A DNA stretch of 59,385 nt, filler included, from Dimargaris cristalligena (Eukaryota), in NCBI GenBank assembly GCA_003614675.1. It is 2 parts of 2 records of this genome, joined end to end, with 100 filler letters (N's around TTAATTAATTAA, not from the genome) between each part and the next. Parts side by side here need not be neighbours in the genome. Positions count along the whole stretch, not along the records: positions 29,782 to 59,385 come from ML002479.1; 1 more part is not named here. The stretch is one strand, 5' to 3'. The number at the start of each line of letters is the position of its first letter. Position 1 is the first letter of the stretch. This document shows positions 1-59,385 of the stretch, one piece after another. The translations under genes and the position numbers were made by a program. The notes under the pieces were generated by a model that was given only the letters and a program-made list of their open reading frames with translations, ran no database searches and had not been told where the DNA came from.

Positions 1-2627
1 GGAGTCGCCATGATAAACTCGACCCGCATACTCCAGCGGTACTGGACCGCCGAGGACTGGAAACCCGCGGATATGTGGACGGAATTAGGACAGGGTAGCA
101 GAAAGGTAACCTGGCGGGTAAACCGACAGAACTCGTGAAACTCGCCGTGCGTTTTGCGGGTCATGCTGGGGGCTAAGCTGGGGGTCTGGGTGGTATAGTC
201 GGCCGCACAATTTCCTCGCTTTCGAGCCATACTGAAACCTGGAAACAGGGGGCACCCGAAGGTAAGTAGGTGATGGAACCTGTGACGGTCTCCCCTAGCT
301 GGTAGGTACTTTTTGGTAGCACAATCCGGGCAACAGGCTGGCCGGCCCGGTTGTTTAAGTTGAGAATGACTGACGGCATGGTTGTAAGTAGGAGGTAAGT
401 GGTTGGGAATGTAGTTCAGAAAAAGGAATAAGTCAAGGGAAGCAGTAGCATGTTGGATGTTCAGAGACCAGCCATTATATGTAGGTAAACAGTAGAATAA
501 TATCATGCATGTCCGGTCATAAAATGGCAAAGTAATAAAAGTGATTAGCCGAAAACTATGGGTAAAAAACACTAAGGTACACACCTCGTTTACGCAGGCG
601 ACAAATATGTTCGGCGTGTTGGTAGGATAAAGACTGTTCGGAAGTGAAATCATTGGAGGACTCCCCAGAGGCCGTGGGCTTCAATGTTGACTGAATTACG
701 TCGCGAAGAAAATCGTTAGATTGGAGATCTAAAGAGGCGAGGGGGAGGAAAAAGGGGACCGCAGTATGACATTAAATAGTATAAGCAGAAGTGCAGGAAT
801 AATATTAGCAAATAGACACATTCACCACCGCCACAAATATATATATATATATATAATTGCCAACTTTGGGTGGCCGAATAAACTAAAAATCCTAATGTAA
901 AAATCAGATCAAAACTACTAACCTATGGCATCAAAGTTGCCGGGGGGAAATAAAGGCGTTTCGGGCTTATCGACCACGATGGCCTCATCGCCCATCCGAA
1001 TGATCGGGGATAGTAAGTCGTAGGTCGGTAAACCACCGCGTTCATCAATATGGGGTAACACCTTGAACGGCACCTGGACAATATGGGATTTGCGATTCAA
1101 GGCATTCTGCTGGCTCACCAGCACCAGTGAGTAGTTGAACCGGATGGACCGACCCCGGAACGAGGGGGGCAAGTCTTTGGGCAATGTAATCTGGTAGGTC
1201 ACGGTGCGCGACTGGCCGGGCAATAGGGATAGGTCGCTGAGGAGAATAGACGGCGGAGTGGAAAACGTGGGCCATTGTCGGCTAAAGAGGGTTGAGGAGG
1301 CCATGCCTCCCCGGCCCTGGGACCCCACCGCCAGGGCCGAGTTGGATTGGGTAGTCGAGGATGATTTTAACTGAGTGAGCGGGGTAGTGTCCGTGCCGAG
1401 GGACCCGCCACCCATGGCGCCCCCGCTGCCGCCAGTCCCTGTGGAGTGGTGGGCCGACCGGTACATGGCGGTATTTTGGAGAGGATCGAAAGGGGCCGTT
1501 TGCACCAAAGCCGGGTCCACACCGAAAGTGCCGGCCAGCTGGGCGAAGGCCCAGAGGATACGTTTGGGTTTACTCGCGGCATGCGGCGACGAACTCGACC
1601 GATTCATATGGGACAAGTCGGACGATCCGTTGGCTCCGTTCAGCCCCGGTCGTTCGGAGGATGACGCGCGTAGCATACTGGGAAACCGATTCCAGATGCT
1701 TTCGGATAGGGACACGCTCCGGGCGGTTTCGCCGTTTACCGGGGGATCTTCGGCAGTAGTAGTAGTAGTAGTAGGGTCAGTGGAGTGGTTAGTCTCGGAC
1801 CGGTGGCTCGGTTCGTCCGAACCCCATAGACCAAACCAGGAGCCTAGGGACGACGCACTGGGGTTGCCTCCGTTTAGCGGCCGGTGCACCTGCTGGACCT
1901 GCGGAATAGAAGAAGGGGGTGGGACTACACCAGCTAATAAAGGGCCAGTAGGTTGTTCATCGGGGCGATCGCTCATACAGGGGGACTGGGCCCTATCGGG
2001 AGGAAATCCCCAGGGGGAACCCGGGCGGGACACTTCGCTGGCGGGGGATAAAATGGACGGAGCGCGCGACCGGCCGGGGGCCGAAAGATGTAGGGGGTAG
2101 TTGGTGTTGGTATTGGTATTGGAGACAGCCGATGGGGGTTGGGGTGTGGCAGCCCGACCAGCGGGTGGCCCCGGGGTAGCCAGTCGGGGTAGTCCAAAGG
2201 GGGTCCAATTCTCCTGGTAGTCGGTACTATGCAGTCCAACCGACTGGGTCGAGTCTAAACTCGTACGTACACTGAGGTCACCACCCGGGTCGGGGCCAAG
2301 CGTGGAAGTCGCGGTCGCGGTCAGGTGGTCCAGTGGCAGCGGCCAGCGGTCACCGGGACCGACGGTCGTGGGTAGCGGGGAGAGGCGGGAGGTTTGGGAC
2401 GATATGGACGAGACGCTACCTACGCGACTACTCCGCTGGGAATGGTTGGTGCTAATGAGACTCGGTGTGGATAGGTTAGAAAAGTTGCGGGCACGCCGAC
2501 CGGCGAGGGGGGAGCTGGTGGAAACGGCGGTAGTTTTTTCGTAGTGGAAGGTGATGGAGCAGCGGAGGGATTCGCCGGCAAAGAACACCCCGTCGCGGTC
2601 GAACTGGGCGGTGACAACGATGCCCAT
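1..2627 (-). CDS. RGP1: Rgp1-family protein (Ric1-Rgp1 Rab6/Ypt6 GEF subunit); runs off the left end; apparent frameshift in exon 3
   Basis: Exons 2627-923, 728-585 and 369-<1 join in frame at GT-AG sites. Motifs VFFAGESLRCSITF, LWAFAQLAGTF, STPPSILLSDLSLLPGQSRT, LPKDLPPSFRGRSIRFNYSL, YQLGETV and TRKTHGEFHEFC...WSMRVEF are Rgp1-like. The frame changes between ~205 and ~175. Confidence 0.85.
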
Positions 2628-3607
2628 CTTCTAACGGAATGCTGGGATGGCTGGGGAAGGGTGAGGGGGGAGGCTTCGAATAGATAGACAGGGAAAGCGG
2701 TGATCGGCGGAGTATGGTGAATTAGGGAGACCATGGGGACTTAACGAGGCACATGGGGGAGTACTTTGGGCAACAAAGTGAGTAGGCGACGAAGGGGTCA
2801 GTCAATAGAAAAGGGAAAAGACGACGAAGGAGTTCGACGTCATTCAATAAAGGATAGTGGATTTGGCCGAGCCATAGAGGGTTAGTGAGTATCGAGGAAG
2901 GAAGTAGGTAAGTAAGTAAGGTCAGAGGGAAACCAGCCCTACTACAAGAGGAGTCCAAAGGCGCACACCACCACCACAACTAACTGGGCAACTGACCTCC
3001 CTCCAACCTACTACTGAGTAGCATCGGCTGGAGTTTCCCAGTCCCTACAGTCTCTCACCTACGGTTGCTTTACGATTCATTCTCCATTTGTTTATTAAAT
3101 CCCCCCCACTTGGCCCACATACCCCGCCCTCCGCAGAATAGCAGGGACCCTCTCCCTACCCCCTCAGGCTAAACATTAATACCAGGGAAGAAAAGCCTAC
3201 AAGACGATAGATGATGCTGGCTCGGGAGAAGATGTGATGTTTATTTGTATTTAAATTTAAATAAATAGAGAGAGGTATATATAGATAGAGAGAGAGAAAC
3301 GCGGGGTGATAAGGCGGGATGGGCTGAACAACGAGGCGTAGTAAAGAGTTGATACGACTCCGCAGCGATATTACAGTGCTCCAAATACGGTATGATATAG
3401 TGCACACCTGGATCCGGGGAAATTGGAGCACACTACGGTCCTATATTACGGTGATTCGGGGGGACGATAACGAGCGCGAGGTAATGTACCATATTATCTG
3501 GGGAACAGGATGTCGAGTAGCGTGTGCCTCTATAGCCAGCACCGAAACTCGGCGGTATATAAGTGTGGGTTTGGCCACCCCCCGTATGGGGCGTGCGCTC
3601 TCCCCAA

Positions 3608-5017
3608 TTACAAATCGGCTGAACGGGGTTCTGTCGCAGGAGCAACCATGGTGGCTCCAATATCCATGGTGGAAAAGGCGTCAGGCTGGTGACCGCGGTT
3701 CTTGAGAGCGGCGGCCAGTCTTTCGGGTGGTTCGTTAAGGGTTTCGTCGGTTAGGATAAAGGTGCCCCAGTGCATGGCCACGCTCTTCCGGGCGCGAACA
3801 TCTTCGTGGACCCGAACGGCATCCTCGGGACTACAGTGCACGGGCGAGAACACCCACCGGGGCGAGTAAGCACCAATGGGGATACAGGCCAGGTCAAAGG
3901 GGCCGTACCGGTCGCCGATTTCCTTGAAGGCCGGGCACACGGGCGTGGGGTCGTCGGGTTGGTCGAGGGTGGCTTCGTGGGCCCGGCTGGTGACGGTACG
4001 GTAGCCCGTGTCCCCGGCGAAGTAGAAGCGCTGGCCCGAGGGAAACACCAGACAGAAGCTGGCCCACAGCGTGCGGTAGCGGTCGGTTAAGCCACGGCCC
4101 GTGAAGTGCTGGCAAGGGGTGCACACCACCTGCACCTGGCCCCGCCGGGGTTCGGTGGTAGTAGGGGCTGGAGTTTCTTCGGGGGTAGCAGTGGTGGAAG
4201 TAGCGGAGGACCCGCCAGCCGACAGCAGGTCGAGGTTGCTTTCGTCCCACCAGTCCATTTCGGTGACACGCGTGGCCCCCAGGTCTTCCAGCCATTGCTT
4301 ATTGCCCAGGGGGACAATGTAGTGCGGGCGGGATCCCAGAGCGCGGATGGTTTCCACATCCATATGGTCGTAGTGGTTGTGGCTGATGACCACCAGGTCA
4401 ATGGGCGGCAATTCCGCAACGGTGCAGGGCGTGGGGCGGATCCGTTTGGGGCCCACGAACTGGACGGGCGAGCAGCGGGCCGAAAACACGGGGTCGAACA
4501 GGATATTCAGCCCGTTGGCCTGCAGGAGGAAACTCGCGTGTCCGAGCCAAGTGAGCTGCAGTTGGGTCGGGTCGGGCTCGCGCAGCATGGACCAGTCCAT
4601 GGGAACCACGGGCACCAGCTCCTCCTCCTTGGGGATAAACAGGCTGGTCTTGACATTCCAATCCCGGACCATGGCGGTAAAGACCTGGAGGAAGCCAAAG
4701 TGCTGGTGCGAGGGCCACGGGTTCACGAAGCCGCCCTTGGGGTTGTGGTGGGCTTTTTTAACCGTGTCGGAGCGGGAGGTGGCCATGGGGGGCAGGTTAA
4801 GCACGGCGGGATAGGCTAGAGTGGATACACCGGCGGAAGTCTGGGAGGGAGCCTTGGGAGGGGTGGTTAGGGGTCGTGACGTGGCAGTCTCGACGATGGT
4901 CGGGCGGTGGGGGGAAGGATTAAGGGAATAGAGTCGAGCAGAACGAGAAGAAGAGGAGGGAACGCGGAAGTAACGGCCGAGGGGAAGACGGGCCGTGGTC
5001 GGACGAGGCAGAAACAT
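3608..5017 (-). CDS. NAPE-hydrolysing phospholipase D / Fmp30-like metallo-beta-lactamase
   Basis: Single exon with FVNPW, TWLGHASFL, DPVFS, SHNHYDH (HxHxDH), FAGDTGY, PIGAYSPRW and MHWGTF. Arg/Ser-rich N-terminus resembles a mitochondrial presequence. Confidence 0.92.
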   Translation of the reverse strand: MFLPRPTTARLPLGRYFRVPSSSSRSARLYSLNPSPHRPTIVETATSRPLTTPPKAPSQTSAGVSTLAYPAVLNLPPMATSRSDTVKKAHHNPKGGFVNPWPSHQHFGFLQVFTAMVRDWNVKTSLFIPKEEELVPVVPMDWSMLREPDPTQLQLTWLGHASFLLQANGLNILFDPVFSARCSPVQFVGPKRIRPTPCTVAELPPIDLVVISHNHYDHMDVETIRALGSRPHYIVPLGNKQWLEDLGATRVTEMDWWDESNLDLLSAGGSSATSTTATPEETPAPTTTEPRRGQVQVVCTPCQHFTGRGLTDRYRTLWASFCLVFPSGQRFYFAGDTGYRTVTSRAHEATLDQPDDPTPVCPAFKEIGDRYGPFDLACIPIGAYSPRWVFSPVHCSPEDAVRVHEDVRARKSVAMHWGTFILTDETLNEPPERLAAALKNRGHQPDAFSTMDIGATMVAPATEPRSADL

Positions 5018-5400
5018 TAGGTAAGGGATTCTATATAAGAAAATGACGGTGGGGGTGTTGGTGTGTATTTATCTGAATCCTAGTAAAAGATTGGTTGGTT
5101 GGCCAGCAGGTTGTTTCTTCCTTTCCTTCTCGCTCTTTCGTACGTCAGCTTATTTAATCAATTGAATCGATTCCCTGTTGTGGTTGGAAAGAAAACCAAT
5201 GTGATACAACAGGTTTCCTAATGGAGCGGCGGTTTTTGGATGGGCCAGGTTCCGGTAGTGTAGGAAGGGGGGGCACACTACAAGAGGCGGAATAATATAT
5301 ATATATATATTGAGAGGTGTCTAAAAGGAACGGCACAGTTATATAGATCGCATCAATATAGCCCAATAGTAGTGACTTGAAGTCTCGGTTAGACAAAAGG

Positions 5401-5401
<1 letters not shown>

Positions 5402-5440
<39 letters not shown>
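5402..5440. repeat. (TA)n microsatellite
   Basis: Visible TA tract; similar tracts near 840, 8662, 14205 and 41371. Confidence 0.9.
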
Positions 5441-5443
<3 letters not shown>

Positions 5444-6647
5444 GTTCTCTACATTAAAAAGCACCTAACCACCCGCTGGCTGACACCATACTTACCAAAC
5501 TATATAAAAAATTGGGCTTAGAATAAACCAAGCCAAGTCAGGCAGAGGAGAAAGTCGGACGGGGCTGGGAACCAGCGTCTTTGTCTACGATAGTGGCGCT
5601 TCCCAAGGCAAGGGCAAACTGGGCTTGATCAACGGGGAATCCGTGGCGGGGAATCGGCAAGGACTCGCACAATGCGACGGAACGGAGGGTTATAATAAGT
5701 AGGAACAGAGAGAAGCGACTAAGAGGGTCTGTCTTTTGGGCTCGAAGCGACGAAAAAGCGGAGTAAAAGGAAGAGAAGGTAGAGGAGAACGTGGCGGGGT
5801 GGGCAGGAGTGGTCCTATTTCCCAGCAGTGTGCGAGTGAGAACGGAGAGAGTGATTTGGCCCTGTAAATGAACTACTCTGCTCCTCCTAGTCTATTATAG
5901 TCGGTGAAGGTATTTTTATGTGCCTAGCCATATTGTAGAGCTATTCTCCTGGACCGGGTTTCACTCGCTTATTCCTACCTCTATTACCACATTAATAATT
6001 CACCAACCGTGTTATAGTAATACTTCACTCTACCCTTCTACCACCGCCATTCGGCCGATGTCTCGACAAGCCAATCCGGCCTTAAATCCATTGCACCGTA
6101 CTGCTTGCTATCTTTTCCCACTCCCTAGCGAACATCTAGATACCAAAAGGGGAAAAAACAAACTGCGGTGGGGTTTAGATTGCTTGCGTGGCTCCAATAG
6201 CCTAGAAATTTATCGGCTACGTTTTTACTGGGTAAATAGCGAAACCACCATTCTTACTAATGGGGCGCGCGTGATCCACCAATAAAGGCCGCGCGTATGC
6301 CAACAGCGTTGCTTGAGGCGACTCTCTCTATATACCCACTACCATCCATCTATGGGTAATAAATACATATATATATATAAATATAAACGTAGTAGTGGTA
6401 GTAGTAGTAGTAGTAGCAGTGTACCTCCATGATTATCAAATGATCTCCACCTAAAATCATTCCACGAAGGATGTGCGTCTCGGCGTTATTTAGTATATTT
6501 CCACCCCATAGAGCCGTCTGCTTCTCTGGGCCATTCCACATCACTCCATTACTTTCGTTTACTCTACATCCACCCTTTTATTTACCATCACGTGAATAGA
6601 ATCTCCCTTCCGGTGACTCGAATAGAAAACATTTCCCATCTCTCCAT

Positions 6648-8611
6648 TCATTGCTTTTTGAAGAAATTGAACAGGCTCCGCTGTTCACCTGAGGGGGCCT
6701 TCTTCGCAGGCCTCGCATCCGCTGGTCTACGAAAGGGGATTATAGTCACCAAGGCGAGGGGAGGTGACATTAGCGATACAGAATCGGCATTTTCATTTTC
6801 ATTAGTAACTACTACCGACAAGACGTACGCATGATCCACTAGAGGGCCTGCTATCGAACCAGACAATACGTTACAAATAATTCCCCCTATTTGGATCTAC
6901 TTACTTGGTCGATGAGGGGGCTTGGTTATTAACTTTGGCTCGCTTGGGTGCCTCGGGTTCGGGTTCATCTTCGGAATACAACTCCCATTCGGTGACATCT
7001 TCCGTAACTACTCCAGTGGTAATGAGTAAAATCCGGGTGGATTCAGCGACAATTGCATTCCAGATAGGCCAGTTAAAATTGGGAGTGACATGCACGGGGA
7101 ATACACCATACCGCGGTGGCATTCGCCCGTAAAAATCCGTTTAAAGAAAACCGTCGCCTAAACATTATATCCACCTCCATACTTACCTAGATACCCCCGT
7201 TCGTCCTTATAGGTGCGTGTTTTGGTCACTTTACGGCGTCGGCGCACCCGCTTCGATGAACCTGACTCGGCCGACTGGGCGACAGTCGGCTCGGTGACCT
7301 TGCTTTCGGTCTTACCTACATTATCACCGATATCGACATCTTCTTCCTCGACCTTATCATCATCATCATCATCATCATCGTCATCGTCGTCGTCGCTGTC
7401 GGAGATGATCCGTTTGCTGGAGATGGATTTGGATTTGGGAGCCGGCATACTCATTTCTTCGTCCTCATCATCACTAAACGGATTCAATTCAATTTCATAA
7501 ACAATATATATCCATACGCATATAAATAATCCACAGTTAGAGGCAAGTCAGCGGGCATATCCCATAGATAAGTCAGGTATGAAGAACAAAACTGCCATTG
7601 CCATAATGCACAGAATATGTCGACCAATTTATCCCGTTCAAGTCCCACCCGTGAAGTCTCTGTACTTTCATAAATAACCAGCCCTTTAACTTACCTGCTG
7701 AATTCCACTTTATCTGATTCAGATTCCTTGGCAAGCGCCTCCGAGTCCGACTTCTCTTCAATTTCCACGGTAGGGCTCTCAGCCTTGGGTGTCGGCAAAG
7801 GAGCGGGCGTAGGTTTAGATTGCCGGACATACGAGAAGAATGGCTTAGGCACGGCAGGTTTAGCGGGCTCCGGGGTGGACTTATCTTCCTTGGGTTTAGC
7901 CGGCGATATCGAGTCTTTCTTAGACTTCGGCTTCGCGGTCGATTTTTTAGGTTGAGGTGTAGATACGAGTGTGGGTGCAGATGCAGGTGCGGGCGTGGAG
8001 ATGGGTTTAGATACCGGTATGGTCGGGGCCTTGGTCGCCACGGGCTGTTCCTTCTCCCGAGGGTTCGCACCCGCCTGCCCAATTGTAATCCGCGGATCCC
8101 AGACCGCCGCGATAGCCTGCCGATGTTTCCGTTCCGTTGGGCCATCCACCGACGTGTAGTCAGCCCGCTCCTCTTGTTTCACCCCGACCAGGATACTCGA
8201 GTCCGTCGGCAACACTTCTTGTAAACTCCAAATGTGGACACTCGCTATGGACTGGAACTGGGTTTTAGTTCGCTCCAGGTCCGTTTCGGGGGTCAGCACG
8301 AACCCATGGGCCACGCGGGGTCCCCCGGTCGCAGTAGTAGTAGAGGTGGCGGTGGGTGGCGTAGCGTGTGCGTCGGTCGACGAAGTAGACGGGCCGAGCT
8401 GAGCGGACTTGGCCGGGCGACCCGTTACACAGTAAACGGCCTGGCACGACTGGGTAGCGTCCAATTGGCGCTGCGCATGAAAGTCAAACAGCATACACTT
8501 GGCGCGGTTGACATGGACATTGAGGGTTCGACTCAACCACAAGTACGTCACGGGTTTGTGCTCATGGAACAAGCGGGTTTGCAGTAGGTCAACATAATCG
8601 GCGCTCATCAT
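6648..8611 (-). CDS. POLD3: DNA polymerase delta subunit 3 (Cdc27/Pol32/p66), 4 exons
   Basis: N-terminal VTYLWLSRTLNVHVNRAKCML; C-terminal RRRRKVTKTRTYKDERGYL-VTEDVTEWE; terminal PIP box QRSLFNFFKK. Three GTAAGT introns restore the frame. Confidence 0.93.
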
Positions 8612-8661
8612 GGTTATAACTAAACTGGGGGGATGTCAAAAGGTGAAGACTAAATAGTAGG

Positions 8662-8692
<31 letters not shown>

Positions 8693-11600
8693 TGATAACA
8701 GTGGCGGAATTGGGCAGAATAACGAGTAGAGCGGGGTAGTGGCCCCCTTAGTTTAGGCTTACCCTCTGGCAATGTAGAGAGGAGGAGATCCACTCAGGCT
8801 GACCGCAGTTGGTCTCGTGAAGCCAAAAAGCGTCCGTAGGTGTTGTAGTTATAATTTTGGTAGGCGGGGGCACTCCCAATTACTCTGTTTGATAAACATT
8901 AATATGGGGGGAAAGGCGAGAGAGAGCTCCTTGTATTCCCTGGTATTACATTGATACTTGGTCTATAAAGTTCGGGTCAAAACAGATTCACGTGACCTAC
9001 TTTGTTTACGTTTCTCTTCCTATTGTAATCTGCTTGGCTTAATTAGAGGGCCGAACATCCCTGTGTTCATTAGATCTTTTTAAGTTTCGTTGGTTGAGAG
9101 GGGGTCATACTTAAGATTACACTGACGAACCCCGAGCCTCTCGCCTAACTAGGGCAGTTCTAGCGCAACCGGTCTGCTCTAGAGTAAGTGAGTCAATATT
9201 GCCTGCGAGATCAAATAGTATATAAATACCAATGAAATATATATATATATATATAGAAAGTAACCAACAACTTGGTTAGTCAGTCGGCCGGTCCCTAATA
9301 CGCCACACAATCTATTCGGTTCGAATGGCAGTTGATTTATACCGGACGGTGGTTGAAGTGGGAATCGGGAGAGTTAATGACTCCTCCTCCGTCGCTTTAG
9401 TTTGGCCAGGGGTATCGTTAGGAAAGAAGGCCATCGGTCGCAGTATATAAACTTAACGGGGTTTCGGAGAACCGCGGCACTCATGGGGGATTATACTGTA
9501 AATTCGTGGCGGTCGCTATTCCCCGATGAGCGGGGAGGAGTAAGCCACCGTAGTGCTCATCCGATAGGGGGCCGCTTTATATACCGCTAAGTAAAGCAAA
9601 CTCGAACTCGCCCACCCAATTTTCCCTTGAGGACATACTAGTAGGCGATTAGTAGTAGTAGGTTATACGCTTGTCCAGAGGGTTTTCACGTTGGTTTGAC
9701 AGGCGGTCCCATGGTGAATAGAAAGGTGGAAAGGAGAAGCTCTTAGATAAAGATTTTTCAGGTAGTATTTAGTATTGCTTAGGTACGATTCACCTTCTCC
9801 CTCACAAGAGAGCCCGCGCACCCCTGATCGGTGGTTGGTTTCGGAGGTAGCTCTCGGTCGCTTCGACCGTTGGGTAAAGCAAATTTCGGCAGGGTGTGTC
9901 CACTTTCGTTGAAGTCAGGGGCATGCGCCCAAGTGGGGTGGACTCAATCCAATTACGATAAAGCAGGTGTTGACGTGCTCTCTTCATAATTGATTATGGC
10001 TGATGGACTTGCTATATTATTATGGATTGGTAGGTTAGTGGGAGAGGGGGGGGACTCTCATAGTCTACCGGGCAATAAACTCCTATCGCTGTACAAGGAA
10101 ATGTCCACACAAAGATACAATCCAATTATGGGTGCATGCTCCCCCCGGGCACTTTCCTCGTCACGAGTTATTATGCAGGTATAATAATAGGCGGCTTATG
10201 ATATTTTCCTGGTTTTGAATAGAGGCGCAATGAGGTTTAGGTTAGCAATATTAAAAATAGATGCAAGCACGCCCGAGCGTCTTTACGGCCGAGCAGAATG
10301 GTAAGCGGTTGCTATGGACTTGCTGATTAAACCTGACTCCGTCCATCATTAAAGAGATCCCCCCTCCCCAAGAGTTTTCAACGCGTTCTTAACTAAACAG
10401 CACTGCTCGATAGAATTGGTCTACCGTTCATCAACACGAGATTGGACCCTCCACGCCAAACCTCGAGTTGGCCAGTCTATACACATAAATACACGATACC
10501 TAATGAGGTGTCCAACCCCCCCCCCCGCGGTATGTCACTCAACTAACTAACTGGCGGCCTAGGGGAGATAGCAACGCATCTTAGTATGTAACAATGTCTC
10601 GTAACTCATGGTTCCTCTGTATTCTTTCCCCACCCGTTCAAAACTTGAGGGGCAGCATTCCAACCATACCGCTCGGTCCATCTAAGGAATATGACCCTTA
10701 AAACCAGTATACTACAATGGGACAGGCTTCCACCTCGTAAAAAGAACTAAAAACCCGTTCAACGGCAGAGTCTACTAAATCTAATTACCTCGGCTCTTTC
10801 GCAAATAGGGAAACGGCCATGGGCAGGGGGACTGTGGCTAACCTTGCTTATCTACCGGGGCAATATCCCCAAACAAGCCTGGTATTATTATTATATATAT
10901 ATATATAACAAATCTATCAAAAATCAAGTAAGTCAAGATGGACTCCGCCGGCGAGTGCGTTAATTGGCTGTATTCTCCGGTTCCATTACCCCTTCTTTTC
11001 CATGTTCGATTGCTTTAAAATTAAAACAACCAAAATAAATATAAAATATAAATCCCTGATGCACGTCGGGTGAATGATTTTAGCTCCTCCCCGGGCGCAG
11101 GATGGTCCGCTCGAAGCCATACTCTTGCGACGCGTCCCCCATCATTCGCGGGGAATACCGCTGGCATGTTTACTATATATAAAAAAAGTAAGTGGACCTG
11201 CAGCGGCGCTTACATTCCAATGTAACGCGGCTCGCGAAGCGGAATAACCCCATGAATTGAGCCCAATAAGGGCCATACACACCTACACTTCTGCATTCCC
11301 TGGCACCAACCATTGTAAAGTGTACCGCGCCGCGACGGACCTCCTTCCCCCTTTTCCCTCATATCCCAAATACACTGTTGTTTCCCAGTTCTAGGGTCCA
11401 CTCCTGAATCCGGATATAAAAATAGCTTTTTGGGGGGCGGACCAGTTTAATTAGGACCACTACAGTAGGTGGGCCCGTAAATCATGCAATGGTTTCGTAT
11501 TATAAGGTTGGTCAGGGGCCCCAAAGGTTGGTGAATGGTCGAGGAATTCAAGTGAGCTGTATATCTATAGGGTAATGCTATTATTAGTAGTAGTAATGGT

Positions 11601-12532
11601 GGTTTTTGGGCTGGTGTTCTACGCGGAGTCAGTTAGGTTGGGGGGCAGAGGCGCGCGGGCGGGGTTATGATTGAGTTGGTTATACACGGATATGTTAAAC
11701 GGTCAACGGCCCGCCCCTGGTCCCCCGGCCAAACCGACCCTACTTTCGCGTAATTTGAAGTAGAAAATCACACTTCGGCCGCGAACCTCCCTACCCAAAA
11801 TACCTACTACACACACCTCTCTACCGGTATATTTCTATTGGAACGACAGGGTGCGTGTGATACTAGGAGGCGACGTTCAAGCCTGACCTTCCCCTCCCAT
11901 ACCGGAGCATTAGAGATTTTCACAGTATACGAGGATATCCCTCCCTCCCTACCTACCTACCTACCTGTGCCCCGCGAGCAGGGATAACCCTTACTGGTTC
12001 GGACTGAATCCCGGCCAGCTATAACTAACCCCCCGTGGACCGCATACCCTGGCCTCTTCACCTCTCGTTTATTCAACACATCCCGTATTAGGTGTCCCTC
12101 CTTTATTCATTTCTATATACGCTCCACCATCGAGGGCCAAATCTTCCTGATCCATCGAACTACAATCCTACTCTCTATTCGCCTGGCTCTATTTAAGGAC
12201 CGCAGATTTGTGACTGCTTCTTTGACCAGCTTGCGCCGTGAACGTACTACTACATTACACCTTTGTTGCAGTCCCTCTGAATTGCTTTATATTCCCTTGT
12301 ATATTTTTGTTTTGGGTCGATATTTTCCCTCTATATTTCAACTCCGCGGGTTTTGTTTAATTGCTTACCAGTCGCATACCTCATTATACGTATTGGTCTT
12401 CAATTTATTGTCGTTGTGTACACTATTTTTATTACACCTACCCTCCATCTCCTCGACACCCTTTCCCTTAACCGACATCTACCTTCCCACCACCTCACAC
12501 ACACTCCTTCCAAAAAAAAAAATCCCCTCAAC

Positions 12533-13954
12533 ATGGCCCTTTTCAGCCTGGGTCAAGGCTACCGAACGACCTATGTCCAATTTCTTATTGTCGCCGCCAT
12601 CTATTTCTGTGCCTCGGCCAGCTACATGGTGGTCAACGGTGTCGGCGGCGGCGGTTTAGTGGACAGTTCCGTGTCAGCGCGGGCCAATTTCGTTTCTAAT
12701 ATTGCCAGTTCCGCGGTGGGTCTCTTTTCGGGCGCCATCCACAACTATCTCGGTTCGCGCGCCTCGCTGCTCATTGGGGCCGTTGCCTACGTGTTCTTTG
12801 CCCTGTCTTACTTTATTTACGGCCTCACAGGCCATGCCGCCATTGTGTACGTGGCCGCGGTCTGTTTCGGCCTCTCCATTACCCTGTTCTGGACCGCCCA
12901 AGGGTCCCTGATGCTGTCGTACCCGACCGAGGACCACCGGGGTAAATACATCACCACGTTTTTCGTGGCCTTTTCCGCCAGCGGCGTAACGGGCGGAGTC
13001 CTGGCCCTGGCCCTCAATTTCCACTCCAAGTTTCCCACCCTCGGGGCCACCACCTATTTGGCCGCCATCGCCATTGGCGCCGTGGGTGTGGCTTTAGTGT
13101 TTTTCCTTCGCCCGGCCAGCCAGTTGGTGCAGGATAACGGCCACCCCCTCGTGGTGCGTAAATTCGAAGGCTGGCGCCACGAGATTCGGGGTACCGGAGG
13201 GATTTTTACCAACAAGTACATGTGGCTCATGACCCCTTTGTTTATTGTTTTGGGCACGTATTTCACGTACATTTCCAACGGTTACAACTTTTCGCTCTTT
13301 ACCATCCGGACCCGGGGGTTAAACGCCACGCTGTTTAGTATTTGCGGCATGCTCGGCTCGCTGGTGTTCGGCTATTACATGGACCACGCCCGGCTCCCTA
13401 TGCGTCTGCGCGGTACCGTAGCCGCCGGGGCCATCACGGTATTGTTGTTAGCATCGTGGGTTAGTGCTTATTTCGTGCAACGGCCCTACCCCCGCCTGGA
13501 CCCCGACTCCCCCGCGGCACTGGCTCACGTGGGGCACGATTTCAGTTCCGGGTTTTACTGGGCCACCGTCCTGATTTACTGTACCTGGGGGTTCCTCGAT
13601 TCAACCCTCAACGCTTTTTCGTTCTGGATTTTAGGGGGCGTGACTTCCGACCCCGATGAACTGGCCCGTTTCACCGGGTACACCCGTTGTCTCCAAGGTC
13701 TAGGGGGGGTCTTGTCCTGGGGTCTGGACTCGTTGCGTGTTGCGTACGTTACCGAACTTTGGGTCACGTTTAGTTTGCTGTTGGTCGGGATGGCCTTTGC
13801 CGTGGCGACCATCCGGGTGTTGCCCCTCCCCAACGAAACTGACTCAATGGACGTGGCATCGGTGAACGTCGCGTTCGATGGTGATAGTGCGTGCGAGGAG
13901 GTTAAGGCTCCGCTGGTCGAGAAACCCCACCTGCCCACTGGGCAAGCAGTGTAG
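12533..13954 (+). CDS. UNC-93-like MFS membrane protein
   Basis: About 12 hydrophobic segments; GVGGGG, LFWTAQGSLMLSYPTE..RGKY and ARFTGY motifs of fungal UNC-93-like proteins. First ATG at 12533. Confidence 0.85.
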   Translation: MALFSLGQGYRTTYVQFLIVAAIYFCASASYMVVNGVGGGGLVDSSVSARANFVSNIASSAVGLFSGAIHNYLGSRASLLIGAVAYVFFALSYFIYGLTGHAAIVYVAAVCFGLSITLFWTAQGSLMLSYPTEDHRGKYITTFFVAFSASGVTGGVLALALNFHSKFPTLGATTYLAAIAIGAVGVALVFFLRPASQLVQDNGHPLVVRKFEGWRHEIRGTGGIFTNKYMWLMTPLFIVLGTYFTYISNGYNFSLFTIRTRGLNATLFSICGMLGSLVFGYYMDHARLPMRLRGTVAAGAITVLLLASWVSAYFVQRPYPRLDPDSPAALAHVGHDFSSGFYWATVLIYCTWGFLDSTLNAFSFWILGGVTSDPDELARFTGYTRCLQGLGGVLSWGLDSLRVAYVTELWVTFSLLLVGMAFAVATIRVLPLPNETDSMDVASVNVAFDGDSACEEVKAPLVEKPHLPTGQAV

Positions 13955-14979
13955 ATTTAGATGGGCCAAATAGAGCCCATTTATACCTTACACCCCCTCT
14001 CTCCACTCGTAATAGTAGACTCCGGCTTTAGAATTAGGCATTATTGTCGGAGCCATCATCTGACCGTAGAAATATTTGGTATTATTCCTCCTTTCTCTTT
14101 TACTATTATATTCAGCCACAGACGTTCCATCATGTACTAATATTATTAAATTGTATCTGATGTGTGTGTGGATGCACTACTGTGCCTTCCCACCAACTGT
14201 TTTATATATATATATATATATATGTTTTAGTCTCTCTTGATTTTTTTACATAGCTTCTCTGTGAATTGATGCTTTCCAGTTTTCGGGTATATCCACTATA
14301 TTAATTAGCATTATAAAAGATAGACACACATATGAATGAAATACCTCCCTCCCGATGGAGTATTGGCTAGTGCGAGTGTTAAATAGGGGGGCTATATAAA
14401 AATAAAATAAATATACCTCCCGAGTGAATTTGAGTTAGAAATCCACCCCCATTTAAGAATACGGTAGGTAAGAAAATACATTCCGAGTAGTTTGATGCAA
14501 TGCGCGTGGGCTATACTTAAGTTGGCCTAATGGGCCAAAAAATCAATGGTGTGATTGAGGTAATGAGCAGAAATAAAGAGATAGAAAGAGAGAGACAGAT
14601 AGACAGCAATGCCACGGACACAGCGATGGCGATGTGATGGTGCAAAGTCCATGGGAGATAAGTGAAATATTATATACAGAGGTACAGCAATGTTTGCTTG
14701 GGAAAAATAGGGAATACGCCGGATTTAGAGCCAGGGGGCGGCGTAGGCGGAGAGTGAGTAAACGAAATATACAAAATAACATGCAGTGGGTGTTGCATGA
14801 GATGGCAGTGCGACGAGCAAGGGGGAGGAGGGAGGCAGTGAGTGTGTGGGCGGTAGTGCAAGGGAGGGGGAGAAGGATTGGTTGGTTGGTTAAAGCAAGT
14901 GAAAGAGAAAGAGTGAGAGTGGGGATAGAGCTTTAGGTCGGACGGTAATGAGATCGTCGCCTCGGAATTGACTATAGGG

Positions 14980-16930
14980 TTAGGTGCACTCTTCCAAGAA
15001 ACGGCGGTAGCAGCTACGGCAAGAGCGAACGGGAGTGCCATGGATGGCATCGAATTTTAAGTCGGGCTTGAGGTAGATGGTGTACTTGGAGCAATCCCCG
15101 CAAAACGACGATCCGCACCTACGCGCGTATTCGAGGGGAAAATATACCAACCACCAATAATCATAAAGCAAAATATAAAAGGAAGGGCTGTTAAGGACGG
15201 GTTCGAGCAGGTGAGATAGTGCAGCATGCAACAAGTGACGTCGACCTGCGTGGTATACATTCTCGGACTGCGGTTCCGAACCAACGAAGCCACATCAAAT
15301 GTGGCAGTGTATGGTAGTTTATCACATTGGCGACGACAACAACAGACAGGGGGAGGACCCACATGATACCCGAAATATCCAAAAAGGGGACTACTCTACT
15401 CTACTTACGAGCGACAGTGGTGGTGGCGGAAGAAGAAGTTGAACTTGCGGCCGCACATGTGGTAGTTGCAGCGAGTGGACTCGGCATCGCTCTGGTGGAT
15501 CCGAAGAATACGGCATGTTCGAGAGTAGTCGCATGCAGGGGATAAAAGGTGTCGCCGCAGCCCGGAGAAATGGGGAAGTGAAGATTTTTTAGTAAAAAGA
15601 GCATCCCAAGGTGGAGACATTCGTATATGGGGGGAAGAAGAATGACAAGGGGGAGAAGAGTCGGTCGGCTGGTTTAGATGTACATACCCGTAGGGCCCGG
15701 GGAAGGGAGATTCACTTCTACATTATCCCGTGTAAAGGGACATTAGTCAACTTACCTTCCAGTGCTTGCGGGGCAGATCATCGCCCCAGATGTAGAGCGA
15801 CATTCTTTCGGAGAGGGGCACCGGGCGGGTCACGGGTTTGACTTTCGGGAGGGGCGGATCCAGGTCGAGGTAGAGCGAATACTGGCCGGGCCGGTAGTCA
15901 GCGGCGTACATGGCGGAGGGAGTGGACTGGGTTAGCGGGGCCGAATGGGGGGGCTGCTGTTGCTGTTGAAAATGGCCAGAGTGGGCGGAGTACGTGGATG
16001 CGGCATCAGAGGTTGCCGCCAAGTCAATCGCCAAGCCGGCGACGTTGTTGTTGGCGGTGGATGAGGAAGACGGACGCCCCTCGTCCGATCCGGCGGAAGC
16101 GGTATGGCGATGCGGGGGCTGGGATTGTTGATCACACCATGAAAACCACCATAGATATCACGCCGAATTCGGATGGAGTGGAGTGGGAGAAGAGAATAAA
16201 TAGTATAGATAAAAAAAAATCCCGGGGATAAGGGGATGTATGTAGAGGAAATCAATAAAGATGCACAAGGAGAAAAATTGGTGTGTTAGGGCTAGTCACT
16301 ATCAAGTACCCCCATAAAGACAGTCCTGGTGGGAAGGCCTATACTCCATCATCACCACCACCACCACAGACGGACAAAGGGCAGAAACACACCTATGCGT
16401 CTACCGAACCCTTGGTTTTTGGAATGGCAATGGGTGGCGACAATCCTTCATTCATCTTGTCATTAAGAGCCCTTCCATCAATTCGCGGGCCATGAAGCAT
16501 CTCTACCAACCCTACAGACTGCCGGTGCATCGATGGATATCACCAATCAACTTACAATGTACTTGGAAGTGCCCACTTTGTAGCTTCCGGTTACGCGGGG
16601 TCGGAACCATTGGGCGCCCGGGACTCCGGTGCGGTCGTAGGTGCCCGAGCCGGGCAGCGGGGGGTCGGATACGCGGTGGTAGCGGCGACGCGGCTGCTGC
16701 TGCTGGTGCGGGTTCTGGCTGTGGTTATGGTTATGGTGGTGGTGGTGAGGAGGACGGTCTTGGCGGTCGGCCAGCGGAGGGCACTGTAGACGAGAAGAGC
16801 CCGAGCTGGAACCGGAGGCAGAGGAGCGGAGGGAGGGAGTGGCCGAGGCGTTAGGGTAAACTACTGAGCCGCGCAGGTCCAAGGATGTCTTGGATAGCAG
16901 TTTAGGACGGGAGTCTTGTCGAGGCAGCAT
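14980..16930 (-). CDS. FYVE zinc-finger protein, 4 exons (5' exon less certain)
   Basis: Exons 16930-16556, 16118-15756, 15491-15409 and 15118-14980 join in frame, giving HWKSD..CNYHMC..FNFFFRHHHCRSCGSSFCGDCS...VRSCRSCY. Confidence 0.8.
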
Positions 16931-19093
16931 GGTTTGGAGGGGGTGGTAGTAGTAGCAGAAATAGTAGTGGTGGTGGTGCTAGACGCAGAGGCGGCAATAA
17001 ATGATGGAGAGTAAGGAGAAGAAGCCAAGCAGGGGTAGCGAAGGGGGGGAGGGAGCAGCGACGGGAGTATTTGTATTGATCAGTCGGAGTATATGGCAGA
17101 AGGAAGGAGTGATAAATTGGAGGTGGCTGGAATCACAGGCAAACCCAGTAGACTGGGTGGGAGAATAGTAAATGGTGTGACGGACGAGAGTGGTTGCTGA
17201 TCTAACAACGGGCCTTCATAACCTTCCTTACTAGGGTCCAGGGCTAATGCATGAGCCTCTTCTATAGGCACACTGGTTAAGGCTTGTTTTCATATATCTG
17301 TCCATACGGAGATTCATAGAATGATTAATATATATATTATATTATATATACATCCACCAGCCAATACAATGACCAACCCATTCATTATTAATCATCCGGC
17401 TTCTTGATACTACTATACTCTACCCCTTGCCAAATACCACGTAAATCGATGCTCCACACTTTCCTCTTCACTCGCCCAGATTCACTCCTCCTGCCACCAC
17501 CAGTGTGTGGGTGTGCACCACTCTCCTCCACCAGCTGGATCCATCTCGGTTTACACCAAAAAGGGATTGTCGTCTGGTTATTATTATGGTGATTATATTC
17601 TAGTCGGATATCACTGGCCAGTCCTCTCTGCGCCACACTCTCCGCCATTAGGGGGCAGGGTAATATTAAGGTATTATTTATTAAATGTTTTATCTATAGG
17701 GAAACAAGGTAAATGAGGAAGGATATAAAGTAGGCCTATGGGGAAAAGGTTTCCTCCCCCCTCCTCCTGCTGGTCGATACACTCTCCCCCTCCCATTCAC
17801 TTGGGCGCGCGCGCGAGTTGGTTTTAACCCTCTAACACATATCCCTGAGGGCTAGTGTGTCGCAAGGATTCACCGTAACTATTAGTCCACACTCCGAACC
17901 CGTACCCAACCTAAATCAGCGACCCTCCCATAGCTTACCAGGCACCCCATCATTCAACCAGCCCTGGAGCTACCACAACCAAGGCGTTCGGGATTCCCAG
18001 CCAGGGTATTACCATCCCGCCTCCTTCCCGACCTGTACCTGTTGTCTTCCTTCCCGTCTACGATGAAACAGGTAGTAGAGTCAGGAATACCGCCCCTTTA
18101 TCCCGCGCAACCTTCGCTAAATTTGCAGTCGAATAGACAGACCGAATAGATGAACGATCAAGCTGGAAAAAAGGGATGATTATTGATTATAATATATATA
18201 TGTATATATATATAAATGGCGGCCCGGAGAAAATCGGCGGTGGCGTACACCCCGCTCGAAACTCCGACCCTTCGTAACAGTCGTGCGGATTAGGGTGCGC
18301 ACTGTTAGAGGATGATCGGTGGAGTATATCCCTTCTTAACCACATTGCCTGGTTCCGGTGGCATGTGGGTAAACACGTCAACCTTGAGCACCCGGAGGCT
18401 GTTGGGCTCGACTCCCCCTCCAGACAGCCAGCGGGGGGAGATGTGTCTATTTCCCTTTTTACTAATGGATGGATGGATGGGTGGGTGGGTGGATGGGGTT
18501 GTCCGCCGGGTAGAATGAAGTTTTTTCCCGGTTTCTGCGGACCGTTCACTGCCATCATTATTTACGGAGCCGCTACAGGTCGTCTGGTTCATAGTCATCA
18601 TGAAGCAGGAGACGGACTAGCCTACATTTACACACTAGACCAGGCAAGCCTCCCCTTTTCGGAGCTTCTTCTAATTTAGTTTTGATTTTCATCATAATAG
18701 TTATTGATATGCTATGCCTGTGTGCCGTCACACCTATATTTAAAAGAAAAGGTATACCATTCCCCTTTAGTTTCTTCACGGACTTTCGGTTTATGGACTA
18801 GCAGTAGTGACCACTGGTGTGCCTTGATTGTCGCTCCCGTTTTTAGTCGCTAAAATCATCATAACAAAAACAATAACAATAGTTACCACTAAGCCTTGTC
18901 CCACTAAAACCCCCCCAATGAAAAGAGAGCGACTGTGTGGGTGGGAGGAGCGGCCGTTTGTTTATGAATCTCGCCAACCCTACCTGTCGTCGCGTATCCC
19001 TCCTCCCCAAGAGCCCTACTGCTGAATCGGGAGAATAGATCGCCTATACTTTTTGGAATTCAAAGCTCCCCTAACTACAATATTACTGCCAGG

Positions 19094-20569
19094 ATGGACC
19101 CATTCCTCATTCAGCTTCGCCTTCACCTGAGCGGGTTCCATACTCCAGAGAAGCCCTTGTATATTCAAGCCATTCGCACCAAAGCCTCCTCCTGTCCTCC
19201 GCTCTACGACGCTGTTCCCCCTACTACCGAATCTACTACGCCCCCAGCCAATGCACGCCCCCCGACGGAATTCGTAAGCAAGCGGCTGTTGTTGGTCTCT
19301 CAGCGGACCCGGGCTACCGAGCCCGCCAGCGCCGTCTTAGTAGCCGGTCTCATGGCCTACGAGTACCGGCAGCCGCGCGTCCGGGGCCGACCAGCCGTCG
19401 TGTACATTGAAAAAGTGGACAGTTCCGGTTTCGGCCCGAGTACCGCCACGACCACGACCACCACCACTGACTCCTCTTCGACCCCGGCCCGGCCACGTTC
19501 CCCCGCGGCGGCCCTGGTCCGCGCCTATCTACAGGCCTGCCTGGCGACTTATGGAACTTCCTACCCGGTTGAGTTCCACGTATGCGCGCGCCCCCAACCC
19601 GAGTACCTCTTTGCCAAGTCCCAACGGAACCCCAGCAAACGGATCCTGGACGACCGGCAATTGATCCGGTGGTGGTATCGGCAACTAGACTCGACGCTGG
19701 CGGCCGCTCGACCAACCAACCCGGCCGCCACCACCACCACCACTATATCTTCGGATCAACAGGTCCGGGCCCATTGGCTGGTGCCGGGCGTGGATGCGCG
19801 CGAGGCCCCGGGTATCTTGGCCAGCTCCACTGCTCCTACTACTACTATTACTACTGGTACTACTACTACTACTACTGCTACTGCTACTGCTACTGCTTCG
19901 GATCACCCCTCGCCGCGCTCGGCCGGACCCGGTCTACCCTGGACCTACGGCTACCCGTACACACCCGACCGGCGTGCCCGGGAAGTCATCCCCCAATTCC
20001 CTGACGACCCCCAGACCCGCCTACTTGCTAAAGCAGGGGCAGCCCGGTGGACCGTCCACGAATTCGAGGAGCTGTTGAGTATCAGTGAGGAGTGCGGGGC
20101 CGGACACCGCACCGGGTTTTTTGTGGTACAGATTCCGTCCAAATGGACGGTTCCGATCCCCGGACATGCTTCCTTATTGTCGTCACCAAAGAAGGATGGA
20201 AATAAAGAGGAGGAGGCGTCGAAGGATACCGGGCTATGGTGCGATCTATCGAACAAGGGGTGGGAGACTATGCTGACTTTGCTGTTTCACCGTAGTATGG
20301 ATTTTACGGATACAGAGGCGGGTCAGCGGTCGACGCAACGGTTTGTTCAGTGGATGCAGCGTAAATTCCAATTGCGGGAGGTTGCTTGTCGACCCTTGCC
20401 AACCCGGGCCGATGGAGGAACCGAAGAAATTGGTTCTGGGAACGTTGAGCCAGCGGCACCCGCGGAAGGGGGGCACCTCCTGCCCGATTCTCATAATGAC
20501 CCATCCACTGTAAACGACGACGACGAGCCGCCCGCGAAACGACCCCGGCTGACGGATGGCACAAATTGA
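19094..20569 (+). CDS. RTT109: Histone H3K56 acetyltransferase Rtt109
   Basis: VYIEKVDSSG, ARPQPEYLF..S..N..KRILDDRQLIRWW, IPQFPDDP and SEECGAGHRTGF motifs; C-terminal NLS-like PPAKRPRL. Confidence 0.88.
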   Translation: MDPFLIQLRLHLSGFHTPEKPLYIQAIRTKASSCPPLYDAVPPTTESTTPPANARPPTEFVSKRLLLVSQRTRATEPASAVLVAGLMAYEYRQPRVRGRPAVVYIEKVDSSGFGPSTATTTTTTTDSSSTPARPRSPAAALVRAYLQACLATYGTSYPVEFHVCARPQPEYLFAKSQRNPSKRILDDRQLIRWWYRQLDSTLAAARPTNPAATTTTTISSDQQVRAHWLVPGVDAREAPGILASSTAPTTTITTGTTTTTTATATATASDHPSPRSAGPGLPWTYGYPYTPDRRAREVIPQFPDDPQTRLLAKAGAARWTVHEFEELLSISEECGAGHRTGFFVVQIPSKWTVPIPGHASLLSSPKKDGNKEEEASKDTGLWCDLSNKGWETMLTLLFHRSMDFTDTEAGQRSTQRFVQWMQRKFQLREVACRPLPTRADGGTEEIGSGNVEPAAPAEGGHLLPDSHNDPSTVNDDDEPPAKRPRLTDGTN

Positions 20570-21296
20570 TGGACTCGCCCTGACTTAAATTATGGGCTTA
20601 TTGGGTGTGCCCCTTGCTTACGATCGATGCCTACTCTATCCACGCAGAGGGTATTGTTTGATTTGCGCTTAACATCCCGACCTTTGTCGCCGCTACTTTA
20701 TACTATACGAAACTGTGGGCTGCCACTTCTCACCATTAAAGATTCATTATCATATATACTATGCCTAGGCGATTTCCCCACTAGGGTTTGAGCTTACTCA
20801 TTAGGAGAGAGACTCATCTGGCCAATCATAGGGAAGCGGGCGGTTACCTGGCTTCGATTGGCCCTTTCCCCAGCCATTATCAATTAGATCACTGTATTCC
20901 TTCCGCACATCGGCATTAGCCAGTCACAGCCATTTATCCCATCCCATGGTAGTAGTGTGTGTGGTATATTCGCTGTCATGGGTTCCTTTTTTCCCTCCTT
21001 TCTCGCTCAACGACTTATAAAAAGTCCTTGCTTTACAAGGCCTTTGGCAAAACGGTCTACTAAGCCTGGTGTGTGTGTTCTATTTAGTAATTAAATATCT
21101 CTCTCTTATTCCCTTTCTAATAAGGTAGCCTTCTCGTCTGTACATAAACTTGTTTTATCACTCTTTCTGTCTATCTCTTCGTACACGCCCTAGTTAACGA
21201 CGACCCTCACGCCCTCGGCATACTATAGAATAATAGACTCGTGGCACACACGATCCCTTCCTTACCCCGTCCGTTTGACATTTCCCGATTGCCAAC

Positions 21297-22757
21297 ATGG
21301 TATACGTTCCTGACCCGGCCCGCGACCTTATTGCCGGGACTGTTGGTGGTTGGGCCCAGGTGGTAGTAGGCCACCCGTTTGATACCATTAAAGTAAGTAA
21401 GCCAACTGAAGTTATACCCTTCTATAGAGTGTGACTGCTTAGTACTTCTAGGGGGGACTCTGTTCTCCCGGCGTCTTGCAGCGACCTAGTTTTTTCGGCT
21501 ATACCCCGGGTTTTAACCCTATGCTATTCTGTCCTTGACTGATACCCCCGACTGACTTTTTTGTATGGCTAGGTTCGCATGCAAACCCAACCCCACCCGG
21601 CCATATACCGCGGCGGCCTTCACTGTGTGTCCACTCTCATTAAACAAGAAGGGGTATGTATTTAATTTACTCTAATATTTAGTCAAGGACATCCCGCCCC
21701 CGCTCACATGTTCTCCGCTTTATTCTATCAGCTGATTTGCCCCACCTGAGTTAAAAGGAGAAACGCAGTCACAATTGCCAAATTGGCTGTGTTGGGTGCC
21801 TATTATAGACTAGACCCTCGGCTGACCATATCCGGTATCCTATTTCGGTCAAGTGCCTCTGTTTCCCACTTCCCCCCCCCCTTGCCCCTGTGTTTCCCAG
21901 ATCTCACTAACACTCTAAATTCCCTGGAACTTCTATAATGTGCTGCAATTATCTCGGTTGACCCCTCCCTCCCGTCCCCCGACAACCCACCACCTTTATA
22001 GCCCTCGGCTCTGTTCAAGGGCGTGACCTCCCCGTTGGCCGGTATCGGTATTTGCAATGCCGTGGTGTTTACGGCCAACGGCTATTTCCGCAAACTCCTC
22101 CAAGGGGACCACCCGCGCTCCCCGATCCGGATCGACCAGGCCATGTTGGCGGGTAGTATGGCTGGGTCGGTGATGGCCTTTTTCAACTGCCCCATTGAAC
22201 TGCTCAAAGTCAAACTCCAGGTTCAGGGCCCGGCGGCTACTGCTACTGCGGGGGCCCCGGCCATCGCCGCGGTCCCCCAGTACACGGGGGTATTCAACTG
22301 CGGGGTCCGGACCTTCCGCGAGCAAGGCCTTCGTGGTCTCTACCGGGGCTTCAGTATCACCTTCATTCGGGACGTGCCCAGTTTCGGCTGTTACTTTGGT
22401 GCCTATGAACTAACCAAGCAACTCCTGGCCCGCCGGCGTTCCCCGGAGACCTTTGCGACACCCGGGGCCGGCCCGCACTACACCAACACCGGTCTGGAGC
22501 TGTGTTTGGCGGGCGGCGTGGCGGGTATTGCGGCGTGGTTGTTTTGCTACCCCCAGGACATCGTCAAGTCCCGCATGCAGAGTAACCCGAGTTACCCGAA
22601 TACCCTGGCCTGCTTCCGGATTTTGTGGAAGGAGGCCCAGGGCCCCGGGAACTGGCGCGTGTTCTTCCGTGGATTCGGGCCGACGTTGGCCCGGGCGTTC
22701 CCGGCCAATGCGGCCACGTTTGTGGCCTACGAATGGGCCTTGAAGCACATGTCGTAA
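21297..22757 (+). CDS. Mitochondrial carrier (SLC25; basic amino acid/carnitine-type), 3 exons
   Basis: Three Px[DE]xxK signatures (PFDTIKVRMQ, PIELLKVKLQ, PQDIVKSRMQ), RDVPSF and RAFPANAATF. Introns ~21393-21572 and ~21654-22000. Confidence 0.92.
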
Positions 22758-23699
22758 AGGCGGGGCCAGAAGGGTTTTATTGTAGAGCCCCCTTTTATAT
22801 ATATTATATTTTGATCTTGGGTGTTGTTTCCCCTCCTTCCTTTTCTTTTCTTCTCTTCCGTCCTCTCTTGCGTAATGATTTCTACGGGTAGATCCGACGA
22901 ATATCTGTATCCTTGATGCGTATTAAATATACTATATGGGAGAGCTGTTGTGCTGTGAGTCACCGGGACGGCTGTATATTAAATGTATGAAGGGCGTGAT
23001 GGATATAAATGACATGGGTTTAAAGCACGAGGGTGGTGGCTTTTAGTTTAGGAAGAGGATATATTCTCGTAAGACCAATCATCTCCAGCAGTTGAGGGTT
23101 CTATAAGAAGAAGTCAGACTAATTAAATGAAATAACGGGCTTTTATCAAGTCCGTTGGGGGGAGGGGTGTGTGACTTGCCTCGATAAGCCTGACCAATTA
23201 ATACGGGCCACAGCGACACACCTCCCCACTTGCAGTGCAATAGAAGGTTGAAGGGTGTGAGTCGCTAATTGATCGCGAGGACTAGTGTGATATGGCGACG
23301 GGTTCTCGGCTTATATTGATTGGTGAGGGTAAAATAGTATTAGTGGGGTCGCCGCCCTAAGAATTTCCACTGGCTGATGGTGATGGGCGCGGACTGCTAT
23401 AGGTATTTTCTATTACTTGTGCCATTTCCCCCACCCACGGCGAAGTGAAGGAGGGGGGTGCGCACTGTTTACCACCCGTTTTCCCAAGGCGTTAAAACCC
23501 GTTGCGACAGTGTGCCTCCTATCAGCGCAATAGACGAGACCCCCCCTCTCCTGTCACTGTCACGTAAACCCAAACTCTACTTCCCTCTTCCTTCCCCTAC
23601 TAGACAGACGACTATTCGGGTTTTTGGTGATTTCGAACCCTTCTCCTTCATCCCGCCGTTATTGACGCTATATATCGATACAAGCGTATATATCCGACC

Positions 23700-25736
23700 A
23701 TGCTGCGTCTCAGCCGCACTATCTCCTCACTCGCCCGTACTTCCACCGGTGGTCAGGCGGGGTGGCCCTCCACCCTAGGCCGCCGTTCACTATCGACAGT
23801 TGGTGGGACCTTCCCCGGCTCCGGTCCCGCCCATGGAGGAGTCCAGTCTCTTATTACCTTGGCCTCCCGTCCTACGTCGACCACTCGTGGTAATGCCCAC
23901 TTCTCCACCACCCCTTCCCTGGTCACCGCGGGAACCCGGTCGCTTTCGACCGAGAGCACCCCGCTCCGCCACACCCCCCTCTACGAATTCCATAAGCAAC
24001 ACGGTGCCCAAATGGTCCCGTACGCCGGTTACGCCATGCCCGTGCAGTACGCCAATCTGGGGGTCCTCGCTTCGCACCACCATACCCGTACCGCCGCCTC
24101 GTTGTTCGACGTTTCGCACATGCTCCAGGTCCGCTTCACCGGCCCGGACCGCGTTAAATTTCTGGAGTCCCTCGTCGTAGCGGACCTGCAGAATTTAGCG
24201 CCTGGCCATATGGCCCTATCGGTTCTGACCAACGACCAAGGGGGTATCATTGACGATACGGTGATTACGAACCAGCCGGCGTGGTTTGCTGATTCTCCGC
24301 CAAGTTCAGCCGGGGGGACCGACGAAACGGCCTTGTATATGGTGCTCAATGCCGGGTGTGCCGAAAAGGATCTGCTCCATATCCAGGCCCGGCTGGACGC
24401 GGCCATCCGTGATCATGGCCTCCAAGTCCATCTGGCCATCCAGTCCCGCTATGCGTTGCTGGCCTTGCAGGGCCCGCGGGCTGCCGAAGCTCTTGCGGCG
24501 GCCGGGGAGGGTTCGGAACTGGCCGATCTGGACCAGCTGAAATTCATGCAGGCCAAAATGGCCACGCTGCGGGGGGTGCCGATCCACCTGGCCCGGTGCG
24601 GATACACGGGCGAAGACGGCTTTGAACTGGCCGTGCCGGCGACCCATGCCACCCACGTGGCTGAGTGGTTGTTGGAACAGCCGGCCGTGGAATTGGCCGG
24701 TTTGGGCGCCCGGGATAGTCTGCGGCTGGAAGCGGGACTTTGTCTTTACGGACATGAGTTGGATCAGAACACTACCCCGGTGGAAGCCGGATTGACGTGG
24801 ACTATTGGTAAGTGGGTGAACTGTTTGATATATATATATAGGGGGGGGGGGTTTGCCACCCATCCCCTCGTAGTGATTTGCTGAACCGCTTTAGTGACGG
24901 AGTGGCCCGAAGAGTTCGTTAATTAATTAATTGTTATTTTTATACATGTGCCATGTGTTGTATACCGCCACTCTCCGTCACCTTTTTCAGGTAAACGTCG
25001 CCGTCAGGAAGGTGGATTCCCCGGAGCCGAAATCATCCTCGGCCAGATCAAAAATAACCCGCCCCGTCGTCGGGTGGGCCTGATTGTCCAGGGCTCTCCT
25101 GCTCGTCGTAAGTACTCATCTATATCAATGTATTAATTTCGGGATTTATTGGTTAGCTGTCATCTGAACCTCGTGTTGTCCCGGCACGGGGAGATATGCT
25201 TCCATCGCCGGATCTTTCTCGCCAATAGACACCATATCACTCATATCCGGTTGTATTAACCCCCCCCCCCCCTATAACACCATGCACCTCAATAGAAAAC
25301 GCCATCATTTATAACGAGCAAGGCGAACAGATTGGTAAGAATAGATTAAGTGTGTTTCCCCTTGGGTCTAAGAATCAACACTTTGGACCGTTTATGGTTG
25401 CGCTATGCTCAGTTGCATTTCGACTACGCTTCTCTTCCTTGGGAAAATCACCAGTCTTCAATGGACCTGAATACCCATATAGTAACTAACTTCTGGTTCG
25501 CTATTTATTGCCTTACTTTGGGGACCCTGCACCAATTCACCCGCACTATGCCAGGCGAAGTCACCAGCGGGATTCCGTCGCCCTCGGTCAAAGGCCAGAA
25601 CATTGCCATGGGCTATGTCAAGTTTGGGTACCACAAGAACAACACCCCCCTTAAAGTGGCCGTCCGCAAACGCATGAACCCGGCCACGGTGGCCAAGACG
25701 CCCTTCGTCCCCGCTAACTACTATAAAGGGGGTTAG
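23700..25736 (+). CDS. GCV1: Glycine cleavage system T protein (aminomethyltransferase), 4 exons
   Basis: [42 protein letters not shown] and GEVTSG..SP motifs; three GT-AG introns rejoin in frame. Confidence 0.96.
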
Positions 25737-27016
25737 GTTGTGTCGCGTGGTTCCTTACCAGACACACACATACCCCGTCGGGGCTTCCGACAGAACGTGG
25801 CACCCGCATGTTTTTTACCCTCACCCCCACTAACCTATTTTTGGTTGGTCCGCCCGTTCGCGAATAGTATGATGCGGTGGGGGGTTTTATTTCATATTTT
25901 CTTGGGACCGTGGGCTTGCCCACATACTTCAGCAATCCACATCTGCGATGGACCGGAGGGGGACTTAAATCACCCTAGCCCGCTCACTGTCTTCCCTCCC
26001 CCTACTTATTTAGGATCCAACTTTGGGTGATAGCGTTAATACAGGACTAACTAGGACAGTTGCAGTTAAAGGGCAATAATACCTGCTTTAGGGGACTGGA
26101 AAGGAGTGCCCGCCCATAGAGTGATGTGTGAATAATGAATGGCCTGCATAGGTGAATGAATGAGGGGGAGTGATTTCGACTCTAGCCCTCTAAGGGTATG
26201 TGGTGTGGTGATCCCCCTCTAGGTGGTAAAGGTATAGGGCTCACCAACCCTTGGCCCTCTCCACTCAGGAGAGGGAACTGGTTCCCCCAATTTGTGCTTG
26301 GCACCAAGGAACAATAGAATGGCATAGGCAGGTAGGGTGCCACCACCGCACATATCGGCCCTTCGAATGAGAACGGCTGGGGGTTACAGGGCTTGGCGGG
26401 CATAGGCTGGTCGGAGTAGTGGAGGACCTTGGCCGGCCGGGTGTGTATGTGTATATAGGGCTAGTAACATAGTGGGCATCTACTGGGGGCCATTATTGCT
26501 ATTGTCATGACGTGGGCCTATTTAATTTCAGATACATGGCTGGTTATGGGGAAAACTATCTGGCGCGGTAAAGAGTTCTCTATATTATACTACTTGGGCT
26601 TGGCTTGGCTCGACTATTCCTTGGGCAAAGGGAGAATACTCCGAAGCCATTACCAGGACCGGGGCTCAGGGTCTTTTCCGAACATCTCTTTCGGCCCATC
26701 TCTATCTCTCTCTCTCTCTATATATCCATTATTATTTATTACAGCCACTTATCCCTTCGTATATATCTATCAGTAGTCCATTCCCCCGTTGGTTCCCCAG
26801 CTGACCTCGAAGTGTGGCCTCTTCTCAACCCCTCTTTTAGCCTATTCGTTGCTTTTTCTGTACTTATTGCAGTCCTTCTAGTTATCCGTTGACCGCCCAT
26901 CTCGAGCACACCTGGCCGTCATTCTTTTTTTAAAAATATACGGTTATATTCTTTTACATACTACTACTACTACTACTACTACCTGCCCCCCATAGTAGTA
27001 GTGCCTTCTTCCACCC

Positions 27017-29071
27017 ATGGAAAATCCGGCTCTCCGCTCGTGGCTCGTCACCGTCACCAAGGGCCACATTGACCCACTTGCGACTACCCAACACATCTAC
27101 GACGTTCTCCATCATTTCCCCACCCTCCGACCCAAATACGACTTTTACGCTCTCCGCCAGGGCAGCAGCAGCAACGGGGCCCGCGAGCCCACCCTAAGTA
27201 CTTTCGGAACCTTGCCCGTTACCTACCACGGCCAAACCTACCAGTTCCCTGTGTGCCTCTACTACCCCGTCCGGTACCCCCAGGTGCCCCCGGTTGTCGA
27301 TGTCGTTCCTACCGCCGACATGGCCGTGGTCCCAGGGAAATGCGTGAATGCCCAGGGCCATGTGCACCACCCTTATCTGAGCCAATGGGAAGCCCAACCC
27401 CAACAGAAAAACGCCGTCGAACTGTTGCGGGCCCTGCAAATAGTGTTCAGCCACGAGCCCCCCGTCGGTATGAAACACCGCCCCCGGCCGGCCCAGAAAC
27501 CCACGTCGGCCGCGGCTAATGCTAGTATGGCAGCAGGAGGGGGGGGAGGTCCCCTGGGAATGGGCTTGGCCGGCGCGTCATTGTCGTCGCCCGACTTACT
27601 CGCGTCGACCCAGTCGCAGGCCGCCTTTTCGAGCTCTACGTCCACCGTTGCGCCCACGGCTTTGTTAGGTCAGACGCAACCGCAAGCTCACCCACACCTT
27701 CGGCCAGCGTCGACCCAACCGGGTCCGCCGCCCCATTCCATGTCCATGGCTTCGCTATATCCCAATACCCCGCCGGCCGCAACCGCCCACCACCAGCACC
27801 ATACGTCTTCGCCCCTCGGACCCGCCCGTCCGCCCCACTCTTCCCAATCCTTTCACCTACCGTCTAACAACCACACGAGTCCCCCTTCAGCTGCTAGCCC
27901 GCATCCGTTCTCGTACCAGCATCTTCCGGCCACGTCCGCTGCTGCTGCTGGTGGGCCTCCCGTCTCGTCGCCGGCCTGGTCAGCGGCCAGCCACCCGACC
28001 CTTCACGTCACTAACCCTTCGCTTACCAACAACAACCACTCGAGTAATAGCTCCCCGCAAAACGCTGCGCCAACTATTCATCCGACTTCTTCTTCCGCGG
28101 CGGCCCCGGTCGGGGGGGACTCTCGTTACCCTCATTACCAACAACAATCGGGGGCAGATTTTGCCGTCTCCCCGCCTATGCATATTTCCCCATTTGCGGC
28201 CATGGGTACCCCACCGCAACCCTTCACCTCGTCCATGTCTGCGTCTGCATCTGCGTCCACTTCTGTGCATCCCCAACCCCCCGTCTCCTCGCCCCCTAAA
28301 CTGGTCACCAGTCCACCCCAGGTTCCGCCCAACCATCCCTTGCCGCCGCTGCCCTCCCTGAATGGTGGTGGTGCCCCCCCTCCTCTGGCCTCGGCTACCA
28401 CCCACCCGGCCCCACCACCGGCCGCCCCTAGCTCCAATGATCCTACTGCGGCTACCATGGCCCATGCGGGCTCCCAGTCCACGGACACGATGAGCCTAGC
28501 CGCCTTACGCCACCAGCTCAGTCTAATCGACGGAGACCCCGTTCCCCCCGAAAAACGCCTGGCGGGGTTCCAAATTGCCGTCTATGACAAACTCACCGCC
28601 ACCCTGGACCGGTTCAACAAGGATATGAAGCTGCGTACGGCCCACCTCCTGGCCATTAACCAACACCTTAACCACGGCGAAGAAATCGTCGAAAAGGAGA
28701 AACGGTTGCTGACCACGATGAAACGTAAAATTGATAATAACATCGCGGTCCTGGAAACTAAACACGAGGAACTGAAAGTACAACAAACCGTCATTAGCAA
28801 AATGCCCCATACTACTGGATCGGGGTTGGCTACCCCCCCGGCGGAATCCCTGTTCCGGGGTCGGGAACCGGCCCACGAACAGCTTTTTCATTTGGTGGCG
28901 GAGGATAACGCCCTGGAGGATACTATCTATTACCTCGGTAAAGCGCTCAGTCTCGGCCAGGTCGAATTGCCGGCGTACCTTAAAAGTGTGCGGGCGTTGG
29001 CGCATGACCAGTTTTTGTGTCGGGCCCTAATTCAAACGATACGGCAGCGGTGTAATCTTCCCCCTACGTAG
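27017..29071 (+). CDS. VPS23: ESCRT-I subunit Vps23/TSG101
   Basis: UEV domain (GTLPVTYHGQTYQFPV..YPQVPP..HPYL..W), Pro/Ser-rich linker, coiled coil and steadiness box (LVAEDNALEDTIYYL...VRALAHDQF). Confidence 0.94.
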   Translation: MENPALRSWLVTVTKGHIDPLATTQHIYDVLHHFPTLRPKYDFYALRQGSSSNGAREPTLSTFGTLPVTYHGQTYQFPVCLYYPVRYPQVPPVVDVVPTADMAVVPGKCVNAQGHVHHPYLSQWEAQPQQKNAVELLRALQIVFSHEPPVGMKHRPRPAQKPTSAAANASMAAGGGGGPLGMGLAGASLSSPDLLASTQSQAAFSSSTSTVAPTALLGQTQPQAHPHLRPASTQPGPPPHSMSMASLYPNTPPAATAHHQHHTSSPLGPARPPHSSQSFHLPSNNHTSPPSAASPHPFSYQHLPATSAAAAGGPPVSSPAWSAASHPTLHVTNPSLTNNNHSSNSSPQNAAPTIHPTSSSAAAPVGGDSRYPHYQQQSGADFAVSPPMHISPFAAMGTPPQPFTSSMSASASASTSVHPQPPVSSPPKLVTSPPQVPPNHPLPPLPSLNGGGAPPPLASATTHPAPPPAAPSSNDPTAATMAHAGSQSTDTMSLAALRHQLSLIDGDPVPPEKRLAGFQIAVYDKLTATLDRFNKDMKLRTAHLLAINQHLNHGEEIVEKEKRLLTTMKRKIDNNIAVLETKHEELKVQQTVISKMPHTTGSGLATPPAESLFRGREPAHEQLFHLVAEDNALEDTIYYLGKALSLGQVELPAYLKSVRALAHDQFLCRALIQTIRQRCNLPPT

Positions 29072-29681
29072 ACAATTGGGACCTATATATATATATATAT
29101 GGGGGGGGTGGAGAACGGCGAAAACAGCTGAGCAGGGTGGGAGAGGGTCATTCTCGTATTCTTGTAATTGTCCACCATTATCTGATTCAACTTTGCTGAT
29201 CGGGAACTCCCCTCCCCCCACCTCCCCATAATTCTATATGTTCACCCCCCTCCTACCCCAGTTGCTTCAACAACGAATACATTAAAACTTATATATTCAT
29301 TGAAGCCCCCCTCCCCTACTATGAAAGCTGGCAATAAGATTTTGAGAACCATACCATGTAGCCCAGCAAGTATTGTTTCATTTCGAATTAAGAACCATCA
29401 CCTTACTGATATGTACATGGGTTTTTTATAGATACTCAATGACCGCCCAAAGCGGGGAAGTGTCCCCAAATAGTAAAGTTCAAGTTCATCAATAAAAGTA
29501 GAGGTGCATCGGCAATCTACCTAATCCCTGGCTATTAGCGGGTTATTTGTTCGGCGGTTTAGCAGTCGAGGTTTTGGCCACGGTGGTCTTTTTACTGGTA
29601 AAATTTTTAAGGTCACGTACCTGTTTATAACCCGGCGACAACAGCTGAGCCGCCTGCGTAGCTATTCCCGTCTTAGTCTTA

Positions 29682-29781
29682 NNNNNNNNNNNNNNNNNNN
29701 NNNNNNNNNNNNNNNNNNNNNNNNNTTAATTAATTAANNNNNNNNNNNNNNNNNNNNNNNNNNNNNNNNNNNNNNNNNNNN
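29682..29781. other. Assembly gap containing an artificial TTAATTAATTAA linker
   Basis: N runs flank TTAATTAATTAA (29726-29737), which gives stops in all six frames. Confidence 0.95.
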
Positions 29782-29836
29782 CACCTAGTCCTTCATAGGT
29801 AGTCGGCTTTAATCCTTTAGATTATTAAGCACGACA
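29782..29836 (-). repeat. 3' LTR (truncated by gap)
   Basis: Identical to 36140-36194. Confidence 0.93.
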
Positions 29837-29848
29837 TCATTCCCCATT
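29837..29848 (-). promoter_or_regulatory. Polypurine tract overlapping the ORF stop
   Basis: Minus strand reads AATGGGGAATGA immediately before the LTR start TGTCGT. Confidence 0.7.
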
Positions 29849-32800
29849 AGACTGGGCTTCGTCCTCGAGCCCTTGAATATAAGGAGCTAATTGAGTGACA
29901 GGGACACGCTCCCGGGGTAGGCGAGTATTATGAACTGCTGGCTCAATTGTATAGGTATTGCCTCCATGTACATCCACAATTGTTACAGGCCCGGCATATC
30001 GGAAACTTAATTTTGTAGGGTCAGTAGGGATCCGGACCATTGCCTGATCACCACAGTGATATTTGATAACTTCAACAGGTATCGGTTGAGAAGGTACATG
30101 TCGAACCATATTATATGCATGGGCTAATCGGTCTCGTAATTGGTCGGTGTACTCGGATCCCGTGGGTGCTGGGTTGGGGTTGATCTCTGGAGTTAATGCA
30201 ACATCAATGGGCATTCGAGGGTCTCGTCCATACATGAGGTAAAAGGGTTTGTTTCGTATGGGGGAGACATAGGCCGTCCGATAGGCAAATAGATGGTAGG
30301 GTATATACATATCCCAATGCTCAGGATCATCAATGGCATATTTAGCAATCATGTGGGACAAGGTTTGATTCAATCGTTCAACTGCACCATTTGCTGCAGG
30401 ATTATAGGCTACTGTAGGGCGATGATTAACTCCTAATAGGCGAAGTACATGCCTTAATAACCGGGATACAAATTGAGGGCCTCGATCAGAGATAAGGACC
30501 CGGGGACATCCATGAATGCAAATGATTTCCTCTAGGATAAAGTTGACTACATCCTGAGCTGTAATGTGCGGTACAGCCCGGGCAAATGGCCACCTTGTGA
30601 AGTAATCAATGGCTACAATGACATACCGGTTTGAACTTTCAGCCACTGGGAATGGTCCTAATATATCAATTCCCACACGATCCAAGGGTGCAGTTAGAGG
30701 GCTTTCCGTTTGGGGCTGTGGTACAGTCTGGGATCGATGTAGTTGGCAGGTAGGACAATTACGTACATGTTCTTGGACATCCTTTACCATAGTGGGCCAG
30801 TATAAAGATTGTTGGAGACGATGCTGTACTGTAGTAGTGCCTAAATGGCCAGCCCCCATAGCTTCATGGGCTGCAGTGAGGGCAGCCGGACGGTGTACCG
30901 CAGGTAGGTATAGGCGATTGATCCCATTAATTGTTTGATATACCAATCCTTCTTGAATAATAAAGGTTTGGCCACGGCCACGAAATGATTGTTTGGTTTT
31001 GTTCCCCATCCGTTGAATTAGGTTATGAACTTCTGGATCGTTCTTTTGGTCGAGACCCATTTGGTCATTGGCAACAGATATTAGAAAGGCTTTTGGTGCA
31101 GCTTCTTCAATCACTACGGGATTCTCCAAGGAAGGCCTATCTGTAGAACCAAAACTACCATCCCCTCGTTGAGTATTATCCAGATCAGCTACTTCCACTA
31201 AATTGGGGGTTGCATTGGGGATAAATAGTAGTTGGGCAATCTTTGCCTGGGGCATAAGGGTGTACTCAGTTGCAGTTAGATTATGTAGGACCACAGATAT
31301 TTCCCCTCGGTAATCACTATCTATAATCCCAGCGCGAATAGCAATACCCTGGATTCCTAATGAACTTCGCTCCCAGATCTGGGCATGATACTGGGGTGGC
31401 ATTTGAAGAGCCCACCCAATAGCAACAGCTTGAAAACTGTGAGGACTAAGGTGGACTTTCCGGTAAGTATATAGATCATACCCTGCTGACCCTGGAGTAC
31501 CTCGATTTGGAAGGGTAGCCTTAGGGTGGCATCGACGAATACAAAACTCTAATAGACTTTCAGTATTCAAGCTATTTACCATTACCCCATCTGGTTCGGA
31601 TAGTGCAGTGGGTAGGGCTAACCGGGATAATCCATCAGCATTATTGTGTATTCTCCCAGGCCGGTGATGTATTTCGAAATCGTAATCTTGGAGGGTGAGA
31701 TACCATCGTTCCAAACGTCCAGAACGAGGTGTAGTTGATTGTAACCACTTCAATGGAGCATGGTCAGTTTCCAAGATGAACTTACGGCCATATAAATAGG
31801 GTCGAAATTTCTGTAGAGCATACACTGCAGCTAGGCATTCCTTTTCAGTGACTGTATAGTTCTTTTGGGCTTTCTCCAGACTGGCACTAGCATATGCTAC
31901 GGCATATTCTTCTTTCCCTTCCCGCTGAGTTAGGATGGCACCCACACCATGATCGGAGGCATCTGTTTGCACAATGAACTGTTTGTTGAAATCTGGGTAG
32001 CGTAGGATGGGATTGGTGGTCAGGGCATTCCTTAGGTCATCAAATTCGGCCTGTTCAGCTTTACCCCAGGTAAATGGGATACCCTTTTGCATTAATCGGC
32101 GTAAATGTGTAGCCCTCATTGAAAATCGAGGTACAAACCGCCGGTAATAAGATGTGAGCCCAATGAAACTTTGTACACCTTTGAGGTTAGTTGGTGGTGG
32201 CATAGCCCGTATGGCTTCAAGTTTTTCAGGGTTGGGTCGAATTCCTTCCCGAGATACCATGTGGCCTAGGTAAGGTACACAATCAGCACCAAAAGTACAT
32301 TTACTCTTCTTAAGCTGGAGGCCATGTTTTTGAAGGGTACGAAGTACTTGTTGAATATCCTGACAGTGTTGTTTAAAGTCCGGGGAGAAGATAATAATAT
32401 CATCTAGATAAACTAGACAGCAGACATTAATATGCTCACCCAAGACCTCATTCATTAATCGCTGAAAAGTGGCTGGGGCATTGCACAATCCAAAAGGCAT
32501 TACTGTAAATTCATACAGTGCATCACCAGTTGTAAAGGCAGTTTTCTTGATGTCACCGGGCTCCATGGGAATTTGCCAATACCCAGAAGCTAGGTCCAGA
32601 GTAGTAAAATATCGGGCAGATCCCAACCGGTCAATGGCTTCTTCGATACTAGGTAGGGGGTAGGCATCCTTTCTGGTTACTTTGTTTAATTTTCGGTAAT
32701 CTACGCAGAACCGAGTAGAGCCATCCTTCTTCAGTACTGGGGTAATGGGACTTGCCCAGGCACTATTGGAAGGCTGAATGACCCCATTTTCCAACATTTC

Positions 32801-35611
32801 CTGGACTTCCTTGACTAGGTTTGCCTTTTTTGCCCATGGTGTCCGGTAGGCCCGACTTCGAATTGGTTTTGTATCAAGCAACTCAATTTGATGAGTGGTA
32901 CTAGCAGTTACATGGGGTCTTTTAGGGTTCTCTGCGAAGAACCCATATTTACTGACCAGTTTGGTCAAAGTTTCCCGCTCCTCTGAGGTTAGTTGTTTTC
33001 CTAAGGGGAGGTCAGTGGGCATTGTGATTTCAGGACTAGCTGATACAGTTGCTATCCGAGTTTTGGGCATCAATACTATAGGTTCCCCAGTGGGATTCCT
33101 AACCATAACCTGGGTTTCTTGGTTGGTAAATGCAGCTATTCCTTCCAGGGCTCGGGTGGTATGGTGGTGCAAGGAATGCACAAAAGCAGTCACTGGTACA
33201 GGGCCATCAGCTCGGACAGGGGTAGCTACTAAACCTCCAGGAGGTATAGTTGTTGGGTGGATTACTCTGAGGGTAGTCTGTTGTCCACCCAGGGCCAGTG
33301 TTCGGCGGGCAATATCAATAACTGGCTGGGCCTGATCTGCCCAGTTGGTCCCCAGTAGAAAACTTCCATGGGGTAATACAGCAGCAGTAACTGGTACTAC
33401 TACTGCTCCCACTGTTATTTCCACTTCCACATAGCGGCTGACTGCAATACGTCTCTTATCGCCTAGTACAATGTACCCAGAGCCTATGGGGGGTATATTC
33501 TTGACCTCCCGGGGTAAGAGAGACTCCGGGATAACTGAGATTTGGGCCCCCGTATCTAGTACTGCTTCACGGGGTTCCCCATTAACCAGAACATGGATTT
33601 TGTATTGTGATCCAATATCTGTAGCAGTAACAGCAGCTACAACAGCATCAGATTCATCCTCGGTAGCCAAGCTACTGGAGGAGTCCTCTTCTGAGTCATA
33701 ATCAGAAGAAATTTCAACTTGTTGAATTTTGGGGTTTTTCCTCTGAGGGCAGTCGGCCATGAAATGTCCAGTTTTTCCACACTTGAAACAGGAACTGGAG
33801 TTCTTTGCCGGGGCTTTGCCTTGGGTTGGTTTATCCTCACTAAGAGCTGACTTTTCTTTACTTGATTGTTGACGGTTAGTTCGGTGGTCTTGGTAATGTC
33901 CTGGTGATTCAAACCGGCGAGACTGGCGTTCATAGTCTCGGATATAGGATGCATTAAGAATCCTCTCATGGACCTTATGGTACAACTCCTTCCAGTTGGT
34001 ATAGTCATTGTAGATAAGGGCATCAAACCACTTAGATGGAAGGACCCTCAAAAGGTGGTACTTGATTTGGGATTTGTCTAACCCAATTGACTCCCCAAGT
34101 GAGATGACTTTACTAAAGTAATATAGATACTCAGTCTTCCTGTCCCACTTGGCCTTGGCTAGTTCTTCCTGAATACTGGCATAGCGGTTGACACCTTCCA
34201 GTTCTTCCAGTAGTTGGTCTCGGAAATCACTCCAACTTTTGATGTTTTGGTGAAATGCTGTATGCCAATCTCGAAGGGGGGCACTGATTGCACTAAGGGC
34301 TTCTACCAGGGTCTGTACAGGGTCCCATCGGTTGGCTCTGGCTACATAGTCAACCTGAATAGTCCAGGTCCTAACACTAGTAGTATCACTTTCCCTAAGC
34401 CTAGGAATACTCTTGGGTCCAATTACTAAGCCAGTGGGTTGATCATGACTATAACTGTAGTTTTCCAGGGTATGGCGACTCTGAGGGGTGGGCCTATGGT
34501 TTCGAGGTCCAGTACTAGGCAGTACAAACTCATCATTCTGATAACTGGACTGAAGCCTCGGGGTAGGTGTAGCTGTACAGTCTGTTTCCTTATTCTGATG
34601 AGGGGTGGGGTTCATGGTCAGTAAGTTGAATTTCCTGGTCATATCCCGCTGGATTTCCCGCATTACTTGCAGGGTTTCTTGGTTCTGGCTGTCCGTCCGT
34701 GCCCATCGCTCTTCCATAAGTGCTGCTTGGTCACTCTGGTTCCTGATAGTATCACTGAAGATTCGGAGGGAGCTTGCCATCTCTTCCTGGGTCTTCTGGA
34801 TCCTTGCCAAATTTGAGTGCATGAATTGTAGCTCACTTTCCATGGCTTGCTGACGTCCTTCCTGCTGCCGTACCTGTTGTTGGAGTTCTGTCATCCTGAC
34901 TGCTTCCTCGGTGACTATTTGGCGTACTGCAGGTGTTCCTAGCATTCCAGCAATAGTTTGATTTAAACTGTCCGTTGCTGGCTGTGCTCTTTGCTCCTGG
35001 CTGGATCGGCCTGCCTGATTAATCCGCGCCTGCTGAGTGATCCCCAACAGCTGTCTTGCTGATTCGTTGATTGACCCTGGCTGATCCCTGTTGGATCTTG
35101 CCTGATCTTGGGATACTGTACGCTGTTGACTTGGGGCTGGGGGTCTACCTTGACCCCGAAATTGTTGACCAGTACCTTCAGTCATTCTGGTTCCAGTAGT
35201 AAAGTCGAACTGTCCGATTGGTTCACTTTGTAATAACTGGACTGCAGTCTCACTAGACTGGATGGGTGCTACTTCGATTGGTTGGTTTAACAGATTACCA
35301 ATAGTAGGTGTGGTGGTGCTTACCCCAGAAGTAATTATACTTGTTGGCCGGGTTTGCCCACCAGTTCCTTCACAAGGAATACTAGCTTCACTAGTGGCCA
35401 CTGTCCTAGTAGGCTGGAGCTGTCTATGATTTCGCTGGTCGAACTCCTGAGTGCTATACTCGAAAATTTCCGCTGTTATACGTTGTTCCTCTTCTGTCAA
35501 TGACTCTTCCTCTGGGGCACTTATTGTAGCTCGCTGGGACCGGGTTGCTGAACGAGTTCGGGTGGCTATTCCTTCACCTGGGTTGCTATCCTTGGTGGCT
35601 CTTCGGCTCAT
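29837..35611 (-). CDS. Gag-Pol polyprotein: Gag/CCHC, protease, RT, RNase H, dUTPase, integrase
   Basis: CFKCGKTGHFMADC; LDTGA; LDLASGYWQ, MPFGLCNAPATF, YLDD; TDAS, TDHAPL, ADGLSR; dUTPase motifs; H..GH..CPTC, GIDILGP, SDRGPQF, VERLN; GPV. First ATG at 35611; no stop or frameshift. Confidence 0.96.
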   Translation of the reverse strand: MSRRATKDSNPGEGIATRTRSATRSQRATISAPEEESLTEEEQRITAEIFEYSTQEFDQRNHRQLQPTRTVATSEASIPCEGTGGQTRPTSIITSGVSTTTPTIGNLLNQPIEVAPIQSSETAVQLLQSEPIGQFDFTTGTRMTEGTGQQFRGQGRPPAPSQQRTVSQDQARSNRDQPGSINESARQLLGITQQARINQAGRSSQEQRAQPATDSLNQTIAGMLGTPAVRQIVTEEAVRMTELQQQVRQQEGRQQAMESELQFMHSNLARIQKTQEEMASSLRIFSDTIRNQSDQAALMEERWARTDSQNQETLQVMREIQRDMTRKFNLLTMNPTPHQNKETDCTATPTPRLQSSYQNDEFVLPSTGPRNHRPTPQSRHTLENYSYSHDQPTGLVIGPKSIPRLRESDTTSVRTWTIQVDYVARANRWDPVQTLVEALSAISAPLRDWHTAFHQNIKSWSDFRDQLLEELEGVNRYASIQEELAKAKWDRKTEYLYYFSKVISLGESIGLDKSQIKYHLLRVLPSKWFDALIYNDYTNWKELYHKVHERILNASYIRDYERQSRRFESPGHYQDHRTNRQQSSKEKSALSEDKPTQGKAPAKNSSSCFKCGKTGHFMADCPQRKNPKIQQVEISSDYDSEEDSSSSLATEDESDAVVAAVTATDIGSQYKIHVLVNGEPREAVLDTGAQISVIPESLLPREVKNIPPIGSGYIVLGDKRRIAVSRYVEVEITVGAVVVPVTAAVLPHGSFLLGTNWADQAQPVIDIARRTLALGGQQTTLRVIHPTTIPPGGLVATPVRADGPVPVTAFVHSLHHHTTRALEGIAAFTNQETQVMVRNPTGEPIVLMPKTRIATVSASPEITMPTDLPLGKQLTSEERETLTKLVSKYGFFAENPKRPHVTASTTHQIELLDTKPIRSRAYRTPWAKKANLVKEVQEMLENGVIQPSNSAWASPITPVLKKDGSTRFCVDYRKLNKVTRKDAYPLPSIEEAIDRLGSARYFTTLDLASGYWQIPMEPGDIKKTAFTTGDALYEFTVMPFGLCNAPATFQRLMNEVLGEHINVCCLVYLDDIIIFSPDFKQHCQDIQQVLRTLQKHGLQLKKSKCTFGADCVPYLGHMVSREGIRPNPEKLEAIRAMPPPTNLKGVQSFIGLTSYYRRFVPRFSMRATHLRRLMQKGIPFTWGKAEQAEFDDLRNALTTNPILRYPDFNKQFIVQTDASDHGVGAILTQREGKEEYAVAYASASLEKAQKNYTVTEKECLAAVYALQKFRPYLYGRKFILETDHAPLKWLQSTTPRSGRLERWYLTLQDYDFEIHHRPGRIHNNADGLSRLALPTALSEPDGVMVNSLNTESLLEFCIRRCHPKATLPNRGTPGSAGYDLYTYRKVHLSPHSFQAVAIGWALQMPPQYHAQIWERSSLGIQGIAIRAGIIDSDYRGEISVVLHNLTATEYTLMPQAKIAQLLFIPNATPNLVEVADLDNTQRGDGSFGSTDRPSLENPVVIEEAAPKAFLISVANDQMGLDQKNDPEVHNLIQRMGNKTKQSFRGRGQTFIIQEGLVYQTINGINRLYLPAVHRPAALTAAHEAMGAGHLGTTTVQHRLQQSLYWPTMVKDVQEHVRNCPTCQLHRSQTVPQPQTESPLTAPLDRVGIDILGPFPVAESSNRYVIVAIDYFTRWPFARAVPHITAQDVVNFILEEIICIHGCPRVLISDRGPQFVSRLLRHVLRLLGVNHRPTVAYNPAANGAVERLNQTLSHMIAKYAIDDPEHWDMYIPYHLFAYRTAYVSPIRNKPFYLMYGRDPRMPIDVALTPEINPNPAPTGSEYTDQLRDRLAHAYNMVRHVPSQPIPVEVIKYHCGDQAMVRIPTDPTKLSFRYAGPVTIVDVHGGNTYTIEPAVHNTRLPRERVPVTQLAPYIQGLEDEAQSNGE
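31140..31550 (-). other. Trimeric dUTPase domain within Pol
   Basis: Motifs I-V: AGYDL, ERSSLG, GIIDSDYRGE, KIAQL, RGDGSFGST. Confidence 0.95.
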
Positions 35612-35706
35612 GGGGGCGCAGTGGTCAAAATGGGTGGCCGGTAGGTTGAGTAGGTAGGTTGATAATAGAGGGAGAAGGCAGTGGGTAAGAAAATGATCGA
35701 AATTGT

Positions 35707-35718
35707 GGTCCTCCACCA
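35707..35718 (-). promoter_or_regulatory. Primer-binding site, probably tRNA-Ala
   Basis: TGGTGGAGGACC begins 1 nt inside the LTR end; TGGTGGA is complementary to the UCCA-CCA 3' end of tRNA-Ala. Confidence 0.7.
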
Positions 35719-35719
35719 A

Positions 35720-36194
35720 TGTCGTAGGCTAAATTCCACAATATGCTAAATGGCTACGCTTCGGACAAGTTTACAAGAGCTAACACACAGGCAGTTGATG
35801 CGAAGGGCGCTTTATAGATAAGAATAAGGGAGATATCTAATAGATTGAGTTAACTATAAAAGGGGGTATAGAATAAATGGTAATTAACTGAAGAGTAACT
35901 ATAGGAATTGGCTCGGCTTTATATAGCCGAGCAGACTAATGGTAAAGGCATCAAACCGGTATAGAAGATGCTGGAAAACGCTACTAGATAGTAATATAAA
36001 TGATAACTAATAATAGACGGGTATATAATGAAGGTGATATATAGAATATGTGAATCGAGTGGCGGGAATGGCTGAAGGATGCTGATCCTTCAACAAGGCC
36101 GAATTCCCGCGCCTCCTTGATAGAACTAGGTGATGATGACACCTAGTCCTTCATAGGTAGTCGGCTTTAATCCTTTAGATTATTAAGCACGACA
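35720..36194 (-). repeat. 5' LTR (475 bp)
   Basis: TG...CA ends with a 6-bp terminal inverted repeat; TATA-like TATATAAA near 35918-35925 on the minus strand. Confidence 0.95.
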
Positions 36195-36690
36195 GGCGGT
36201 CCCCGCCATTTCAATAAAATTCGCATTTTCTCGACAGCTGAAGTGGCATGTTGGGATGGAATGGGTCTAATGGTACAGGGTAAAATGGTATCCCTTGCCG
36301 GTAGTTACAATTGCTCAGTAACAATGGGGTGATAAATGCCGAAACCCTAAAGTAAAAGCCCAGATCTGACTACGCCTGTCTAGAGGCCCGGTAAGCATGG
36401 AACCACCAGCCCGTTGTCGTATAGCACTGACTCTAATGAATGGAATGCTCTTCCTTATCCCGCCCTTGGCTTTTTTGATACTGTGAAACCGTCTAGTGAT
36501 AGCCCACCGGAAAGTCCCCTAGATGGAGGTAGATGTTTTTCTTAATTTTTCGGTCAATCGACCTCCACTCAAGTAAATACATTTGTTTGAGTTTCCAAGT
36601 AGTGGATTGTAGCAGCAGCCCCCCATGAGGTAAACATATGGAGGCATCATCGCCCCCCTCTTGGTCATAAGTTCCACTGACACAGATTAT
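36195..36690 (+). repeat. Dispersed repeat, copy A (inverted relative to ~54775-55273)
   Basis: Near-identical to the reverse complement of copy B; identity decays toward 36690. Confidence 0.93.
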
Positions 36691-38182
36691 GAAATATCAT
36701 ACTGTATATATCACTTCCAGAAAAAAAATCGGAATACCCCCAGCCATTTTTGTCATTTGCATTGACCTGCTTAGACAGTACAATTGTATGACCGTCCATA
36801 TTGATGCACTACATACTTACTTTTTCAGACTACTAGTATGACCCATTTCTAAAAGCCATCCACACATTTCCCCTGGCTTTGATATATTTTAAATCCGTAG
36901 CCCTCTCCTCCAACATTTAACTTAACCAAGATTTAATTGCCCGATAATAGTAAAATCTGCTGGCAATAGTATTCTACTTACTCTCTTGGTTGAATATATT
37001 GCTAAGCAGTACATGTCGTCAATAATGGCGATAATAAAGACCCCGATGTTTGCCGATATGGTAGCCTTATGGTTAAGCAAGTCCCCCATCCCTTTCCAAA
37101 GCTATTCCCAGTAACCTTATGACTGGGTCCCTGGCTAAAGGGTTGCGATGCTTCAAGGACGCCATTTTTTTCCTTACTCGCTACCATGCGACTTCCAGAG
37201 ATATCCTTATCCATCTGCACATCACACATGGCATACATCAAATGCCAGTATCTACAAGAGGAGAGACTCGGTACCACCTCCCTAATCTCATAAAAATTCG
37301 GCGCGTGAACTTAGAATACCTAGTAAGTCGGAAGACAGCTAGTTGCCAAATATTTTGGTTATTGCAGCTTTGCCCGCCCAGCCCTTCCACCTAATCCCCT
37401 AGCAGTCAGTCGGTTCTATAGCGATTAAAAGATCTGGTAGGTATTTTTCTCGTGCCCTCTGTATCCCCTCTTTGTACTGCGTCTATATAGGCCGCTTAAC
37501 TTACAAAAGGGGTTAAGATATAGCAGCCATTACTTTTATATATATATATTTAGAATAGCTCGGGTATAATTAGGACACGGGTATTACATTAAATATAATG
37601 TCAATCTTCCCTTATAAAATTATTTAACCATTACTTACAGCCATCGACCATTCGGCCTACTATATCCGGTCAGCTGCAGCTAATCGTAGAACACATCTCA
37701 AGCACCAAATCTCACCCCAAAGCTTGAAAGCGAGTAATCGGAATTTCCGGATTTGTGGTCGCCGCGATAGATTTGGTTGATAATGCATGAGAGAAGTTCA
37801 TTCAGGCTGTATAACGAAAAATCCATTGGATGAGACCAAGATTACTGGTTAAAAGCTATTCTCACATATATTCACCCATGCACGTATTATGTAAACCCTT
37901 ATATAGCTGGTTTGAATTTCACCTATATTAAATTAAGCCGCCCAGCAAAAGCTAGCCTTGGCCAACAGCAGTGATTAAAAGTTCATTAATAAAAATAAAA
38001 AAACTTTTTTAAAAAAAATATGAAAATAACACCTGACGCCCCTGGCCTTTTAGGAAAGGTAATAATATTATTAAAAGTATATATAGATTCTTCGGTTTTA
38101 AATGTGTCTTAAGGAGCACAGCCCAAAAAATAAGAATAAAAGAATTCGATGACCAACTTCGCGCACGCCGGACCTACTCACA

Positions 38183-39574
38183 CTAGCGAAGTTTCATCGC
38201 CCTAGACTCGAGCGAATTAGTCCGACCGGGCCGATCCCCATCGGTGCCGGATTTGATAGATTTAGGTTTGGCTTCAAACACCCGCCAGAATTTCAAATTG
38301 TCGTCACTCGACACGGTAGCCAAAGTTTGGCCGTCGGGACTCAGGGCGGTATGCAACACCCGCGTGTCGTGGGCGGGGATATCGGTCATTTTCGTCAGGG
38401 CGGGGTAACTCCACACCGACAATTGGTGGTCGGGGAACCCGTGGGATGACACGAGTTCACGGTACTCGAGGGACCAGCGGATGGACGTGACTTGGGAGCC
38501 CGTGTCGATGGAATGGAGGCGCGCGGCGGTGGTGGTGTTCCAGAAGTGAATGTGGCGGTCGTGGGCTCCGCCGCCGGTGGCGAGGAGGTTGGGTTGCCAG
38601 GGACACCAGGCGACGGCCTTGACGGCGGCCGTGTGGTTGGCTTTGGTGAATTTAGGTACGTGCGAGGACCGCGCGTCCCAAAGATTCACTAAGTTGTCGT
38701 TACCCCCACTGGCCAGGAGGGGAATTCCACTACTGCCACTCCCGCTGGTGCCGGTGGCGCTGTCCGCCCGCCAAGCGAGCCCGCACACCTCGGACGTATG
38801 ACCCAATAGCTCGGCTACTTTGTGCGTTGCTACCCGCACATCGTGGTGCCAAATACTGCCGTCCCGACACCCCGACGATAGAATGTGACTGTCCCAGGCC
38901 AAGGCCCCCACCCGGGCCTGGTGTCCAACCATGGATCGCATTTTCTGCTGAGTATCGGGGTCCCAAATCTGCACATCGCCGTCGCTCAGGCCCACGGCCA
39001 AATACGAGCTATCCGCGGTCCACTGCAGGGAAGCAATATAATCATCGGGACCCTCGAGTTGACACAACGTGGTGACGTCGCCAGACTCGGCGTTCCAAAT
39101 GTACACGGTCTTATCCAGGCCAATGGCCAGTAAATTCGACGATGACCAGTCCAGAAGGTTCAGATAGTAGTCGTCCAACAGGCCGGGGGCGTCCAGGATC
39201 CGTTCGGGGGTGGTAAGGATACGCCGTTTGGAATGGGCACCCGCTCCCCCGGCACCGGCGCCCCCTCCTGGCCGGAGGTGGTTTGGGGTTTGGCAGTAGG
39301 TCTGCCGCAGGTCTTCTTTTTCGTTCGGCGGGGGTTCCGACTTGAAGGCCAGAATCCGTTTGTCGAGGGTAATGCCGCACGCCTTGGCAACTTCTTCTTG
39401 GTAAGCCGATGTGGGGGCGTCCAAACCGGTGGGCTCCGAAGTCGACCCCCGACGGGTCAGGTTAAACTGGGCGGAGGAGACATTCATGGACGACCGATTG
39501 GGAATGAACCGATCGTAGTGGTTGTTGGGCTTCTTGCCCTTTTTTGGAGAAGTGCTGCTGTTGTGGGAGTCCAT
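38183..39574 (-). CDS. CDC20: APC/C activator Cdc20/Slp1
   Basis: C-box DRFIPNR, KRILAFK (Mad2-binding-like), RILDAPGLLDDYYLNLLDWS, WD40 repeats and a C-terminal LR tail. Confidence 0.95.
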   Translation of the reverse strand: MDSHNSSTSPKKGKKPNNHYDRFIPNRSSMNVSSAQFNLTRRGSTSEPTGLDAPTSAYQEEVAKACGITLDKRILAFKSEPPPNEKEDLRQTYCQTPNHLRPGGGAGAGGAGAHSKRRILTTPERILDAPGLLDDYYLNLLDWSSSNLLAIGLDKTVYIWNAESGDVTTLCQLEGPDDYIASLQWTADSSYLAVGLSDGDVQIWDPDTQQKMRSMVGHQARVGALAWDSHILSSGCRDGSIWHHDVRVATHKVAELLGHTSEVCGLAWRADSATGTSGSGSSGIPLLASGGNDNLVNLWDARSSHVPKFTKANHTAAVKAVAWCPWQPNLLATGGGAHDRHIHFWNTTTAARLHSIDTGSQVTSIRWSLEYRELVSSHGFPDHQLSVWSYPALTKMTDIPAHDTRVLHTALSPDGQTLATVSSDDNLKFWRVFEAKPKSIKSGTDGDRPGRTNSLESRAMKLR

Positions 39575-40719
39575 TTTGGTGGAATGCGAAAAGTGAGGGG
39601 GAGGGGGAATAAGAGACAAGGATGACAACGAACCCAATGTGGGGAGGGAGAGGGTCGGAGTAAGCGGTGGGAAAGAGGGAGGTGGGTGTACAGTGTTAAA
39701 GGAGCCCCGTTTGTGCAATAGTTAATGGTGTTGACGGGAACTGATCAGTACGAGAATAGAGAGGGGGTTTCAATCATCCCAGTCGAAAGGCAAGGTCCAA
39801 ATACTAGTAGGGGGCCGGTTTAAACTAAAGGGGTTTAAAGGTCCAAGGAACCAGGGCGAATTGTTGTATAAATGTCCAAAAAGGAATACCAGGTTAAATA
39901 AAACACTATAAAGTAGAAGAGGAAGAACCGCCCAGCTGAGTTGGTACAAGACCCGCTTCCCACTTCTCCTTAGCAATGGACAATGCGTCTAGCGCCCCGC
40001 AAGCAAGGACAGTCATGAAGTACATACACGGTAAAACGAGCGGATTTCACTATCCATACTACCAGCCACAGTGTGAACAGAACCTTTCCATAAATGCAAA
40101 CACAGATCCATTGGCTATCAGCCACTGAACCAGCGCTTCGCATTAAAGTAAACAACCGCCCGATATCATCACGTGCTTAGACAGTCAAAATACATCAGCT
40201 ACCGGCCAACTGATACGATGAAACTCTTAATATACATCCGAATGGGTAGATTAGATGGGCGGCAGTAGATGTATTCTCCAAAGTAATCCTTAAAATGAAC
40301 AAAAGTGTATTGCAATTATATCGCAATGTATGTGTCAAACATTTTATTATAATGGTCCAATCCTAAGCTTATGCCCAGGCATTCCCAGCGGATATAAATA
40401 ATGGATAAACCCTGGATGGTATATGGTGGCTAGGCAAATAGATTATACTTTTCTAGTATAGATCGTCCGAGCCTAAGTACGAATGGTCAGGCAGCCAGGC
40501 TGAACACCTCTAATATGTATTATATAATAGGGCGAGTCAGAACAAATCATTGTAAATACACTGCAGTCCGGACAGGAAGTACCACAACATCTAATCGGAA
40601 TTAGAAATACCTGTTCAGATTGCCATGCCTTTTTAGTAGTATATCTACAACACGCAAAAAATTAGGCTGGGGCAAGTGTATGGCTTTGGAACCAACAAAC
40701 TTAGATATCCAGGTAGCCA

Positions 40720-41370
40720 TTACATTGCCAGTGGTTCCGTTATCCTAGTGTAATCCTCGTCAACATTCTTGAATGTCTCTTGAAGCTTCTCGATCCGCTC
40801 GGCTGGTTCCAGCTCGCTAAGGGCTTCCTAATAGAGTAAATCAACAATAAATAAATACATGGGACCATGGGGAAAGTGGTGAATAAACCATAAAGGATAC
40901 AGGGGGGAGGTGGGCAATTAATAAAATTAGTCGCATGTTCAGAAAGGTGCTTAGGTCGTGCATAAAGGGCTCTCGAATAGCCCAAGAGGGTTTGGATCAT
41001 AGAATAAAATCTTTACGTATGTTCAAAAAAAAAACCTCGCCCACTTACCTTATTTTGGAGATAGAGACGCTTCTTGACTTGGAGGCGATAAGCGCGCTCG
41101 GCTCCATCCACTTCATTATCCTCCAGGTGGATTTTCATTAGCATTTCCAGACAGCGGGCGGCCTGGCGCTGTTGGTAAAAAGAGAAAGGAGGTTGGGTAA
41201 GCAATAAAGAGATAGTGGCAGACCATGGTTAGATGATGAACTCGGTATAACCGTGACAGACTCGCTGCTATGAGGTAGTTTCCGGAGGGCAGTCGGATGG
41301 TCGGGGAAATAGGATTATCATTGTCCACGAAGTTGACCCGAAAGAGGGGCAGCATAGCCGTTGGTATCCG

Positions 41371-41406
<36 letters not shown>

Positions 41407-42611
41407 TGGCCCTATAAAAAGGAGGGTATCTAAGATTGACTTACCTTACTCAGCTTCCACTGGAGCCGGAAACGGTTGAGGAATTCCTGATCAAAAGGGC
41501 CACTGAAGTCCTCGGCGCCACCTTGCTGCAGAATCCGCTTGACGTCCCACTTGTCCCGCAGGTCCGAAAAGGCTTGGTTGGGATCCTCCACCGAAAGATC
41601 AATGACCTTCGGGTCATTGAGACACCGATCATGGATAACCTGGTACATCTCGCTGCCGTGGCCGGCGCCGGCGTACGTGGGGAGAATAAGGAATTGGCTA
41701 ATCCGCGGGCGGACCCGATCGGGGTAGCAGTAGAACCGGTAGACGGTCGAATAGCCAACCAAGGCGTAGCGCGTGACCGGGACGTCTGATTCCGGTAGTT
41801 TGACCGACAACACCCGGAAGAGAAGGTAGATATCCCATTGGGGGTCCTCGTCAATAAAGGAGGCGCCTTCGATGTAAAAGGGCAAGAAACTCTGGATTCG
41901 GCGGTGGTACTCGGGCAAGCCAGGGGTGTTGAAATTGGCGAGATAGAGCTCAAATGATCCATTAGGCGGGTCCTCGGACATACCGGCTGGGTTTGTAGCA
42001 TTTTCCACTACCTCCTCTTCTTCTGCAACGGGTCTTAACACTAATTCGTGTTCGGATTGGGGGAGGGGAGCCTGGTACCGGTGAATACATTCGCCCATTG
42101 GTTTAAATTCGGCGTCGGTCTGCTTAGCGCGAGCCAAGTAGGCCGCCAGGTTCTCCTCGCCGGTGGAGTCGATGGGAACGAACGGGCGGAAAGAATCTAG
42201 GAGAGCGGCGGGGCCGGTGCTGGCGGCCGCGGTCAAACCCACCGGAGCCTGGTCGAGGGTAAATTTGGTGCGTTTGGCGGGTGGAGCGCCGGAGCTATCG
42301 GCGGAGGGGGGAGTCTCCTTCAGAGTAGGGTGGATGGCCTGGTACCGAACGTTCAAGTGGGTACGTAGGGCCGCTTGGGAAAAGTAGACATCGATGGTAA
42401 GGCCTTTGTAACCGAATATTTTTTCATGCTCGCCGAACAGAGGGTAGGTGAATTCGGGTAGGAAGGTAGGGGCCGTTTCCAGGACTTCCTCGGCGTGGTC
42501 AGTAATTGGACGGGTCAGGTTAAGCTGGTGGAACTGCACCGCGTCGTTGCTATCGCACACCCAGGTACTATAGTCTTGGGCCGATTCGGACAGGCCGGCG
42601 GAGCTTGACAT
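40720..42611 (-). CDS. HAT1: Histone acetyltransferase type B catalytic subunit, 3 exons
   Basis: FTYPLFGEHEKIFGYKGL, FYIEGASFID, RPRISQFLILP...GHGS, VEDPNQAFSDLRD and RLQVKKRLY. Introns ~41444-41170 and ~41049-40828. Confidence 0.94.
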
Positions 42612-44215
42612 GGCGAGCGTTGGAAAAATAGAGTAGGCGATAAAGAGGAAAAGTGGAATTCGATACAAACCAAACGGGCTTACGGAGCTTAGGACATCAA
42701 ATAAAAAAGTCCTTAAGGGATCTTCAAATGGAATGAAGGGGGGGGGCAATAGTATAGATTGGGTCTAAGGTTGGAATGGGAACAACATTTAGGCCAGGAC
42801 TTAAAAATACTTATAGGGCCTAGGTAGGTTGCTCTCACTCGAAAAAACACTGCCGCTGGCTAAAGTAAATAAACCCCAGCCCCCAAGAAGCCGTTTCCTC
42901 CTTGTGGTGGGAAATGCAAGAGGCCCAATGCCACCATTCCAATTCAACAAGCGATTAACTGCAGCACCCAGGGAACTTAGGGAGGCCCATTGAAACCCAC
43001 ACACACACTCGCTCTCTCTCCCTCTCTATCGCACTAAAGTTCCTACAACGCGTTCCAAAGTGGTTAACCGAGCTCCAACTCGTCTTTCCTCGCTTTACTT
43101 TATCCAGTTGCTCTGTTTTCTATTGAGAGTCGCAGCCCAAACCGGGAACATGCTTGGTGACTCTTTTCGCCTACAAATTCTGTTTATTGTAAGGATAACC
43201 AACTGGCATCTTACACGTAATAAACAAAGGGTCAGCTGAAAGGAAAGTGACCAAGCAGTGGAACTCGTCGCTAGCCCATTGGCATGGCAATATACACCCC
43301 TCCCTACTCAACTCAATGTATATAATAATCCATATTTATCTCTTTCCAACCGTTTCGCCGGGGTAACTGGGGGTATGTTTGGCGGTACTTGGTCCCACAT
43401 GTTGCTGGGATCAACACGCTATACGTTCTGCCTCGTGCATTCCCTGACATATCGAAGATTTCGAACTACCTCCACTAACTCTGACTCTGACTTTAACCCC
43501 TAGACCCGAAATTGTGACTGCAAATACAGCCCAGTGCCCCCCTTAGTCGCAATGGGTTGGCAGCAGAGAGGAACAACATACCCTCGTTTTGAAAACAGGC
43601 CGTCTCCAGAAAGGTGTAGCCGTGTGCAGAGTGGATCGCCAGGCCATTTCGATGGAGGTAGGCGGTGCCTTTAGTTTTCCTCTCCGCATAAATGCTCAAT
43701 GGCCAAAAGGAGGCTTAGCAGAAGCACCAAAATCATGTTTCCGTCTATTTGATTACCGCTCCAGAGGCGCCGAATAGGGGGGTATGGCCCCTTTTCAACT
43801 GCAGCGACCTTACAAGTTGACGGATTTTACCAAAGAACAAAGAACATGTGGTGGAAGGGTGGATAGTTTGACCTACCAGAGTACACTATTCAAGCGGGTT
43901 TGTATATACATCCCGAATTAAAACCATTGGCTTGTATAGACTCATCTTATACCTGAGGCGCACTCGGTGGACTTGACTAGGCTTTTAACTCTACCATGAA
44001 TATCCGACCACGTCTATAATTACGGGAAAATCCGTTCAGACGGCACTACTGCTTATTCAACCCCAAAGTCCTGCCTCTCCCTACTATCCTGCCACTATTA
44101 TCCCACCCAATTTCTTTATTTTAATACATGATCTACAATAACTAAGAGGGTTGGTGGCTTCATTATCAAGCAATTTATTTCAAAATGTGGATCCCGCCGC
44201 ACTAGCCGGATATCC

Positions 44216-44710
44216 ATGTCCATTCACCATATTCTCCAATCTAGTCCACTTTGCTGTCCCCTTATGGCTTTAGTGGTAGCCACGGTATTGGGTTATTATT
44301 TTCTAGCCAATACCTCACTGACTGCCCCAACCGCTCGATTAGTACGTCGCACCGACACGGCCCGAAAAATAATCCCCGAGAAAACTGTTCCAAATGGAAT
44401 CGCCTATTGGAATGGAAAAGCCAACACTGATGCCCCGCGGTCACCGAAGAGCAGCTCTATTATTACGAAGAACAAAAGGGCCGCTTCTCCGAATTCCCCA
44501 AAGACCCTCTCCCTCCCTACTAGTCCGAAATTACCTCCGAACAAGTCGCCCGCTAACCAATCGAGACAAATCAAACCGTCTGGTACGACAGCCAAGTCCC
44601 GGTGGAGTATGTCCACGAAAGGGGAGAGGGCTATCGTAGCAGCTGGGGAGGGGATCGGAGCCAAACAGAGTTCGCCAAAAGTTAGTACAGTGAAGTCGGG
44701 CAAAAAGTGA
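44216..44710 (+). CDS. Putative secreted/membrane-anchored basic orphan protein
   Basis: Hydrophobic N-terminus, an LVRR dibasic site, then a Lys/Ser/Pro-rich tail. No recognisable domain. Confidence 0.45.
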   Translation: MSIHHILQSSPLCCPLMALVVATVLGYYFLANTSLTAPTARLVRRTDTARKIIPEKTVPNGIAYWNGKANTDAPRSPKSSSIITKNKRAASPNSPKTLSLPTSPKLPPNKSPANQSRQIKPSGTTAKSRWSMSTKGERAIVAAGEGIGAKQSSPKVSTVKSGKK

Positions 44711-44777
44711 CCCGAGCTGCCCAACCCTGCTAGGGCTCATTTGGGAGTTTATACTTACCCCTCCCCCCCAAACACAC

Positions 44778-44812
44778 ACATACATACATACATACATACA
44801 TACATACATACA

Positions 44813-44848
<36 letters not shown>

Positions 44849-44856
44849 TATATATA
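44778..44856. repeat. (TACA)n plus (TA)n microsatellite
   Basis: Visible tetranucleotide run followed by TA repeats. Confidence 0.95.
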
Positions 44857-45535
44857 TTTAAATACCGTACCTCACTTAGGTTTTCGTTTTACTCTATCGT
44901 ATGAACCGTTCCAATCTCGCTTCTTAGCTAGTTAATTGGTCGTTTCATGTATTTTATCGAATTGAATAGCCTTCGCTGACCCTTTTACCAGTTCACAGGG
45001 TGAAACCTATTTTCATTCTCGCTCCATTTATTTTGCCATCAGTGGTATATTTTAATTAGCTATATGTAGAATAAATCAGCTGGTGGGGCTGGGTTGGCTA
45101 TATTTAATCATTGGTTGCTTAATCCACCCATTAGTGTGGCTTTAGTCTATCAGAACAGCACTGCTTTGCAGATAATTGAACCCACAAGGATCTAACTATC
45201 ACGGCCACCCGTGAGGTGTGCTCCAAGTAGTCTTAGTATATTCGTTATGGAAATTGCAAGGTATTGTATTTATTGCCTGGAAGAACAATTACGTAATAAA
45301 ATGGGGGTGGAAGGAAGGTAGTCTTTAAAGTTCCGCGATGTAGTGGAGAGTTAGGGGAAAAAAGTGGAATACACAAGAACGAATGTTAAGAAGAGAAAGT
45401 CAATACAGCATATCCCATAAAGTACCCCCCAAGTAGATGTGGGCCTAACGCATCGCCCAATTCTAAGTTCAACACGCTAGGGGGAGGGGGTCTATACTGG
45501 GAAGCACCACGGCGGGTGCTGGAGTGGTATAAAAG

Positions 45536-46753
45536 TTAGGAATCCGACTCGGAAGCGGCACTGGCCTTTTTCTTTTGGGTCTGGCTACGGGTCTTCGCCG
45601 GCGACACGGAAGCGGTATTGGCGATCGCCTTGGTAGCATCAGCGGCCTTATCCTTTGCTTCGGGATCTTCGGTGCTGAAGGAGAAGAGGTCGCCCAATTC
45701 ACCACGGACGGCGGCGAGAATGACCACCGAGGCGGAGCAGGCGGGGGACAAGTAGAGCAGAGCGGGCTGGGCGGCCTGGAAGAAGTGCATGACAGCCATG
45801 GTAGTCACCAGACCCAGGAAGTAGGCCGTGAAGCAGGCGGTGAAGTAGGGTTTGGCATAAGGGGCGGCGCGCACGGTGGCAGGCACGACGGGCTTGACTC
45901 CGGGGTATCCCAGGGCCTTAAGGGACTGGGCACGATCAAAGGCCAGACTGAGGGCCACAAAGACACCGGGCACGACGATATCACCCAAGCCGAGCATGGC
46001 CATCTTGTACGGATCGGTGGGGGTCATAGTGAGCAGGTTACGGGGCCACAGCACCTTGATGGGACCGTCGAACTTGGTGGCAACCGAGACCATGACTTCG
46101 GTACCGAACACCCAGAAGATATCGTACACGAACAGACCCATCAGCATGATGATACCGGTCTTGAAGGAGTCGAGGCGGATAAGCTGGATGGCGCTGAGCG
46201 AGAAGGCGATACCGAACAGGTTGGAGGCGATCCAGTTCTTGGTCAGGGTATAAAAAGCAGTGATGACCACGGCCAGCACGGCCATGGCCAAGTGCAGGTT
46301 GGTGAACTTGAAGTGAAGCAGCGAGTTGGCGGACTTGGTCAGCTGCAGGTGGTAGCGAGGGAGCCGAAGGCCGGTGACGCCACGGACGATACCGACGAAG
46401 AGTTTGGTCAGAGCGGGCACCCCGATGATGGAGAAGTAGGCGCCGAGCAAGTAGGTGATGTATTCCTTGTTGAGGTACTTGAACACCAGGTACAGACCGA
46501 AGAGCACGCAGGAGCCGTAGACGGGGAACATGTAGGCGTCTTCGGTGGACACGGTTTCGCTCTCGTCGTCGTCGCTTTCATCGTCGGACGAGTCAGACAG
46601 GTCGGCGGACTTCTTGGACTTGGCTTTCTTGGGAGACCGCAGCCGGGGCAGGGCGCTGTACGAGCCGAAGTAGATGGGTACTACGGCCAAGGTAATCAAG
46701 GCGGCGTAGGTCAGTAGTAGACCCGCATCGGGCAGGGTGGTGGACTCGGCCAT
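45536..46753 (-). CDS. HM13: Signal peptide peptidase (GxGD intramembrane aspartyl protease)
   Basis: YDIFWVFGT, LGLGDIVVPG and QPALLYL motifs; multiple TM segments; ATG at 46753. Confidence 0.95.
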   Translation of the reverse strand: MAESTTLPDAGLLLTYAALITLAVVPIYFGSYSALPRLRSPKKAKSKKSADLSDSSDDESDDDESETVSTEDAYMFPVYGSCVLFGLYLVFKYLNKEYITYLLGAYFSIIGVPALTKLFVGIVRGVTGLRLPRYHLQLTKSANSLLHFKFTNLHLAMAVLAVVITAFYTLTKNWIASNLFGIAFSLSAIQLIRLDSFKTGIIMLMGLFVYDIFWVFGTEVMVSVATKFDGPIKVLWPRNLLTMTPTDPYKMAMLGLGDIVVPGVFVALSLAFDRAQSLKALGYPGVKPVVPATVRAAPYAKPYFTACFTAYFLGLVTTMAVMHFFQAAQPALLYLSPACSASVVILAAVRGELGDLFSFSTEDPEAKDKAADATKAIANTASVSPAKTRSQTQKKKASAASESDS

Positions 46754-47312
46754 CCTAGTCTGGAAGGATAGTTGAGGGGGGAAGGGGGAGTAATAAAGAA
46801 AGAGGAGGATAGGAACTCTAGGGGCTGGAGGAGTATGGTATGTTCCAATGCAGCGGTATAATAAATAGAAGAGACGTGTAGAACAGGTCGGAGGCGAAGC
46901 AGCGACCCTAAATACCAACGCGACGAGCTCCGAACGAGCGCGGCCCCCTAAAATTCAAGGGGTGATGTGCGGCAGAGCAAGGGGATTAGCGCGCTGACTT
47001 GGTTCTCGCTGTGCACCAAGCGCGGTAATCTTAATTTGCCGCCCGACATGGCGGGTCGTTATTGGTGCGAATAGAATATAAACCCAGACCAGCCATGGGA
47101 AAATCCACCCATCATTTTTACCATCTATACGATGGCCCTTCCCCTCCTATATGCGCATATCATCCATCATCAACCCTGTGTCAAACTGTTGCTCCCTCTC
47201 CCGTACTGTGTCCCAAGGCCAATACCCATTGTTTCTATAGGCGTCTCTCTCTAGTTTTCCGCTCGTCGTTCAACCCATGCACCGTCTAGCCCTTTCCTCG
47301 CTTCGTCCCATC

Positions 47313-49478
47313 ATGAAATTCATTGGTACGTGGCCCACGAATATCCCGGCGTTATTCCGAATCCCCTGGACTGCTTTACCCATGCTAACACTAAAGTCCG
47401 CAACTCTACCCCCTCGGCATTTCCCCTCCCTTCCCCGGCCTGGGCCACCCGTAGACATTGGCGCCAACCTTACCGATCCCGTGTTCCGCGGTCTCTATCG
47501 CGGCAAGCGGTCCCACCCCGGTAAGCCAAACCGACTCTTCTCCCCCTGACCATTAGAGACACTTCGACTCCCTCGGTTATTGGTATTCTGCCTTTAGAAT
47601 TATGGAGGCCTAATAATTGTCAGCACCTATCCTCCTAACCCCATCCAGACGACTTTGATCATGTCCTCGCTCGGGCCCAACAAGCTGGCGTTGATAAAAT
47701 TATTGTGACCGGTGGTTCACTCTCCGAAAGTCGCGAGGCTCTCGATTTAGCCAAAAATCACGGTAAGCGCCCCCCCTCCCTTTTCATCTGCGTCAGACCC
47801 AACCCCCCGCAGTGCGTCATACTTTCCGCCTCTCCTGCTCACCCCTCTATACTATATGATTTGGTTCCATTTTTAGACAGTCTCTTTTCGACGGTGGGCT
47901 GCCACCCTACTCGCTGCTCGGAATTTGAACAAAAGGGTGATCCCGAACGCTACTTCGCCGATTTACAGGACGTAATCCAATCCGATCAAGGGAACAATGT
48001 GGTGGCCATTGGCGAGTGTGGACTTGGTAAGTGAAGGGTTGATCTTTCTACCATGCATCGGTCCCATCAAGCGGACGTCTAATATATCTGCCATTGTATT
48101 ATTTAGACGTCATTTTATGAACCTCTCGAGTCTTTTATGGAGCAACCACTCCTCCATCGCTCCGTCATTTCACTGCATTTGGCTGGGAAGCAACCCCTAG
48201 TGCACTAATTAACTGGGCCATTACTACAATTACTTTGCGCATCAACCATATGTATAGACTATGACCGCCTGCAGTTTTGTCCCAAGGATATCCAACTCAA
48301 GTAAGTGTCAGCTGAATAGTATCACTTTTAATTTCTAGTAACTTAGGCCGTGAGTGATATATACTATCTATCACTATTTTCCCACTCTTGCCCCTCGCAT
48401 TTCCAAACCTAATCAAATAACCCCATTTCACCTGCCTACCTTTCATTTCCTCCACTATAGATATTTCGAAAAACAAATCGCCCTGGCCGAATCAACTGGC
48501 TTACCAATGTTTCTACACAATCGAAACACCGGGTCTGATTTTATCAATATCCTCATTTTTGCCATATCCTGAACATCCGGGCTATGTTCCCCCTCCTAGA
48601 AAACCCCATCAATTTCTGCCTTCAACCTACTAATCTATCCCATCCGCCACTCCAAGTGTAGCCTTAACTCCATCCCATGCAATCCCGGCGAATCGGGTGT
48701 ATTGTATTATGTATTTTTGTATTTGCATAATATCCTCTCCCTCTCCGCCCGTTCCCCCTTTGATCCAATGTTTTTAACCAACACATATTATGCGTCAGCA
48801 CCGGCACCGAGTCAGCCAAGGTGTGGTGCACAGTTTTACCGGGCCTATGGACGAATTGAAGGAGCTCTTGACCCTGGATTTATACATCGGAATCAACGGC
48901 TGTTCCCTGAAAACCCAAGAGAATATTGATGCCATGCTGGCAATTCCGGAGGACCGACTATTGATTGAAACGGGTAAGTTATTACTTTGTTTTTCCGATT
49001 ACCCGGGTTTCCTACAGCGTGCCTGTTTTCTGAAATGTGGAGGCTCCTTTTGTCTTTAATACAAAATTACACCGTCCAAGACTGTAGATGAACAACCGCC
49101 GCGTTTTGACACTATACCTACTAGTATGTCTGATCTAATCGCCCCATCCCGTGCACGTATACTTATTTTTCACCATGCTTTGCTACCCTTTTTTTTTACC
49201 CGATCCTAGACGCCCCCTGGTGCGATATTCGACCTACTCATGCCAGCCACGCTCACCTGACGAAATCCGATGGCTCGGGAGAGTGGACCCGCATCACCTT
49301 TGAGAGTAAGAAAAAGGAACGTTTTGTGGAGGGTCAAATGGTAAAAGGTCGAAACGAACCCTGCACCATTCAGGATGTGATGCAGGTAGTGGCTTCGGCG
49401 AGAGGTGCTGACCCCGTTCGGCTGGCCCAGGTTATTATTGATAATACCAATAGGGTATTTTTCCCATCTAAGGCCTAG
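47313..49478 (+). CDS. TATDN1: TatD-family nuclease (TATDN1-like), 8 exons including one AT-AC intron
   Basis: MKFIDIGANLTD, TVGCHPT, AIGECGLDYDR, LPMFLHNR, GVVHSFTG, IGINGCSLKT, ETDAPWC and KGRNEP. An in-frame upstream ATG exists at 47277. Confidence 0.93.
48547..48784 (+). other. U12-type (minor spliceosome) AT-AC intron
   Basis: 5' ATATCCTC, branch-like TTTTTAAC (48771-48778) and 3' AC. Removal gives DFINIMRQHRHRVSQGVVHSFTG. Confidence 0.88.
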
Positions 49479-49935
49479 CCAATGCCTCCGCGTGGCATGG
49501 TGACTTCCACCTATAGAATTCTTTCCAAAAATTACTTTCTAGATTAGGATAAGTGACAGCGTGGATAAGGGTGATGTGCTTGTTTGTTTTCGCTTTTCTT
49601 GAATCGGAGTCTGAATGATACTTACTATTGATCTACATAGTATATAGTATATTAACTTGTTTGGCGCTTGTATGGGGGTGCTGCAGGGTAAATCCGAAGC
49701 GTGCTTTCCAATACATTGATCCGCCATAAATACTGGTTTAACGTTTAATAATTATCGTGAGATGGGTCAAATTAATAAAATACTTAAATGTGCCAGTTAT
49801 GGCATTTACAATGCACTATGCGAAGAAGAGACCAAACGAAGGAGATGGATATGAGAACCAGACTCTACAGTGGCCTTAAGCAAGACAACAAAGCCCCACT
49901 ATTCGAGATGTAATAGTTTCGGGTGCCTACTCGAC

Positions 49936-52056
49936 CTAGAAAAAGCCTCGAATAAATGGTTTCACCATGCGAACCCAAGTGGGCACTCGGCGCCCCACCT
50001 GAGTAAAGATATCACCGGTGACTGTGTTTGTGTATCTACGTAGATCCATCATTTCCTGAACAAATGTGATAACGCCATTACAAAAAATAAATCGAAAACA
50101 GGTTTAAGTCGGTCATTCAGAGTTCCAATGTATAAAGGGTGACGAATATGCCAGTTTGGGTTGAGCCGGTTAATGTAGTGTTGGATTCACTAACAAGTTC
50201 AGTAATGGGATGTGTCGCTTAACTGACTTACCGTATGAAGGGCTTGGCGGAGCTTTTGGTTAGTGGTAAACAGGGTGACTTGGGCCTCGAGATCTCTTTC
50301 CAGAGACCGATACCCGTAATTAGATGAACCAAGCACAGTAATCGACGGCGTTGTTTCTTTGCCAAGGTAGAACCACAGGCCTATATACAGGGAAAAGTAG
50401 GAGTATTCGTGGTTGGACAAAATTGTTATAAACATGCATTATTTAATAAAGTAGAAACATATACACGGAATAGGGTTTTGTTTTTTACACGTATCGGCCC
50501 TCAGCCTGCTATTCGGTGAAATTAGAAAAAAAGGATAGCATCCATTAATCTTACCTTTGCCGTGAAATGTCCAGCCGGGGCGGTGGTATTCCTGAATGGT
50601 AATCCGCTTGTTTGGTTGCATTTGCATGGCCCGCTGGGCCCGGCGGTAGAAATCATATTCGAAATCCGAGTAAGCGACGGGAACATATTTAGAGATCCCA
50701 CGAGCGTTAAAGAATCCATTGGCCTGATATATAGTGTTTACAAAAAAATGAATAATTGCGTGGTGGGGTGAGTTAAGTAGAGCAGGGTGAAAGATTGGTG
50801 TGGAGGGGACGGGGGAGGGACATGGTTAAAAATTCGCCACCTTCTCCACTGCGTATTTAGGGAAGGAAGGGGAGGTGAAAGTGTGTGCCGGTGGCTGGAA
50901 GAAGTAGAGTTCGCCGGAATAATAGTCGAATGCCAAGCCATGCTGGATCACATTACTCTAAACAAGTTACCTCGGGTGCAGCGATGATAAGGTTGAATTC
51001 GGCCCGACTGTCTAAAATTAGGCGCTGAATGGGCTCAGCGAAATTAAAGTAGGCCGAGGTAAACTGGGCGCTCACTCCCGCCGGATCGGTCCGGGCCTGC
51101 TGGTCGAGTCGACGCAACAGGTGCTGGAAATACTGTTCATCCTGCCTTAGTCCCAACTGGGCCATCTGAATAGAAGGAATCACCCATGAATCGGTAGGGG
51201 TCGTAAAATTCGATGGTGGGGCCGCTGTCCGATCCGTTGGGCTTGAGTGTCCGTTGCGCTGAACCCATTCAGCTAACCAATGCTGTACTTTACGCCCGGC
51301 GTATTCCCGGAACTGGTCGGGTCGTTGGACGGGATCGGGACCTTCGTCGGTCACTAAGCGATATTTCGAGCTGCTCTGGTCCCCCGCACTCGGAACCACG
51401 CCGCGGCCCACCACCGGCGGGGTTCCCTCCAACCGGTACGAAAACCGGCGAATGACGTCGAGAAGTTGGGTGAAATACCGGGCTAGTTGCGGTTCCTCCC
51501 GGAAAACCACGTAGCGATCCTGCCGCTGGGTAAAATAATCCACGCTCAGATTCGCCCCACTCACAATCGTGGTGGAACCGTCAAAGACGTAGGCCTTAAT
51601 ATGCATCAGACCAAGGGTTTCATTGTACCGTTCCGGATAGACGCGCTGGCGCCAACCCGCCAACTGGGGGGTGTGGTAGAGTGCGACATGGACGCGCTGG
51701 GGGTAGCGTTGGACCAACGGAACAAACAAATCCGCAGGACTGTTTCCGCGGTGCCGCTGACGGGTGCCCCGCAGCCCATCGAACAGAATCCGGACTTCGA
51801 GTTGGGCATTGCGGGCTAGGGCATCATCGAGAGCCTGCAGGAGCTCGGTCTCGGCATGGCCAATGTAGAGGGTGGAGAGGTGGATACTTCGTTTGGCATT
51901 ACGGATCTCGTGCAGGAGAGTCTGGTAGAATTCGGTCGGTTCACTGAGTACGGTGGCTCGCTGGCCGTTAATGGGGATAATGGGTACGTCCGGGTGGGCG
52001 AAATCCCGAAACTGCTGCTCCAGGGCTTCGGGAGTGGATGCGGAGGATGCGGACAT
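49936..52056 (-). CDS. PGS1: CDP-DAG:glycerol-3-phosphate phosphatidyltransferase (PLD family), 4 exons
   Basis: LSTLYIG, DGLRGTR, HIKAYVFD, SGANLSVDYFTQRQDRY, PEANGFF, WTFHGKGLW and GSSNYGYRS.ERDLE. Confidence 0.95.
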
Positions 52057-52435
52057 GGGGGCGAATAACTGTTTGTTGGGAGAAGTGATTGAAGTACAAT
52101 CTAAGAATGACTAGGGGGCACCTGTAACAACATGGGCATTTTAGAAATAGGCCTGGGTTCGAGAAATATACCCTGACTGAAGCTGGATTCGCATAAGCTT
52201 CTATGAGACGGGAGCACTACACTAAATTGATGTTGTTCTCCAACCGAGCATCCTACGATATGGGCTCTTTTATAGCTCTGGCCCAGGCCTTTGGTTGAAC
52301 ATAAATTCTGGAGATTCCATTAATACAGTTTACTATTTATTTACTTCCGTTGGTAACAGACCACATTTGCTGTCATTTTTACGATCATTAGAATGAATTT
52401 AATCCGGGATTTAGGGGATCCAGCCTTATAAAAAT

Positions 52436-54155
52436 CTAAGTTTCGTACAGGCGATTAAGTCGCACCAGCTCATTCTGAATAGTAGTGGCACGCTGCATTG
52501 TTTTCTCGAGGGTCTCTCCCTCAGCGGCTACAACGGAGCCTTCGACCACGATGTGTGATGGGTCCACCAGTTCCACGACTCTGAGATTCATGTGCAGAAG
52601 CTTAAGTGAATGAAACGGTCGATTCCAAAAAAAAACAAAAAAAACAGGGGCATATATTAGACAAATAATAGTGCCTGGGTAGTGTCCGATATGGTACCAT
52701 CCCCCTTTTCGCCCTTAGGGAAACGCGCCCGTGGGATAATGTCAGTCATTTGAGTAGACAGCCGAGCATACTCAATCATAGAAATACCTCTAATTGACAT
52801 TATTAGGAAACTTACCGTATGCCTTAGGCGATAGGTGGCTAGGGGGCTTATTCCATTGACTGCTGGGATATTAAACACATTTCGAAGTGTATTGGCATGA
52901 CAAGTAAATTCGACCATCTTGACCTCGAATGGTCCTAAACCATCGGGAACCGAATCCACTTCATCATTATTAATGGTATCCGCCTGTTCATCCCGGAAGA
53001 TGGTGGCCTGGCATTGGAAGAGGGTGTAGATGCCGAAATCGAAGTCTGAGCGGAGGGGCCTTTTCGTACCCGGACTGGTGAAATGTAGCGATAGATGGGC
53101 CCCATAAGGACGGAAGTGTGGGAGTTGCAAGGTAAAGGATTCGTGCCGGGTACTAAAGGGTACGAATGTAAGCCTTTCACTATCGACGGATTGCCCTAAT
53201 TGACCAGTTTGTCTCAAAAAGGTCGTTGGTGATCCGAGTGGCAATAGTTCGCTGATAACCAAGTAGGGTTGGTTTATTGGAGGCCAGAAAAAGAATCGAT
53301 AGTGAAAGGAATTCGATTAATAGACGTGGTAGGTAATCAATGCCTTTAGGCGGAAAGCCCAAAGGTTAGCCTAGGTCTCGAATGATAGATACACATGAAT
53401 CAAATGTACTGCTCAAGTAAATAAATTGGTGGGCGGTTGTTTTATTGAATATCGATAGAACTTACTATTTGGGCATATCATCGACCGGTCCAGACTCTGT
53501 TGATTCAGCGGGCTTAGTTAAGGTTGGGTCGGGCAGATTGGCCTAAATATACAACAGCGTGTCATTAAATGTGAGTATGAATTGGGGATGTATAAGTTAG
53601 ACCAGGGTACGCTCGTTAAACTGGATCAAGGGTGGTAGCTAACTGAACGGGGGGGTTTATAATACCTACAGTTGTATTATAGCTAAGAATCACCCGTTGG
53701 TCACTTACATCAGGTACAAGGGAGCCAGTAGTAGGTGTCCCATCGAGTCCCGGTGCAGTCTCCGCTAGTACCAAGCGTAGCTGAATGTACGCCTCGGGTA
53801 TCGGCACCTTTGACGTATTCCGGACAGTAACATCCACCCGCGGCCGCCTATCCAGCATGTCCTCACGATCGGCAGCGGTCTGGTGAGGCAAGGCAGCAGA
53901 GACTTGCGCACTGATGCGGACGTTCTGCTGGAGGTAGCTTTCCATGAGGTCATTCATGGCCTGCGTCATATCCAGCGTCCGTTGCATGGACAGAGACAGG
54001 GTTTGCATGAGGGAACCTAGGGTACTTTGAACTCCGCTCAAATTGGTTTGCATGAGCTGGGCCACCTGCCCAAGGGGCGAATCGAAGGGTTCAGAAGTCT
54101 CGGCCGAGGTCGAGGCAGAGGGATGGGTGTTGGGGGACTCAGGATTGGATTCCAT
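52436..54155 (-). CDS. Uncharacterised protein, 4 exons
   Basis: Exons ~54155-53670, 53542-53466, 53252-52815 and ~52600-52436 join in frame at GT-AG sites; no family recognised. Confidence 0.65.
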
Positions 54156-54774
54156 GGCAACTGGATGGGGAGGGGGCACAGGCGTTTGGATAAGGCTCGA
54201 TGGAATTTACACAAAAAAGGAAACGCTGCGATAGAAGAGGTAGGTGAGGGATGGGGTTTTCTCAAACTTCGAAATTAGGGATACAATAATTAACAAGGGG
54301 GGGGGCTTTGGTCGGGCAGGTGGTATGAATAATACTTGTGGTGAGGGCAAGGGGAACGAGATGTACTTAAGCTGGCCCATACTCTGGGGGCTGGTGGGCC
54401 TAATAATTGCCGGGGATAGCAAATAAGGCTCTGGCTTGGGTTTGGTCAAGCTTAGTTGGGCAGGAGGAACAGGCCCCATTCCCTTAGAATCCATTGTCCA
54501 GGAACCCTGTTTGATTACCCAAAAAGATAAGCATATTCTTCAATTCGAAAGCCCTGCAGCATACTAAATAAAACATGAACAAACTGGATATAGTCTATTT
54601 CGGTATTGGGATATCCCCGTTGAAATATACATATAGATGAAATTCAAACTAGCTGTATAAAGGTATACATAATATGTGTATGGGATAATATGCGAGATAA
54701 AATATTTTAACCAATAACCTTGACCACATCTAATGGATTTTTCGTTATATAGCCTGCATAAAATTCTACTATAT

Positions 54775-55273
54775 ATCATAGTGTGCATCAGTGGAACTTA
54801 TGCTGAAGAGAGGGGCGATGATGCCTCCATAGGTTCACTAAATGGGGGGCTGCTGCTACAATCCACTACTTGGAAACTCAAACAAATGTATTTACTTGAG
54901 TGGAGGTCGATTGACCGAAAAATTAAGAGAAACACCTACCTCCATCTAGGGGACTTTTCGGTGGGCTATCACTAGACGATTTCACAGTATCAAAAAAGCC
55001 AAGGGCGGGATAAGGAAGAGCATTCCATTCATTAGAGTCAGTGCTATACGACAACGGGCTGGTGGTTCCATGCTTACCGGGCCTCTAGACAGGCGTAGTC
55101 AGATCTGGGCTTTTACTTTAGGGTTTCGGCATTTATCACCCCATTGTTACTGAGCAATTGTAACTACCGGCAAGGGATACCATTTTACCCTGTACCATTA
55201 GACCCATTCCATCCCAACATGCCACTTCAGCTGTCGAGAAAATGTGAATTTTATTGAAATGGCGGGGACCGCC
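54775..55273 (-). repeat. Dispersed repeat, copy B
   Basis: Reverse complement of 36195-36690. Confidence 0.93.
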
Positions 55274-55421
55274 CAATATGCAGAATGGCTAAGACGGACA
55301 GTGGGCCTCACACGGCAGTCCCGAATTTAAAAAATGAATGCTCGTGCAATCACCCGTCGCACCGTGCTCTGTAAAAAAGATATGGCCGGAGGTGAAGTCG
55401 TTGATGCAGTGGATACTAGCT

Positions 55422-55670
55422 TCAGCCTAATAACTTACCGGCCAAGGCTGCGGTAGCAGCGCCGGCCATTGCGGTGCCGACTTCGGAGTTGGCAGCACGC
55501 TTTATACTACTTCCAGCTCGCTTTAATGCAGCACTGGCCTTACCGGCAATACCAGAACTGCCCTTCCCACCACCGGGTTTGGGTCTAGCGGCTTCGGCAG
55601 TAGGCACGGCAACCAAGAAAATGATAGCAGCCAAGGTCATTAGAGCAGAGGGAATGGATATGGGACGCAT
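55422..55670 (-). CDS. Small secreted cationic Gly/Ala/Lys-rich peptide precursor (82 aa)
   Basis: Signal-peptide-like MRPISIPSALMTLAAIIFLVAVPTAEA, two KR sites and a C-terminal Gly; TATAAAA about 230 nt upstream. Confidence 0.7.
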   Translation of the reverse strand: MRPISIPSALMTLAAIIFLVAVPTAEAARPKPGGGKGSSGIAGKASAALKRAGSSIKRAANSEVGTAMAGAATAALAGKLLG

Positions 55671-56479
55671 TTTGGCCTGGGTACAGTAATAGCGACAGTA
55701 TTTTTTTAAAATGAAAAAAAACGGCGAAGAAAAGTACAGTTTTTGGAGGCTGGAAAAACAAGCAGGTCATAAAATGGTTGTTACAGTATTTTCTATACGG
55801 TGTAAAGCAATAGAGGATGCGAAAACTAGGGGGGTTGTAAAAATGGAGAGGATGCAAGTAATGTTAATGATGAGATTGGGACGTTCCCTCAGCCAGGTTT
55901 TATATGCCCCACGGTACGACCACATAAGATGCTCGGCCGGGAGGACTTGGCCGCCGCAATAGTTGCTGGCGGTCTCACTCGTCCCCCCACACCCACACCC
56001 ACGCACACATATATCTTCACCCCTTGTATCTAATTCTCTAGACCCCTGCAAAGCACCGGTCGAGTTCACCTTCAATCCCTCGATCCCCCGATTTACAATG
56101 TAGTATACATGAAACATTATCTTGGGTACGGGGGAAAGTGTTCAGAGTGTCCGCTGTTGAAATAAAGTGGGGTTTAAATTAAAATTAAACAATGCGAGTG
56201 GTCGATCGTGGCTTAGTAGTCTCCTATCCAGCCATCTTTCATCCAACAAAACGGAGTTGGTTGGTCATTTACCAGGGTGTGCCGCCCGTTGGCCCTTTGC
56301 TTCACTTATACGGGCTAAAAATACCACAATTCGTTCTCCCGTTAGTACATAGCTAACAGGACTTGGGGGATCCACAATGAAAATCAAATTAATTGGCGAA
56401 GCCCGCTAAAATACATAGACCGACGTGATTGCCACTCTCCTTGTCCAATACCCAGATTAAAATTATATTCCCCACGGTG

Positions 56480-59385
56480 CTATTTTTTTGTAGAATCAAC
56501 CATCCCAGCATCCTCTGAAAATTTATTACCTGACTCCCCAATGTTGCTTAGAGTAGGGGCAGTAGAGAAAAAAATGTCAATTTCTATCACCTAAATTATG
56601 AAAATGCCACCTAATGGTTTAATAAATAGAGCCAGCCACCCCTACCAATGTTGCCCTGATACCCTGTCCTACAAGTAATGCTAAGATACTAGCTGTCACC
56701 CAGGTTAACCACTCTTAGTCCATCAAGAGTCCTGAGAATAGGCTTCTAATGGTAGGCAGGGCTTAGGCTTAGCCAAGCAGGTCCTAGCATTAGGTTGGGG
56801 GCATGGTACTAACTAATAATGGTTACTAAATGCAGGTATATCTAAGGGACGTGCAGAGTATACACTTACTAGTCAAATACAAGGGGGTGAGTGTATATAT
56901 GGTTTATTAAGATAAACTAGGGGGTAAGAATAAGCTAAGGAATTGAACCAGTCTCAGTTGGGCCTAGTTATATATACACAGGGATGACTCTAGAGGGAAG
57001 TCCCAAGAGAAGGATACTACTAAGACTAGGATAAGGTAAATAAGCCAATTAGACAGCCATGAGGACTTGGAAGGCTCTGCTGGTAGCTGGAAGAATCTTC
57101 AGATCAACACTGGAGTGATTAGTGCAAACTAAGGAGTCCAGTAGGGGAACAGTTATATGGTATAGGGTGATCCTATAGTACTGGGGGTGACCATGAGAAG
57201 GTTAATATGACACTATAAGGCCTAATAGGGATGGATAATTGTTATGTCCAGATTAAGTTAGATTAGAAGGTCTGACACTCATCTAATACATTTTTAAGCT
57301 GTATTAGAAAGCACTTGAGTTTACCCATCAAATTTATCATTCCAATAACCTCTCCATTGTCTAGCCAGTAACCTTTTGGTGATTGTAAAAATCACAACTA
57401 TATATTATAAGAGGGAGTGTAAAATGGCCACTACTCCTAAGTAGGATTTGGTAGAGTAGTGAGAAGTAAGTAATAAATGTGGGTTTAATAATATATATTA
57501 CTGAGTGGGCTAATTTTGGGGAGGTTAACTAAATTATTATATTTAGCCAATTGAAAGGGTTAAGCAAGATCCTCTGTTTTAGTGCAGCCAGGAACCCTGT
57601 TTTTTTTTTCCCCAGAAAATGAGTAGTATACTACTAGCTCACCCTGTAATCAAAAAGTGGCCCATCTGGCTGGGATATCACTCCCTCATATAACCCATTA
57701 TGGCAAGGTGAAGTATCCCCTTGATTACCACAGGTATGAATTATTATTATTTTATTATTATATTTATATATAAGGTATGAAGTGGCTTTTTTGTCTGGTA
57801 TAACCAGTTTTTTTCCCTTCCTTTTTAACCCATTCTTTCCTTACAATTTTTCCCTTTGATTTTTTCTATATCCCTATTAGTTTAACTACCCTTTTAATAT
57901 GATTGGACATATATATTCATGCATGACTATTAGTGGCTCCTTAGTTTTATTCACATCCTTTATTTTATCAGTTCTACCCTGAGAATTCTCTTTCCCCCTA
58001 TAATTAGTTATGCAGGTTTGCTGCAGGCTTATTGGCTTCAATAATTCTCTGTATAAGACAGAATAGCTTAGCATTTTTTTTACTATAGAACCAAAAGTCT
58101 TGGTATTTTTTAGGGGATATTATGCACTATCAATGCAGGTGATTGGTTTATGTATATAGTTGATTGGTACACTCATGCAAGTGATTGGTACATGCATTAG
58201 TATGCATTCTCATATATAAGGGAAACTTTTTTCCCTCTATTTTTCTGTATGTCAATTTCTTTATGTTAATTTTCTTCTACTTTTTTTTTTCTTTACAATA
58301 AAACTACCTTTACTATTACATTAGATTACTTGGATTTATATACCTTTGAAAGTTGTGGTTGCTAATAAAATGGTCCTTTTGAGCTTCCAAACTGGTATTA
58401 TTATTACTTGGTTTAAACTGGGTTTTTTATTATAATGTATTTTATATTGAATTTTCATTAGAGTGACTAACCAGTTCACCTGGAGAGGCCACCCTGCCCT
58501 TTTGATAATATTGTGTTATTCATTTTAGTGGCTTTACTACCACACTCTGACACTATCCTCCTGGGAGACCCTACCAAGCAAAGTGTGAATGATAACCAAT
58601 TGCACCAAGTCTGAGAAATAGAAAGAAGAGTATAAATCCCACTCTATGCTCCTGAATTTGGACTCCTGTTATATCTTAATAAAATCATAATTATATTCAT
58701 AAGCTTTAGTCATTTTATTATTCCCCCCTAGGATCCCAAAATATAGGTAATACTCTGGCCCCCCTTGACTGATTGTTACAACCCTTCTCATGGTAATAGT
58801 GAGTATAATGATGGGCAACTATTCAGCCCTAGCCAGTGCTAGAAGGACTTCTTCACTATGCCTTCACTGCAGATCTGATGATAATCTTGGTGCTCCACTC
58901 AAGCATGTTGGATATCAATTAGTGACAAATGGTACAACTGTTACTAAACCAAGACATTCCTTTGGTATTATCTCCATGGAGAAATGTTCACTCATGTTTT
59001 GGATCTGATTTTTCCCTGACTTTTCTCTATAGAGTATATCCCAAAATGCCCACACATGTACACCCCCCAATTAGCACCCACACATAGCTGTCCATTTTCT
59101 CCCACACTATTTCTCCCTTATATCACTTAATGATAATTCTTGGTTAAGATCTCACTGATCTAAATTTCTATAAAAACTAAATGTGGGGTATCTGGAGTGG
59201 GGTTGGTATTGTCTACTGTGGTGGCAGGTGGTAATATAAAACTACTTTTAAAGTCCAAATATCAAAAGGCAATATCTCTACATATTTTGGTTATAAAGTA
59301 AATTGTAGTGGTAGGTGTAAAGAACTGAACTCAAATCCTTGAAAACTGAACTTTATTTGAAAAGATAGATAATAAAAGGGAAAGG
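56480..59385. mobile_element. Degenerate CpG-depleted repeat/transposon-relic region
   Basis: No long ORFs, AT-rich, and only one CpG seen (56850) while GpC is common. Element family not identifiable. Confidence 0.6.

Follow-up and report, generated by a model that had tools for sequence, protein, structure and literature searches.

The locus examined here raises the question of why a Ty3/Gypsy retrotransposon of a fungus, Dimargaris cristalligena, carries a dUTPase (DUT) between RNase H (RH) and integrase (IN), whether this domain is a working enzyme, and whence the enzyme and its position came. We analyzed a window of 59,385 nucleotides (the whole stretch taken from assembly GCA_003614675.1, filler included), in which the element lies at 29782–36194 on the minus strand and encodes a single Gag-Pol frame of 1924 amino acids. 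The stop-free frame (29837–35728, minus strand) spans 1963 amino acids from stop to stop, the shorter length being counted from the first ATG at 35611; domain residue numbers are positions on the 1963-residue frame. An earlier note on this DNA had called the element Ty3/Gypsy, and this identity is borne out by the Pfam order protease (PR), reverse transcriptase (RT), RH and IN, by the LTRs, and by the grouping of the RT. The dUTPase is inserted into this order between RH and IN. RNase H matches PF17917 and PF17919, both Ty3-type families, and RT and RNase H are not of retroviral type, the closest RT relatives of the element being Gypsy polyproteins. It does not class as a chromovirus either, i.e., PF00385 has no match in the Gag-Pol frame, which stops at the 3' LTR; no env gene was found downstream of pol.

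Features of the dUTPase-bearing Ty3/Gypsy element, in window coordinates
Feature	Position	Strand	Remarks
5' LTR	35720..36194	-	475 bp, TG...CA, 6-bp terminal inverted repeat; 99–100% identical copies elsewhere in genome
Primer-binding site	35706..35718	-	13 nt complementary to 3' end of host tRNA-Ala(AGC), 1 nt from LTR
Gag-Pol ORF	29837..35611	-	1924 aa from first ATG; stop codon abuts 3' LTR
Gag CCHC zinc knuckle	33743..33793	-	PF00098, frame residues 646–662
Aspartyl protease	33341..33595	-	Pfam, residues 712–796; DTGA at 33545–33556
Reverse transcriptase core	32258..32734	-	Pfam, residues 999–1157; YLDD at 32399–32410
Ty3-type RNase H	31622..31993	-	PF17917 (to 31682), residues 1246–1349; ends NADGLSR 31622–31642
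dUTPase domain, five motifs	31142..31522	-	PF00692, residues 1403–1529
Integrase HHCC zinc-binding domain	30731..30904	-	PF17921 (Integrase_H2C2), residues 1609–1666
Integrase catalytic core (Pfam-matched part)	30398..30691	-	PF00665 (rve), residues 1680–1777
Integrase C-terminal GPY/F-like module	29894..30076	-	frame sequence; without chromodomain
Short purine-rich tract, putative polypurine tract	29837..29848	-	inferred; adjoins 3' LTR
3' LTR, first 55 bp only	29782..29836	-	identical to 5' LTR; cut by gap

The gap that cuts the 3' LTR (29682–29781) consists of two runs of N separated by a TTAATTAATTAA spacer. In the contig to its left we saw neither the remainder of the 3' LTR nor the flanking repeat in its empty-site form, and because of this gap a target-site duplication is not visible for the window copy. 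A 503-bp repeat is present as two inverted copies with 96% identity (36195–36697 and 54771–55273); the 5' LTR abuts one of them exactly where the match ends, and an ORF of 196 aa without Pfam match (53616–54206, minus strand) adjoins the other. The window also contains a KAT11/Rtt109-type gene identified by Pfam, a type that we take to be fungus-specific. This gene marks the host as a fungus, as do the named relatives of Vps23, all of them fungal.

The five dUTPase motifs that the earlier note had read in frame between the RNase H terminus (NADGLSR) and the integrase zinc finger, at 31140–31550, were all found there. The profile check that it had proposed gave a PF00692 match with an E-value of 3.2e-31 and a score of 108 bits (cut-off 22), extending over profile positions 2–128 of 129. 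The motifs follow the canonical order, i.e., AGYDL (31472–31486), RSSL (31358–31369), GIIDSDYRGEI (31298–31330), KIAQL (31229–31243), and RGDGSFGST (31142–31168), and contain the key residues D1418, R1454-S1455, I1469-D1470-Y1473, Q1499, and R1521-F1526, with Ser1525 where Gly is usual. With the catalytic Asp, Tyr, Ser, Gln, Arg, and Phe present and the five motifs in order, the domain is a dUTPase of the trimeric type (PF00692). In the available part of PMC3905902, the catalytic and substrate residues of the M-PMV dUTPase are given as Asp42, Arg79, Ser80, Ile94, Asp95, Tyr98, Gln123, and Arg141, and these pair by motif position with D1418, R1454, S1455, I1469, D1470, Y1473, Q1499, and R1521. 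A PDB search returned 78 distinct sequences at E ≤ 0.001, the best 60 of which are all dUTPase-family entries. A single-sequence AlphaFold monomer model had a pLDDT of 32.

The description of the dUTPase as intact thus stands as regards full length, catalytic residues, and motifs, and needs qualifying at one residue of motif 5. The position before Phe is Gly in 68 of the 76 aligned dUTPases that have a residue there, and Ser in the element and its sister copy L057. Ser may also stand here in a betaretroviral dUTPase that is active, a precedent that we did not count as evidence. Compared with the host and metagenome-clade enzymes described below, the domain lacks one residue after motif 2, and the linkers flanking it are poorly conserved between families. 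The serine bears on the possibility that in this subfamily the domain has weakened catalysis or a non-catalytic role, as a processing or folding spacer, a binding partner, or a pseudo-enzyme, as proposed for the remnant in BIV. Retention of the domain does not prove catalysis, since BIV keeps an inactive dUTPase remnant in the same RH–IN slot, and point mutations in the motif-5 loop abolish the EIAV enzyme, as the available portion of PMC4531489 reports for both viruses. Besides this precedent and the serine shared with L057, the faster evolution of the dUTPase relative to RT, RH, and IN in the pairs tested speaks for such a role. We nevertheless hold it to be unlikely, given that the domain is full length and keeps Asp1470, Tyr1473, Ser1455, Gln1499, Arg1521, and Phe1526, that motif 5 of the related L005 family contains the canonical Gly, and that the motif-4 Lys is found in 15 of 80 aligned dUTPases. 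The dUTPase of the element is probably functional.

Substitution patterns in related copies show that the domain is kept by purifying selection as a protein. Between the element and L057, Nei-Gojobori dN/dS of the dUTPase was 0.19 (pN/pS 95% interval 0.11–0.37), compared with 0.14 for RT, 0.10 for RH, and 0.09 for IN; values were 0.07 in a second lineage of the same genome (lineage B, L008 vs. L052) and 0.11 in a clade from metagenomes (L082 vs. L084). In pairs with saturated synonymous sites, dUTPase pN/pS was at most about 0.4. A neutral passenger or artefact, i.e., a chance in-frame insertion, a nested fragment, or a misassembly, might be suspected in a fragmented assembly (2220 contigs) with a gap at the 3' LTR. 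However, the domain sits within one contig and one open frame, families whose synonymous sites are saturated share the domain order, and dN/dS lies well under 1; the recurrence and the dN/dS values refute this reading in the main and leave it highly improbable.

The family has also moved recently, as follows from near-identical LTRs on other contigs and from target duplications: LTRs 99–100% identical to those of the element occur on five other contigs, and perfect 5-bp target duplications flank related LTRs on 9 of the 16 other LTR-bearing contigs examined. The sister copy L057 is near-full, shares 87–92% DNA identity, and carries stops and frameshifts. Relative to window positions 29837–35720, 79 of its differences fall on CpG sites in the window copy and are C>T or G>A changes, which suggests methylation-driven decay of L057.

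A PF00692 profile search of the 30.7-Mb assembly found 33 places, 30 of which were examined. RH-DUT and/or DUT-IN adjacency was observed at 14 of these 30 dUTPase loci, which fall into two divergent lineages. Lineage A, that of the element, accounts for 10, plus one fragment. The other four form lineage B, which has the same order and a very divergent RT (34–36% identity over RT-RH); in two of the four the frame is intact (1918 aa and at least 1851 aa). Two of its members, L051 and L052 (contigs C1325 and C1390), are intact single-ORF Gypsy elements with the order RH-DUT-IN and the RT motif FVDD; their motif 5 does not open with Arg-Gly as is usual, and we take their divergent RT to be Ylt1-like. 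In lineage C (nine loci, plus two C-like fragments) the dUTPase lies upstream of RT, with the protease seen after it in L054 and L056, and lineage D is one locus, L055, with the order PR-DUT-RT. Four Gypsy lineages with dUTPase at three positions are therefore found within one 30.7-Mb assembly. The remaining dUTPase loci are two host-type genes (L001 and L002) and one on a separate contig (L004). In L002 (C725), motif 1 lies outside the main frame; this gene is an intron-split or decayed duplicate. The small contig of L004 (C1902) carries orphan ORFs but no retroelement domains; the L004 dUTPase clusters weakly with that of L055, for whose lineage it is a possible viral donor. A further locus, L178, has a lineage-A-like RNase H and neither dUTPase nor integrase in the following 549 bases, and is uninformative.

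Gypsy-like elements with a dUTPase were also sought in other sources. A first homolog search was dominated by concatenated arthropod gene models, and PF00692 was found in one of the 120 matches listed (P0085). Among 248 proteins gathered, 57 had a dUTPase match, and a further search added five. Once an unclassified RT protein, two proteins of Copia-like type, and the sequences from this genome itself (P0122, the element's own domain, and P0127, i.e., L005) are set aside, 27 Gypsy-like polyproteins carry a dUTPase: 22 after the integrase, four before RT, and one (P0085) between RH and IN. P0136 and 21 similar Gypsy polyproteins have it at the extreme C-terminus after the integrase, and most of them form one RT clade. 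In the polyproteins P0150 and P0194, classed by eye as Copia-like, the dUTPase lies upstream of the integrase. We examined the best 80 of 176 confirmed loci from a metagenome scan; 13 contain a dUTPase, in each case directly after RNase H, and 67 do not. The scan leaned towards the clade of P0085 because this sequence was part of the query, and the 13 loci stem from one ENA accession series and represent about five families. They and P0085 define a Gypsy clade with RH-DUT-IN order in ENA metagenome contigs (P0085, L082–L093, L118). The protein searches and the metagenome scan, the latter possibly without close genomes, found no lineage-A relative with a dUTPase outside this genome, and two IMG/VR scans found no relatives of the element. 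Since most Gypsy relatives lack the dUTPase, the domain is dispensable in general.

Whether these lineages share one acquisition was addressed with the separate RT and dUTPase phylogenies that the earlier note had proposed. RT-RH trees comprised 119 of 249 sequences after clustering and RT-RH-IN trees 40 chosen rows, both as short LG+G4 searches; the dUTPase tests comprised 70 of 80 dUTPases, the ten others being a decayed copy and nine divergent proteins with several domains. Over RT-RH the element is 50–54% identical to Gypsy-type polyproteins and nests among them; its Gypsy clade is not named here because the trees held no named reference elements. Lineage A, lineage B, and the metagenome clade fall apart in the RT-RH and RT-RH-IN trees, and in both, lineage A and the metagenome clade each sit beside dUTPase-less elements. 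Joining these two as one clade was rejected on RT-RH (p-AU = 2e-5), RT-RH-IN (p-AU about 1e-53), and the dUTPase (p-AU = 0.016). The tests did not reject a shared origin of A and B (p-AU = 0.44 on the dUTPase, 0.17 on RT-RH, 0.25 on RT-RH-IN), B being a long branch, and a grouping of B with the metagenome clade was borderline (0.047). The sequence comparisons thus point to at least two, and probably three, independent origins of the RH-DUT-IN layout among Gypsy elements.

The donor of the enzyme was not found with these trees. The element's dUTPase is 39% identical to the host enzyme, 24–28% to those of lineage B, and 33% to that of P0085; the metagenome-clade dUTPase is of cellular type (54% identity to the host gene L001, 33% to the element's). 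A grouping of lineage A with the host dUTPase had a p-AU of 0.009 with fast constrained trees vs. 0.09 with a longer search, and we claim no rejection because of the latter. Recent capture from the host gene is unlikely. Of the independent capture previously proposed, separation from the metagenome clade is upheld by the AU tests and separation from lentiviruses is likely. An exchange of the domain or its arrangement with lentiviruses would account for the shared slot and the similar length of about 130 aa. It is scarcely credible, as the host is a fungus, Gypsy elements have filled the RH–IN slot on two or more independent occasions, and the best PDB matches score 91–80 bits vs. 77 for 1f7d and 48 for 1duc, which we take to be the FIV and EIAV dUTPases, respectively. 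Each of the four slots (before PR, between PR and RT, between RH and IN, and after IN) is occupied in some Gypsy elements, and the match with lentiviruses is therefore convergence rather than shared ancestry; the slots coincide because the inter-domain cleavage linkers of Pol tolerate an extra domain.

We consider it fairly probable that the locus is an autonomous, recently mobile, chromodomain-less Ty3/Gypsy element of lineage A whose active dUTPase, predicted to be released by protease, clears dUTP in the particle, and that its likeness to lentiviruses is convergent. The domain would be packaged with Gag-Pol into the particle, cut out of the polyprotein by the element's own protease, and, as a trimeric-type dUTPase, would then form trimers. 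It would hydrolyze dUTP where tRNA-Ala-primed reverse transcription happens, and uracil, which host uracil-DNA glycosylase (UNG) might otherwise attack, would be kept out of the cDNA. By analogy with non-primate lentiviruses, the dUTPase most likely acts inside the particle, keeping dUTP from RT. The host genome encodes its own intact dUTPase (L001) and a thymidylate synthase, and has two weak partial, exon-like matches to UNG on contig C678. The notion of a host without UNG was dropped in view of these partial matches, and with all three genes considered, uracil in the cDNA is plausibly costly. A uracil-DNA glycosylase is also encoded on an AT-rich, intron-less contig of 2017 bp (L221, C2211), next to a 454-aa frame that by eye has the look of a D5-type primase-helicase; the contig resembles a giant-virus fragment in the assembly.

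An active enzyme could instead work on the nucleotide pool of the host cell, e.g., supplying dUMP for dTTP where host dUTPase is low. Supply of dUMP is the other known role of dUTPases, and four Gypsy lineages with the enzyme at three positions hint at a condition at host level. Yet as a fusion to Pol the enzyme would enter the particle in few copies, and the host has both an intact dUTPase and thymidylate synthase; we regard this as very unlikely and retain action within the particle as the preferred reading. A bolder proposal, which we put forward tentatively and think rather doubtful, is that RH-dUTPase-IN originated separately three times in Ty3/Gypsy (in two lineages of this fungus and one clade from metagenomes), as yet undescribed. 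On this proposal, a state of the host such as high dUTP, or a defence such as uracil-directed destruction of cDNA, would repeatedly select for the enzyme, and would explain why so small a fungal genome has four dUTPase lineages with three positions.

The element fills a Pol slot for which we found no published Gypsy example, and shows that the lentiviral arrangement is not peculiar to lentiviruses but can arise repeatedly by convergence. The biochemistry of its dUTPase is expected to be ordinary; the four lineages of this genome, which differ in position (three) and in sequence type (at least two), supply natural enzymes for direct comparison.

Among known systems, dUTPases in LTR retrotransposons are less rare than the earlier note had supposed: in the accessible portions of the literature they are published for basidiomycetes, Tuber, three rotifer lineages, planarian Burro, and a vertebrate metavirus, to which the 27 Gypsy-like polyproteins are added here. 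The available text of PMC2864245 places the dUTPase at the Pol N-terminus, between PR and RT, or at the Pol C-terminus in PosPlaTy3-3, -4, and -5 of Postia placenta, cites Phanerochaete elements and Tuber Tmt1 as further dUTPase-bearing Ty3/Gypsy elements, describes the fungal acquisitions as independent, and calls the role of the enzyme in LTR retrotransposons unclear. These are, like the window element, fungal Gypsy LTR elements with a dUTPase in Pol; the Postia elements use other Pol positions, whereas the window element uses the RH–IN slot and lacks a chromodomain. Rotifer Juno, Vesta, and TelKA (PMC5408684) and planarian Burro (PMC6431247) likewise combine a Gypsy-type Pol with a dUTPase, but, in the parts of these papers available, differ in the PR–RT slot, in animal hosts, and in extra ORF3 or env-like regions absent from the window element. 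One vertebrate metavirus carries a dUTPase according to the available part of PMC11011659, an Entomophthora preprint, in its accessible part, reports dUTPase as enriched among TE-related domains, and PMC3248453 does not mention dUTP. Among the papers listed by full-text searches, none showed a Gypsy element with a dUTPase between RH and IN (Repbase, Dfam, and GyDB lay outside this search). Capture of dUTPase by Gypsy elements is thus known and frequent, and the RH–IN position appears undescribed; by the comparisons above, this layout has arisen more than once in Gypsy elements. ERV3/ERV-L retroviruses (PMC4299795, as far as available) and the 22 Gypsy-like polyproteins also have the dUTPase in Pol next to the integrase, but downstream of it. 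The metagenome clade has the identical domain order and a dUTPase under purifying selection, as in the element, and differs in its RT lineage and cellular-type dUTPase. The likeness in position to non-primate lentiviruses that the earlier note had drawn is confirmed: in FIV, EIAV, CAEV, and visna virus, RNase H and integrase flank a dUTPase of about 130 aa, which is an active proteolytic product of Gag-Pol and matters in non-dividing cells or where host dUTPase is low (PMC4531489, available part). Slot, approximate length, synthesis in one polyprotein, and the proposed working principle are thus shared with the window element; in contrast to these Retroviridae with env, the element has no env, has a Ty3-type RNase H, and has a dUTPase whose sequence is not especially close to those of lentiviruses.

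Follow-up and report, generated by a model that had tools for sequence, protein, structure and literature searches.

Nucleotides 48547-48784 of the Dimargaris cristalligena DNA analysed here (59385 nt in all, referred to below as the window) very likely constitute a true spliceosomal intron that belongs to the AT-AC subtype of the minor (U12-dependent) class and sits in phase 1 in the TatD/TATDN1 orthologue of this fungus. The intron begins with ATATCCTC, ends in AC and measures 238 nt, exactly as the original prediction had placed it. It is a further example of an already known class, the U12-type introns of early-diverging fungi.

The TatD gene and the splice after exon 6

Judged by its sequence, the host gene is the TatD/TATDN1 (PF01026) metal-dependent nuclease orthologue of an early-diverging, non-Dikarya fungus. 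The PF01026 assignment was precomputed on the protein matches of the gene. The gene resembles the family over its whole length and keeps its conserved His and Asp/Glu residues; our gene model includes FLH and VVHSF, two motifs that do not vary among 38 orthologues, and the closest named proteins are those of Dimargaris cristalligena (Zoopagomycota, Dimargaritales), with 100% and 97% identity. The exon model, scored against a profile of 97 orthologues, opens with the ATG at 47313 and a first intron at 47326-47454; with its eight exons, it bears out the earlier numbering of the exon before the unusual intron as exon 6. The gene and the proposed splice have the following features:

47313..49478, plus strand: TatD/TATDN1-type gene, eight exons, 309 aa (exon model, 501.5 bits against the orthologue profile)
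47313-47325, 47455-47520, 47649-47762, 47877-48026, 48258-48300, 48461-48546, 48785-48973 and 49210-49478, plus strand: exons of the gene
48461..48546, plus strand: exon 6, coding for the strand that carries the invariant His (..FLH..) and for the start of the helix that follows
48547..48784, plus strand: AT-AC intron between exons 6 and 7, 238 nt, phase 1, proposed to be U12-dependent; top-ranked in-frame pair
48547..48554, plus strand: 5' splice site ATATCCTC, 7/8 to the consensus RTATCCTT (PMC2846911), with C instead of T at +8
48771..48778, plus strand: branch-site-like TTTTTAAC, 6/8 to TCCTTAAC
48783..48784, plus strand: 3' terminal AC
48785..48973, plus strand: exon 7, which starts with AT (completing the Asn codon) and continues ..IMRQHRHR..GVVHSF..

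The six other introns of the gene have GTAAG or GTACG donors and YAG ends, which makes the missing strong donor at exon 6 conspicuous. The last base of this exon is the first of an Asn codon (phase 1). Read-through past 48546 meets a TGA at 48570, and a TAA at 48775 shuts the downstream reading frame, which places the acceptor no earlier than 48778. The claim that no GT precedes the in-frame TGA was incorrect: GTs are present at 48509 and 48533, and the latter pairs in frame with the AG at 48815, a combination used by the deposited model P0002. The companion claim, that no AG precedes the next coding block, has to be narrowed, as there are AGs in the gap (with their G at 48599, 48656 and 48661), but the stretch from the TAA at 48775 to the conserved codons has none, and the first to follow is at 48798.

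Among 26000 donor/acceptor combinations, 4220 were in frame and free of stops, and these were scored against a profile of 97 orthologues from which Dimargaris was excluded. The AT-AC pair 48547/48784 ranked first of the 4220 with 496.6 bits; the best GC-AG pair in the same set reached 490.9 bits and the best GT-AG pair 456.3 bits. Five one-base shifts of the top pair yield an identical protein, and only 48547/48784 has recognised termini (AT at 48547-48548, AC at 48783-48784). On this comparison with orthologues, no other splice with recognised termini brings back the conserved sequence. Its removal gives ...DFI-N-IMRQ... with the spacing of the orthologues, in agreement with what had been predicted for the excision, and the residues flanking the junction align without gaps with those of Dimargaritales (..DFIDIMRQHRHR.. 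in Dispira, ..DFVDLMRRNRPR.. in Tieghemiomyces).

The U12 signals attributed to the intron stood at its 5' end, but less so at the branch site. The 5' splice site misses by a single base, the C at +8, the strict 8-mer rule quoted in the available text of PMC2846911. Counting both strands, the 59385 nt contain 11 copies of the heptamer ATATCCT; homology permits just six equivalent offsets for the splice, and the probability of finding ATATCCT at one of them is about 6e-4. When set against the U1-binding consensus GURAGU (quoted in the same text, PMC2846911), ATATCCTC agrees only at +2 and +3. As for the branch site, with its six matching positions out of eight, a match this loose (at most two mismatches, at the right distance) has a chance probability of about 0.05; by itself it is weak evidence and adds little to the U12 case. 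The first exon base follows the candidate branch A at a distance of 9 nt (A at 48776) or 8 nt (A at 48777), which is short, as had already been pointed out.

The window has 15 occurrences of RTATCCTY where 9.0 are expected, not a significant excess. No candidate for a second U12-type intron was accepted; the best-looking ones fall in apparently non-coding sequence, one at 22907 (plus strand), downstream of where a mitochondrial carrier gene stops, and one at 17726 (minus strand), where GCCTTAAC is found 16 nt upstream of an AG. Weak Rfam matches to miRNA and snoRNA families at 44.7 kb were also discarded, since they sit on an (ACAT)20 microsatellite, and a tRNA search of the window found none.

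Alternative readings of the junction

Both deposited D. cristalligena models read the junction differently. P0002 carries the GT-AG intron given below, and P0001 joins the same acceptor (48815) to the donor at 48301, so that exon 6 is skipped.

48533..48815, plus strand: rival GT-AG intron of deposited model P0002, which loses 15 conserved residues (456.3 bits)

It is very unlikely that this GT-AG intron is the true one and that the protein merely does without the 15 residues. The P0002 intron keeps the frame, has canonical termini, was picked by a public annotation and could have its U2-type branch in TTAAC at 48774-48778, some 37 nt before its AG. Nevertheless, it falls 40 bits below the AT-AC model (456.3 against 496.6), its donor GTCTGA differs from the other donors of the gene, and the residues it skips are conserved in sequence and spacing in relatives. 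These residues correspond to the whole of helix 157-168 in the predicted model of the Dispira orthologue (pLDDT 96.5), located between the strands that bear the invariant H150 and H175; according to this model, the P0002 splice would remove the helix entirely, although the skipped DNA still codes for it in frame on both flanks of the AT-AC intron. The GC-AG pair 48561-48798, likewise 238 nt long, is the runner-up among recognised pairs and has TTAAC 21 nt upstream of its AG. We regard it as extremely improbable, considering that its donor GCCATA matches the U2 consensus poorly, that it would produce ..NILIF-HRHR.. and not ..NIMRQHRHR.., thereby swapping an I-M-R-Q identical in Dispira for residues unlike those of any relative, and that it would make the IMRQ codons directly after the AC a coincidence. 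The fact that both public models are broken at this point could also indicate a decaying pseudogene or an assembly error, with an accidental AT-AC appearance, and we hold this to be highly improbable: the eight exons are all open and conserved (501.5 bits), deposited proteins from two differently tagged annotations match the exons of the window, the identical break point is found in other genera, and a U12-type heptamer is located right at the homology junction (P about 6e-4). Compared with the orthologues, both deposited models are mis-spliced at the AT-AC intron.

A different possibility is that the AT-AC intron is real and that Dimargaris has lost the minor snRNPs, leaving its excision to the major spliceosome or a degenerate system. 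U2-type AT-AC introns do exist; the major spliceosome removes them, and in these the AT is followed by a U1-like 5' site. The D. cristalligena intron is like them in its termini, whereas its 5' site is ATATCC, a U12-type motif, and does not appear U1-like once the A at +1 is set aside. Loss of the minor machinery would agree with the weak branch site close to the 3' end, with the heavy minor-intron loss that the available text of PMC10639083 reports for the Zoopagomycota ancestor, and with the lack of a minor snRNA match in the window, where U11, U12, U4atac and U6atac gave no Rfam match, whether at the gathering threshold or with E allowed up to 10, a search that is uninformative in 59 kb. 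Against it, ATATCC pairs poorly with U1 (consensus in PMC2846911), and the motif is seemingly retained both in a second Dimargaris species, 74% identical in protein, and in lineages with documented minor spliceosomes. Moreover, U12 introns and U12 snRNAs co-occur across the eukaryotes surveyed in PMC2846911, as far as its available text goes. We consider excision by the major spliceosome or a degenerate system unlikely, and we infer that the intron uses the minor spliceosome and that this machinery is present in Dimargaris. Following the known U12 pathway, from which these steps are drawn, the U11/U12 di-snRNP would recognise the intron by its 5'-terminal ATATCCTC and by TTTTTAAC close to the 3' end, U6atac would next displace U11, and splicing would restore the helix joining two metal-binding strands of the TIM barrel.

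Repeated motifs inside the intron

The intron contains additional copies of both kinds of signal:

48564..48570, plus strand: second ATATCCT heptamer, 17 nt past the first, within copy two of a tandem repeat with 17-nt units
48662..48668, plus strand: CCTTAAC, in the middle of the intron and 117 nt before its 3' end; as a branch-site core it is better
48730..48736, plus strand: third ATATCCT heptamer (ATATCCTC), 55 nt upstream of the intron end

Three of the five plus-strand copies of ATATCCT in the window fall within this intron, and dinucleotide shuffles of the intron gave a post hoc P of 0.002 for at least two extra copies. The tandem repeat lies at the exon-intron border (48535-48551 and 48552-48568, 76% identical). 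No AG or AC was found 8-21 nt downstream of the mid-intron CCTTAAC; on this ground, and because the alignment needs no middle exon, we rejected nested or recursive splicing via the internal ATATCCT or CCTTAAC motifs. An introner-like repeat was ruled out too, as the intron has no second copy in the window, and we took the resemblance of 48504-48520 to 48765-48781, over 17 nt, to be chance. By inspection, two frames are open in a hypothetical middle exon within the intron.

USSEs are tandem repeats of U12-type 5' splice sites that bind U11 and regulate genes for minor-spliceosome proteins in animals and plants. The arrangement in D. cristalligena is USSE-like in that one transcript has extra sense-strand U12-type 5' motifs (at 48564 and 48730), the first of them made by the tandem repeat. 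Unlike in a USSE, the copies are inside a U12-type intron of a nuclease gene and any function is putative. By analogy, the copies at 48564 and 48730 together with CCTTAAC might serve as extra U11/U12 sites, acting as decoys or enhancers that couple TatD expression to minor-spliceosome activity in a lineage with few minor introns; we find this quite unlikely.

The same codon in other species

A comparison of the intron position with TATDN1 orthologues had been proposed as a check, and its outcome was mixed. The comparison was made on protein models, with the intron ends deduced from read-through tails. TatD models of at least eight other named species break at the codon of the D. cristalligena AT-AC intron, which, along with the two faulty models of D. 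cristalligena itself, confirms that standard predictors mis-model this gene. Dimargaris xerosporica, Basidiobolus ranarum and seven Glomeromycotina species carry read-through signatures (x-I-L, His) at that codon, I-L being partly native in the family. Several N-terminal fragment models show x-I-L followed by unrelated residues and a stop, the expected read-through of x/AT ATC CTN (the slash marks the splice site): P0189 (D. xerosporica), P0190 (Funneliformis geosporum), P0191 (Entrophospora), P0192 (Diversispora epigaea), P0194 (Basidiobolus ranarum) and P0108 (F. mosseae). In the nearest full-length relatives, the two positions are occupied by LI, MI, MV or IM. In the aberrant Glomeromycotina models P0009, P0010 and P0017, His replaces Asp/Asn just upstream of the resumed homology, and read-through in the window likewise yields ..T-H before IMRQ; this His would be consistent with an intron ending in C, not G. 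The tails of the broken models fit a read-through of x/ATATCCT at one end and of ...C/AT at the other, as far as protein sequences can tell. In D. xerosporica, whose TatD is 74% identical in protein, the tail retains I-L and then diverges, which suggests constraint on the 5' motif.

These comparisons should be approached cautiously. I-L after the split codon is native in many members of the family (52 of 233 motif-bearing proteins, just eight of the 52 being of the read-through type), so the cross-species argument hinges on the comparison with near relatives. In addition, the models from the closest genera, Dispira (two) and Tieghemiomyces (one), are intact at the junction and give no hint of an odd intron. 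From the broken models we infer that the introns of the other fungi are orthologous to that of D. cristalligena, which most likely makes the intron old, shared and inherited rather than newly gained. The same alignment position also appears to be interrupted in the oomycete-like TatD proteins P0037 (Globisporangium splendens), P0195 (Peronospora destructor), P0221, P0237, P0265 and P0299, which have Gly in place of the split codon, the phase-1 signature that G/GT would give. Their tails back-translate to GT donors (GTAAY, GTGAG and others) that are U2-like, unlike the AT of D. cristalligena. These sequences seem to have a GT-type intron at the same position and in the same phase, which would fit either minor-to-major conversion or an independent history.

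The D. cristalligena intron resembles the U12-type AT-AC introns of early-diverging fungi in its ATATCCT 5' end, its AC 3' end and a candidate TTNAAC branch near the latter (PMC10639083), as well as in having a phase other than 0 and being the one unusual intron of an otherwise canonical set, in an ancient housekeeping gene. Minor introns number 205 in Rhizophagus irregularis and 249 in Basidiobolus meristosporus (Larue and Roy 2023, PMC10639083), and both minor introns and snRNAs are reported for the two genera (PMC10639083; PMC11347168); the broken models suggest that Basidiobolus and Glomeromycotina share the very same intron position. Unlike in those cases, the host here is Dimargaris (Kickxellomycotina, Dimargaritales), the branch site TTTTTAAC is weaker and closer to the 3' end than the usual consensus, and the intron is missing from both deposited annotations. 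An annotation-based survey could therefore not have scored it, and PMC10639083, according to its available text, scored only annotated introns; D. cristalligena is named in its Supplementary Figure S1, with the value given in the figure only. In the available text of PMC11347168, Dimargaris lies outside the species set. In the literature searched we found no report of minor splicing in Dimargaris or Kickxellomycotina, nor of TATDN1 with a minor intron, and among the matches listed for D. cristalligena introns none was on minor splicing by title or abstract. In the form available, with the long files possibly incomplete, the supplement text of two minor-intron catalogues centred on vertebrates (PMC6717393, PMC11347168) makes no mention of TATDN1.

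In terms of the gene itself, the result is a correction, as a portion of the catalytic barrel is missing from both public TatD models of D. cristalligena. It also provides indirect evidence that the Dimargaritales, a little-studied mycoparasitic order of the Kickxellomycotina, still use the minor spliceosome. The annotation failure is systematic: the TatD junction is split, truncated or mis-spliced in the models of at least 10 named early-diverging fungal species, so surveys that consider annotated introns only, as in the method of PMC10639083, would under-count minor introns in these lineages. If the shared position holds true at the DNA level, this would be a marker intron for the retention and loss of minor introns and for U12-to-U2 conversion across fungi and oomycetes.

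Exon structure of the TatD gene and borders of its sixth intron

The following features, all on the plus strand, make up the TatD gene model and the candidate intron.

47313..49478: TatD/TATDN1-type nuclease gene, 8 exons, 309 aa
47313..47325, 47455..47520, 47649..47762, 47877..48026: exons 1–4
48258..48300, 48461..48546, 48785..48973, 49210..49478: exons 5–8
48547..48784: intron 6 of 7, 238 nt, phase 1, starting ATATCCTC and ending AC
48771..48778: branch-site-like TTTTTAAC, candidate branch A at 48776 or 48777
48564..48570 and 48730..48736: extra ATATCCT heptamers

Using the last exon (88 aa) as query, we obtained 123 proteins at E ≤ 0.001 among 158 candidates. The best matches were the two deposited Dimargaris cristalligena models, P0001 (100% identity) and P0002 (97%), followed by Tieghemiomyces and Dispira, also Dimargaritales, and further down by Mortierellomycotina, Glomeromycotina, chytrids, oomycetes and animals. 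Removing the 2 Dimargaris entries and 21 proteins outside 270–400 aa from the 120 matches listed left 97 orthologues for a profile, against which the 8-exon model scored 501.5 bits. Both deposited models start at ATG 47277, and the frame is open upstream through there; that start scored 496.6 bits, below ATG 47313 with intron 47326–47454, which yields the orthologue-like N-terminus M-K-F-I-D-I-G. Six of the seven introns begin with GTAAG or GTACG and end in YAG.

At the sixth intron, read-through of exon 6 meets a TGA at 48570, and the frame upstream of exon 7 is shut by a TAA at 48775. We scanned donors 48470–48599 against acceptors 48700–48899 (26000 pairs, of which 4220 were in-frame and stop-free), and 48547/48784 came out on top at 496.6 bits, confirming the AT-AC intron of the original prediction. 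Five one-base shifts of this pair give the same protein and score, and only 48547/48784 has recognised termini. The accompanying claim that no GT precedes the in-frame TGA was inexact, since GT occurs at 48509 and 48533 and the pair GT48533/48815 was among those scanned.

The best GC-AG pair, 48561/48798, reached 490.9 bits in the same scan, but it puts unrelated residues in place of I-M-R-Q, a stretch that Dispira has in identical form. Among GT-AG pairs, 48533/48815 led with 456.3 bits and is the one P0002 uses, at the cost of 15 residues; together with P0001, which leaves out exon 6 entirely, this bears out the expectation that the gene would be mis-modelled. AlphaFold, run on a 38-sequence alignment, gave a model of the Dispira orthologue with a mean pLDDT of 96.5, and in it those 15 residues form the whole of helix 157–168, flanked by strand 147–152, with the invariant H150, and strand 172–174, just before the invariant H175. 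Judging from this model, it is difficult to see how the barrel could function once the helix is lost. We are highly confident that the AT-AC borders 48547/48784 are right. P0002 also exchanges its conserved C-terminal ~30 residues for a tail that, read directly off the sequence, is encoded near 49650–49718, past the normal stop (site 49388–49718); a further annotation error in this gene, or else an alternative 3′ exon, is the probable cause.

Splice motifs in the intron and in the rest of the window

For comparison we used the U12-type consensus sequences /RTATCCTTT and UCCUUAACU, as given in passages of PMC2846911 that also describe the pyrimidine tract as missing from U12 introns. ATATCCT occurs 11 times in the window on both strands, and the probability of finding it by chance at one of the 6 offsets allowed by homology is about 6e-4. 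Octamers within two mismatches of TCCTTRAC occupy 0.4% of positions, which gives P of about 0.05 for a match at a suitable distance, so that the octamer at 48771–48778 is weak evidence. A motif scan of the window showed how readily loose branch-site matches turn up. Its candidate branch A, 48776 or 48777, lies 9 or 8 nt upstream of exon 7. The two C-to-T differences of this octamer from the consensus would still permit G-U pairs with U12 snRNA. With copies at 48547, 48564 and 48730, the intron holds three of the five plus-strand ATATCCT of the window; in dinucleotide shuffles of the intron, at least two extra copies had P = 0.002 in what was a post hoc test. The exon-intron border is repeated in tandem with a 17-nt unit (48535–48568), and the copy at 48564–48570 falls within this repeat. 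Mid-intron, at 48662–48668, there is a CCTTAAC, a better branch core than the 3′ one.

On the minus strand at 17262–17726, ATATCCTTCC is followed 443 nt on by GCCTTAAC, itself 16 nt before an AG; this U12-type AT-AG appearance comes from the motifs alone, the flanks are not coding-like, and the candidate was rejected. Outside the TatD gene, the window has the character of ordinary nuclear DNA from a fungus and encodes Rgp1, a metallo-beta-lactamase-fold protein, a Cdc27-type DNA polymerase subunit, an MFS transporter, a KAT11-type histone acetyltransferase, a mitochondrial carrier, an aminomethyltransferase, Vps23, CDC20, Hat1, a signal peptide peptidase and a PLD-like protein, as well as a mobile element:

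29782..36697: gypsy-like retroelement with a single unbroken 1963-aa frame (29837..35728, minus strand)

This frame carries protease, RT, RNase H and integrase, together with an inserted dUTPase between RNase H and integrase. Positions 29782–29836 and 36140–36194 form an exact direct repeat of 55 nt, and the adjoining 503 nt (36195–36697) recur inverted at 54771–55273 with 96% identity, possibly as LTR and solo copy. Rfam gave weak matches below threshold to mir-297, mir-3149 and sno_ZL1, which are explained by an (ACAT)20 microsatellite at 44774–44854.

The same junction in other species

As a proxy for orthologue DNA, we back-translated deposited protein models around the codon that the intron splits, the Asn following ..DFI. 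A search for short relatives gave 271 proteins at E ≤ 0.001 among 280 candidates, 120 of them listed; the top matches listed are N-terminal fragments that break off just past the split codon, where x-I-L leads into unrelated residues and then a stop. They come from D. xerosporica (P0189), Funneliformis geosporum (P0190), Entrophospora sp. (P0191), Diversispora epigaea (P0192) and Basidiobolus ranarum (P0194), with P0227 and P0232 besides. Such a tail is what x/AT ATC CTN would encode (slash, intron start), and the window's own read-through of exon 6 is N-I-L-I-F-A-I-S-stop. F. mosseae P0108 has D-I-L-Q at the junction and regains homology one residue short. I-L is native at these two positions in much of the TatD family (52 of 233 proteins with the motif have it, only 8 of the 52 being of the read-through type), so the argument rests on the nearest full-length relatives, which have LI, MI, MV or IM there. 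The D. xerosporica protein is 74% identical to the window's over 159 aligned residues, and its tail retains I-L and diverges afterwards, which hints that the 5′ intron motif may be under constraint.

P0190 of F. geosporum is matched by a C-terminal half, P0017, from a source contig of equal size (15032) and with a consecutive gene number (12979, 12980); P0194 of B. ranarum is matched in contig size (39918) by P0125, which begins at a Met immediately after the junction. Each gene thus appears to have been deposited as two fragments split at this point. In the aberrant Glomeromycotina models P0009, P0010 and P0017, His replaces the usual Asp/Asn directly before homology resumes, and the window's read-through likewise ends in T-H before exon 7. 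With C as the last intron base the codon would read CAY (His); with an intron ending in AG it would read GAY (Asp). Among the last-exon matches listed there are seven Glomeromycotina proteins; five of them are aberrant or cut short at the junction or beside it, the normal two being Rhizophagus and Glomus cerebriforme. The three models from Dispira and Tieghemiomyces show no break here and are uninformative either way. In the oomycete-like P0037, P0195, P0221, P0237, P0265 and P0299, the split codon reads Gly, followed by unrelated residues; back-translated, these tails fit G/GT and hence an intron of GT type that shares both position and phase.

The minor spliceosome and the ancestry of the intron

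Rfam models found no U11, U12, U4atac or U6atac in these 59 kb, a piece so short that their absence means little. According to PMC10639083 and PMC11347168, Basidiobolus (249 or 237 introns), Rhizophagus (205) and Neocallimastix have minor introns and the matching snRNAs, and Ascomycota and Basidiomycota have neither; heavy minor-intron loss has been inferred for the Zoopagomycota ancestor (published surveys; PMC10639083). D. cristalligena was among the species in PMC10639083, whose survey, as outlined in part of that paper, scored annotated introns alone. The intron at 48547–48784 is missing from both annotations and would therefore not have entered its counts.

The original reading of a U12-type AT-AC intron, an already known class, in a fungus outside the Dikarya is supported, and we consider it likely that the intron is U12-dependent. 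With somewhat less assurance, the protein models make it fairly likely that this intron and that of Basidiobolus and Glomeromycotina have a common origin, which was probably in the last ancestor shared by Zoopagomycota and Glomeromycotina.
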